A DNA stretch of 64,000 nt. Origin: Marsupella aquatica (taxonomy: Eukaryota > Plantae > Marchantiophyta). The stretch lies in contig OZ316891.1 in assembly GCA_973895155.1 (NCBI GenBank), positions 19,431,048-19,495,047 on the forward strand. Direction: 5' to 3'. The notes below the pieces were generated by a model. That model worked only from the letters and a program-made list of their open reading frames with translations. It did no database searches and was not told where the DNA came from. The position numbers were made by a program, and so were the translations under genes. Shown here in pieces: positions 1-64,000 of this stretch. The stretch's first letter is position 1. Every line of letters begins with the position of its first letter.

Positions 1-3000
1 AAGGCAAGGGAAGGGGGAGGGGCCGGCCGCATGCACGGCGACTCCTTGCAGGGGAAGAGGGAACTTCAGCCTTGGCCCAAGACCACCCCTCCAAGAGGAA
101 GGGAGAGCCCCATGATGGCCCCCTTGACCAAGGCTGCAGACTCTGAGGTGGGCCTCCACTCCACTCCGCACCCCTCACCTCGGCACCGCCTCCCTCGCCA
201 CGCCCCGCCTCCGCTGCGCCTTGTGCTCCGCCTGCCTCCGCTCCGGCTTTGCTCCGCTCTGGCTTTGCTCCGCTCTGGTCCAGTCCTCTGTACAGTTATG
301 AACTCTCCTATTTCGTTTAGCGATTTATAAGTAAGATGAATGAATGATCTATTCCTCAATCCAGGAAGACCGAAAGACCTCAAAAAGACTGTCACAAAGA
401 GGTGAACGGGATAAGGCATGGGAAAAACGTGTGAATGGCATCGTCTAGTGGTTCATTTAGTGTACACTCGAAGTCCTGCTTGTTTCGCCCAACGGGGCTG
501 CACGGCCCTGCTTCCAGCCTACTCTAGGTACCCGAATTTTCCGCCAGGGGCGAGAGACGAATCAAGAGGAGTTATGCAGTGCCACCAACTACACGTTTCC
601 ACGAGGAGATCGATCTGGAGTCAATTAATGCGGCAGTCCAGTACGGGAAATCCTTTGGTGGACCGGACACGCATCCCAATTTCGCTTGGCTCCCGTCTCC
701 CCATTGGCCCATTCGTTCGTCAGTGTACCAGAGGTTTTCTTCTGATGCAATTAGATTTCTTTTTCGTTTCTTTCGGGGCCTTCGCGGTAAGTTCCATACT
801 TCGCCTGTTATTAATCAACAGTGGAGGGATGCGAATTTCTAACGTGGAAGTGTGGCATTCGTGCAATAAAGTAATGTAGCGTGACGTTGTGGATCATTAT
901 CAAAGCTATTTTCAACTCCTTCCAAACTTTCGGACATGGCAATCTTAAGTTTTCCTAGCTAACTAGTTTTATTAATTTTTGCCTTGGGGATCATGTTTCC
1001 CCTTTGAGGTTTTTTTCCCTTGGGTAGTGTGATATATATTTAGTTGACATCTATTGTGGCCATAACAGTTATTTTATATATTATATTATATTATATTTCA
1101 ACATAAAACACGTTTCAGGGTCATTTTGTCTCATGTGAAGTTTTTTACCGTGTTCTGTCTGGAATGTAATTTCCTGCCAGTTTCCAGACCTAGACTAAAT
1201 CTAGTCCTGCCAATTTCCAGCCCAGACTAATTGGAAGGATTAAATTTCCGGACCTAGACTAAATCTAGCCAAAATAAGCTCTCCTCATTAACATATAATT
1301 GTGCCCATTACTTTCCATGTAAGATTGGTAGACACCATACCTGAATGGGTCTTGAACCTTGTGAGGCCAGTGCAGCCATTTCATTTATCATATGGTTTAT
1401 ATTGTATGCCAAGCAAAGAAATAGGAGTAATGGGCCCAAACTTCTCCTAAGCCACCATCAGTCACAGTTCTAAGTTTCCCGCAAGAATGATTCCAAAGTT
1501 TTCTAATGAACTCAATGCCATAGCAATCAACAGTCAGATTTTAGTCCACCGTCTAAATGTAGAGTTACTAATTGCAATTGGTGGACAAGTGTAGTTACGT
1601 AATATAACAGTTTTTTTCATTTTAAATGCAAAAAAAATGAAGGTTTCCTTAAATGCATCTTGACATTCAAATAAAACACTAGTATATTATATAAGCGCAC
1701 ATGCATGTATCAGTTATGCAGAGGCTATACAATATGCTTTTTTTTACAAGAGCTTGCAATGTTTAAGTAGAGTACTTACATGCACTTCTCTAGTTCACAC
1801 GGCGCGCTGTACGAGGGTCTAGGTACGAGGACTCTAATTGTAGGTACCTAGAGCAAAGATCAAAGCAAACTGAGCTAAGCAGCTTCTTCAGAAAAGTCAA
1901 AAATTTCTAAGCAAAGTGTAAAAGTGAGTATTCTGTTTTTGCAAAAACGAATGACTAAAGAAAATACATAAGCGTAGATTCTAGTTTTGTAATAAAGTGA
2001 TTGTTGAGTATACACAGGGATTGTGTTGGAGATGTCCAAAGAGTCCTAGCTTTTGTTAGTAAGTAGTTTGAACGTCAAAGATCACCGCAAATTGAGTTTC
2101 CAGACAGCACCCTAGGTTGTCCACTTGTTTGAATGCCATCCCTGTCTGCCCAGCCTGCCCTAAGGGAGCCTTTACAAAACATCGGGGCACATTGTAATTT
2201 TTTCGTCCCTTCTAATATCAAATACAGAAAGTGGAATGAGTGTGAATTGCTGCAGTTGACTTTACAAAATCTTGTTGGCTTGTTGGGCCCATTCAGGTCT
2301 GTTGTCACCAATCCCACACGGCAAACGGTGGGCCCAAGTAAATGGCCATATGGAATGCTTAGTTGGTCTATTTGGTCTAGAAGTTTAGACCACGGCTGCG
2401 GTTGTGGTCCAAACTTTGGCTCTTTGATTGAAGAGATTTGCATTTATTGAAGTTTATTTCAAAATGATATTTGGTGTGGAATCTATCTTTAGACTAAAAA
2501 GTGGCCCCCCAGTTTGCTTTGCATGGTGAACTAAGAAGTGGCTTTACGAGAGGCTAGTGGCGTTACGAGAGGCTAGTGGCTTTTGTTCAGTTTAGAAAAG
2601 TTTGGGGCACTTTCAACCTAACTTGTTGCCAATTTTTGCTTATGTGGGGAGCACATTTTTGTCACATGTTTTAGACCACCTCTCTTGGAGGTCTCGTCTT
2701 CTGGCCCCTTGGCCCATATTTGGGTGCATTAGATGTGGACCCAGAAGTCCTTCATAAGATGGACTGTTGTCACAGCCTCTAGCCAAACAATACACTGACA
2801 CTTAGGTGGAGTGTGTCCCCAACCCATCTTTTAGCAATTTACTCTAGCATCAGTTGCTGCACTTAGCCTTACTAGACCTTGAGGGCCATAACAAAAGGGA
2901 TCCAAAACCTCTTTTAGCCCACGCACACTATATTTAGTGTGTGAAATGGCGCTCCAGTTTGCTTTTAGTGAAAAATGCTCACAAGTGCCCTCTTGTAAAG

Positions 3001-3997
3001 CCACCCTGAGAAGTGGCCCCAATTTGCTTTGGTGAAGTAAGAAGTGGCCCCAGTTTGCTTTGGTGGAAAAAGTCCAAAAGTTGCATCTCACACCAGTGCC
3101 CCAACCTTACTTGTAAAGTTCTTTGGCATCCAACAGCGAAAATTTCTCGAAATCTCTGCAAAGTTTTAACAGGTGTATGAAGAAATGTAGCTACTCCGTA
3201 CTAGACCCATATCATAGAACAAGAGAGTCTCGTGCCTATTCACACGAGAGTCTCTTGTGTCCCAGTATGGGCTTTTGGTTCATTGGCATATTATTTTATA
3301 CAGCTTCGCACGTAGAGAACGTGGAACGCATGGCAAGGGGGCGACAACAGTCTCGATCCCTGAAAGAAATCCATGTTTTTAGGCAAGTACGCCAGTGCCC
3401 AACTGCATCTTGTGGATGACACGGAGCCGGAAATTTCAACTGCATTCGGAGGCAGTACAGTTTTGACCTGACGATGTTGAAAAGCTCAACCTGTGCGAGA
3501 AGCTTGGACCGTCGTCGTCCAAAATAATAAGTTGTTTGTTTGTTAATCACGCACGATTGCAAATCTGTGCGTGATCAAGTTGTCCTGAGCTGACATGCCG
3601 TTGCGAGTGCCTGAGAGCACTGTTTCTGTGAGAATTGCAAGCGGAGGAAAGAGGAGAAGCTGTTGACGAAGAGCTTTCCTTTTGTCATGGTCCACTGTTT
3701 TGGCGTGCGCTGTTCTCGCAGTCAGAGACAGACTCGGAGCTCCCTTGATAAGTGAGCTTAGAGTGTTCTGGTTTGACTGCTTTTGCAGCACAGGGACGGA
3801 AGAAATTGAAATCAGGAGTTCTCTGTTGACGGAGAGCTCTCGGGTCAATTGACTGCGTTTTTCGAGGACACACGTGGTTTGCTATCTTGATAAATAGCTT
3901 TGTTGGGAGTATAGGAGGGAGCTCGAAGTGGAGAGGAGAGGAGAGGAGAGGCTGAGTAAGAGCGATTAAGTGATTGGAGAGGAGTGGACAGACAATC

Positions 3998-6900
3998 ATG
4001 GTGCTGGTCATGGTTCCGGAGATGGCAGAGCCGATAATGATGGTTCCGGAGATGGAGGAGCCGCAAGGATACAAGGAATGGAGGGAGAGGCAGAAGAATT
4101 TCTTGGAGTTCTGGGATGACATCACCAGCGATCCGCTGCTGGCGCAGGAGAGACTTTTGGAGGATATTTTGAGCAAAAATGCAAATACAGAGTACTTGCG
4201 GAAGCATGAATTGAATGGAGCCACGGATGTAGATTCCTTCCGGGAACGCTTGCCTGTGTCGGACTACGATACGTACAAGGAGTACATCGATCGCATCTTT
4301 GAAGGTGACGATTCGCCATTGCTAAGTGCGAATCCTTGTGTCGAATTTATGACCAGGTGGGCCTCTTCATTACTTTACTCGAAATTGGCTTCTCCACTGA
4401 TGTCATTCACGAAATTCCCTTCCTACATCAATATGTTTGAGTAGTAAACCATGTGCACTGTGAGCTGTAGCTGGTCTCTCCCAGATTGACGTTCTACGGA
4501 CCTGCTCTGGAGACCCCTTGCGATAACCAATCGATCTGAAAGGACAGCCCAAGGACTAATCTTAGCCAAGAGCTTATGGTCGCTAAATCATAAGCTGGCC
4601 TATGCAGCGCCTTCGGTGCCTTCAAAATTCCGCTATATTCGTGAAGCTGTTTAATTTTTCACCTATGATTATGAAGTCGATGACCATCTAAACACTTGTC
4701 AAATTTTATTAAGCCAACAGAATATGCCCGAGTAAGTCCTCTGCTGTTCGTCAGCCATCTCGTGGCTAAATGGAGTGATGGGCTGCTATGATAACGGCTT
4801 AACATAATGCTTAAAAGAAGACTCAGAAAGTTAATCGTTACAATGACTCATTTGTTTCAGTTCTGTTTCCCCTGCAGTTCTTAGATTTAAAAGCTGAAAT
4901 TGTCTCCAATGTGTTGACGTAGTAGAAACATTTGTTCTACAGACGTACGTCTGATCTTTTGTTACTGATGAAAGTTTATCTGCTTGTATGAACGTGGGGC
5001 ATAGTTCGGGCACTACAGGAGGTCAGCCCAAACTCTTTCCAATCACTGCCGAGGATTTGGAGCTGAGGGGACTTGTATGGAGCCTTGCAAATCCTCTTCT
5101 CAATCGGTAGGCACTCTATTTTGTTTTCTGCCATTTGCTCTCAGAGGAAGGAAGGACGTTGATGTTCTTACTCGCTTTCCAGTTCTGCGGCTGTTGATAA
5201 AACAATTCTTCTTCAAATGAATACGATGTCTCCGTCATGATCGGAATACCATGCACTCGGAAGCTCTTCAAGCTCGCGTTTGCTGTTCAGAGTCTAGGTT
5301 TATTTCTGTTCACTTGACATGGTTATTAGTTTGTTCTGGCTCTCCGATCCTCGCGTATCTTTCTTTAGAGCCAATGACTCAGGGGGAGTCATACATATGG
5401 CTGGATTGTTCTCCAGAGGGAACCACGTTTTGACGGAACGTCGGATTTGGGTCCAAAGAGATTCTCTTTGAAAGATAACATTCTCGTTGGATCGGATGCA
5501 GATCGCTGCCAGGTTTGGAGAAAGGAAAGGCAATGTTCTTCTATTTCATGAGGAAACCTGCTGTGTCACCCAAGGGCCTGCTATGCCAGACAGCGGTGTC
5601 AAGTTTCATAACATGTTCTACTTTTCAGAACCGACCTTTCAATCCGTCGTACAGATTAACGAGCCCAGATGCAATTACGGAATGTTTTGACAGCAGTGAG
5701 GCCATGTACTGTCATCTTCTCCTAGGATTGCTGCAGCGAGAGGAGGTTTTAAGATTCGGAGCCATTTTCGCTCCATTGATTGTCAAAGGACTGCGAAGTC
5801 TGGAAGAATTGTGGCCCGAGATTTGTGAGGACATATCAACTGGAACATTGAGCTCCAAAATTAAGGATGAAGCTATACGGGCGGCGGTATTGCCCATGTT
5901 GAGAAAAGATCCTGAACTTGCAGAACTTGTTCGCAAAGAATTCTCCACGGGGAAGGCAACTGATGGGATTATTCGAAGACTTTGGCCCAACCTGAAGGTT
6001 ATTGATACGGTGTGTACCGGTTCAATGGAGGCTTATCTTCCTGCCCTCGCAAACTACAGCGATAACTTGCCAGTTATATGTACCCAGCTCTATGCAGCCA
6101 CTGAAGGGTACTTTGGCGTTAATGTCAATCCAATGTGCCCCCCTGGAGAAATTTACTTTACTTTGGTCCCGTTCGTTGCCTACTACGAGTTCATTGCAGT
6201 TTTGGTCGACAACGAACAGAAACTAGACCCGACTCTCGACGAGATTCTAGATCTTATGAGCCTGAAGGAAGGGCAAGAGTACGAGATCCTTGTGACCACA
6301 GTATCAGGTACGTGCTTCCTTCTCTGAGTGGCTTATTGCGTAAAGCTGAACGTCGGATCGGTCGAGGAGAATACTATTCAGGACTTGGTTCGACGGCATG
6401 AATGGGTAGAAAACACCTCAGATTAGGAGTTTGGGAATTGGCACTCAAATTCGATAAACATTTCGATTCCATGAAGAATGATTACTAACTATGGCAACTC
6501 CTTCTCTCTTCACCTCATCCAGAATGAATTATAATAAGTAATCCTTAATGAATGACAGAAATTTTATCGTCTGCATGGTCTCCCTTAGGCAGGGAGGCCA
6601 GAAATGGAGGTGTTTCTCCACAAGCTCAAGTGTTAGATAGACTCGTCAATGGTGGAGGCTTTTCGCGACGGGATCAGTTTGCTTCGCCTACATTGAAGTA
6701 GCGTCAGTTCTCATTCCGTGGTGCCCGTGGCACCCAGAAAACGGGGACGAAAAAAATGTCTTCTTAAGTCCAAAAGACATGTAGACAGCGGTTCAAAAGC
6801 CACACTTTGTGTACATTGTGACATACTGCACCCTGCACGGCAGATTTTATTTTTATTCCTTGCTTTCACCTTCAGACCCTGGTCATATCGCTGCGTTTCA

Positions 6901-7843
6901 GTTTGAGGGAGTAAGTTTTATTCGTTCTTCAAGGTGCTGTGATTGTCGAGTTGCTCCGTTCGCCAGACATTCTTCAGTGTCGTGACAGTTCTCTGGGAGG
7001 TCTGACTCTCATATCCAGAGCGTTGTCACTAGAAGCTTAAGCTCGAAAAAATTCATTCCATCATTCATTTTGGGCTGATTTTCCTGTCTAGATCTCTACG
7101 CTAGGATTGGCCGGTGGCTACGTAGGAAACTCTAAACATCTATCCGGTCTATTGGTCTTTGATGTGCAGGTTTGTACCGGTACCGCATGGGAGACATTCT
7201 TAAAGTGGTGGGGTTCTACAATTCCACGCCGACCTTTCAATTCATGCGGCGGATGAACACAGTTCTGAGCATTGACACAGACAAGACGGACGAGAAAGAA
7301 TTGCACACCGCAGTGACTCTATGTTCGAAAGTGTTGAAGAGAGAGCTGGGGCTGAGATTACATGAGTACACCAGTACATCTGATTTGAAGTCCTCGCCGG
7401 GACATTATGTTGTCTTCTTGGAGCTAGTTGCTGCATCTCAGGCTCCAACTCAAAAAGTTCTGGAGCTGTGCTGTTCAGATATGGAAGCGACTCTTAATTT
7501 TATCTACAGAAGAGGCCGACATGAAAAGGCCATTGGTCCACTGGAGCTGCGAGTGGTTCAAGAGGGAACATTTGATCTTCTTACAAGCCATGCCATCTCC
7601 AAAGGAGCTACCCTTTCTCAGTACAAGACCCCCAGGGCCTACAAATCTCCCGAATTCCTTGAAATCCTCAACTCGAGGGTAGCCCAGAAAGCCTTTTGTC
7701 AGGATAAACCTCCTTTCACCCCTGGAATCTTCCGCTCTAGCCTCAGTGGAAGATCTTTGCTCAGCCCCAGAGGACAACAAAAAGTGCTACAGACTTCCCC
7801 AGTGGTGGTCTCACACTCCAGTCAAGCAAAAGCGCTGCACTGA
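3998..7843 (+). CDS. GH3: GH3-family acyl-acid amido synthetase (auxin/jasmonate-conjugating family); exons 3998-4356, 5005-5106, 5502-6307, 7170-7843
   Basis: Joining the ORFs at canonical GT..AG sites keeps the frame and restores GH3 motifs: EFMT/SSGTTGGQPKLFP (P-loop-like motif I), LPGLEKGKAMFFYF, YCHLLLGL, YAATEG (motif II), GLYRYRMGD (motif III), IGPLELRVV and QYKTPR. The intron positions are typical of plant GH3 genes. Confidence 0.95.
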
Positions 7844-8469
7844 AAATGATATAATCTTCAACATTTTGTTACATATAGTCCAGCTGATTCAAGGAGGCCA
7901 CCATCGATTTCTAAAGCCATATTACCATTTTGAACTTAAAGTTTAAATGGGGCACTCACGTTTTTGCAATTCTGAGCCACAAGCCTTTGCTCCCCAGCTG
8001 TTTGGCTGCCTCAAAAGTACTCTCGTATCCTTGAAAAGAGTCACGGCTCAGATCGTCCTGGCAGTACGCACGCTGAAATGCTTCAGTTGAAGGCTCAACC
8101 CGCGAACTGCGATGTGTTCATGCCTGCACAGATTCGGAAAATGCTCTAGCTGATGCTCAACACTTGGACTAGAATTTGCATCACTAGCTAGCTGCACCGC
8201 AGTAACAATCCGGCGACGCGTCTTGATCGTAAGGAGCGATATGTGAAGGGCCTTAGGACACGAGATCTGAAGAAATGTACACATTTCCTAAATCGGTAGA
8301 ATATTACGAGTATATCTGTTCAGAAAAGACCCTCAATTGGTTTTCGGTTCAATCGCTTATAGCTGTGCATATGATCCCTTCACCCTGAACAAGAAGTTGG
8401 GAAAGCTGGACACGGTCTTTGCTCGTCTCCTCTCCTAAAATCTTGTGAAAACTACAAAGTTTGGTAATT

Positions 8470-8645
8470 TGACCTTCCATGCAATCAGTCATAGTACTGG
8501 CAATGGATCATTTTATACCTTGGTATAAGATTTCTCCCCAGAGATCTAGTTTAAATTTTGTAATGAACCTTCCATGCAATCAGTCACAGGAACACAATAA
8601 TACTGGTAATGGATCATTTTGTACCCTGGTTTGAGAGCTCCCCCT
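8470..8645. repeat. Degenerate direct repeat, 2 copies, period about 95 bp
   Basis: ACCTTCCATGCAATCAGTCA...TACTGG(C/T)AATGGATCATTTT(A/G)TACC occurs twice. Confidence 0.7.
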
Positions 8646-9117
8646 AGCGATCCAGCTTATTGCAATTCTGAAAGCTTTCATGCATTGTGATCTTTGCGTA
8701 GACCTGTCCAATGTGCCCACTTTTCCATTAGAATAAAATGAACGAAATGACACAAATTAGTGCGCATGACGAACAGAAAATAGGCCCAATCTTCTGAATT
8801 CTTCTCTATGGAAGCTTTTTGTGACGTGCTTTTTTAACCTACATGTGAGCCTGTAAGAAACAGAAGCCGGGTCTAATTAATGATATACCTTGATCCAGTG
8901 ACATAAATGAAATTCAGTCCACTCATCCCCCGACCCTTAGGCAGGATGTTGATCGTTTCAATTCTGGCCTAGCTGGATTCGGCGTTGCCCACTATTTTTG
9001 AAGTTAGCTCTCACCAGTATCAATGAACACCCAGCTTCTAGCAACGGCACTAGGATGTTATTTCGCGGAGAGAAATATACTATATAAAAAAGGTTTCCTG
9101 TAGTATGCTCCCAGAAG

Positions 9118-9202
9118 GGGGTGGTGGCGCAGTTGGTTAGCGCGTAGGTCTCATAGCTACAGAGAAATCCTGAGGTCGAGAGTTCGAGCCTCTCTCACCC
9201 CA
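9118..9202 (+). tRNA. tRNA-Met (elongator, anticodon CAT) with 11-nt intron at 9156-9166
   Basis: Sequence GGGGTGGTGGCGCAGTTGGTTAGCGCGTAGGTCTCATA[GCTACAGAGAA]ATCCTGAGGTCGAGAGTTCGAGCCTCTCTCACCCCA matches the plant nuclear elongator tRNA-Met. A and B boxes are intact, a TATA-like stretch lies upstream (about 9076-9091) and a T4 terminator follows. Confidence 0.96.
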
Positions 9203-12200
9203 TGTTTTCGTTGCTTTGATACGGAGACCGGGTGGTCCTACGCCGGCTGTGGTGTCAGTTGTTTGATATGCTGAACAAATTGATTTCAACAATTGTTATG
9301 CAATTGATCACACTAGCTCTAATACGTACACAAACTAGCTACAATGCTTTACTATGATGGTTAAGGTAGTTGCTTTAGGGTAGGTTCCCACCCACCGTTA
9401 AGGGTTGTTAGTATACTGAGAGTTAACTATTTTGAATTATGGAAAGTTAACTTTACAAAAGTTAACTATTCCCTAAGCCTTTCAACCAGATTTTTGGCCT
9501 AACTTGGTTAATAGTTTCAAGATCAAAAAATCTTTGTACTTTTGACAATGGTGAAAACTATGAGCATTTGCCGTCAATTCACTGTGAATTTACGAGGTGA
9601 ATTTACAAAGTGCTCAATCTCCCGCCTATCCTCCTTTGGTACCCCTCCACCAATGGACTTTGAGAGAATTGGTACCCCCCCACCGATGGCCTCCAATAGA
9701 GTCGAGACTGTAGTGAGGCTCAGACATCAGGGAGACTGCCGAAGATGTCGTTGAGAAACACTGCACGCTGATTCACTGACATTTAACATCCATTTGGTTT
9801 CAATCTGAGAGGACGATCCACAGCCTAGCAAACATGAGCAAGCAAGCTAGATAATGGATCAGAAGATGAGGCTGGGAAGCTAAATTCGGTCATCGGTGAT
9901 ACCCCAATACTGTCGATCCGCTGCTATGGAGATCTTGATATTCGCACAGTCATCGAAGAAGTTCTCCTCTAGAGCTCAAATCACGGCTTGGCTGGTGCTT
10001 GCTTTAAACCAGTGTACACATTCAACGACAGCATTTGTAGCCCAACACAAGTCGCCAATCATGAGGAACTCTACCCCAAAATTACATTGATTTTCAATCA
10101 CTTCCATGCTAAATTGCCCCGACGGAGTGGTGGGATTGGGATGCCTGGCTAGAGGGCACAATTAAGTAACTATGATGTCTTACTCATACGGCAACCGGAA
10201 CAGTGTACTGGACAAGCATGACTGGATGAAGAGGGTTTGACTTAATTTACACCTTCAATCTTCAAATTTGCATGCCACTTGCTCGGAGGACGGGATTCAG
10301 TATGTACTCGGTCAGTGGCCACTGCGACCATGGAGATCGATGGAGTGGACAATTAGCTGCTGAGTCGAAGTAGGACCCGGCCACCACTGAAAATCGAAAC
10401 GCTGAGCAGCAGAACCCACCCGCCACTAAAAACCTGTCTTTACATAGTGGAGCACAGGATCAAAGGAACGGCTCGGAATCAAACGGAACATCAAGAGCAG
10501 CTAGGAGAGAGCAATTCGAGAGGAATTGACAACTGTCTGAAGGAAATTAAGGAAAGGATTCAGACGGTCTAATAGGACTCCAGCAGTACCTATTTCGTGG
10601 ATTGAAAAGGCTATAATTTCTCTACTGGCAGTTTTTTTTAATAATATTTAGGCTATTCTTGTAAGTGTGGATTGGCATGGGAATCTGGGGGCAGAGAGAG
10701 GCATAAACGCACGCGTTTAGGATAAGTAGTTCCACAATGGGGGAGACCACTACACTAGGATCAATTTTCTCAATTCAACTTAACCTGTAATGGTCCAACC
10801 TTACCATATGTTCTGCTAGTAAATATATGTACAACAAGCCCTCCATAAATGCATTTTTCCTAAGTGGAATCACTCCATTGATGCAATCTTTTTGGTACTC
10901 TCGTCCCCCTCCCCCCAACAAAAACGGGAATTCTAAGATTCCAGCTTCTGCATATGTTCAATAGAGATTCACGAAAAGATGGGTAGATGCGACAACAATA
11001 TTCATAGGAAAGTTTTTTTTATAATTGCTGCCATCTGTCAATGGAAATGAGTATCAGTTCCGGTGTGAGTCTATGCATTGCAATTATCCAGTTATTTTTG
11101 AAGTTGCTATATGGTGAATACACTTTTCAGATTTTGTATTATTCAGATTTTTTGTGTCATGTATTTTTGTATCAAGGGGCAGTCTTTGTATCATATAAAT
11201 TTTTAATTAATTTTCAGACCCTTTAATTTTAGGTATTCTAGAATATTTTGAACTTATTTTGGCAGCCCCTTATAATTTTTAAAGTTTGTGATCTCTCTAG
11301 ATGAAACCAAGGCTCACCACTTGAACAGAGTATTCTCATGAGTAGAGAGAAATGATTCTAAGTAACATGAATGCATAGTGTCTTAAGCCCCTCATGTCTT
11401 TCTTTCCTAAGTTTATGGTTACGGAGCCCACTAGAGGTCCCTTCCAAAATTCCTGGCACCACAGCGTGCCATGTCAATAACAACCGCAACAAACAAGACT
11501 CGTCGGTTTTGTGAATCAAATTTATAGTTTTCATTCGTGTTTGTGTCAATTTGGGTGTAAATTGTGGGACGCCATGCCGTAAAAAGAAAAGTAAAAACAT
11601 TGGAAATGCAAAGAGCAAGACTGTTAAAACTGTCACTATGTAACCGTTTTAGTTACATTTCCAATTTTAAAACTTAAATTCAAAGATTTATAAAAAGTAT
11701 TTTTCATATAATAAATAATGACTAATAACTAACTTGATAACTTCCTTGTTAAAGCGCAACTCCCGGTATGTAAGGACCTCTCGTATTGTATGGCCATTAA
11801 TGTTGGGAAGAGGACATAGAAACCCATGATCGGGGAGGAGGAATGGCTGGAATCTTGAAAGTTCATCGAATTTTATACTCAAAATTATTTGCTCATTCTC
11901 AAAACAAAAAATACCCAGTCGTAGATCTCATTGAGATCTTTCTTTTGCACCCTAGATCGCCTTCTAACATGGATGAATAAGATTTCTAGAGGCATTACAA
12001 AATGGATGGCAAAGATCGTAAAATCAACAAAATCGATGGCTAGGAAGGCTTGGATTTGTTTAATTTTTCATTTGAAAAATATTAACCCATTTGCAAAACG
12101 GACAGAACCCATCCATAGATCTATTTGAGATCTTTGTTTTGAGCCATAGATTGGCCATTATGATGGACGGACAAGATTTCCGGAGATAAGAAATGGAGAT

Positions 12201-14573
12201 GGCTCAGATCGACTCTTCCCCCTGATTTTATTAACCAAGGGGTCCACGAACTAATTGTTATTTAAATGCTTGTCATTCATAAGGCACATTGAATTAAGTG
12301 CAAAAATCCTAGCACCCTTGTGTTATAAAATTTGAATGTACTTTTCATTGGTCAGTGTGCTTTTCTTGGCAGGCACTTTACTTACATTATTTTATGCTTC
12401 TAGTTATGCTCTCATATATTATTTATTTTCAGATCACTACAAGACCAAAAATCAAGCATGTTCCAGGATGAGTATGCTATAATCCAGGTTTCTTTATAAA
12501 TGTGAGCATCAGGGATTGTGTGAACACAACATTGTTTCTGGCCAAGAATCATGGACAGAAGATCTGTGACATTAATTATAGCAAAGAGAGCTATGTAGTG
12601 CCACAATGCATGTTTAGAGAGGGAAATTGGTCCCAGGTCTGCTTAATATCATATTACTCCTCTCTCAACAAATGCAATAGGGGTCTCAAACTTCAAATTT
12701 TGATACACCTTAACTTAGTAGTTAAGGGACAGAAACAATTATGGATTACAAAATCCAGGATCCATGACAGTTTACCATGAAGATTGGTCATATGCTATGA
12801 CCATAAGTCACTGTAGAGACTAGTGAATTTTCATAACCGCGTGAAAAAGCTATCATCCCTAACTCTGAAAGCTTGAGACTCCCTAATGAACACCCCATAC
12901 TATGATCATTTGTTTATGACCAACAACCATATCCCTAACTATGAAACTTCTGGCACCAGTAATGAATCCCCCCATTTTTTGACAGTCTAATAAACTCCCG
13001 CAAATGCAATTCATTTCCAGTTCTCTATAATTGCAATAAGTTCTCAAGTGGAATGCCTGGATAACTACAATTCTGAAAGTTCTCCCAAGTACGCCTGTGG
13101 GATTGAACTGAGTGAGGAGTGACTCTACTAGGGCGTCTCAAAGCAGGGCCGTAAGGAAAAGCTATGGGACACCAGTTGTGCCCATAAAACACCTTATGAC
13201 TTATGACGTACCAGACTTTATGGGCCATTGGTTGCAGGGGGGATATGCGTTGACCCGTGCCATAAGCGATGAGTTATGGGTACTCCCGCCCATTGTAAGT
13301 GTGTGGTTGCCCCATCCCTGTCTGATGAGCCCATGCCAAGCCTCAACAAGCGATCACAATAGCATTCAATAATACATAGTGACTGACACGTTGTTTCTGT
13401 TCCTAGATGATGCTATGTTGTGATGATGCAATGCACATACTGATTCAAAGTTGGGAAAGTTGGGTAGACAAAAACACAAAAAAATTACACAACGTTCGTG
13501 CTCTGTGTTACTCCTCAGAGTTGAAATTATGGGTTTCGGTCAGTAGCCATGACACTTTCTTATAGAAGCCGATTTGGCCTCGCATAACTTTTATGGCATG
13601 CAGTTCACGTAACTCATTCAGTGGAGTACATGCTTGATGGGACCCTTGCCAAAACAAATGTACGTGACAGGCCCCTACTAAAATGTTGTTACAAACTAGG
13701 CCCCCTACATAGGTTCCGTAGGTTCCGTACACATGGTTCTTATGTGGTGCCTAATTGCTGGTCAACCATATATTTCTCACCGCAATCTTTCGCACTCCGC
13801 GTCATAGTCCACCGCATGAACAAGTATGCTTGAAGACATTTCACATGATTACAGAGTGCCTGGGGATCCACCGTTACATGATAGCAGGTTTGTACAATAG
13901 TAGTCTAGTTCTTGAGGCTAGCAACATTTTCCCGTTATGAGTGACTCCATGGTGTCTCTGTTTCACACTTAGACAACTTTTGCAACACATGAAAACAACC
14001 AAGAGTAAAAAATCCTTGGTTCCTTCCATACTTATACAAATTTGGGGTCTAGATGTGAGAAGACAACATTTATGTTGTGTTTGTTCCACACTTGCACAAT
14101 TTTTGAACGTTGCAATAGGGACCAATGGTCAAAAGTAAAGGATTCATTCCATACTTAGACAAAAGGACAAAAAGAATCGTCAAAATATCATGCAAACCCT
14201 ATGCATAGTTTGCATGAAGCCACCTAAGAACAGACTATATGGTAAGAATTCAAACCTAAGGACATGAACTATATTGTCTTCACTTATGAACTCACAATTC
14301 GAGCGACGACCGCAATTACTCCATGGTTCCCCTCACAGTGTAGTTTGTCATTTAACATGATTTGACTCTAAACTTTACAATAGATCTTATTGGTGATACA
14401 TCAAACTATGACTACTTATAGGAAGTTTACAAATACATATGATGTAAAGGTTTTTGAAGACTACTAATTTGTAACAAAAGTTTCATAAGAGCCTATCACC
14501 TAAATAGGTACTATCACATGCATGTATCTTCATTCCTTGCTTTGACACAGCTAACTTGATTATTTTGGGGATT

Positions 14574-14692
14574 CCCATCATGTTTTGGGTCCCATCAAGC
14601 ATATTCTTGTTTTGGGTCCCATCATGTTTTGGGTCCCATCAAGCATATTCTTGTTTGGGGTCCCATCATGTTTTGGGTCCCATCAAGCATAT
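14574..14692. repeat. Tandem repeat, 44-bp unit, about 2.7 copies, with an internal GGGTCCCATCA subrepeat
   Basis: GGGTCCCATCATGTTTTGGGTCCCATCAAGCATATTCTTGTTTT is repeated almost exactly. Confidence 0.9.
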
Positions 14693-15376
14693 ACCTCCAT
14701 TCAGTACTTTGAGACACCCAACTTGATGTTTTGGCTGTTCAGCTACTGACTACAGTATTTAACTGTCGAGCAGAGGGGTTCATAATTGCTATGTGGAGAC
14801 CACCTTGACCCATTAATGGTGGTCAGAGGCCCCATTAATGCTGTTGTTCCGTTAAACCCTGAAGGAGGAGTTCGACACGAGCGTACTCAGGCTGCAGAAT
14901 TTTGCATCATGACGTCCTGAATTGGGCCACGTGCCTCATCGATGCAGTCGGCATCTCTATTCGCTCTCATGTGATCCAACAATCCAAGTGTCGTGAACTT
15001 TGGGTACTTCTGCGCCCTCTGATCCATTCCCAAATAAAAAAAGTCTTTCCGACGTGAAACGATCGATGCATCACACATGCTGGAAGTCTTCTCAAATCCA
15101 ATTCTAACTTCTTGAGATACACGGCCACGATCAAGCTCTCCTTCAATGGCGAGAGGACGATGGTTGGGACTCCCGATTACACTACTGACTCACAAAGGAC
15201 TCCGTCGTTGTTCTGACCTGCAGACTGTCTCAGTTGTATGACGACTTAACGAGGGAGACGGGACTTGAATCTGGAATTCTGGAGCCGTACTCTTGATTGG
15301 TAATGGTCCTGTCACAATGTGTAACTTACTGGATACAAAATAATGAGATGTAGTCGTCGCCAGCATCAATTCGGGG

Positions 15377-18300
15377 TCACTTATGTGGATGATAGTAGGT
15401 TACCACAGTGTACACGGTGGCGACTACAGTGGCCATCAAGGTGAGAAGGACCACCAGGATGACAAATACTACTAATCCTACAAGCCAGGGCCTCGCAAGA
15501 TAGAATTTTCTGAAATCTTCGTAACGAACGTTTCTGGTTTGCGAGCAGTGGTGGGAAATGTTCTCGTACACATCTTGAAACTGGGGGCTTAATGCCAAGA
15601 CATAACCGGTGGGCAACGTTTTCCACATATCGGCCACCGCTTTGTTGCTGCCCAGGCTGTTGGCTCTAATGACGCCCGATTCAATCAATAACTCCACGTC
15701 TTCTTCTGTATCGATTAGATTGTCCATGAGATGAATGTAGGACAAGAGATCGTTCCTCTTTTCCACGACGTGCTCGTAGGCCACCAAGTTTCTAAGAAGT
15801 CCCTCTGTTTCGACGAGCACGTCTAACGCAGGAAGGTACAGTGTTCCCTGGAAACCGTTCCTACTTCTTTTGAAAGAGACCTCCGAAATGTATCTAGTTT
15901 TTCCTACGGCTACTTGAATTCCGACCCTTCTCAATTGTGTCAAAGCTGGAATGTGGTCTATCCTTACACCATCTTCTGTAGTTCGACCCTGAAACGAGGA
16001 ACAGATGGAAATCCAGAGAATTCATTAGATCCCTCTACTCAGATTCATCTCGTATTTCTAGAACAGAAACAACAACAGATAACTACTGAACTGGAGAAGG
16101 CTGTTTCATCCATCAGCCGCTCCACCTAAATTAGGACCTTGGAGACAAATGAAATAATGAAGAACCGCGTACTGAGTCGAACCTACCGTCGATAGAATTG
16201 GAAAGAAAGACCTCTCTACTAACTATGGACACCCCATCGTAAAGTTTTATTGAACCTTCACTTGATTGCTGATCACAATCTGAAGCAGACACCACATCTC
16301 AGAAAAAAAATACGCAGGCCCGGAATCGGCCCAAATGAGATCGACCAAAGGCACTATTCTATCCAGTAAAAAATATAGGGGGTTCTGTCTGTGACGACCA
16401 GACGTAGACTTCTCAGAATCAATCCACTTCGAAAGCGGCAATTTAATTGGGCAGACCAGAATTTAAGCGAGAGAATCCTGTCATGAGAACGGGAGCTGAT
16501 ATTCGCATGGCAAAGGAGAGCTCTGCAAGGATTGATCAAAAGGACCTATAGCCGAAGCATCTTCAGCTCGACGGCGAGTAGGCTCGACAGCATAGTAGAA
16601 GATGGCGACACTCGATTCGGTCTTTCTTCTAAGATACTGACATTACAAGGATGTACGAAGTCCTCGCCCAGTATCAACAGCCTAGTTTAAAATGTAAAAA
16701 AGCACGAGACTCATAGATGTTATGCACAAGCCTAGCAACAGAGCTCCCGTTCGGGCCCAGACAATGCCACTTTTGAAAAAAGGTTGGTGACCAACAGACA
16801 TGTCGGGAGATCTGGATTGATTTTCACGTACCTGTGAAGGTGCGCAAAGCAAGCACCTGCCGACGAAGGCACACAACGAACGACGGGGTTTTGGCGGGCG
16901 TGCATTTTGATTACCATACTGGCAATTGAATCCTGGAGTACATTCTGACAACGAACGTCGGGATGGAGAAGCGTCTCCTCCGCAGTTCAGCGATGGAAAC
17001 CGCTCGGACCTCGAGCGTCGATTTTCGCTTTCTTCTTCGACTTCTCCTGGTTCCGACATGCAATAGCAGCGCCAGCTAGAGCCGGGGCTGCTAGTACGTT
17101 CTTGCCGGGTAGGTTTGTCAGGCAATTCCGGAACATTGACGGTCGTCTGCAAATTCGGCTGCGCAAGTTCTTGAACGACTAGATTGGGTTTCCTACCACT
17201 TGCTTGTCCCTGCCCAAGTTCATGAACCATTAGATTGGATTTCCTATCACTCGCTGGTCTACTGGATAGCTGGCTCCGCGGTGAGGACGGCTCAGAATCT
17301 AGTGACCACGCACTCCCGTCCCCAAATACCCGTGGTGACGCAATCCATGGCCGCAGCGTGTACAAATTAGAGCCTGGGGGACCTCGTAAAGGTTCAGGTA
17401 ACCGATGTGCGACCATCTTCTCCTTCCCTTGGCTGCCGAAAAACTCTCTGCGGCTAGAGTGACCGTCTGGTGTGGTCACCCGGAACCCATCGACAGCTTG
17501 ATTCTTTCTGGGCAGAGAAGCAGGGGACGCCTGCGCTTCAAGCTTTGAAGCAGGGGACTCCTTTTCTACGCTTGAAGCACGGTCTGTAAAACTGGAGGAT
17601 GCTAGTGAAATTCCCGCTTGCTGTGACGTCGAGCTTGGCGTTCCTGGCTGAGCGACTGATAGGGGAGAGGGTGCTGGTTGACTAGGGGCTGCAGCATAAG
17701 GGGTTCCTGGGGTGCCTGGTACATTGTCTGGATGTTGCGCCATGGCTATTCTCTCCAGGCTGCTGTGCCCGGACTCACGCTCGTCAACCCTCCTCTTTCC
17801 TTCCCCGAAACGACTCTCAGGTGAGAATAACCTCGTCATGTCTTCTCCCCGGAAAAGGAATTGAACTCGTTCGGCTTGATTTTTGAATGAAACATTTCCA
17901 GACCCCTGGGGCTGCGAATCTTCTATAATTTCTTGGGTGGGAGGGACCACGGAAGACCTGGATAAAGAGCTCTGATTCCCTAATTCCTTGCGCCCCTGCG
18001 ACTCAGTGCGCAGACTACTCGTTTCGAACGGTAGGCGTGCCGAGGCCTCAGGAGCGGGCTCTGTCGAGACTCTAGTCGACTCCGCTTTTGAACCACCAAT
18101 TTCATTTTTGCGAGTTTTCTCGAGAGGCTTGAGGGGATTGTAACAGATTACGTCATACAGACAGTGCAGCAAATGCTTGCATTCTCTAAAACTAACCTTC
18201 TGGATTGTCTCCCTCAGCACAAGAAACCCTGGAAGATTGGAGTAGACCATTTCCACAGCATCCATGACAATCTTGTGAAGCGGATCGACAACATCGTCGT

Positions 18301-19048
18301 CGCTCTTGTCAGAGAGTATGCGACGCAGCCTGGACTTCTCCGCAGTGGACATTAAATCCACGACATTGCGAATCAGCTCGAGTGGAATCTGATTTTGGAA
18401 CAAGAACATGTCGAAAAGAACGAGGCCTCTCCGACTCCACAAGGGTTCTCTTTGAATCACCTCGGTGATGAGTGGGTACTGCTCTCTACATGTCGTGCAA
18501 ATGGCCTGGTGACTTCCTTGAATAAAGCAGACCACAAACACTGCATCCAAACACAACAAATTCGTCACGGTTTCCATGTCTCTTTCAGGAACCACTTCTA
18601 AGTCGTCGTAAAACCCAACCTGACTCATGACTGATCCTCCCACAAGCTTCCCGCATACTCGAGACCAACGTCGAATCCCTACAATGTCCTTAAAAACGCG
18701 GGCGAGTTCATAACGGTGATCGTCGAGCCGGGAGACTTTCCTCTCATGAAGATCATACAGTCCGAAGGAGAAGAACTTTGGAGTGTAGCTCTCTTTATTG
18801 ACTTTTAGTAGGTGCGTGGGCACCTTGAAGATCGTGGAACCAGCGGTCCCATGCTTGTTCCTGGCCCGCCGAGGCTGCTTGTGCTCAAGTTCGTTCCCGA
18901 TGTTGACGACCCAGTTGCGCAACTCTTGGCTGATCAACACGCCGGGACTCTCTGGAACTTCCTCCTCCATCTCCAATCCTAGGATCTTTCCTAGCTTTCC
19001 AACAACTGATTTGGTGACCTTGTCCAGGTCGTACTCAAAATGAAACAT
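15377..19048 (-). CDS. DUF247 (UPF0481-like) plant protein with a C-terminal transmembrane helix and a long low-complexity insert; exons 19048-16832 and 15988-15377
   Basis: The N-half carries DUF247 motifs IFKVP..L...NKESYTPKFFSFGLY, LLCLDAVFV, FDMFLFQNQIPL and CKHLLHCLY. The C-half carries IPALTQLRRVGI, GTLYLPAL, LRNLVAYE, SYIHLMDNLIDTEEDVELL..GVI and a hydrophobic tail. A CAG|GTACGT donor at 16832 and a TTTCAG| acceptor at 15988 join the halves in phase 0. The start codon is uncertain. Confidence 0.9.
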
Positions 19049-20303
19049 TGGATGGTTCCTCCTCGACACGCTTGTTCACTTCCATGATCAATAGGCCCGG
19101 AGCAATGACACCGGGCTCCATCATGTTCGATCCGTTCGGCAAGGGATCGAGATTCTAGTCGATCATCTGTGACAAAGCTCTAACTTGGCTCAACCTTTTT
19201 CTAAATCACAATGAAGAGTGCCATCAATCATCATGATCGATCTAAGAGCGGTAAATCAGCACAAACCTATAGACTGAGATGAAATCCCGTTGTTTGTCAG
19301 TATATCCTCTTCTCCAAAACCAAGGGGAGGAACCACTACTATAGGTGGCAACACATGTAGATCATGGTGGCCAGATCTAATGTATGACAAGACTGCTCCA
19401 GAGCATTACTTTGGATGCTTCATGAGTGCTTCCACTAATTTGGACAGTCAGGTCCTTTTCAGAAGAGGTCACCGAGACAATTTTCAATCTTGAGAAATGT
19501 ACTGGAGTCCATTGAAAAGTGGACATTATGTCATTTGCATTATTTCACAGCTGCCTCAACGATGTGACTTTTTGCTGAGCCTTTTCCATCAGCCCCGGAC
19601 TCTCGGAGGGTGATACGCAACGGCGTTGGTTCATTACCATCTGCCAGAGCCTTTGGTAGCACTGTAAGTCATTGGAGCAGCCGGATCGCTAGAGTGTTGT
19701 TGCATACCCATCTGTAAAAACTCTTCAAAAGCTTTCTCAGATTGTCCACTGCAAGTCAGGGTCACGAATATTTACCTAACCGATCACTTGGGTTGGATGA
19801 GCTGATGAGCACTGCTGTAAGCTCTCCATCGTCCATCGAAAAGTTGGCTTGCTGGACGAGGGACTGTCCACTGGCGGCTCCTAGAGGAGCAATTATTATG
19901 GCCCCAGTGAGTGAGCGCAAAAGGAGGAGGAGAGCCCAATGTTTCCGCGTGCTCGATCTGCACTCTTGATAAATAGCTGCCTCCATTGTTGCAGTTCTCG
20001 TGGCTTGTTTGTCGTTCACGGTCCAATTCTAGCCTTCAATGCTAGAATTCTTTCCATTCGTACACGAGAGGAATGATGTAGAGCCGCAATTACAGTTGCC
20101 AGGGAGCGGTCACCGGTCAGCATTCTCTTCTCATGCTCCTGCTCCGACTGCAGCACTATTAACTTATTGCTCCACAGTCCACACAATGCCGACATTGCAA
20201 CTCGTGCTTCATCATTTCATGAACGCTCGAATGGATTCTCAGTCGACTCGTAAAGAAAGTGACACCCACTTCTTGTAGACTCGAGGTTTCGCTCATATGC
20301 TTC

Positions 20304-20842
20304 GACAGATTTGTAAACCGGGATTGACTGCATCCAACCGTTGATATGCGCTGGGATGACATATGTTACACTACGGATTAGAAAAGAGAGTGTAGCGAAC
20401 GACAGATTTCTAAACCGGGATGGACTGCATCCAACCGTTGATATGCGTTGGGATGACATATGTTACCATAGGGATTAGAAAAAGAGATTGTATAATGATT
20501 CTCCTATTAAGTTACTTCAATTATTTCTAAGTACCTGAGAAAGGAAACATTAATGTATGTAAAAATATAGCGAACGACAGATTTCTAAACCGGGATGTAC
20601 AGCATCCAACCGGATGAAATATGCTACACTAGGGATTAGAAAAGAGAGTGTAGTGAACGACAGATTTCTATACCGATGGACTGCATCCAACCGTTGATAC
20701 GGCTGGGATGAAATATGTTACACTAGGGATTAGAAAAGAGAGTGCAGCAAACGACAGACTTCAAAACCAAGATGGACTGCATCCAACCGTTGATATGTGC
20801 TGAGATGACATATGTTACACTAGAGATTAGAAGAGAGTGTAA
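20304..20842. repeat. Tandem repeat, about 97-bp unit, 5 diverged copies, one interrupted by an AT-rich insert
   Basis: Unit GACAGATTTCTAAACCGGGATGGACTGCATCCAACCGTTGATATGCG(C/T)TGGGATGACATATGTTACACTAGGGATTAGAAAAGAGAGTGTAGCGAAC starts near 20304, 20401, 20576, 20659 and 20753. Confidence 0.92.
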
Positions 20843-22873
20843 AGTGAAGTTTAAGTGGTGATAATGGAGAGGTATATGCTTGATAGACCCCTTAGCTGGA
20901 AAACCTGGTGTGATGGCCCATGAAACATTAGTTAGAGTTTGTCAGATGTTCTTGTGATAATTCTTGTAAAGTGCATCCCTTCATTGTAGACCTGGAACTT
21001 GTTACATGGTAGATTTATGGGAGAAACTATGGTGAAATGTTATCGCAGTGACAAGGATCCATGCCTTTTCGCTACCCAGTGATGAAATGCTGAAAGTCTA
21101 GGGAAGGCTGAAATTGTGATTTCTGTTGTAAAATTCAAACTCAAAGTGAAGGCACTATAGGTAATTCTTCTGGAAAAAAAAATTCAAATGCTGGGGGAGA
21201 AACATCTCATTCAATGTCTATCACAAGGTTTTGATTGTGTCCGAGCATTGAGATGTGCAGGATAACATGTTTTACACTGATGATTAAAAATTAATTGTGT
21301 GAACCAAAGTTTGAGCACTCAACTATTCAACACCCACTTTAACTACTTGAAAAGGGTATCAAATGGGAATTTTTAGCATCTCTATATTGCTCAATTCCAA
21401 TTGCATTTGAGAAAGTTATGAGTGCCAAAAGTAAGCTTGGTTAGGCAGCCAGTCTGACCTTGTTTTCATGTTCTTGTGACTGTAAAGTGGATGAGGTTCA
21501 TCTTAATTGAATGATCTAGGGGCAAAGTCCATCTTGGACTCCACTGTACTTATAATCGCAACATAGCAGAGTACTCTAAAAAAGTGAGCAGTAAGCTTTG
21601 ATGGGGTCTCAATCCACACCTGCTTAGAAGGGATTTCTAAGCTTGCATCTGAATTTTGACTGGGATAATACAACTTTGGAATAAAATAGCTACACTTTCC
21701 TTCTAATAACAGTTGTGGTTCCAATCGGATGTCGTACAAATACACATCTATACACAACTACAGTAACCCTTGTTGCTCAGCATCTAACTGATGCAAACTA
21801 AAAATTATCAACACCTCAGAACCAAATGCACAAAGTAGTCCATACTATGCATTCATGGAACCTTTGCAGTCTGCCTCCTCCGTTGAGCAAAGCCCACCCC
21901 CTGGCCATTCGAGACTCCAGGCCTACAGACACAACAAAACCCTGCCAAAAATACTAAATGTTCACATGCCAACCCACATCACTCCGCAACTTAGAAAATT
22001 AAGGAGCCATTCTCCTCTCCTCAAAGGTACACCCCTCCCATGGCACCTGAAGTGGTAACCTGCATGCATTGTCACTCAAACCCAGGTGACCACTACTAGC
22101 AGTGGGTGACCTGGATTCTTTTGAGACCCAAGTTTGTGGTCTCAATTTTTTCTTGGCGTGGTTTGCTGGGGTTCCCTGGTGCTGCTGCAGATCATGCATG
22201 GGTACCCGCCCCCGCCGCCCCCCCCCCCCCCCCCCCTGGTCTACCTTTGTCTTGGTCCATCTTGCAGGTGCTGGCATTTGTGGCTTCTTGCTGGGTAATA
22301 ATTAGGGGTCTAGTTAGAGACTCTTGTAATTCTGAAAATTCAGGGAAAAATCCATGTCATCTCATAAATTCTTAACCATTGGATCTGTGTAATTGGACCA
22401 TCTAGATTCTTATCATGTGTGAGCACTTGTGTGAACAGTTAAGTGGGACAAAAGTATCACTTCAATTCTCAGCCATTGGATGTTTATGATTGGAGCATCT
22501 AGATGCTTTGCATGTGGGAACACATGTGGGACAAAAATGGGAACTAATGTCAGATTGCATTAGATAATGTCCATGCATTCATGTCATGCCAAAATAGATG
22601 CATGTCTCCCATTTTGCTTAACCATACCATGCCAAAGTGAATGAGTGCAATTAACTTTCCCCCCATTCCACGCCTCCACATCTATTCTCCACCAAATCAT
22701 CATCATCAAACACTACAGTACAAGTTCCCCCCCCCCTCCTAAATCCCCCTTTTTTCTTTAACTTTTGTCCTTTATAAAATGAGGAAGGAGTGTGGGTAAA
22801 TCGTAGCACTTCATCAAAACATAAACTTTTTTGGTGCCATCAGATCCACCAAGACACTCCTCTCACTACACGA

Positions 22874-23126
22874 TGATTGGATATTATGCACAACTACCTC
22901 AATATCAATCACCCATTTACAATGTTATATAATCCCTATAATCAACCATTAAAGGGCTCTATAAAAATATTTGAAGTTTTGGATGATTGGACATTATTTG
23001 ACAATATTTGGGAAGTTTTCGTTGATTGGTATTGAGCTAGTTTTGCATAATATCCAATCACCCAAACTTCAAATATTTTTGTAGAGCCCTTGCTGGTTAC
23101 TTATAGGGATTATATAACATTGTAAA
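22874..23126. repeat. Nested long inverted repeats (foldback / MITE-like relic)
   Basis: 22874-22911 is the near-perfect reverse complement of 23023-23060. 22916-22997 is the near-perfect reverse complement of 23047-23126. Confidence 0.88.
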
Positions 23127-24504
23127 AAAAAACACTCAACTAAGATTTCCCCCCAAGTCCTTGCAACACTTAATTGTTCCCATTTCTTAATAAAAATGGG
23201 GAATGAAGAAAAATAGTGTTGAACTTGATGGCAAGCTCAAAAATTCCAAGATGAGTGAGAGAAAAAAAGGGAAACAAAAAAAGAAAAACTACTATTATTG
23301 ATTTGAGAATTTCATCTCAACTTGAACTATTGAAAATTGCATAATCTAAATATATACTTTGCCAGTTTTCTTGTCATCTTCTTCCATTGTTGATTAAGGA
23401 AACTAGCTATAGTTAGCTTGAAATATTTTGAATGTCTTGAACATCTAACCTGGTCTTTCCATTGGATTGTCGTCCATGTCCTCTACTGTAAGTGCAACAC
23501 CCTTTCCAACCCTTGACAGTGGATTGGGTCTCTTACTTTGCCCCACTCCACCCCTCCTGATTTGAGTCCTGGTTGGCTGGCCCACTCCCGTTCGCTGTTC
23601 AAGGGAGGGAGAGCGTATCGGCTAACTTGAGGATGGTGACAAACATCCCATTATAAGAAACTCACAAGATGTTCACCATTGGATGATTCCAAACTAGCCA
23701 GGTTCCTTTGCTTAATCAACGGTGGAAAATGGGTTGGAATGTCATTATTTAACACAAAATAGTGATCGACAAAGTATCCAATTCTATCATTCCTTTTGGT
23801 GTCCCTCAAGCTTGTATTTGACCTAAGGCTGTAGTACGCAACAAGAGCATACAAGAACCTTCAAATCAAGTTAGACTTATTCAGAGTATTTGTAGTAGTG
23901 CAATCCATGCATTGACTAGATAAGTCCAAATATAAATACAAATTCTTCCACAAAGACACAAATAAAGCTTCTTCCACTTAGAAGGCAGTTGTGTCCCAAT
24001 TTGTGACTATCTCTGGAAAACTAATCAATGGTTAGCTTTGCATTGTTTTATTCCCGACTTTGACCTTCATTGATACTAAGATTTTAACAAAGTATACCAG
24101 CATTGAAGTGAATACAAACAAAGCTTCCTCTCGGGCTTCTTGAGGCATGTGTGTATGAAAAAATTACAATTAATATATGTTAGCTGGCTTGAAGTAACAA
24201 CCTTTTTGAACTTCCTTGTGTGCAACTCTTCTGAACTTTCATGTGAGAACTCTAAGCGGATTGTAGGAGTGTGATTCCCCACCAATCAAACAAAACTTGC
24301 TTGTGCACCAAAGATGACTAAACCAACTTCATCATTGAGATCATGTTTGTGCTTTTTAAATTTACAATCAATGCTGACATACTTTGTTAAAATCTTAGTA
24401 CCCTAACAGATTCAAGCTGACCTCAAAATTTAAAACAACTTTGCCCAATTTTAATTTCATTTCTATTAATAAAAATGGAACAAATTTCCTAATTTTTTGG
24501 CACC

Positions 24505-24610
24505 AAACAAATTTTGCCTTTCAGTAGAGTCCAATTGATAGGAAAATGGTTGTTTGGCAACAAACAAATTTTGCCTTTTCGTAGAGTCCAATTGATAGAA
24601 AAATGGTTGG
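24505..24610. repeat. Tandem duplication, about 57 bp, 2 copies
   Basis: CAAACAAATTTTGCCTTT..GTAGAGTCCAATTGATAG.AAAATGGTTG occurs twice. Confidence 0.8.
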
Positions 24611-24900
24611 AAATTAAAGCTCAATGTTACGAACACATCCCAACTAGACCCACATACTGGTTTTGCTCATGCACTTTACACAGACATGACATAAGAAAAA
24701 CTTTTGGGGGATGGTTGAAGCTCCCCAAGACCATAATGGTTGAAAAGAGATTTGAATGGCTGGCTATCTGTTTTAAAACCTCGTTTGTACTTTAAATAAC
24801 AAGTTTCTTTAGAAGTCATGCTCACATTTTGGGTTGGCAGTTCATCAGTGCGTTAGGTAGTACTAATTTAGGTGGTCCATAACACTTTTTGGAGAGTTTA

Positions 24901-25192
24901 GGGTAAACACTGCCTGACCCTAAACTCAGGCTCATGCCTGACCCTAAGTTCTCCAAAATAGCATCAGACAGAAAACTCACCATAACTACCATCATTTTCT
25001 GATGAGGCTGCTCCACTCTCAAAGTAGGAGGTTGATTACGGAAAAAGTTAGAGACATGAGATAAGACCAATTCTTACATTAATTAAATAGTGCAATTGTG
25101 TGGCTAGTTGCAAAGCTCTCTGGGGTTCTCTGGCAACAAACGCACCAACCAACCATGTTACTTAACGGGCTAACATAGGCAGTGTTTCCTCT
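24901..25192. mobile_element. Possible small MITE relic with short terminal inverted repeats
   Basis: GGGTAAACACTGCCT at the left and AGGCAGTGTTTCCTC at the right form an 11-bp perfect core inverted repeat. The TSD is not clean (TTA/TCA). Confidence 0.35.
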
Positions 25193-26169
25193 CAACCCAC
25201 CCAGAAATGGCGGACCAGAACACATGGCTGCAGGTTTTAATTTTACAAGGCTCGGTGGGAATCAGGATAAAAGAACTAGTCACCCAAAAGTGGGGTACCA
25301 GAGCTCTTGAGGTTTTAGTTTATCCGGGCTCGGTGAGGATCGAAAAACTTGATTTCTGGGCAGTAGTAGTTCCCAGGCATTCCTCGCTACCGGTGCGAAT
25401 GCTATTAGTGAGAGTAACACTAATTGTGGTGAACTTCGTACATTCGTGATGGATGCTGCCTCAGTTGACGTAATTGAGTGAGATTTTACAATGCAGAAAG
25501 ACGGGATAATTTCGTCACTAGACAATGTCGAAGCAGTCCTTGGTAGGCAGGTCAAAGTCACCAGGAATCCTACTACTGAAACGACCAGATACGCGAATCA
25601 GGAGTGCAATTGATGAAGTTACAAACACGAGGCCAGCATTCCGATTTCCCATATCAGCTTCACTGACAATGACTCGCCGCAAAACGTCAATCTATTGGAA
25701 TTTCCCTCACCTTCAACTGTACATGTCTACAAAAAATGTCAATCTACAGAACTACGACGATTATGCTACAGATTCGTTTGGTCGAACAGTGGAGCCCCAA
25801 CGGGCACGATATCTGAAAGTGCCTGTTGTAAAATTGGAGAGGAGTCTGGAGGATGTCCACGAAGTGTGGAGAAACGGAGATATTCGTGCTGGAGTAGGAT
25901 TCGAACGTGAGCCGATGGAATCCAGGCCGTGGCACTCGATTTGTCAGGTAATGCATCCTTCACGACGGACGACACGAAGTTTTCTGGAAAAGAATCAGCT
26001 CCTCAAACATGGCTACTTCGAAAATTGAAACACCGTGTTGAAGAGCTTCATCCGTGGATTGCAGAGCATAAATTCCGCTTCATCAAACTCAATTCGAAAA
26101 CCCGTTTCCAGTCACATTGGTAAGAATTGCCCGCTCGAGGCTGTTGGCCAATACACAACTCCAACGTCC

Positions 26170-26805
26170 TCACTTTCTCATTGTGTACGTCCCCGAAATC
26201 TTGAGATTCCCCTCTAATTTTGAAAACAGAAACTTCAAGCCGTTGCTGAGCTCTAAAGTTGCACCGTAACGCAAACCCTTGACAAAGCTACGGTCCCCGA
26301 AGACTTCCTCCAACTCTTCATTTGAGAGAAGAAGTTTCAGCTGCTTTGGTCCCGACGAGGCCTTCTGAAAGAGCTCGTCGCCAACCAACGCCTCGATAAC
26401 GAGTTCTGTGATGCCAAAAACCTCGACTGGAACCAACCGTGCTGAGCCACATCTTGCGCTGGGCTTGTATGCCATTTGATTGAAGACCTGTGACTGAATT
26501 GACCTTTTGAGCTGTCGAACCTGCTCCATAAGTGGCGTCGATGTCGACGATGTTAAGGGATGAGCAGCTCCTGCGGGACTAGAGGCTGCCTGCTTCTTGG
26601 CTGACTTGAGCTTGCGTTGCAGTTCTGCTAATTGCGCGTCCTTCTTACTCAATTGCTCCTCTTTCTCAATCAACATCATCTTGAGCTCCTGGACATCGTC
26701 GCAAGATTCCCAGGGCCGCACGCGCTTGGTACTCAAATTACCAGATGCACATGACCACCCTTGCCTAGACATGGTGGCTATCTCGTCGTCCCCGGAACTC
26801 GACAT
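26170..26805 (-). CDS. Uncharacterised protein (about 211 aa): N-terminal coiled coil, A/S/P linker, compact C-terminal alpha/beta domain; CDS has no intron
   Basis: Open 636-bp frame with protein-like composition (ELKMMLIEKEEQLSKKDAQLAELQRKLK coiled coil). A TTTTTCAG acceptor lies just upstream of the ATG (about 26817) and a CAG|GTGAAG donor near 27029, suggesting a spliced 5' UTR. Confidence 0.7.
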   Translation of the reverse strand: MSSSGDDEIATMSRQGWSCASGNLSTKRVRPWESCDDVQELKMMLIEKEEQLSKKDAQLAELQRKLKSAKKQAASSPAGAAHPLTSSTSTPLMEQVRQLKRSIQSQVFNQMAYKPSARCGSARLVPVEVFGITELVIEALVGDELFQKASSGPKQLKLLLSNEELEEVFGDRSFVKGLRYGATLELSNGLKFLFSKLEGNLKISGTYTMRK

Positions 26806-27510
26806 AGAAGCTCGACCTGAAAAACTCACACACAAAAGCAGATCAAGCTATGAACTCCCAAGCGAATGGAAAGACTAAATAAACAACACCGTCACCAGCT
26901 CGACGCCTCCAAAGCAGCATTCTGCGAGGGAATCAGGAAACCCAAAATTCGCCATAGTTCAGAAAATCGATAGCGATCAGCGGCATGAGCAACAGAGAAT
27001 CAATGCAAAACGCAGGTGAGTTCCTTCACCTGAATCGAAGAGCAATTTCCCTCGCCAGAATTCACCAAAACTTCGAGTCGCTTCTCCCAGAACAACCTAC
27101 AGACTGCTCTGCTCTCCTTCACGTACTAGTGAAGTGAAGTTCTGTACACAATGAGGATGCGAAAGACCGCCATGACTCAAAAGAGAGGAACCACAGGATC
27201 AGCACAGGATCGGAAGCGAAGGTCGATTCCCTGGCGGACTCTTTGAATTCTCCCAATTTGAAAATCTTGGCGCGGCCGGGGCTTCAGCCATTCAAAGAGG
27301 TGTAGGATAGGAGCGGCCTACCGTAGTGCGGGGTGAGGTTAGTAGCCGCGCTCTTTTTTTAGGTGCGAATTTTAGCCAAATTCCATCTCCCCAAAAAGTG
27401 TTCGACACTTTTGGCGAAAACTCGCTAGAATGCTAGATCGTGTGTGTGTCATTCCTAGTAATCACGGTCTTGGTTTCAGGTTACCTGCGTGTAACCTATT
27501 TTGGGGGTCC

Positions 27511-27578
27511 CTTGTATTCCCGTAATCTGCCTTCCTGACACATCTTGTATTCCCGTAATCTGCCTTCCTGACACATCT
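27511..27578. repeat. Exact 33-bp tandem duplication
   Basis: CTTGTATTCCCGTAATCTGCCTTCCTGACACAT occurs twice. Confidence 0.9.
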
Positions 27579-28940
27579 GACGGTTTGGAACTCTGTAACC
27601 TGGCTACGGAATCCCATAATGCACCTACAGAACCCATAACTACCAGATGGAAAATTAGTATTTCATCCACCTTAAACTTAGGGCCACTTTACAAGACGGG
27701 CGCGGCAATTTGAGTGTTTTCTACCAGGGCTGTGACAGAGCCCAACTTTAGTGGTACGGTAGGACTCTAGACCAATCCAAGGCAGGAATCCTAGGAGGAA
27801 GCGGGCTGCCCATTTTCGCCCTCCGGAGGTCCGATAGTCTAGCGCCCGGATGAGAGTCCCAAGCCGGCTGGCCCGAGCTGATCCATACCAGAATGCAGGT
27901 TCGGTTATTCCCGCAGCTCAACTTGCCGCGCCACTCTTCTAAAGCAAGGAGCGCCCGGGCAGGCTGAAACAACGGTTGTGATTGATTCGATCATGAAAAA
28001 AGAGGGACTAAATTGCCACGCCCGTCTTGTAAAGTGGCCCTTATTCCGTCCAAAACACATTTTCCATCCATACGTGGGTCCATACGTGTACATTCAATTG
28101 GCATATTCCATCCTTCAGAATAGGTTCGGAATAGGCTTCTGTCAACAAGGGGTTTCAGAATAGGGTATGATTTGATGTTTCAGCTTTGTGTATGCTGAGT
28201 TCACACTCGTAAAACTTTTATTCACTTTTAGTATTGAACCCGAATAGTGATTTGGAAGAAGTAAAGTACTCAAAAAATTCCACTTATTCAAGGGAGTCAT
28301 GCAAAGTTTAACCGAATAGTAAAACCATTCTTGCTGTACATAGGTGTGCTGATTCAGCCGATACAGCCATATCAGTAAATTCCTGATATGTACAATGTTT
28401 TGACTTACTGTTATTTCCTGCTAATGCTACTTTACTGAAATATCTGAAAACTAAGTAAAATATCACTAACTAAAATATCACAGGCCTGCGTCCTCCTTCT
28501 CATCCTCCCCTGCCTTGACAATTTTAATTGATACTGAACAATTGTGGAAGGAGTTTCCAGATATGTTGCTGCCCACAGAAACTCTGGCTGGTGGTGGGCC
28601 TGAATTCTCTCATGAAGCAAAGGGTTCTGCTTCAACAACTCGCCCACCCAATCAATTCTGTCATAGGACGAATCCCATCTGGCAGCATCTGTTCTTTGTA
28701 ATAACATATCCCCAACAACGTGGCTTCCTTCCACACACAAAACAAACATTAATCTCAGTCTTGCTAGACAGGCAACAACCGAAAGTTGAAACAGGTAGAA
28801 ACAAACCTGCTGTGAAGCTCTTGCTGATGTTTCTCCTAGTACTCCACTCAAACCGGTACATCCCTCCCAACCAACAAAATTGCCATTAGCAACAATACCA
28901 AGAAACTCACTCACAAACAAATCAAAGTTTATGAACATAC

Positions 28941-30869
28941 CTGTACAAGTGTCATGAGTGAAGGTTGCACATTAGCCTTTTCGTTCACCCTGTCAACAAG
29001 GGGTTTCAGACCCTCGGATGATCCAACAAGCTTCTCCTGGACAATAGACTTCGAAACATATCCAAGAGCCTTCTCATAATCAAGGCCTGGACTAGCAGAG
29101 ACCAGGGCTACAGCCTCCATCTTAAGTTCTTGAGTTCTGTCGTAACGAGAATAACCTCCGGTTGAATGATGCCCACTAATCAGCATACCAACCACATTAG
29201 GGACTCCTTTTGCAGCTAGTCGAGAGATTAGTGTGGTCCTTCCAGTTCGGTTGGAAAAAAGATTAGGGGGCAGCCCCACCAGCGCCAAATATTCTTAAGC
29301 CAATGAGCAGCAGTATCTCTCCCTACCTTGTGGACTTTGTTATACCAGACATTCCCGGCAGGATTGGTAATCGCCTGCATAAAGAGGTCAGGCTTTGACG
29401 ACTCTGCTTTTGGAGATAAATGGCGTTTGTACTGATTAACAGTCAGCACAAAATCAACTTCGTAACTATGATACATCTTTCTAAACTGCTCTTCGTTGTA
29501 TCGATCCAGCGTGTAAGAGTTATTCTTACTTTGGCGCTCCTCGAACCTGAACAAATTCAAATGTTTATTAGTATTACTGGCACACAAGAAACAGATACAA
29601 CAAAGTTACATCTCATAAACATAAATATCACCTGAACAGAAAACACTTACTGCACATAGCTTCTTCCTGCCTTGTCAATGCATACAGATAAGTCGCCTCT
29701 ATGGAGGTCATAGAGCTCGCCGCCTCCACGAATGCCAAGCCTGACCAGATAGTAAAATGCCAAGCACTTTTGACATCCGTGACTGCTTGTCACTTGGTGG
29801 TCAATGTCAGCCATAATAGCGTTCTCGTGCTCCTCTGTCAATATCTCAACCTGGATCAGTTAAACATCCAAAAGTCAGAAGCAGCAGAATAGATCTACAA
29901 GCACACGACATCTTTAAAGGCAATGCAAGCTGACAACTCTCACCTTCTTTCGTTTCTTGTTAGCCCCCTCCCTCGCAGACTTCTTGATGGCAGCTTTCAG
30001 CACCATTCGAGTTCTTGAGAAGGCCGGATGTGAGTTGATGTTGAAATCTCTCGGCAGAATGTAAGAAGAGCCCTTCAACGATCTCAGATCACTCCCTCGC
30101 CTCAACACTCGATTGAAGCTATTCATTTGGTTCATGAGTGAAGATGATGGGTAAACATTACCGTCTTTCTTCACTGCTCGAGCAAAATAGTTGCTGAGCA
30201 ACTCGTCCACTTGCACAAGTGACAAGTCTCCAAATGCAATACTCAAGTCCCACCCCATCCCCTTCCGCAACCCGTTTGCCCTCCTAACAGCCCATTAATC
30301 ATTCCGTTCGGACGGCAACTTCTCCAGTCCTCGGCCTGCTTCCTCTAAAGTAGGATCAGGTAGGAGTCTCAAGCCTGGCAGGCTTACTTCCACGTCTAGA
30401 TCTTGCCTCAAGGCGGACGAACTTGCAGCCGCTTGATCCAAATGGTTCTGCTCAATAACCTGCAGCCCACTTTCAACCTCATTGACAAGCTCTCGATCAG
30501 GCTCGACCAAAGTAGACAAAACATCCAAAGAAACAGCTTCTATAGATGCCTCGTCAAATGCAGTGGCCGAATCAAACTCTGAAAGGTCACAAGTCTCCCC
30601 ACCAACACTCAAATCATCCATATAAAACATCTCCCTCTCGGCGTCTGAATAATCGCCAGGAACAACTTCATCGCTTAACTCTCCCTCCATCTTCATACGA
30701 GCTACTTCACAGATCACTCCGAACGACACAAGTTGCTCAGTCGCTACAGCCATTTGACTACTCAACATCCGCAGCAATGCATAAGTACTACAACTCAACA
30801 ACAAGCAATCGAACGATATAACGACGCTCCACTTCAATGCTGCATTTGCTTCCACCCCGCTATCCATGA
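28941..30869 (-). pseudogene. Crypton-like (DUF3504-type) tyrosine recombinase, spliced, with one in-frame stop and one frameshift
   Basis: Exons about 30753-29944, 29850-29651 and 29546-28941 are joined by GT-AG introns (AAG|GTGAGA, CA|GTAAGT, CAG|GTATGT). The product reads WAVRR..., VDELLSNYF....KKDGNVYPSSSL, F...R.VL....K.....G, GCQKCLAFY....LGIRGGGELYDL...D, FEERQSKN, WY....VG, FSNRTGRTT.ISRL...GVP.....ISGHHS..GY..YD, i.e. the YR catalytic R, K, xxxR, H and Y. There is a TAA at 30295-30297 and a 1-nt frameshift at about 29288. Confidence 0.82.
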
Positions 30870-31346
30870 TCTGCAAACAATGCATGGCGCATGCAAAAAT
30901 TCAAAACAAAACAGAACTGAAAATGTAAGGCTCCCCCTGGTCGCAACACAGTCGCGTTTGGTTTGAAACCAGCTCAAACATGCCGCGCTCCATCCCGCCA
31001 CCATCTCCAAGCTTTCACCACCACCATCGCCATTGCATTGCCTCGCCCCGCCGGATCGTGCAGCGCTTTGCTGCAGTCTGTAGTCTCCGAGCTCGGCCTT
31101 GCCCCGCCGGATCGCGCAGCGCTTCGCTGCCTCCCAGCTCTGCCTCGTTCAACATCGTGACGAAACAGCCGCAGCCCGCCTGATTTGCAGAATACCCCCT
31201 CCCACCTTCGCTACGATCAAATTGACGGTCCCGATACAATGTCTCTTCGATCCAATGACCTAGAATGTTTTAACCTTCATGAGCCGGTGAACCTGAAACA
31301 TAGATCGCGATTATGTACATTAACGACGATCCAGGCCATCCATTAC

Positions 31347-31678
31347 TGTTGAACTAAGACGTCATTCGCAACGACCATACAACCATGACTCATTCCATGC
31401 ACACGTAGTCGACACAATCTCTACGTGGTTCACCTCTTCTCCAAGGCTACGTCCACACGAACACTCAAGCTTTACTTCAAGAGTAGACGAACACACATGC
31501 TCTCTCTCTTCCTCCTGTTGTTCTGTTACAATGAGTAAGCACCACCCACCAGCGGCTTACACTAGCCCTGGTATATACAAGGTCACACACGACTAATCTA
31601 ACCTCAGCTAAGATCCTAACTGTGGTTAGCCTAAGTGCCGTAACCTATGAGTCACAAGACTAAGAGCAATCCTTAACA
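31347..31678 (-). mobile_element. Solo LTR (332 bp, Copia-like) with 5-bp TSD ATTAC
   Basis: Termini are TGTTG...TAACA, and ATTAC flanks both sides (31342-31346, 31679-31683). The reverse complement is homologous to the solo LTR at 52185-52528, sharing GTGGACGTAGCC and GAGGTGAACCACGTA. Confidence 0.9.
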
Positions 31679-34490
31679 ATTACTGGGGTGTACCACCGGT
31701 CACGCCTGTGTCAGAACCCGGTCGCCCCGTTACACCCCAGTAACGGTCGACCAGATCGTCGTTACCCTATACGTATCTGTGTCACTATTAGCCACTTTCA
31801 CACCAAATTATGGACCCTCTTAGCCATAATCTGAGGGTCTTCCGTAAATCTAAGGATATGTGACGGTCAAGAAATAATTCAGGAAGAAGAGATAAATGAT
31901 ATTCCTAACAGAGAGACATCTCCTCCATTAGAAAGGGAGGCATTTGCCACACTGGCCTTAAAAAATAAGCTGCTTAGTAGCCTGTAACCCGTGACAATTG
32001 AGGAATGTGACAACAAAATTTGGAAAAGCTCAAGGGCACAAGCGGGGAAGCTTGTTTGTAACCTTGTGACCAAAAAATGAGGAAAAGCATACTTGCAGGA
32101 GTCGGGAAGGTTTTTTTGAGCTTTCTGGAAAGAGGGTTAATTAGGGCTAGAACCCCTGCTCATACCTCCTTTAGAATAAGAAATTAGTCTCAAGTTACTA
32201 CCTGGCAATAAAATTATGGAATAGCAATGGAATTAGTGTCATGTTACTCCCAAACAATGAATTATGGGAATAGCAGGTATCTCTAGAAATGTTTCACATG
32301 GGTAACCTGCATTCCATACAAAATTAAAATGGCCACTACATTAGTTTTGGATACATTGCATCCAACCCCTTTAGAAAATGCTATGGAATTTTTGCCAGGG
32401 AATGAATGAGAGAGAGAATTGATAATTTAAGATGTTGACACCTCATGCTTTAAGTCCCCCTAGTACTTTCATTTGCTAAGCTTATGGTTTTTATTCTCAT
32501 TATCTAAGGCAAGGGAAGATCTTGCCTAAGTTATGTGCACAGTTTTTGATTGATTTGGGTGTCATTAGGGCAAGTGAGAATCTGTAGCTTGTGTGCCCAA
32601 CTTTTCTAGACTTGTGTACTTGTACTTTCCCTTATCATTATGTGAAATGTACTTTTATTTTGCATGTGATGTACTTCTCCCACTCAATCTTATCATTCAT
32701 TACACATCATTACAAGACAAAAAAGAAGAAGCATGTTCTAGGATGAAAATGTTATATTATGTAGGGATTTGATCCCATCCTTTTTAGTTTCAGTAAGGAG
32801 ACAATACCCAACAATGGGTGAGATCAGGTATTGTAATGTTTGTTTTGTTTTTCTCTGCTTTTCAGATGGCTACTATGTATTCTGACAAAAGAGAGTGGCA
32901 GTTGGCTATTTGGGCTTGTCTTTTAGCTTGGAATAAAGCAGCCAGTTCTGGTAAGCCGCTCCAACTCACCCTTATGTTGAAATATTATGGAAAAATCTAA
33001 TTTCATTACAGAAAACAAAATTCATAGTTGGATATCCCTCAAGGGAGAACCAAGAGGACCTTGTGATATCTATGCAATCGGACATTCAAGTGCACCTTGG
33101 GAAAAATTGCACTAAGACAATGTTGGGGTTTAAGAAAATCTGATTACACCCACTTAGAAGCAAGTTTAATTTACTTTTGGTGCTGAGAGCCTGAATGCAC
33201 AGGTCATTGTAGCGTGCAAGGAAACATAGAAATTTTCCTCGCATGAGCAAAACTTTTCCTCACATGACCCCTAAGTTTTCTATATGCAATTTGCCTCGCT
33301 GACAGTAATCTGGTTGATAGCATCCATTTTGGGGACCCCTCTTTTTGCTAGCTATCTCGCTAGCCATCTGGAGTCATAAAAAACACACAAAAATTAGAAA
33401 AGGCAGCAAAAAGCAAAATACTGCCCTCGCTAACAAAATTCCTGTTTGCTCGCATTATAGAATACCTCTGAATGCACATTCTTTGAATATTGCTAGAGAT
33501 GAGACCAAAAAAAATTGCAACTTCATCTTTGCCCCATCTGTGCTTTTAGGTATGCATTTTACTTTCAATTTTGTCATTATTCTTTTTGTCTTCATCTAGA
33601 ACTAAAAGCCCAAATGGACTGGTAGGTTGTCTATGAAGCCCACATGGACAAACCAAACTTGGATGGACTTGACTCAAACACACATATATGCTTGGAAACT
33701 ATGTTTTACACTTGTGTACAAAACTACCCAGTCAGATCATCACTTTTCTCCAACTATCCAAAAATACCATGACAAAGCACCATCTCTGTTCATTTTTGTC
33801 CAAGGGTACCATGTACCATCATTGATTGCAAGCCTCGATGTATTCTCTTAATATTCTATTCCCTCAAGCTAGTCACTTTAACCATTTTTTTAGAGTTCAA
33901 TAAAAAACATAAAATATGTGAGGTATGTTTAGATATTTGTAGGCCTTATCCGGTCTTTATGGTAAATAAACTTATGTGCAGACTAAGCTCTTCATAATTT
34001 ACTCATAGCGCCTCAAGTAGTTTGTTCAATGAGCAAAAGTAAAATTAGCTCAATTTTTTTTCAAGAATATTTTTATGTTTATAGTAGATCGCAAAACTCC
34101 CACAAAAGGGGGAAACAAGCACCACAATGACCCATGAACCAATATAACAATTTCCACTAGGAAAGCAAGGGACAAATCTTGATTTTCATAGAGAATTGCT
34201 CTTGAGATGGAATACTATTTTCCAGAGAGTGTTGCCCTTGTGTTAAGGAGGGGTTTGACTTATTTTGTTACAGCAAAGCTACCTCGCTACCTCAGATTTT
34301 AATCGAAAAGAGTATTGTTGAGAAATTTTATTTTTCAGAGAGTGCTACTCTTGTTACAACTCTTGTTACAATAAGCGCTTTGAGTACTTTGTCATCGCAA
34401 AGGTCTCAAAAATTTCAAATATAGTATTAGATGTACACTTTTATTTCATTTGATGCATGTTTTCAGTTCACTTTTAGGTGTACATAGTCT

Positions 34491-34645
34491 CCTAACATAA
34501 TTAAAATGTAGGTAAACAGGTAATGAGAATATTTATTACCTAGATTTTCTCATCATTAGGTGTGAGATGCTCAATTTTCCTAACATAATTAAAATATAAA
34601 TAGATAGATAATGAGAATATTTATTATCTAAATTTTCTCATCATT
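34491..34645. repeat. Tandem duplication, about 88 bp, 2 copies, AT-rich
   Basis: CCTAACATAATTAAAAT...TAATGAGAATATTTATTA.CTA.ATTTTCTCATCATTAGGTGTGAGAT.CTCAATTT occurs twice. Confidence 0.85.
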
Positions 34646-37600
34646 AGGTGTGAGATACTCAATTTCTGTGTCAAAGTCCATGGGGATGTTGGGAGGGTAC
34701 CTCCCGGTCCATCCGGGCTTTGGTTTCATTTATCTAAAGTTAGTTTCTATAAACTTTATTCTCAAAGTCTACACCTCAACTCTAGCTTCTTTTCACACTT
34801 TAATAAATAAGAAGATATCACAAACCAGGTTCCTATTGGGCTGGGGTATTTGAATGCTAACTGTGGAGTTAGTATAGGTGGGACTAAGTTCGAAGCATGT
34901 CAAACAGCTGTTACCTGAGACTGAATCAAAAAGTAAATGATAATCATCACGAATGAGTTGGTCAACTTTTGAAGGTAGAGAAACTGACGCTCGGTGGCAA
35001 ATCCGTTAATTGTCGATGAATCAACCTATCAAAAACTGGAAATATCATCGACAATAAGTTCAATCCCAGGCATCAAATTATCAAAAGGAGCGAATAGGAA
35101 AGGTGGGAAGAACAAAAGGATCATGCCCTTCGACAAGTGTATTCCTTGTTAATGTGATTCCCCAAATTGAAGACGGAAATCTGGATATATTCCTTTTGAA
35201 TCTAAAAAAAGAGCAATTATTGAGGGCCTCCATAATAACGGCATAATTATGTGCCCCTTTTTGCAGCATGCAGCCAGATTCTCTAAAGTTAAGGTTTCTC
35301 TTCTTCACAAGTGTACAATAGGGGGTTCAAAAATTGATGTACAAGAACTTAGGTGCCTTAAGGACATAAGAAGTTTTGGACTACTGTAGAGAGTTCATGA
35401 TATGCTACTTTTTGCCATAAAGATAATCATATGCCACGACCATGAATAAATGGAGAGGCTAGTGAAAACCAAAGAACTCACATTTGCTAATGGCCAAAAA
35501 TAATCGTTAGTAACTATCAAGCTTTGGAAGAGGAATATTTTTAATAGACCCCTTTATCTGGAAACTTTACTTGATCAGTCCCTTGGAACTATTGTTACCC
35601 AATCAACCCCCTCTTAATGAGTTGTAGAGAGAGTTCTTCTAAACCAAGAAACTATACATTTTTTGTCCTTGACCTACCATGTCTCTTTGCAGTCTTGTCG
35701 CTATGCTTTACCATGTTGTGTGGCACACAATGAGGAGCGCACAAATAAATTTTTGGGTGAAGACATTATGAGTTGAGTTGAGTAAACCCTTATATATTCA
35801 AATCCAAAAGTAAAAAAAGGAGAGGAGAGGACAACAACTGAAGGGTCACTTCCGAGATTGATTCTCTATATATATCAAAAGTATACAAGACTTTGGGATA
35901 AACTCCTCTCCTTTTTTTACAATTCTAGTCTCCCCAGATCCCGGCCCAGATCACACTAGTCCTAACTGGGGTCATTTTTGGGAGGTTTTCTCTACTAGTG
36001 AGAGAGTTCCAATAGTACCTTCCTCATAATTGGTAATTTGTGGTGAAGTCTTGAGATCATGCAGAATCCACATAAAGCACAGTGATGATGATCGTGCCCT
36101 TGAACGTACCTAAACATTCCGAGCAGACAAGCAGCCGGTCAAATACTCTAGTACGTACTTAATTTTCAAACCCAAAGGGTTCGTTGCTAGTATCAAATTC
36201 TCCATGCACTTCATTGTCAAACCCAAATGGTTCGTTCCTAGTGTGATCTACTAGTACTGTAATCTGCCAGAACGTCATGTACTGCTTCAACAGTTCGTTA
36301 AATCCGAGCTGGGTGCAGCTGAGTACAGGAATTTTACGGGAAAGATCGAAAGTACTGTCATGTGGCCCTGGACTGTCTTTGTTCCTGCCTTGACTTGACT
36401 CTGCTTTGACCCCATCGTTTCATTCTGCCAATCTGTGACAAAAATTTAGGAAATGTTTGTGAATTTTGTCAGGTCTTGGGCCCACTTTAACATCCAGGTG
36501 GGATGCTTAGAATCTTTAGAATGTTCTGACCATTTGGTGTGCAACCTTGAGTTATCAATGGATACACGTACATAGAGTTGAAAACTGAAATCTTGAGTAA
36601 TTTTGTATGACGTTACGTTATGATCTGAAAAAGAAGAGATGTTAACTTTTTGCCAGGGCATGCGCTAACCTACGGCCCCTACAATTATTATTTTGGGATT
36701 GTGAAAAGCATCGCCCAGTGGTGAGAGTCAGTCAGTTGCCGCGTTTTTTGGGGGGCAATTACATCAGGGTTGCTAAAAAGGCGACCCTAGGACTCTAGAC
36801 GCATAACTGGCATCCTACACGAATGAGTGGTGAGAAAATTGGGGACAAGTCAACCTGGATCTGAGGCGAAATGAACCCACTGGTGAGAGCCTGGGTTCAC
36901 CATGGAACTCCAGATGGTGAACCCGAGTTCCCTATCCATGACGAAAATTCGCTCAGAATCTCCACATCTATCTATGATAGCCTGACAGAAAACTAAGATA
37001 AGAGTTTATGGTCTAGAGTGAAGACTCTAGACTCTGACTTTGAGGGCACAACTACAATGGAGTGAAATTGGATATGGGCACAATAGTACTACCATTTGTT
37101 TACAAGCAAAACTCACATTCAGGCGGGTGACTACAACTCTTCCCTGAACGTACTCCAACTGTACACACCGACCATGGAACTATCACAACCACTATGGCTT
37201 TGTACTAAGTAGTCACGGAAGATATTGTGTACTCTATCACATAGTTATTCAGGTTTGTCGGTGATTACTTCTTTTTGGGGATGAAAAGGGGGGCAGGGGG
37301 CGGTGTGGCCATGGGAACTCAAATAATTAACACTACACAATAAAAGAAACATGGCAATAACCCAACTACACATTAGCAAGCAGAAAGCAAGGTTGGGGGA
37401 GAGGATTTGCTAGGTTATCAACACAGTCTGAAGGGGATGAAATTGGCAGCCGCCATTAGAGTGATTCATCCACGATCCAGTTAGATTTTAACCTCTGTAG
37501 ACAGTGCTGTGGTAGTTTGGAACTTGAGTTGCTCCTCCCCTCGCTTGTCTTTACCCTGGGCTCCACGTGACAACGCAATGAAGGCATATGGTGACACCTT

Positions 37601-37799
37601 TCTGGGTTTGGGCGGAAATGACCCCACAGAGGAGACCCCACAATTTCCTCTGTGATGTGTGCCATAATTCACTCACAAAAAAAACAATGTGCATATACCC
37701 CAATTCAGCTGCAAGGACCAAGGTGAATCACTACCTGACATTGAGGTATGCTAAAGTCCTTTCAAGTGGGCATTGTCCTGGATAAAGCCTGAGGGCACC

Positions 37800-38165
37800 T
37801 ACCCAACGTGCTTTTTAGGGGACATTGTGCTGGACAAAGGGCTTCAAGGTGCTGGAGCCTGACTCAGACTTATCTCACTTTTGGAATGTTTGGTAACCGA
37901 AAACCTACTCAAGGCATTTGAGAATCAGCCAAGGTGCTTTTCAAGGGATATTGTCCTCGTGAAAGGGCTCCAGGGTGCTTGGAGCCTAATTCAGAGTTAT
38001 CTTATGCTTGGAATGTTGGTAGCTGAAACCTGCCCAAGGAATTTTAAAATCACCCAAGGTGCTTTTCAGGGGTCATTGTCCTCGTGAAAGGTTCTTCAAG
38101 GTGCTTGGAGCCTGACTCAGAGTCATCCTAATTTTGGTAGCTGAAAATCTACCCGGGGAATTTGA
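37800..38165. repeat. Tandem repeat, about 125-bp unit, about 3 diverged copies
   Basis: CCAAGGTGCTTTTCA.GG...ATTGTCCTCGTGAAAGG....CA.GGTGCTTGGAGCCT.A.TCAGAGT.ATC recurs near 37803, 37929 and 38054. Confidence 0.8.
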
Positions 38166-38976
38166 TCATCTGTCAGGTCACCAGTTCTGTGATACACTTT
38201 CAACCAGTCACAGACGTTTCTATCGTTCAATAGATTTGTAGCCTGGATATGGCTAGAACTCATTGTAACAATGACTCTAATTATATAATAGCCATCAAAA
38301 TCTACTCAAAGTCATTTCAGTCCAGAGTGAACCCTCTAGGCTATGACTCACGGATGCAACTGAAATTTGGGGTGCAATTGAAAACCAGGAACTGGGGGCC
38401 AGGTGAGTTGGGGGTGAGGTGAGTCTCTGAAAACAGTGGGACGTACTCACCCTTACTTATGCTCAAAGAACTGACACTCAGGCCGGTTAAGCTTAATTAT
38501 CAACTTGCAATACCTATTTTTGTAGGGTATAGGAAAGAGGTACTTGTTGGCGTTGGAAGGGCCAATTTTCCAAATTTCTGCACTCCTTTATAAATGAATA
38601 TTAAAATGTGACAATATATTGTGTATAATGAATAAACTCACTAATCTATATGATGGGGTAATCATGGTATGGAGTGACATAATCAATTGTTTTTTGTCAC
38701 ATAACAATCATTGATAGAAATAGAATAACTGGGTTTATTATGGTATGGAATGACATAATACATTATGTATTATGTTGTCACCTTTTGATGGGCAATTAAG
38801 GGGGACTTGTATAAATGTAGCTTGGCCAATGCAGATTGCCACTAGCATTACTTCCAGGGTTCGAGTTTAATCTGCACCTTAGTGACCATGGAGGTCTCTG
38901 CATGGCACCTGGATAAATTTGTATAAAGCATGATTCGGACATGTCGGATTGACAGCGCTCCCCCACCTCCATTTTC

Positions 38977-40898
38977 TTTTTTTTTGCCTCGAAAGAACCA
39001 AATGAATTCCATTCAAATAGCCAACATACAAAAAAGGGGGCCCACAAAGGGCACCAACCCAAGGGACCGGAGGTCAGCGTGCAGAAACCGGTGGGGCCGG
39101 GACCAAGGAGAAAGCTGAGCCCATAAGGGGCAACTAAACAAGTAATTTAGAAACTACAGTCGGAGCAGCACACTCCTAAAGACCGGCCAGTGACCAGGTT
39201 CCGGCGGGGTTCCTGCCAGTGGATCCGTGCGGGAGCAGAGCTCCAAACAGTCAGTCTGCAGTGCAACTTCCTAACCTGAACAACCAAAGTGACTCATGGT
39301 GGTCGTGGAGGTACTGGTGGGACTTGAAGGGATTTCTCATGTAGTTCCCAAAGGCCAGCCCAGGTGCCATATTGAAACGCCATCTCGTTGTGCGCCTCCC
39401 TTGAAGTGATCTTTCCAGCCTGGATACGAACTTTAATCCGGCCCCAATCACGACATAGGTAGATTCCGAGTCGATGCCAAGATTTTCTGATAACTCCTTG
39501 TGGGTGGGGTCGGGTGTGTTCAATGAAGTGGGTACTTCTGTCCTTCCACAAGTTCCAGCAGATAATAGCCCTTAAGGTATGCCACAGTTTCATGGGGACG
39601 TCCCAATGCTCCGGTAGGGGCTCCCCGACAAAAATGTGGACTGGCTGTAGGTGAATAAGATTCCCCCTAGAACAGGCACATAGCTGTAGCACAAAATGAA
39701 CCCACCTCCAGACTATCTGCGAGTGATTGCAGCTCCAAATGCAGTGAAGGATATCTTCCTGTTGGTTAGTGCCACACCGGGTGCACCAGGTGGCCGGATT
39801 GGTTGATGGTAGTCTCGGGAACCTCCAGTGCTGTGTTGCAGGTATCCTGTAAATCAGTTGCCACAAATAGCAATTCTCGCTAGCAGCTCGGAAAGGTAGC
39901 CATGTATCAGCCCAGAGCGTCCGTGGGTGGGGCTGCCAATTCAATCTGATGGCCCATTTGTGAATGGCTTTGTGGAGTGTTTCATTGAGTGGCGCCTGAA
40001 TTTCACGTAAGTGGGTGGTGTTAGTTTCCAGAAAGGAGAGTCCGTCCTTCCATTCGTGCTGCAACAAAGGTGCCAACAATCCATGTGGCCTTCCAACGCG
40101 GTGCATGTTGTTGGGAGCTCGGTTGCCGTTCCTGGTCAACACCCGGTGCAAGATCACAAGGCCAAAAGGCCAAGGGGGCCTTGGACTCATTTCAGTTGCA
40201 GCGCAATTCAGAGCACTGGCTGGGAACTTCATTATTTGGGCACTGTCTGGAGGAGATCACCCCCTACGTCGAATTCTCCAGCATGAGATCAAGCAGCTTT
40301 CTAAGCGGAAATGGGGAGTGGAAGATTATACCTGGGTCTTTTTGCAGTGCCACACTCTTCCACTGAATGGGTCCAAAGTGTGGACCAATGTATGCACAGG
40401 GTGGAACGTCATCAAGAAAAATCTGAGAGCTACATCTCCTGCGCATCTGGAAGGATGGAGTGACCTTCCCCTTTGGCAACCACACATTAACCACATCCAC
40501 GCAAATCAAGCCAAATGTCGGAGCAATCCATAGAGGAAAATCAGGAGGGCTGGCTTTGTTGCCATGAGAGACGTCTTGGATGGGAGGGGGCAATTCATCA
40601 ACTGGGAGGATGGACCTAACGCTATGCTTCCCCCAAATTGCTCCTCTGCGTATCCCCAAATTGCTCCTCTGCGTATAGTAAGTTAATTGCTAACCTTCGT
40701 ACTGTGCCTGAGCTACACAGGAATCCTGGGAACTCGTCCCTATCTTCATGGAGGCCCGACTGCCATGTGGGACTCTTTACATCTGGGAATACCAGGTACC
40801 CAGACACCGCATTACGTCCCAATGGCAGTGGTTCAATGACATTGCTCACCCCAGACGTACCTTTAGGGTGGTCAATGACACTCTTTGCAAATTGGATA
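38977..40898 (-). mobile_element. 5'-truncated, 5'-inverted L1-type LINE with poly(A) and a 16-bp TSD
   Basis: CCCCACCTCCATTTTC is duplicated at 38961-38976 and 40899-40914, followed by T9 at 38977-38985 (poly-A on -). The minus segment (about 40150-39294) encodes the ORF2 C-terminus (zf-RVT CTRC...EDILHCIWSC, WNLWKDR, VPPVPPRPP*). The plus segment (about 40147-40898) encodes the immediately upstream part of ORF2 (PKGQGGLGL, W..V..GW, PLW). Confidence 0.92.
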
Positions 40899-43800
40899 CC
40901 CCACCTCCATTTTCCATTCACAAATAAACATGCATGCTCCGCCACATAGATGGCAAACGGTAGGAAGTTGAAAGGACTTGATCCGCAACCCAGAAATCCA
41001 GAATGCTTTGAGAAATATGTAAGTCATGAAAGTGGAATCTTAGAATACGATGGTGCGAGCTTAACGAATTGAAATTTCTCTCTCGTCACAGGCTCACATG
41101 TTAGGTGATCGAATTTGTCTCACAGAAGAGCGCGGAAATAGTTTTCCCTCCAATCTTGACAAGCTCCTAGTCTCGTGAACATTCGAGTTTTCCGTGCAAT
41201 CAGGAAACATGTGTGTCGATCGGGACACTCATTAAAAAATCGTCGACTCCCATTGTGCTATCGAAGCTGTGGACGACGAATGACCTCGGTTCTAGTGTAG
41301 GACCTTGATCGAGATTGTCAGCCCTGCTTTGACAGGTCGCGGGGGATGGCTTACAAGTTGGTCTGGCAAGAATTTGGGCGCAAGCTCATGATTGAAGACT
41401 TCCTCGATGACTTGAGTCTTCGACTGTACGTTGACTGAATTCAGCGTTGCGCAAGATACATTCCTCTCCTCGAACTTCCATGGTTACAAGATATGAGCGC
41501 AATCATCCCTGGCTGATCTACTGTACTCCCTAGATCACTGGCAGTGATGAGAGGTAGTACTTGGACGATTTCGTCATAATCGATTGAGGCTTTACCCTGA
41601 CAGTGTATACTGTGGGCGAATGATTGCACGGCTGGATCAGCTGGAAAGGAGTTTTGACGTTGCGTCGATGACACCATGAGAAACTGCTGAAGTCTCGGAT
41701 TCAAGTAATCAATCAGCCTTTCAATCCATAAAAAGGTCAACAAAAGGACGTTGTATCAGATTGATGTAAAGTTATCCAGAAACGTGATGTTTTCCGTTCT
41801 GATTTCAGAGATTCCTACGTTTTAAACAACTGTTACTCGGCGACAGGTCACTTTATGCCTGAGCTGCAATTGATAATAGCAGGTTTCGACTGTCCCAGCT
41901 CAACAGAAAACTGGAACACTGTTATGCCTCACTGCAGCAATGGAAATGAAGAGCCAATGGACCAGTTTCAGTGTACAGGTAGGCATGATTGGCAGACTTC
42001 TATCCAGGCATCCTCGATCTATGATAGGATTCACAAGCAGCACTAGCAAGCAGTTTTGAGAGCTCTCCAATTCCACAAGGCAAGTCTCGTAGTATTGAGA
42101 TTGTGACTTGATAATTGAGAGAACCCTCAATCTTACTCCTTGATCTCTCGTCCATATTCATATCTTTAGGAACTACAATGAACAGCAGCTTGTCGCACGC
42201 TGCAAACCGTCTGGCAAGCGGCCAGAATAGCTTTTAGAATAAATCTGCTGCTGCAGACTTTTCTCCGTAGCCACTTCCAGCGATTGATCTTTCAATTGAT
42301 CTTCCAACCAAAACAATTGATCAGTTGTATTGTGTCTGCAGAGAACCCTGCCACTAGGTCTAGAGATCTAATTGAGAGGTTTGGAATGAGGCCACTGAAG
42401 ATGAGGGGCGATAAATTTTACCTCATCTTTGGAGACCCCCTGACGTACATCATCTTTGCAGCTAGCGAGTTCTCTTTCTCGGCTATGAAGAAGCGGCATC
42501 CTCACGGTGACGCCAAGATCATGGTCAAACCCAGTTTCTTGGGACACACGCGCATCGAATTGACACGCCATTCGAACAGTGGGATTCAAGTGCTCTTACC
42601 ATGTTAAGCCATAGGTTCTGATAGACAAGATTTTGGTGTTGGAGGATTTCATCTGTCTCCTGGGAAATTTGTCGCGAGTACTCTTTCTCCGCATTTCCAA
42701 GTAGTTTTCAAGCTGACCCGATGTTTTCCAGGGTTGACCCACTTCGTCATGGCCCTTGTCATCTGCGGGGTCCTCCAGACTCGTCACTTCGCAGAACTGT
42801 ATCATGTTCATGCTCAAGCGAAGGCCGGAGGAGAGCCTTCCATCCTTAGTCCGTAGTCGAGCCATGCATTTGCAACATCGCTGCCCGAACGCAATGTGCG
42901 GTGACTACCCGAGTTGTGCAGGTAGGTGATGCCAGAGCAGAGCATAGGCTTGTCAACCACGTGGAATGAATTTGCTCCTGTACAGTGATTGCGGACTTCT
43001 GTTTGGCTGATACCTGTCTCACGTCTGTCTGCTCACCGGTATCGTCTCCTTTACGTCTGTCTTGCTTTAAAAATAGACGCGGACCGAGCTCATCTTTTAT
43101 TCCTCCAAGTAGATATGAACATTTGTTCTAGGAGGTCTCTTCAAAGCAAACGCAAAACTGTAACCATTGAAGTTTTCTCAATCCGAGTACCAGGAATAGT
43201 GGTCGTAAAGATACCGTAAAACTCCTTTAAAGGCAACCACACAAGCTTACGGCAGCAGGCGAGAGCGAATCCGTCCCTCGACGTCATTTGCCAGAAAAAG
43301 TGTTAGATCAAGCGTAAACTTCTTAGATAGATCCTCGCACACTTGAAATTGGGTAAAATAAAGAGGAAAACTTGAAAACCAACACTTTACAGTGCTAAAT
43401 CAATTTGAACGCCATCCAAAAATTTCGGACCTGCTTTAGCTTGCAACGTGAGCACGAAACTCTTAAAGAGTGTCAAAGGAGACGCTCCGTCAGCCTAGTC
43501 TATAATGAATCTTGCTGATCCAAGTCGAACAAACTAGATCTTGAAATTCGCACCTAAAGTTAACAATAAAGTACTGATCATGCAGGAAGGAGAAAAAGCG
43601 CGCCGTCGATCCAAAGGGAGCCTGTAGCTCTGCGCCAGTGGGGTCAGAGAGCTTAGCCTCACGAGCGGTTGCTCTGCGTTGCGAACAAAATTCCGACACT
43701 TTCTCTGTCCGCTTTCCATTGGAGAGGAAAAATGTACGAGGAAACTTCTCTCATAGTTCTTGGTAACATGGGGATGAAAGCTCGTCTTCTGCGTAGACGT

Positions 43801-43917
43801 TTCCATTTTCCAATGTCGGTCCTAGCCAGTTTGCCGCTCCATTCATCTATTCTCTAAGCGAGAGACGTCACTGCTTGAGAACTCGACTGGTCCTCGATCG
43901 AGGCGCTAGTATTGTCG

Positions 43918-46176
43918 ATGGAGGGCGAGCTCGGCGATAGGAACGACCCTCCAGATGGTGAAAGCAACGACGAAGATGACCAGAGCACGACGGTTAATTC
44001 TGACGATGTCGAGGAAAGGCCTGCGAGCTCCAAGATCATGCCACAATTCGACACTCTAGATGGATCCTTTCATTTCACTTTGACTGGCTATTCGCTTGCC
44101 CAGGGAATAGGATCAGGACAATATTTCTCGAGCGGTATCTTCGCCGTGGGAGGACATGACTGGGCCATACATTTCTACCCCAATGGAAAGAACCCTGAAG
44201 ACGATTCAGAGTTCGTCTCCGTGTTCGTCGCGCTCGCCAGTGATAGTATCGATGTGCAAGCACTGTTTGAAATTATATTGTTGGACCAGAGCGGCAACGG
44301 AAAGCACATAATTCGTAGCCATTTCAATGGCCAAATCAAATCGCCTTACATCCTCGAGCGGCAGGGTAGCATGTGGTAGGCAAATACTGTATCTCACTCT
44401 GTATGTAATATTTGTCATCCTATTGTTGAGAATCAGTGCAATCCACGAAGTGCTACATGCAAATCCCCCGATGAGAATGATTGAAAGAGGTCAGACTATT
44501 TGTTGAACCATCATACTCTTTTGACTTTAAGGTAGCGATTGTTCTGGACAAGCTGAACTTCTGATGTGATGCCACTTCTTTATCCCCACGAAATTTTAGG
44601 AATTTTTCTTCTAATTCCGCTGCACTGTCAAATTCCACGTTCGTTCTTGCGAAGAAGAAATACAATAAAACTGGACAATCTCTAATTTCCGAGTCCATTG
44701 GTAGCATTTTCCTTCAGTGTCCTCAAAACATTCAACCAACATACCTAGGTCGCTGATCATGTTGGCTGTGGAAGCTATGTAGGCTCGTGTTCATCTTCCT
44801 GGAGAGCGAGTTGCAGTCAGATTCTCTAGTGACTAGTTCCGTTCCATCCTCCTGTGAATCACAATGGTTGTTCGAGCTACCTCTGATCAATACCAAATTT
44901 ATAGAACTTGGCATTGTTGCAATTCTCATAGCAAAAGTTGAATGATTAATGTGGATTGCAATCCTCACGGCACCAGTAGTTGGGATTAAAACTCGAAACA
45001 TTAGCCAGCAGTCACTACATCGCTTTATTTCATTACGTGCGCCGGAATTGAAATTGAAAGAAGAATTGAAAGGAATCAGTGAGAGTGACTGTCTTGTTTA
45101 TGTCATCAAATCCTCTGCGAATAGGCTGAGCACAAATTTGAAGTACCACCTTCGGCTATTCGTGGTGAAATTCTTGTGCAGGGGATACGCGCACTTTATC
45201 AGGCGAGACGAACTGGAAATGTCTGACTTCTTGAAAGAGGACACTGTCGAGTTCACGGGTAGGGTGGGCGTGCTGCTATCATCCGTCAAGTCTGCAAAAT
45301 TGATCACCACTCCACTTCTCGAGCAGGACAACCTCGAGGACAACACGCCTCATCGCCAGAGCACTGGTGATGATGAATCATCGCTTCAGGACATTGGTTC
45401 GCAATCAGACGATGGCATTGTGAGTAAGTTGAAGATATATAACATACAAAATAACGTATTTGTGATCCTACTCGGTCATGAGCACTTCCAGAGACTTCGC
45501 TGCAAATCTAGCTTCAATTTTTCCTGGAATGGATCGAGGTAGACAATTCGCAAATCAAACGTCAAATTGTCCTTTCGGATTTCTCCACAGAATAAATCTA
45601 GCACTCGACATCTCAGCGTCCAAGTTGAATGCAACTGACATTTCTCTCTAGAACCGTCCTCACACGAGATATTCCATTTCTCAGACCGTGAATAATTCAA
45701 CGCTTGAGGATTACTGAGTCAGAAATATCTTAGAAACACGAAAATCTCGATGATATTGAGGTTAGATCCAAATCAGGAATTTCATTTCAATTTGACTCGT
45801 CTAACATTTTTGGGAGTGACTGTCTTGACCAGAATAGTTCAAGTCCGGTCATAGAAAGCTAGGTGCTTAAATTCAGTTCAAGAGACGTCTGATCTCATTC
45901 AGAGGAGAAACTAGTTCGCAGATTTGAGAGCCAGTCAAACTTGCATCTTCACCTATGCACCATCTAGTCTATACAAGAAAGTGCGAGTGGAATCTCAGAA
46001 AGGTTGATTCTTGTGGGCACAGGGACGCTAATGTCAGTTGATACTTCGTTTGGCGTGCTTAGCAGGGTCTTCAACTTGAGGAGCAGCTTGCCAAATACCA
46101 CCTCGAGCTCATGAACACTAAATCTCCGCTCAGTCTCAGTGCTAAATTCGGAACCGGAGAAGAACCCACCAACTGA
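43918..46176 (+). CDS. MATH/TRAF-domain protein derived from the BPM (BTB/POZ-MATH) family, with no BTB domain found; exons 43918-44375, 45182-45419 and tentatively 46066-46176
   Basis: GSFHFTLTGYSLAQGIGSGQYFSSGIFAVGGHDWAIHFYPNGKNPEDDSEFVSVFVALASDSIDVQALFEIILLDQSGNGKH..RSHF closely resembles the plant BPM MATH domain. The conserved intron in GSMW|GY is present (TG|GTAGG ... TGCAG|GG). There is a donor ATT|GTGAGT at 45419. Exon 3 is inferred only from an in-phase CTTAGCAG acceptor. Confidence 0.8.
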
Positions 46177-46832
46177 TTCGCATGGTGCAGGGACCTAGTT
46201 AAGCACCAAAGTGAAGATATGAATTCTAATTCATGCACAAGCTTGCTTCAGCATGACGGCATCCCGATTGGAGCTGTCGTTTGGTCGCCCACGACCGTCT
46301 CACATAGCAGGCTGTGAAGTGTTCATGCATCTTGACTCTGGCCAAGAATCTTCTCAATATGAGGGATGATTGCACGAATAGAACTCAGTAATTCGCGAAG
46401 AGAAGCTAGGGTAACACCCTCCGATCTAGAGGTATAACCCTCTTCTAACACTAGACCATGATATTTCTTTTACAGGAATTTAGTATTTCCTAGAGCCTCA
46501 CCTCTATTTTGGACGGGTAGTCGAGCTAGTGCTGTAAAATACGCCTGAACCCCAAGTGCGTCACGAAGTACTCATTACAGGGAACATTATGGAGTTGGAG
46601 AGTTTGAAACTTCTTATACAATTCGAATCTTGCCTATTTAGGTTATGACATTTCAGCCTCCCAGTTTCCAAGAGAAGACTGGTTTACTACCAGCTCGTTA
46701 GATGCTGTAGAATTTCAAGCTCAAATTGAAGCTTTCTGTACATATAATTGAACTGCAGATTATGCAATCAAAAGATCAGGAATGCAAGTCAAGATTTGCT
46801 CTATGACTAAAATCACGTGACTAACGAATCTT

Positions 46833-46916
46833 GGCAATCGAATCGATACAACAGCTTCAGAGAAAAGTCTGAATTGGGCAATCGAATCGATGCGACAGCT
46901 TCAGAGAAAAAGTCTG
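46833..46916. repeat. Tandem duplication, about 44 bp, 2 copies
   Basis: GGCAATCGAATCGAT.C.ACAGCTTCAGAGAAAA(A)GTCTG occurs twice. Confidence 0.8.
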
Positions 46917-49145
46917 GGAAGCGATAATATTCACGAGCTGTACATTTTTCAAAGATCAGTCGAGAAGTGTAACCAACGTCGTGAGTTACAACCGCCAGAA
47001 ATTCGAAGTTGCTAACTTCTTGGTTGGTCACTTAATTGTCAAGCTTGTGCACCCAACCTCTCCGAATGTGACCTGAGAAAAATTCAATCAGGTGTGTCAC
47101 CTAGTACCATCTAAAGAATCCAGAATTAGACTCTATGGATTAACGTCGCAAATGCGAGAGCAAGTCTCGAAGTGCCTCTTATTCTGGATGTGATCAAAAA
47201 ATCAAACTTATCCATTCGAAGTGCGACCTCAGCGAATTGTATTTTCATCGTACAAAAGACACCAAAGCTCGTTGAAAGGCCTGCGTCATTATACGCGTCG
47301 AAAATATCCTAGAGACGAGAAAGCATTAAGATTTGGAGCATTGGATCCATAATTTCTCAGAACTCACATAGCTCACCTAGTTGGTGTGCTCAGGTGCGGG
47401 ACCTTCCTATCGAAACCACGAAATCGGGAAGTTACTAATGCTGATGCTGTTCTGTTCGATTATGAGTCGAATACAACGTTCGTGTCACAAACTTGGGCAG
47501 AACAGTGCCTGCTGATTATCCTACCTATCGAAACCAAATTTGTGATATCAAGGATCACGAGACAGTCTTGATTACAAATGTTCGTATAATTGCAGTGGTC
47601 GAATAGATGCAACCCCTTTAAAAGCTCAATGAAAGGCCCGAATGAGAAACAACTGTGAAGGATGCATGCTGTGTAACGGAGAACCCGTCTGCACAAGCTA
47701 CCCTTAAGTACGTGGCTATTTCATTAACTCTAAGGAGCACGAGTACGATGCATGACATTCACTTGCCTGGCCAAAGCTGCACAAGTCTTGTGTGACATCC
47801 CTACAGCGCCTCCCGACAGAAAATAAACCATATATTCATTCATATCGTCGGACATCTGGAGAAAGCGCGATCATTCTATGCAAAGGAAAGAGACCTCTTA
47901 CTCTAAACGTGGAAAGACAAACAAGCAGGGGGAAGCAAGGTCCCAAACTCTTTCAAGTTTTCATCGGTCAGAGGAGTCTGATTTTAAAAGAAACATCAAC
48001 GAGACGTTTGATGGTGGAAGAAGAATCCCAAACACATGTTCAGACAGGAACACAATAAAAATATGCCATTACATAGACACCGTCATAACGACTTAAATGC
48101 AATGCATAAATTGTCTTATGCAGATATCTGTCCAAAATAACTAGCCTCAAGGTTCGACATTACATTATACGAGAACATCCAAAAGGCACAGAAGAACCGA
48201 AAGACTTGCATACGTAAATTTCCCTCGATAAGATTCGACCCCATCCACAATGGAAGATGTAAAACGACTTCTCAATACAGTTTCTCAGCATGTAACTTCA
48301 TCACGCAAATATGAAGCTGTCCTGTCGGAAGATAGCTAGCCCCCTTGCTAAGATGATTCAGAGGTCGGAAGCGCCGTCGTGGAAGTACATCGCTTTGAGT
48401 AGATACAACAAATTGAAGGTCACAATTAGGGCACACATGCCCTCCAAAAATTGCACCCATCTGTCGATCACTCTTTGCCACGTAGTCCACATGCTAGTTG
48501 GAAACGCGCTCACTGACGGCCTGTCCATCTTTTAGTCGACAAGTTTACAGAACAGAAATCTCCATCACCTTCCAACAGCCAAAATAGGGTTACTTGATAC
48601 ATCACGGCGGACTCTCTCTCGCTTTCTCTATCTCTCTCTACATCGGACTGAGCAGCTGAGAAATATGGGGCTTCGGATCTGAACGCATCCCGATGATGAT
48701 GATGAGAGGGATGAAACCCCAGTGAGTGGCCACCTTGACGTGCTTGAGGACTGTCGTGGGCCACTCCTTCACAGCTTTCTCCATCGAAGACTGGACCATT
48801 GTGGAAGACAGATCTTCGTTCGCTTAATCCGCCAATTCCTCAGAAACTCAAATTGGGACAAACGGCCGATTGAGCCAACCTGCTTTCGTTGCTGCTGCCT
48901 GTGATTTGCGTCGAGATCAATCGAGTGCTCCTTGGAACGATGCTTCACCCAAGAATTGCAATTCTGCACACCTTCAGTACTCTTCTATTCCTTTGAGAGA
49001 GGCGACCGCAGAATTCTCTGTCCGAAGCTACTGGTACGGTAACCGAATCAACCCTAGGCCCAGCCCGAGCCTGATACCGTACCTGGATGTCGCCAGTCGA
49101 AGCAAATACGCTGGCTCGGCCCTCGTTCGAACATAGCCTGGGTCC

Positions 49146-49729
49146 AGCCCCTATTTGGAGCCCATTGCACTTAATTAAACCAGGCTATGAAACACTATAA
49201 TATCCAATGGAGAGTGGGCTCTTTCGTAAATGTCCTTTGAGCGGGAAGACATCGTGGCCGTTTGTTGAATAATTGTTTTCTCCAACACAGTTCGATTGGC
49301 CAAAAAGCTTACACTGTAATATCCATTCGAGATTGGCCTATAGTCTGTTTTACTATCCTTTGGGTGGGAATAAATCATGGCCATTTGTTGAGAATTTTTT
49401 TTTCCCTACACAGTTCAATTGCCCAAAACCACCTGGGCCTTGCCCCCTTCTATGCCTCGCCAGCCATGCTTGCTAGTCATGTCATGCACAGGCATTGGGC
49501 TCTTGTTGAAATGAAACCTGAGCAAGCAGTTTGCTTTGACTCGGCAATCTGGAGGTGCAGCAGCTGCAATAGCCGATGGGTGTGAATATTCTTACCTACT
49601 ATAACATGCAATCCGGCCAACCGGCCAGCCATGATCACCTTACAAAATTAGTTATGGACAGGACTTTTCCTGGCCATTGGATATATTTCTCTTTCTTTCT
49701 GGGCCATCAGATCTCTCCAAATAGGGGCT
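49146..49729. mobile_element. Possible non-autonomous TIR element (about 580 bp)
   Basis: A perfect 15-bp inverted repeat, AGCCCCTATTTGGAG (49146-49160) / CTCCAAATAGGGGCT (49715-49729), with degenerate outward extension. No clear TSD. Confidence 0.45.
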
Positions 49730-50457
49730 CAACCAAGCTCCGTCATTGAGAATTCCTGTGAGTCTCAGACTAGATTGTCCCTACAGTGACCCCCTTACCC
49801 ATAAGTGCAATTTTTCTCCACAGAAAATTCCATGCACTTCTCAGTAAGTGTAAGTTGATGGGATTGTTCGCTCACCGAAAAGCACTTATCAAGGGTATGC
49901 ACTTATATAGTTGTCATTTAGTAAATTGTTTTTGGCCTGTTTGCCCTGACTAAAAGTGCAAGCTCCGCACGGAAAGGATAGAAAGGGATGCCTTGCAGTT
50001 AGCCAGCTGTAAGCGATGCATTTAAAGAGAGATGACTGTAGTAGAGAACTACTTATATATAAACCTGCCAAAGATCCCAGAGGCCAGAGACCCAATAAAG
50101 GGGAGAAACATGGGTAAATCCCAGGAAAATCAAAGAGCCCAAGAGTCCCTAAGAGCCGCAAAAGAACTAAAACCCCATTGGGCAGCTACAAAAATAAAAC
50201 CCTTTTGGACAGCAAATTGAAAAGCCTGGCCATAGCTCTTGAGTAAGCGGCATGAAAATGATGCTCCAATAGACCAAGCCTGCGAACCATGCAAACTGCA
50301 TGGAAGTGACACCTCTTGCGCCTTCGCTCATATTTCCAAGATGTTTGCAACAACAAAAGTTTGACTGTCAATATCTCTCTTGATGTCCAAATGAAGAATT
50401 GAAAAGAGTTACGAATTTCTAAAGATTATTCCATTGCTTGTTCACCTTTCCAGTGAC

Positions 50458-50618
50458 CATCTAACTCAACCATAAAGTCAAAAGCAGGGTTTCCTTCCAT
50501 CAATGAAAGATGGTAATCTGTTGTTAGGTGTAATTGGAGATTCTTCTTACAGTGTCACATGGTTGTGTCCATCCGGGTAGTCCCAACAAACGTGTGTGTC
50601 CATGAGGGCTTTAAGTTC
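50458..50618. mobile_element. Partial second copy (right end) of the MITE-like element at 51137-51522
   Basis: An approximately 160-bp direct repeat of 51361-51522, ending at the same terminus GTGTG.CCATGAGG.CTTTAAGTTC. Confidence 0.7.
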
Positions 50619-51136
50619 CAAATTTTGATGTTTAGTATCTTCCTCAATATATGATGGAATCTGCTTTTGGGGGTTTATTTGAAATTGTTTGTAAATATCT
50701 TTCAACAAGTGTAACATAGTCAAACTTCACATAGAATTAAGAGACTCAAAATTTTCCAAAGATGAGGTCTCAAGATCTTGCCACATTTCACTCATCATTT
50801 TAACCCATACTATATGAGCAGAAAAAGGGTTTCCCTGCAATCCATTCAGGTTGAAAAAGGGTATCTAAGCAGTTTGACAAACATGGACCTAAGATGAAGG
50901 TCCATCCTGGTTTCAGTTCAAATGGTCACAAGAGGAATTTAATTAATAAAGCACAATCAAAAGTTACCCTTTAGCCTAAACCTCTAGACCGTGACTCTAA
51001 CCAAGTGCATCAATGACAGTGAGGGTGCACACAGAAAACAGGGATGGGGCAAAGATGAACAAGAAAAAGCATGGAAAGCCTGCAATCCTTTTTTCTACAA
51101 GGTGTTTTTAATACTCATTTCTAATTAAATTCAAAT

Positions 51137-51522
51137 GAACTTTTAAGCCCTCATGGACACACATGTTTGGAAGAAAGCCCGGATGGACACACACAACCCA
51201 GATAGACACAACCCAAACTTCATTTTTTGCTCATGTAACACACTTTTTGATTGTAATCCCAAAGTGACCTGTAAGGAGGTATGTGACCGAGACCAATCGG
51301 TATTCGGTTGATTCTTCTTGGAGTCCATCCACTTTTTCCTCACTGCAAGGATGCGGTGAACATCTAACTCAACCATAAGGTCTAAAGCAAGGTTTCCTTC
51401 CGTTAATGAAAGACGATAATCCGTTTGGTAGGTGTAATTGGAGATTTTTCTTACAGTGTCACATGGGTATGTCCCTCCGGGTCGTCCCAACAAACGTGTG
51501 TCTCCATGAGGACTTTAAGTTC
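51137..51522. mobile_element. MITE-like element (about 385 bp) with terminal inverted repeats
   Basis: The left end GAACTTTTAAGCCCTCATGGACACACA is the approximate reverse complement of the right end TGTGTCTCCATGAGGACTTTAAGTTC. A second partial copy lies about 900 bp upstream. Confidence 0.65.
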
Positions 51523-52184
51523 GGTAGTCAAGCTAGTATGTATTAAAGAAAAAGTCACATCACATCTCATAAATGAATTGCAATGAGAAGCTAGGTTAGA
51601 CTTCTAAAGTGAAGCCTCTAGACCATGGCTCTAAGACCCCACCAAAAGTTATATGCATAAAAGAGAAGATTATGTATATCAAACTGATGATTTTTGTCAT
51701 CATTTTGTTAGCATTTAAGCTCATATACAGAAATTAAGGCCTCAATTTCAACGAGCATAGGATGGCCATATTAACTGGAAACCTCTTTTAACTACATTGT
51801 CACTAAAGATATTCTAATTCATTGCCACTAAAGATGTTTTACTTTACAATATTGCTATTGTTTTACTTACAAATATGCCACACTATATTAAAACCTAGTT
51901 ACTTTGTTTAAACTCTTTATACAAAACCATGACATATTTGTAAATACAAAGAAAACCATGACAATATTATCAATTTGAAAATTTTCTTAGTGACAAATAC
52001 AAAAAAAACTATGAAAGTATTATCAATTTGAACATCTTTAGTGCTTTCATTTTTCTCTTGGTGTGCTCTTGTAGCAAAATGAAACCTACATAGACCTTTA
52101 GGTTTGTCAAAATGCTCCCATGTATTTTTGCAACTCAGATAGACCGATTGTACTCACAATATGAAAGAAAATATTCTCAATTAG

Positions 52185-52528
52185 TGTTAGATATTGCTCT
52201 AGTTTTGGGACTCTTGTGCTAACCACAGTTAGGCTAACTTGGGTTAGGACCTAGCTAAGGTTAGCGGTAGTGCTGTTGTGCATATAGCCAGGGCTGATGC
52301 CAGACCCTGGTGAAACTTAGGCTCATTGTTACGGAGCTAGTTGAGAGATAGGGAGAGCTTGTGCTGTGGATGCTTGGTATGGCCGGTCGGCCTAGAGTAC
52401 AGTCAAGCTCTTGTGTGTTCCCGTGGACGTAGCCTCATGTGGAGGTGAACCACGTATCTCTCTGTGTCAACTCTTGTGCGTTGGATGGTTCATGGGCTTG
52501 CCGTTACTAATGTCGTCTATGCTCAACA
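52185..52528 (+). mobile_element. Solo LTR (344 bp, Copia-like) with 5-bp TSD ATTAG
   Basis: Termini are TGTTAG...TCAACA, and ATTAG flanks both sides (52180-52184, 52529-52533). Same family as 31347-31678 but in the opposite orientation. Confidence 0.9.
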
Positions 52529-53147
52529 ATTAGTCCATTCCAATTGTACCGTTTTTGTCTAGGGTCCATGGGAGCATCATTTTCTCTCTTGCAGCCCCTT
52601 AATTTCTCTTGTTTGAACCTGCCTCCTCCTCCCAGGCAGGGGTCCTTGTTGTCCCCTTTGGAAAAAATTGAAATAAAATCATTTAAAAATAATAATAATT
52701 ATGAAAAAAATTTGAACTTAAATTTTAGTGACAAACAGAAAAAATAAAATCACTTCACAAATTTAGGCACAGCACGTGATGCAACAAGAGGGCCGATGAT
52801 CCCACCCAACAAGAGGAGGATGGTCAGTCGACCACGGCTCAAACCCCGTTGGCGTAATCGAAGTCATGTTGAGTCAATTCTTCTCCTCACACTTTCAAGG
52901 CCTCTCCTCAGTGTGCACCCACTGTACAGTGAAATTCGGAGCATGAAGGACGCACCTCCCCTTCCTCCTTCATCCCCCTCTCGCTCTCTCTTTCTCTCTC
53001 TTTACCTCTCTCTTTCTGATCTGTGATGGAGATGACGATGAAGACGATGAAGACGACGAGCATCAGGGACGCGAAATTGCGGAGAGCGTCATGAATCGAC
53101 GGCGTCGTGCGAGGACGATTTCTGGTAAGATTTCTGGCTCACGCCAC

Positions 53148-53785
53148 GCTAGCCCTGATGTCAATGTTTTACCCGTCATTGATTGATTGATGCTCGTGCA
53201 CTTTATTTGTTCGCGGGAAGCGTATCGATTGTTCAAATGGATGCGTTTGCGATCCTTTCGATTTGAGAGGACTGGTACTGTAGGTAGAGAATGAGCTAGC
53301 GAGGGATCGGATGGAAATTCTTGTGGAGGTTTTTGGCTGGATCTAAAGCTGGCTTTGATGTCAATGTTTTCCCTGTCGTTGATTGATTGATGCTCGTGCA
53401 CATTGCCTGTTTGCCGGAAGCGTATCGATTGATCGAATGGATGCGTTTACATTCGTGAGAGGACTGGTACTGTCGGTAGAGAATGAGCTAGCGAGGGATC
53501 GGATGAAATTTCTTGTATAGATTTTTGGCTGGATCTAACGCTAGCTTTGATGTCAATGCTTTCCCTGACGTTGATTAATTGACGCTCGTGCACATTGCCT
53601 GTTTGCCGAAGCGTATCGATTGATCGAATGGCTGCGTTTGCGATCGTGAGAGGTACTGCAGTTAGTAAAATGAGCTAGCGAGAGGATGAAAATTCTTGTA
53701 GAGGTTTTTGGCTGGATCTAATGGAGTGAAACTGTCGTCTGTTCCTCCGCGCTAGCCCTGATGTCAATGTTTTCCCTGTCATCGA
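53148..53785. repeat. Tandem repeat, about 190-200-bp unit, about 3.2 copies, inside the putative 5'-UTR intron of the DQD/SDH gene
   Basis: GCTAGC..TGATGTCAATGTTTT.CC.GTC.TTGATT.ATTGA.GCTCGTGCAC...GAAGCGTATCGATTG...GAGCTAGCGAG...TTTTTGGCTGGATCTAA starts near 53148, 53348, 53540 and 53750. A CTG|GTAAGA donor lies near 53124 and a TGCTGCAG acceptor near 54015. Confidence 0.88.
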
Positions 53786-54139
53786 TCCGCTTTGAAATGT
53801 CCATTTGTGCTTTGCCTTCGTTGGAATTTGGCTGTGCACTGCTTTTTGTCTCTCTTGAAAATCGTGACATGGAGAATGCATTCTCCATTTCTGCAGCTTT
53901 TGCTCCAGCGAGAGGATCTTTCCTATGTGTTGAAATTTCTGTCACACTATTGAGTGTTTTCTGTCTTTCTGTTCAAAATCTCCTTATTGAATGAGAGTCA
54001 TGGATTGTGCTGCAGAGAACTCGGGCTAAACGGTTGCCAGTCGGAAGAGAGCAAACTGAGTGGTGTAAAGTTTGCCCATCACGCACCTGAACAGAAATTG
54101 AAGAAGGACAAGAAATAGAAGAAGAGTGAGTTTCTAAGG

Positions 54140-55687
54140 ATGGCGAGCACGACGCTCCTGTGTGCGCCACTGGTAGCAAAATCAGTGGATGAGATGGTAG
54201 AGAAGATAGGGCAGGCGAAAACTGCCGGCGCGGATCTTGTCGAGCTTCGGGTGGACTGGATCACAGGCTTCAACGCCGAGAGCGATCTCCCGATCCTGCT
54301 CAATGCTAGGACCTTGCCAGCCATTGTCACTTACCGGCCGAAGTGGGAGGGAGGAGAGTACGAAGGAGACGAAGCGCCTCGCCTGGCTGCGCTTCACTTG
54401 GCAGCCGACCTCGGAGCTGATTACGTAGACGTAGAGCTCCAAGTCGCAACGAAATTCATCGATTCTCGCAAGGAAAGGAAATCAGGAGGAAAAAGTGGAA
54501 CGAAATTCATCGTATCCAACCATAATTATGAATTCACGCCTTCCGAGGAAGAAATGGGAGCGCTCGCTGCCAAGTGCGTGACTGCTGGAGCTGACATCGT
54601 GAAACTTGTCACAACAGCCCAAAACATCACTGACGTTGTGAGGATGTTGCAGCTGATGACACGGTCCTCAGTTCCGATCATCACGCTGGTTATGGGGAAC
54701 AAAGGGGTGATTAGCAGGATCCTTGCGCCAAAATTCGGTGGGTATCTAACGTTCGGAACTCTTGCCAAAGGTCAAGAGAGTGCTCCGGGACAGCCTACTT
54801 TGGAGGAGCTGATCAAAGTGTACAGGGTGAAGCAAATTGGAAGAGACACAAAAGTGTATGGCATTGCTGGCAATCCAGTGGGGCACAGCAAGGGCCCAAC
54901 CCTCCACAATAAAGCCTTTGCAGAGAAAGGGATCAATGCCGTTTATGTCCCGTACTTAGTCGATGATCTTCCATCCTTCTTGAAAGTGTTCGAGTCCAGT
55001 GATTTCGTTGGGTTCAGTGTTACCATACCCCACAAGGAGGCAGCTGCCGCGGCAGCTGATGAAGTGGAAAGTCTTGCTAAACAGATAGGGGCTGTGAATA
55101 CATTAGTGAGGACGAAAGACATGAAATTGACGGGTTACAACACTGATTGTGTTGGAGCTTTAAGCGCCATAGAAGATGGCTTACGAGGAGTCCACCTGCA
55201 GGGAAGTGAGGAATCACCTTTGCAAGGAAAGACGTTTGTGGTTATTGGTGCAGGTGGAGCTGGTAAGGCTCTAGCTTTTGGAGCGCATGTACGGGGGGCT
55301 AAAGTCATCATCGCCAACCGAACCATTGCAAGAGCTCAAACATTAGCCGAGCAGATCGGGGCAAATGCGGAGGCAATTACGTTGGCACAACTTGAAGAAT
55401 TGAAGGCCACGAAGGGATTTGTCCTGGCCAACACTTCTTCTGTTGGTATGCAACCGAATGTCCATGAAAGCCCTCTGTCGAGAGAGGCACTGAAAGGTTA
55501 TGAGCTCGTCTTTGATGCCGTTTACACACCAAGAGTGACACGGTTACTCCGCGAGGCAGGCGAGTGGGGAGCTGCGACTGTCAGCGGTATAGAGATGTTC
55601 ATTGGGCAGGCCATTCTTCAGTTTGAACTGTTCACTGGTGGACCTGCCCCAATTCAGCTGATGAGAGAACTCATAGAGACATTCTAA
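54140..55687 (+). CDS. Bifunctional type I 3-dehydroquinate dehydratase / shikimate (or quinate) dehydrogenase (DQD/SDH), intronless CDS, 515 aa
   Basis: The DQD domain has GADLVELRVD, TYRPKWEGGEY, DYVDVEL, VSNHNY, GADIVKLVT, ISRILAPKFGGYLTFG and SAPGQPT. The SDH domain has GNPVGHSKGP.LHN, GFSVTIPHKE, IGAVNTL, GYNTD, Rossmann GAGGAGKA, ANRT, NTSSVGM.P, VFDAVYTP..TRLLREA and G.EMFIGQA..QFELFTG. Confidence 0.96.
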   Translation: MASTTLLCAPLVAKSVDEMVEKIGQAKTAGADLVELRVDWITGFNAESDLPILLNARTLPAIVTYRPKWEGGEYEGDEAPRLAALHLAADLGADYVDVELQVATKFIDSRKERKSGGKSGTKFIVSNHNYEFTPSEEEMGALAAKCVTAGADIVKLVTTAQNITDVVRMLQLMTRSSVPIITLVMGNKGVISRILAPKFGGYLTFGTLAKGQESAPGQPTLEELIKVYRVKQIGRDTKVYGIAGNPVGHSKGPTLHNKAFAEKGINAVYVPYLVDDLPSFLKVFESSDFVGFSVTIPHKEAAAAAADEVESLAKQIGAVNTLVRTKDMKLTGYNTDCVGALSAIEDGLRGVHLQGSEESPLQGKTFVVIGAGGAGKALAFGAHVRGAKVIIANRTIARAQTLAEQIGANAEAITLAQLEELKATKGFVLANTSSVGMQPNVHESPLSREALKGYELVFDAVYTPRVTRLLREAGEWGAATVSGIEMFIGQAILQFELFTGGPAPIQLMRELIETF

Positions 55688-57192
55688 GGCATCTCTTACT
55701 GGGTCATAGATGTGGCTTAGCTCTTGCCGCAGGAGGCACAATATTAGGATTCGGAAGAAAAAGGTCTGTTAATGATGAGGTATCATTTTTGTACTGATAA
55801 GAAAGGAGTGGGGTTTCAGTCCTGCATTCCGTTTTTGAAGCAGATACTTTTCCAGGGACTGAATATCTCTGGAAAACATGCTCTTTCATATCCCTGTTGT
55901 TCCTGCTGAGAAGCTGGAAGCACACTTGAGTGACCCATATTTCTCACATTCAAGACCATCCGAGTGTCTGGGCGCAACAGCCTTAGTAATTTCTCCCTTG
56001 TTTATGTTATGTACCCCCTGAATCCTTTCCTTGGAATGCTTTGAACGACTATGTTCTGATGTCACCGTACCTCTTCAACAATAGTCATACGAATCAGGTG
56101 CGTCTCCCTATTACCTCCAAGATCTTCATGTATCTCCCAGCGTTACTAGATACGGCTGTTCCGTGGCTAATCTTGTGAAGACTCCTCATATTCCCACATT
56201 TTCTTCGAGTGGACTGAATCATGTTATAGCCACGTTCAAATGTTTGCTTCCAGTGACCCAAAGTTTGCTCACATTTCTTTCCTCTGTTATTGTAGTTCAT
56301 GCCCAAGCTGCCATTTTTTGCTTTTTCCAGTAAACACACCTCTGTATGTTTCAGAGAGGGATAGTAGTGATCACGAGCGCGCAATGCTATCTCGTGTTTC
56401 TCTAAACGTTTCCGACATCTGCTACATTTCATTCCTAACACGTCTGTCATGGATGCCTTAGACAAGCAGAACCCCAAAGTACTAGACCACACTGGTTTCC
56501 TGCAAGGGGGATGATTGCAATCCAGGTCTGCGTTCTATTGAGTCCACCTGCTCTTAGAGCGATAACGAATGCCATTGTAATTTAAGGCGTGCCCAGAAAG
56601 TAAAGCCTTGAATCTGGTGCCTGGATTAATCACCAGATAAGAATCCTCAATCTAACGCTAGTTGGTCACAACATATCATGAAGTGGATTTACCACCTTGT
56701 CTCCAGTGCTATGTATATAAGCTGGACGATGGAAGTTGTATGGGAGTCTTGGTAAATTACTTCCCTGACCATGAGTGTATCTGAGAACTCAAGTCTTGGC
56801 CCCGCGAGGAAACCTGTAATCCACTCGGATTTCTGGACATCATTACACATCAATATACACCGAACTCCAGGATTGGGTGGATATGGACGCAGAGTCATTT
56901 CACCAGCCTTCCTTTGTAACCCAGGATTTTTATTCAGAAACTAAGGCTGCTTCAATGTGACGCCCACAGCACCAAGGTTATGAGTATAAGTTCGAAACAA
57001 TCCCGGTCTCCGAACCAACGCCATTTAGGCTTCAGCTGAGATCTACCAAAAATATTTGTGCCGAATAAAATTGAGAAACGAAGCATTCTACAATGTATCC
57101 CATCTCCGCCAAGGGCAGCAAACTCCGGACTAAATGTACAAAACTGCCTCTGCTTCTTCACGGAGAGTCTTGTCCATAAGGTTGGTGAACTT

Positions 57193-58617
57193 TTAGCATA
57201 TGGAACCTTTCCCTCTCGAGGATTCCCTCTGAATCGTGTCAAACTTTGACGAATGTCTTCGATTACTACACAGACCAAGTTTTCTCTTACAACAATAATA
57301 GCACACACCGTTAGAACAGTATCTAGATTTACGATACGTACACGAGGCCGTTGGGCAGGGAAAACCGTTGTCGGAGGAGGTCCGTTTGGGAGAGGATGGC
57401 CTGTGAAGAAGGGATTGGGATCCGTGTCTATCCAGCAATGGGGAGGATGGTGCACTTCCCAATATACCATCGTTGACAGAAGGTCTGTTTGGAAATGGAG
57501 ACAAATGTCTGCCTAAAGAAGTAGAGGAATGTCTATTTGGGAAAGGAGACACCGGTCTGCCCAACGACGGAGAGGAAGGTCTGTTTGAAAAAGGAGAGAG
57601 CGGTCTGCCCAAGGAGGGAGAGGAAGGTCTGTTGAGCGAAGATGATGCGCCTAAACCATTCCTGTCATACGGTCTGCCTGAAAAGGGAGGCACTGGTCTA
57701 CCCAAAGGCGGAGAGGAAGGTCTGTTTGGAACAGGAGATGCTGGTCTCCTCAACGACGGAGAGCAAGGTCTGTTTGGAAAAGGAGACACCGGTCTACCCA
57801 ATGACGCAGAGGAAGGTGTATTGAGCGATGACGTGCTTTTGCCTTTACGACTGTGTGGTCTTTTGCTCGTGGCACCTGCTCCGTTACAAACTGAGATGGT
57901 GATAGGAGCTTGTAGGCTTACAGACTGTGTTAAATTCCGGAGCCCTGATTGAGATCTACTGCTGCCTCCTTGGAGTTTCAGAACACTCGATATATTCTGA
58001 GCTTCACAAGGCTGCTGCTTATGGGCATCACGGTCGGAAGGAAACAGTACATGCGCGGGTTTAAACCACTGCCGGTGATTATTTATAGAAATGGTCGCAC
58101 CTCCACTCGGATCCCCATTTTCAGAAGGTAACCCGAATTGTCGGATTCTTCCAAGTGGTACAGTATTGGCACCAGTTTGGGTGTGATGATGCACCACTCT
58201 CGCTTCGTTGATTTCCCCATTTTCAGCAGGTAACCCGAATTGTCGGATTCTTCCAAGCGGTACAGTATTGGCACCAGTTTGGGTGTGATAATGCACCACT
58301 CTTGCTTTGTTGCTTTCCACACTTTCAGAATGTAAGCCGAATTGTCGTATTTTTCCAAGCGGTACAGAATTGGCACCAGTTTGGGTGTGATGACGCACCA
58401 CTCTTGCTTCGTTGATTTCCACAGTTTCAGAATGTAAGCCGAATTGTCGGATTCTTCCAAGCGGTACAGAATTGGCACCAGTTGGGGCGTGAGGTCGGGT
58501 CCCAACTGCTGCGAGTTGGTGACCAGAGACAGCTGACTGAAATACGTTTCCACTATTGCTGGACTCTTTTGATGCCAAGGTGTCGGTGTAAGGATTCGCT
58601 AGCTGTGTCCTTGACAC
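57193..58617 (-). CDS. Large exon or ORF (474 aa) of a repeat-rich protein: 34-aa repeats, 16-aa Ser/Pro repeats and a C-terminal Cys/His zinc-finger-like motif
   Basis: The reading frame is open for 1.4 kb and a TTGCAG acceptor lies near 58637. The repeats preserve frame (102-bp and 48-bp units). The motif is CPTASC-x7-C-x4-C-x2-CC-x6-C-x4-H. Confidence 0.55.
   Translation of the reverse strand: MSRTQLANPYTDTLASKESSNSGNVFQSAVSGHQLAAVGTRPHAPTGANSVPLGRIRQFGLHSETVEINEARVVRHHTQTGANSVPLGKIRQFGLHSESVESNKARVVHYHTQTGANTVPLGRIRQFGLPAENGEINEARVVHHHTQTGANTVPLGRIRQFGLPSENGDPSGGATISINNHRQWFKPAHVLFPSDRDAHKQQPCEAQNISSVLKLQGGSSRSQSGLRNLTQSVSLQAPITISVCNGAGATSKRPHSRKGKSTSSLNTPSSASLGRPVSPFPNRPCSPSLRRPASPVPNRPSSPPLGRPVPPFSGRPYDRNGLGASSSLNRPSSPSLGRPLSPFSNRPSSPSLGRPVSPFPNRHSSTSLGRHLSPFPNRPSVNDGILGSAPSSPLLDRHGSQSLLHRPSSPKRTSSDNGFPCPTASCTYRKSRYCSNGVCYYCCKRKLGLCSNRRHSSKFDTIQRESSRGKGSIC
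57476..57825 (-). repeat. Coding minisatellite, 48-bp (16-aa) unit NRPSSPSLGRPVSPFP, about 6-7 copies
   Basis: GGAGAGGAAGGTCTGTTTGGAAAAGGAGACACCGGTCT.CCCAA recurs on the + strand. Confidence 0.88.
58114..58482 (-). repeat. Coding tandem repeat, 102-bp (34-aa) unit, about 3.6 copies
   Basis: GAATTGTCG.AT...TCCAAG.GGTACAG.ATTGGCACCAGTT recurs at 102-bp spacing (about 58135, 58237, 58339, 58441). Confidence 0.92.
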
Positions 58618-60599
58618 ACCTTCAAGCCCAAATCTTCCTGCATTCCCTTGATGCCCTGCAACAATATGTCAGAAATAATAAAAAGGAATTTGCAAACAAT
58701 TTCAAAGATTAAATCACCACATTTCAAGGACAAGATATAACAACCGCCTACCTTTAAATCTTCCCTGCTTCACTGCCCTGATTTGTCTTGCAGCTGCACC
58801 CCGCTCATGCTTTTCATCCAAGGTTCTTTGTCTCTCCCCTTCGTCGGCCCACTTCTGCATGGAGCGCCAATACAATCTTAGTTTCCAACTCGACATCATT
58901 GGTCAGGATCAGAACCAAAGCCCTCTAAAGGAGGCGAGCAAATCCAACACGAAATGGACAAACAATCAACCGAAGGCCATCCTGATTCAGATACATTGGA
59001 GAGGGACGTGAAAGCGATGTACATAGATAGTTTACAACTAGTAAAAAATTCGAAGTAAGGCGAAAGGCAACAAGGATTGGCCTCGTCCCAATAGAAATGG
59101 ACAATTTTTCGTGGTATAACGAAAGGAGGTAAGACCTGACGAAAGGCTTTTCGCTTGTAGAGATTCCGTCCCTTCACTAGCAACTGTTTCATTGGGGATA
59201 GTGGGCGGCAACCAGTACTCCACAATACCTCAACCTGATGTGCCCAAAACAAAAAAGACCTATCAAGATGATGCTAACGGGTGGAGCTAGATGTCAAAAC
59301 CAGAGACAACTACGCTGTAACAGTACCCGGTGGAATGTGCAGGAGAAAAAGGATATAACATACAATGATAATGCTATAACCCTAAACTTGCCACTTGACC
59401 ATTGCTCTAACAGCCTCGAGACTCTGCAGGCTGATGACATTTTTAGTTGAATATAGATGGATTCTAGCTTAATTTGAAAACCACATCTCTAATGTACCGT
59501 GAAAGTGTGTTGCTGCCGTTGTGCACCATAGCTCTCCTTCACTACCCTGCCTGCCACAGTTCTACTTCTTGCTCGTGTGGCATTTTGGGTAGTCACAGAG
59601 TTCCTGTTAGGTGTAGTCGAACAAAACTTGTCATTCCTTCAATCAGGCATATGCAAAATTTAACATCAGTCCAGCAGACCGGATATGTGCCCAAAGCATC
59701 TTCCAAGTTCCTCACTACCAGTTTTGTTTCAGAGGCGGGGAAGAACCGTTAATTGAAGACAATGCCTACTTATAATGACTGATACGAGAATTTCAAATAG
59801 AAGAACTCACTTGTTGTAGACCTTCTGGTTAAACACTACCACATCTCCTTTGCACACATCGCCTGTAGAACCAGATACCGAGCTTTGATAAATCTTGTAA
59901 AGCTCATGCATCTTACGTAGAATATGTAACAACAAGAATTGTTCATTAAGCTTAGTTGATAGGAATCCTACCTGTACAGTTGATGTTGAAAGTTGATCTG
60001 CCATAACTTCTTGACCCTCCTTCCTTGAGTCTGGATACACAACCAAGGAAGGTATTCCACTAGCCCTCAGAGTATGACGTCAATGTTGTACCAAAATTGA
60101 AATTCACCGTAGTCCAATTGATAACACGTGAGGGACTTGAGGGAGGTATTCACGCATGGGACAAATATGTAGTGTGTAGTATTGCCTTTTGAGCTTCATC
60201 TGGATACTGATTTGCAAGCTAACACCTAACAGAAGACTCACTCAATATGCTGCTTGATACGATCAATGAGTACGAGCTTTGTTCCAGTAACCCTTAGCCT
60301 GTAGTTGCGAAGATAAGTTTTACAGTCATCGAGTTTCAATTTCTTCAAATCTCCACCTACAACACGTGTAAACATTGCTGGCGCTTAGCGAAGGCTAGTC
60401 CATCGGAAGAATTTGACAACATATGTCCCGCATGAGGATGAGGATGTAAGAATCCACGAAAGAAAGAGTTGTACATACGCTCAAACATGAAAAGCTCCAT
60501 ATTGGTTCCAATTGTGTTTCAGTTCCAATTGCTTTGAGCTCTGTTTGTAGACAACGTCCGTCGATTCAAAGTAGCTATTTCAGAATGTAACTAACTAAA

Positions 60600-62252
60600 A
60601 TGGAGGATAGCTATAATGAACCTCACTGAAGCTCGAGGCTTCTACGCAGTTCGGTACTTGAAATCTAAGTAGGGCAATTTCAAACATATCTCTGGTTTGA
60701 TCGTGGGTGATAATACCTCTAATTATTTTCGCCACTTCCGTAGCGAGGAGTTGGTGAGCAACTGTACTTGCGGAGGTTGACTTCCTTTGGTCACGATTCT
60801 CGTCCTCAGAATGGTCGCTTTCCTCTCGGTCCTCATCCTCTGACATGTCACTATGATCGTCATCTGCATCGTCTGAACTGGAAAGGTCTATGACGGACTC
60901 GGATGATTCAGATAGGTCAATAGGATCCGTCGCAGAGTTGGGCTCGTCGTCTTCTTCACCGCTACTGTTTCATCAGGAAGAGAATGGATTAGGAAATGGG
61001 AGCACTACTCCAACTACTTAAAAGTTCCAAGCTTCTCCACTGCCATCGGAACCATTGCAAAACTTGCAATTTGCATAAGCCATATTACTGAAAAGGAGAA
61101 CAGGTTGGAACCTAGCAGCTGGTTTTTCGGCATTCTTTCAAAAATTGACCATATTTTGCTGACCTCCATTCAAATTTTGATTGGAACGTGCTTTTGAAGA
61201 GATGATAATGGACCTAACACCAAGCGATCACAGAGAACACAGCGGAATCGCATTTTTTGTCCACCTGTCAAGATTCTGAAATTCCCTGTCTGCTTATGAC
61301 AAAATCGATGGCATCCAGGTGCAGGGGCGACAAAGTTCATCAATTTCGTTGCAGCTCACAATCCTAGGGCCAGCGCTTACACAGACTTGTTGGAACCAGC
61401 TAGAATTATCCCGTTTATTGGCGAGCTTTGTGCAATAGTCTGAAATGTGCGCTGACACTCAAATTCCTCTCGACACGAGGAGCTGTCAACTAGTAAGCTA
61501 AATAGATTGGGCAGAAGGCATTCGTACCCTACAACAGTTCAGTAAGTTCATATCCATTCAACACAGAATTATCAGTCCAACTAAGGTTCTTCGTAGCACT
61601 TACTGTGAGCCTCTCTGGTGAGATGGCAATCTTTGCCGTAAGATCTGAATGTGGGAATTGAAAAAGATCTGAATGTGAGAATTGAAAAAATAGAAGTGCC
61701 GTCGAGGATCGTCAATAACACTACTACTTTCGGGACACACATTCATGCACAAGCAGGAGTGCTTAGACGCATTCGCCGTTACATATCCCAACTATCTGTT
61801 GCAGGAAGGTCTATCACTCAGAATTGAGATGACTGTCCTCTGCCCCAAAGTTTCAAACGGACAGTTTAAAGCGGGAAGACCACAGAACGACGAAATTTGT
61901 GCCGTTCCAGCCATCTACCGTACCAATTGCTATTCTCTATCCCCACCCACGGTTCACTGCGCTACGGAGATTCGAATCATAGCGAGATTGCAATTCATGA
62001 CGACGAGACGTATCCTTTAGTCACCTTGTAGCGCACTTACCTGTCAAGGGAAATGACATTCATCTTCTTCGAGATAATCGCAACTCCCTCCGGTGATTGC
62101 TGCTCTGCCGCCTCGAATGTGGACTTCTTCTTCGTGACTCTTTCCGGGCTCTGCTGTGGAGGCTTGACGAACGCCGCTGCAGGCTGAATCAGAACAGGAA
62201 CCTGGTGCTGCAATTCAGCAAGAGCTTTCCGCGCACGGTTCCTGGTAATCAT
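60600..62252 (-). CDS. First exons of a multi-exon gene (exon 1 62252-62041, exon 2 from 60964) with an acidic, SIM-like N-terminus; downstream exons look degenerate
   Basis: ATG at 62252 (MITRNRARKALAELQ...). The donor GACAG|GTAAGT at 62041 and acceptor AAACAG| at 60964 join in phase 2 into SSGEEDDEPNSATDPIDLSESSESVIDLSSSDDADDD... The 3' extent is not resolved. Confidence 0.5.
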
Positions 62253-62669
62253 TTTGTCTCTGCTCTCCTCTGCTCAGCGGATCAGTGCTCTTTCCTCGCC
62301 TTTTCTATACTCTCCTGCTGTTTCCTCATACTGAGGCGACGATGCTCGCAAGACGCATCAATCTACGCACAGCACAGTAGTTGACATCGAATCCGACATA
62401 CCCCTAATCCAGCCGTTACGGTATTCTTGTACTCGCGATTTTTGAAAATCTGTAATTCTGTAGCCAGTCTTCGCCGGCGGCCCAATGCCCAAAGGATCGG
62501 GCAGACAGTCTACATTGCTTGACTGCTTCTATGAGGAATCTACAGACGCTAAACGTCTAGAATACTGAGGAAGCTACAGATGCTAAAAGTCTACTCTAGG
62601 GGTCTCAACAATTTGATGGAAAGTAACTCTCTAGTTATGGGTTACTAGTTCGATGTCTGTGCATTGCAC

Positions 62670-63125
62670 AAAAGATGTTGAGGTGAGATAAGATGTCTAT
62701 ATGAGGAAAAGATATCGAGGTGAAAAAAATGAGGAAAAAGATGCAGATGAGGAAAAGAAAAAAAAATGAGAAAAAGAAGTTGAGGTGAGAAAAAAATGTT
62801 GAGGAGAGAAAAGATGGCGAGGTGACAAAGAGACTTAAAGATAAAGGAAAGACCTCAAGCAGAGAAAAAATGTCAAGGGTGAGGAAAATATGTGAAGGTG
62901 AGAAAAAGCTTGCAAGATTTAGAAAAAAAAAACAAGATGTTGAAATGAGGGAAAGATGTCAAGTCAAGTGAGAAAAGATCTCAAGGAAAGAAAAGATGTC
63001 GAGGGGTGAGAAAAAATGTTGTGGTGAGATAAAGATGTCAATATGAAAAAATATATCAAGGCAAGATAAAGATGTTGAAAATAAATAAATATATCAAGAT
63101 TAGAAAAATATGTCAAGGCAAGGCA
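62670..63125. repeat. Degenerate purine-rich minisatellite (about 22-bp unit AAAAGATGTTGAGGTGAGAAA)
   Basis: About 450 bp strongly A/G-biased, with recurring AAAGATGT(T/C)(G/A)AGG(T/A)GAG. Confidence 0.75.
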
Positions 63126-64000
63126 AAAACAAATACGCTTTGCGATGTGGTGGTGAGATATGTTATGTGTGATCTTGAATGACTATATAGTTGTTGTGGT
63201 CATGTTCAATAACCCCACATAAAAATTAGAGACCCCAGATAGTGGCCACCACATCATAGAGTTTAATTGTGTTTCTATGAGGCAGTTGTGGGCAGGCTAA
63301 AAGGCAAACATTTATTCTAAATGAGGTTCATGGATAAATATGACTAAATCCAAAAATAAAAATTAGATGAAGGATCAAGATTGGTTCCCACTTTTCCATC
63401 AGTTTATTTTGGCCTCAAATAATTAATTTTTAGCTTTTTGAAAAAACAAAACTACTTATGTTCACACTCAATCAAATATATATATATATATATTCACAAT
63501 TTCATACGCCCATTTTAGTTTATTTCATATTCCTAATTCTACATCTATTTCCTTCTAAATACGTAGGCTTTTAACATGTAATGATTGAGACCTATATTAA
63601 ATATATGCGTATACCAAAACGTTTTGGTGTACTTAATTTCTTGGGGGTCTCATTATATGAAGGCCTCCCCATCACCTACGACATTTTCAGGCTCTGACCC
63701 CCTAAAATGTAAGAAATTTTTTATTTTTTTTCAACCCCTATAAAGCTGGAATATTCCAAAATTTGGTTAGAAGTACCCTAATGTTCTTATAAGTCTCAAA
63801 ATTGGATTTAAAAGACCTTATTGTTCTTCTGAGAAAATTCTTAAGTCTTCTCTTTGAACAAGTAAAATGGCCATATCCTTCGTCGCATGTGATGTGCCAT
63901 TTTTGTGGAAGTGAAACCCCCGAGCGTAATACGTACCCTAAGGTCCTATTTGCTTGGGTGGACACTTAGTTCTAGTTGATCAAATGCTAGAATTAAACCT

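Follow-up and report, generated by a model that had tools for sequence, protein, structure and literature searches.

A decayed, intron-bearing gene for a predicted tyrosine recombinase, probably of Crypton type, in the liverwort Marsupella aquatica

The 64,000-nucleotide stretch of Marsupella aquatica DNA analysed here (the window) carries a dead, decayed gene on its minus strand between 28.4 and 30.9 kb. The gene has introns and many diverged copies, and is predicted to encode a tyrosine recombinase (YR), probably that of a Crypton-type DNA transposon of non-seed land plants. An under-described plant YR family had been proposed at this locus by the original prediction, and fold, kinship to DUF3504 and CryptonA, plant setting and multiple copies all hold. 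Cryptons would thereby be extended to land plants, where Pfam-based annotation misses them.

The gene comprises four exons from 30867 to 28478, with its motifs spread over three reading frames. Exon 1 (29944..30867) encodes an acidic, poorly ordered N-terminus followed by a predicted Cre-like N-terminal helical (DNA-clamp) domain with the motif LLSNYF..KKDG..YPSSSL, and exon 2 (29651..29850) contains FYYLVRLGIRGGGELYDLHRGD and supplies the catalytic Arg I and Glu (GIRGGGEL). In exon 3 (28941..29546) FEERQSKN and WYNKVHKVG are found in the first part and SNRTGR and SGHHSTGGYSRY in the second; this exon provides the catalytic Lys (SKN), an R-x-x-R replacing H-x-x-R, the His (SGH) and the Tyr (YSRY). 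Every Crypton/DUF3504 core motif quoted in the original prediction of an intron-containing gene is thus present on the minus strand and in the order claimed. Both introns reported there are genuine as well, namely intron 1 (29851..29943; 93 nt, GT..AG, phase 0) and intron 2 (29547..29650; 104 nt, GT..AG, phase 2), since the Calypogeia fissa proteins P0002 and P0003 are contiguous exactly across each of them in tblastn. In contigs of public sequencing runs the exons align between copies and contig joints skip and replace each intron (29852-29926 in intron 1, where other copies carry different sequence; 29549-29643 and similar in intron 2).

Of the gene extent given earlier, 28941..30869, the three-exon part stands and the end at 28941 does not, since the GT donor (28940) of a third intron lies there and a fourth exon follows beyond it. 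Intron 3 (28732..28940) is about 209 nt long and its acceptor is damaged by a 4-nt loss. Exon 4 (28478..28731), absent from the earlier reading, encodes a disordered tail ending VSVGSN..FHNCSVSIKIV.. with the stop at 28480-28478, and 28582-28487 matches the C-terminal tail of the Calypogeia proteins (tblastn, E 0.003-0.005). Its start was placed at 28731 because diverged contigs cease aligning at 28732 and near-identical contigs hold 4 extra bases there. The start codon of the gene is uncertain: similarity to P0003 starts near 30747, and the close fragment P0054 starts at a Met near 30690. A Cys-rich frame at 28885-28664, considered as a zinc finger, was rejected as an off-frame reading of intron 3 and exon 4.

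Two disabling lesions had been described; both are real, but the gene has at least four. These are a premature TAA at 30297-30295 in exon 1, where P0003 has Lys, a one-base frameshift near 29288 in exon 3, where P0002 and P0003 stay in one frame, a loss of 4 nt at the intron-3 acceptor as judged by near-identical contigs, and a second frame change near 28600 in exon 4. The frameshift at 29288 is missing from three contigs of run X2, which make up all depth there, and from three contigs of run X4 among the matches listed, and in one diverged contig exon 4 is longer by 7 nt, as would fit an open frame at that place.

Exons 1-3 share 57% identity over 470 aa with P0003 of the leafy liverwort Calypogeia fissa. 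When the unbroken exon-3 frame served as query, two proteins were retrieved, P0002 and P0003 (58-60% identity), and the word-based search with the exon 1-2 read-through gave no homologs among 1401 candidates. HMMER returned 561 relatives at E<=0.001 from 1.84 billion representatives. In Pfam, single exon frames of the gene gave nothing relevant, and neither the window pieces nor P0002 or P0003 matched DUF3504 or Phage_integrase. The DUF3504 cut-off is passed by 15 of the 30 long relatives scanned, all of them distant ones, and the closer, plant-side group reaches at best 24 bits against a cut-off of 29.7. A profile of the close group nevertheless aligns to a DUF3504-passing protein with a probability of 99.8 (E 1e-27), gapless across the catalytic box, and in the Atlas residues 200-560 of P0003 adjoin DUF3504/Phage_integrase clusters (0.98; TM 0.82), consistent with CryptonA kinship. 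The proposed relation to DUF3504 therefore holds by profile-profile comparison and Atlas, but fails at the curated cut-off of the Pfam family (PF12012).

AlphaFold models P0003 with confidence from about residue 190 to 575, and 338 of its 711 residues reach pLDDT >=90; against its relatives P0003 shows a one-residue gap near the core. Among solved structures the model matches Cre best, and does so across both domains (Foldseek E 6.7e-7; VIA Z 19.1, rmsd 3.9, 301 aligned), whereby the predicted tyrosine-recombinase fold is supported, the fold of the window protein being taken from this 57% identical homolog. Querying solved structures by sequence, whether with the exon-3 frame, with P0003 or with the plant profile, yielded nothing significant; the best integrase appeared at E 0.26.

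In the profile alignment the window protein reads R, E, K, R, R, H and Y at the seven catalytic columns, with Arg I, Lys, Arg II, His/Trp and the Tyr nucleophile all present. The HxxR His is replaced by Arg both in the window and in P0003, a change on which the original prediction, quoting SN.TGR, had made no remark. Among the plant-side rows (133, mostly fragments) 63 cover this column and 70 do not; the 63 contain Lys in 49 cases, Arg in 8, other residues in 6 and His in none, whereas on the far, DUF3504-passing side His is kept in 18 of 23 rows. As read from the alignment, the predicted catalytic set of the plant-side family is R-K-[K/R]xxR-H-Y instead of R-K-HxxR-H-Y. Besides the window and P0003, seven further core proteins have R/E/K/R/H/Y intact; the expectation of intact relatives is thus borne out for the catalytic core, but no complete intact copy was seen within the subfamily of the window.

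In Cre all but five substitutions of His289 recombine, Lys and Arg being among the five inactive ones, and H289K and H289R show no detectable activity (Gibb et al., PMC2943603). The available part of the same article gives the HxxR His as about 87% conserved in tyrosine recombinases and not strictly required, and describes Lys220 of poxvirus topoisomerase IB, located three residues ahead of the second Arg and turned to the next phosphate. Like this Lys220, the extra basic residue of the plant proteins would likely touch the adjacent phosphate. Because the remaining catalytic residues are kept across liverworts, mosses and ferns, we infer that the plant lineage reshaped its active site in the manner of a topoisomerase. 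The family offers a natural test of a question left by Cre mutagenesis, namely tyrosine recombinase function with Lys or Arg at the His289 position.

The neighbours of the gene are of plant type: the window encodes GH3, two DUF247 proteins, a MATH protein and a bifunctional DHQ-SDH; among solved structures the last is matched best by 2gpt (E 7e-185), a two-domain enzyme of Arabidopsis. The nearest named relative of the gene is from a liverwort (Calypogeia), and the nearest relatives are located on Calypogeia contigs of 12-27 Mb and on fern chromosomes. These neighbours and the relatives on plant contigs speak for a plant origin and against the non-plant or chimeric contig which had been considered at the outset. 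Thirteen among 20 hand-picked representatives (150 listed) bear a species name, and all 13 are from non-seed land plants, namely Adiantum (4), Calypogeia, Marchantia, Diphasiastrum, Selaginella (2), Riccia (3) and Ceratodon; in the profile search 6 of 17 matches were named, all Calypogeia or Adiantum. Narrow pattern scans gave 97 and 161 matches in JGI metagenome contigs and 38 in IMG/VR, none confirmed as relatives, and show no absence.

A tree of the core with 49 rows splits the window and 16-17 named plant rows (liverworts, a moss, ferns and lycophytes on this side) from 14 DUF3504-passing rows by a 100/100 branch, and the window groups with P0003 and two other rows at 100/99; a 70-row quick tree agrees. 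For these trees fragments covering less than 60% of the core were dropped (98 proteins kept), followed by near-duplicates (70 rows) and 21 hand-picked rows (49 rows). The 49-row tree is unrooted, contains no named Repbase reference, identified Glomhopper or outgroup, has unnamed far rows and is silent on the direction of any transfer. Intron content varies within the plant group (P0006, P0014, P0007, P0010, P0018), some members reading through the intron-1 site and some being called as one long frame, and intronless forms likely exist. P0012 (Adiantum GOP47_0016747) has annotated PPR repeats in addition to the Crypton core and may be a gene-model fusion.

Four public sequencing runs contain 61-70% of the words of the stretch. 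Their contigs were aligned at 80% likeness, and the comparison rests on runs X1, X4 and X2, with X5 (small share, mostly partial matches) and X6 left out. At base 29750 in exon 2 the contigs differing from the window number 12 (X1), 13 (X4) and 5 (X2). Diverged contigs also span non-coding sequence at 28095-28350 and 31003-31310, and the repeated unit covers at least 28095-31310. The non-coding regions common to diverged copies are 28045..28477 on the 3' side (pieces 28095-28350 and 28103-28346, with 34-35 differences) and 30868..31310 on the 5' side (31003-31310 with 45 differences, 31018-31235 with 25). With many diverged contigs per exon position and common non-coding flanks, the locus is multicopy, as had been expected, and not a single-copy gene. 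Summed contig depth over the exons is several-fold above that of the unique flanks, a sum which is not a copy number, and two runs appear to contain two versions of the flanks. Contigs less than 90% alike amount to 94 of 249 (X1) and 104 of 262 (X4), about 40%, and with so many diverged copies the family must be old. Sub-lineages diverge within single genomes, Calypogeia being found in two clades and Riccia and Adiantum with several loci each, and most relatives are fragments or broken.

The repeated unit is bracketed by a 24-bp imperfect inverted repeat as candidate element ends, with the left arm at 27459..27482 and the right arm at 31290..31313 (20/24 match), which would delimit a candidate element of 3855 bp including a nested high-copy MITE. 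It attains a local score of 35, the highest of 500 shuffles being 34, in windows chosen after the repeat was seen, and blastn over the window gives E 0.12-0.21. Around the arms there is no direct repeat of 4-6 bp beyond TA, the run contigs revealed no empty site, and no end-to-end circle joint occurs among the contig joints listed, in a compared stretch that stopped short of the left arm; searching for the outer right flank past the repeat at 27355 gave no match. An exact 21-nt direct repeat connects the 3' non-coding region (28139-28159) with exon 3 (28990-29010), at a chance of about 3e-5 in 7 kb, and has a heptamer in common with both arms. This heptamer, present 6 times in 27459-31313 against 1.0 expected, was given no weight as a signal, being chosen post hoc with sites that are not independent.

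Further repeats surround the gene. The nested MITE (27681..28040) has inverted ends of 32 nt and is flanked by TTA at either end, features by which we take it to be PIF/Harbinger-like, and one contig joins 27677 to 28042 across it. A very high-copy, solo-LTR-like repeat with TG..CA ends and a 5-bp target duplication (ATTAC) occupies 31347-31678, 33 bp past the right arm. From 27355 to about 27430 a high-copy repeat end with a hairpin and CTAG, and with varied upstream sequence in 40-44 contigs, looks like a Helitron 3' end. The frames 26170-26847 (minus strand, 225 aa, with a coiled-coil stretch) and 25522-26028 (plus strand, 168 aa) belong to no Pfam family, and contigs related to them occur in runs X1, X4 and X5. 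At 39294-41023 (minus strand), 8 kb off and unrelated to the Crypton gene, a decayed LINE-like ORF2 tail was recognized by eye, the two frames scanned giving no Pfam match. Dispersed or tandem repeat arrays are found at 20253-20866 (about 97 nt), 53144-53786 (190-200), 57463-57831 (189) and 58112-58492 (102), the last two in or beside a 491-aa Ser/Pro-rich frame. The DHQ-SDH gene (54140-55687, plus strand) consists of one unbroken, intronless frame of 515 codons and is possibly a retrocopy; seed-plant DHQ-SDH genes have many introns. Rfam gave 0 matches in 24-36 kb.

In agreement with the original prediction, RT, gag and RNase H were not detected around the gene: none of the 37 other frames of >=75 aa within 19.5-39.2 kb matches a Pfam family at E<=0.001, a scan which short decayed pieces could escape. 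Because the gene has introns and no RT lies nearby, a DNA route of transposition is favored. By analogy with Cre and the Crypton circle model of Goodwin et al., as given in PMC3212892 and PMC13465315, we infer end use, circle and activity of the element as follows. The gene would likely be the sole gene of an element of roughly 3.3-3.9 kb, its spliced protein of about 650-700 aa binding short end sites with the N-terminal helical clamp and the catalytic domain. Four subunits would synapse the two ends, and the Tyr would cut single strands in turn, via a 3'-phosphotyrosine and a Holliday junction. The element would then exit as a DNA circle and re-insert through reversal of these steps, no true target duplication being formed. 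An active member would constitute a plant-derived site-specific recombinase, as proposed in the original prediction, and would have to reckon with Lys/Arg at a His position where both inactivate Cre.

Several relatives have lost catalytic residues altogether. Mp5g04240 of Marchantia polymorpha (P0029), labelled as DUF3504-containing in UniRef, is 95% identical to Mapa_012797 of M. paleacea (P0158) and lost the SGH box. The Selaginella (two genes, annotated isoforms) and Diphasiastrum proteins lost Arg I, Lys and the entire C-terminal box, but retain the remainder of the module (profile probability 100, E 4e-48); P0063 and P0078 share 46% identity over 736 columns. These lycophyte fusions (P0063, P0070, P0078, P0185; Diphasiastrum O6H91_21G046100, Selaginella LOC9657615 and LOC9653486, and a Logan protein) consist of a PAXX-like head, a coiled coil and the dead Crypton module, truncated at its C-terminus. 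A sequence profile relates residues 1-190 to Arabidopsis PAXX (8p26; E 3e-12), the low-confidence model of the head (mean pLDDT 41.6) matches the same structure (Foldseek E 9.7e-7, Z 11.2), and in the Atlas the head falls to XRCC4/XLF/PAXX clusters at 0.81-0.86. Through the PAXX-like head, a transposon DNA-binding module could become linked to end joining. Because the dead relatives are conserved yet lack catalytic residues, their sequences suggest that they are domesticated genes, and Mp5g04240, LOC9653486 and LOC9657615 are candidates in tractable models. The Marchantia and lycophyte genes are united as long branches, with a warning, in the quick tree, and their union is unstarred at 92/84 in the careful tree; for these reasons one shared domestication is not claimed.

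These conserved dead relatives are also what a non-mobile host family of DNA-binding proteins derived from Cryptons, or of topoisomerase-like nicking enzymes, would predict, with the window copy as its pseudogene. Such a family, which we consider unlikely, would further agree with the introns of the gene, with exons that are kept far better than introns among copies, and with the change of His to Lys/Arg that kills Cre (PMC2943603). However, nearly all plant-side rows with coverage retain the other five catalytic positions, which were lost in the likely domesticated genes; relatives are mostly fragmentary or broken, the non-coding flanks on both sides are repeated along with the gene, and the locus lies amid nested repeats.

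Quite improbable is a gene that served as the integrase for some larger element, be it a DIRS-like retroelement, an endogenous virus or a composite transposon, whose other genes were lost or are distant. It draws on ends that are not fixed and on a candidate inverted repeat unlike described Crypton ends, as no terminal repeats are reported for animal Cryptons in the available text of Kojima and Jurka (PMC3212892). Against it stand the 37 of 37 neighbouring frames without a Pfam family, a depth at flank level left of about 27100 with other repeats beginning at 27355 and 31347, and the three spliceosomal introns, which argue against an RNA intermediate; IMG/VR, in its narrow and hence weak scan, contributed no confirmed relative. 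Fungal or other non-plant DNA joined into the assembly, e.g. Glomhopper of a symbiont, is suggested by DUF3504 Cryptons described from Glomeromycota, which inhabit bryophyte thalli (PMC13465315, in the part available), but is largely refuted and highly improbable given the closest relatives on Calypogeia contigs and fern chromosomes, the GH3, DUF247, MATH and plant-type DHQ-SDH genes, the window-identical element and unique-flank pieces in the same runs at similar contig depth, and the position of named plant rows and window together on one side of the 100/100 branch.

Within the preferred reading of a Crypton-type transposon, a more far-reaching picture, offered tentatively and with slightly less than even confidence, is that of an ancient Crypton lineage of non-seed land plants with short terminal inverted sites, some catalytically whole members and a topoisomerase-IB-like site that carries Lys/Arg at a position where Cre requires His or a small residue. 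It may have been domesticated at least twice (Marchantia Mp5g04240; the lycophyte PAXX-like fusion, from Selaginella to Diphasiastrum), in parallel to KCTD1/ZMYM/QRICH1.

In the accessible text of Kojima and Jurka (PMC3212892) Cryptons are listed from animals, fungi and stramenopiles, along with one green-algal mitochondrial DUF3504 protein. A land-plant Crypton was not found in the literature searched, nor in the available portions of PMC12130899, PMC10288648, PMC11630846, PMC6681497, PMC3537659, PMC8969392 and PMC12310939; an entry in Repbase or Dfam may exist.

Unlike DIRS, Ngaro and VIPER retroelements, the locus has no linked RT or RNase H that could be found, and its YR gene has introns. 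Compared with Cre of phage P1, identity is 12-15%, the His289 position is occupied by Lys/Arg and the Trp315 position by His, and the ends of the protein are long and disordered. The animal domesticated DUF3504 genes (KCTD1, KIAA1958, ZMYM2-4, QRICH1, WOC) parallel the dead plant relatives, with catalytic residues lost and domains gained, and the QRICH1 chain 9hjt_H matches the P0003 model with Z 11.9; the lycophyte genes carry a PAXX-like head where the animal genes have BTB or zinc fingers, and the window copy, in contrast to the animal genes, retains its catalytic residues and is broken rather than conserved. Glomhopper, a fungal CryptonA subfamily (Krysinska, Barua and Muszewska 2026, PMC13465315), likewise has a DUF3504-related YR, repeat-rich surroundings, unclear boundaries and both intron-bearing and intronless forms. 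As compared by its description in the part of that article available, it differs in that it belongs to Glomeromycota, retains the His and is said to nest in animal CryptonA.

The closest known system is CryptonA of animals (Kojima and Jurka 2011, PMC3212892, as far as available), with which the plant family shares a single YR gene that is accompanied by neither GCR1_C nor RT, homology of the N-terminal and catalytic domains, retention of R, K, R, H and Y, and ends that are hard to define. The termini of CryptonF/S are described as short direct repeats of 4-6 bp without TIR, with none reported for animal Cryptons, in contrast to the candidate 24-bp inverted repeat found here. The plant family differs from CryptonA furthermore in its land-plant host, its three introns, its 100/100 branch apart from all DUF3504-passing rows, and Lys/Arg at the HxxR His (57 of 63 rows, compared with His in 18 of 23). 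Since it lies under the Pfam DUF3504 cut-off, lacks the HxxR His and forms a branch of its own, the plant family, which would work like CryptonA, should not be filed as CryptonA proper.
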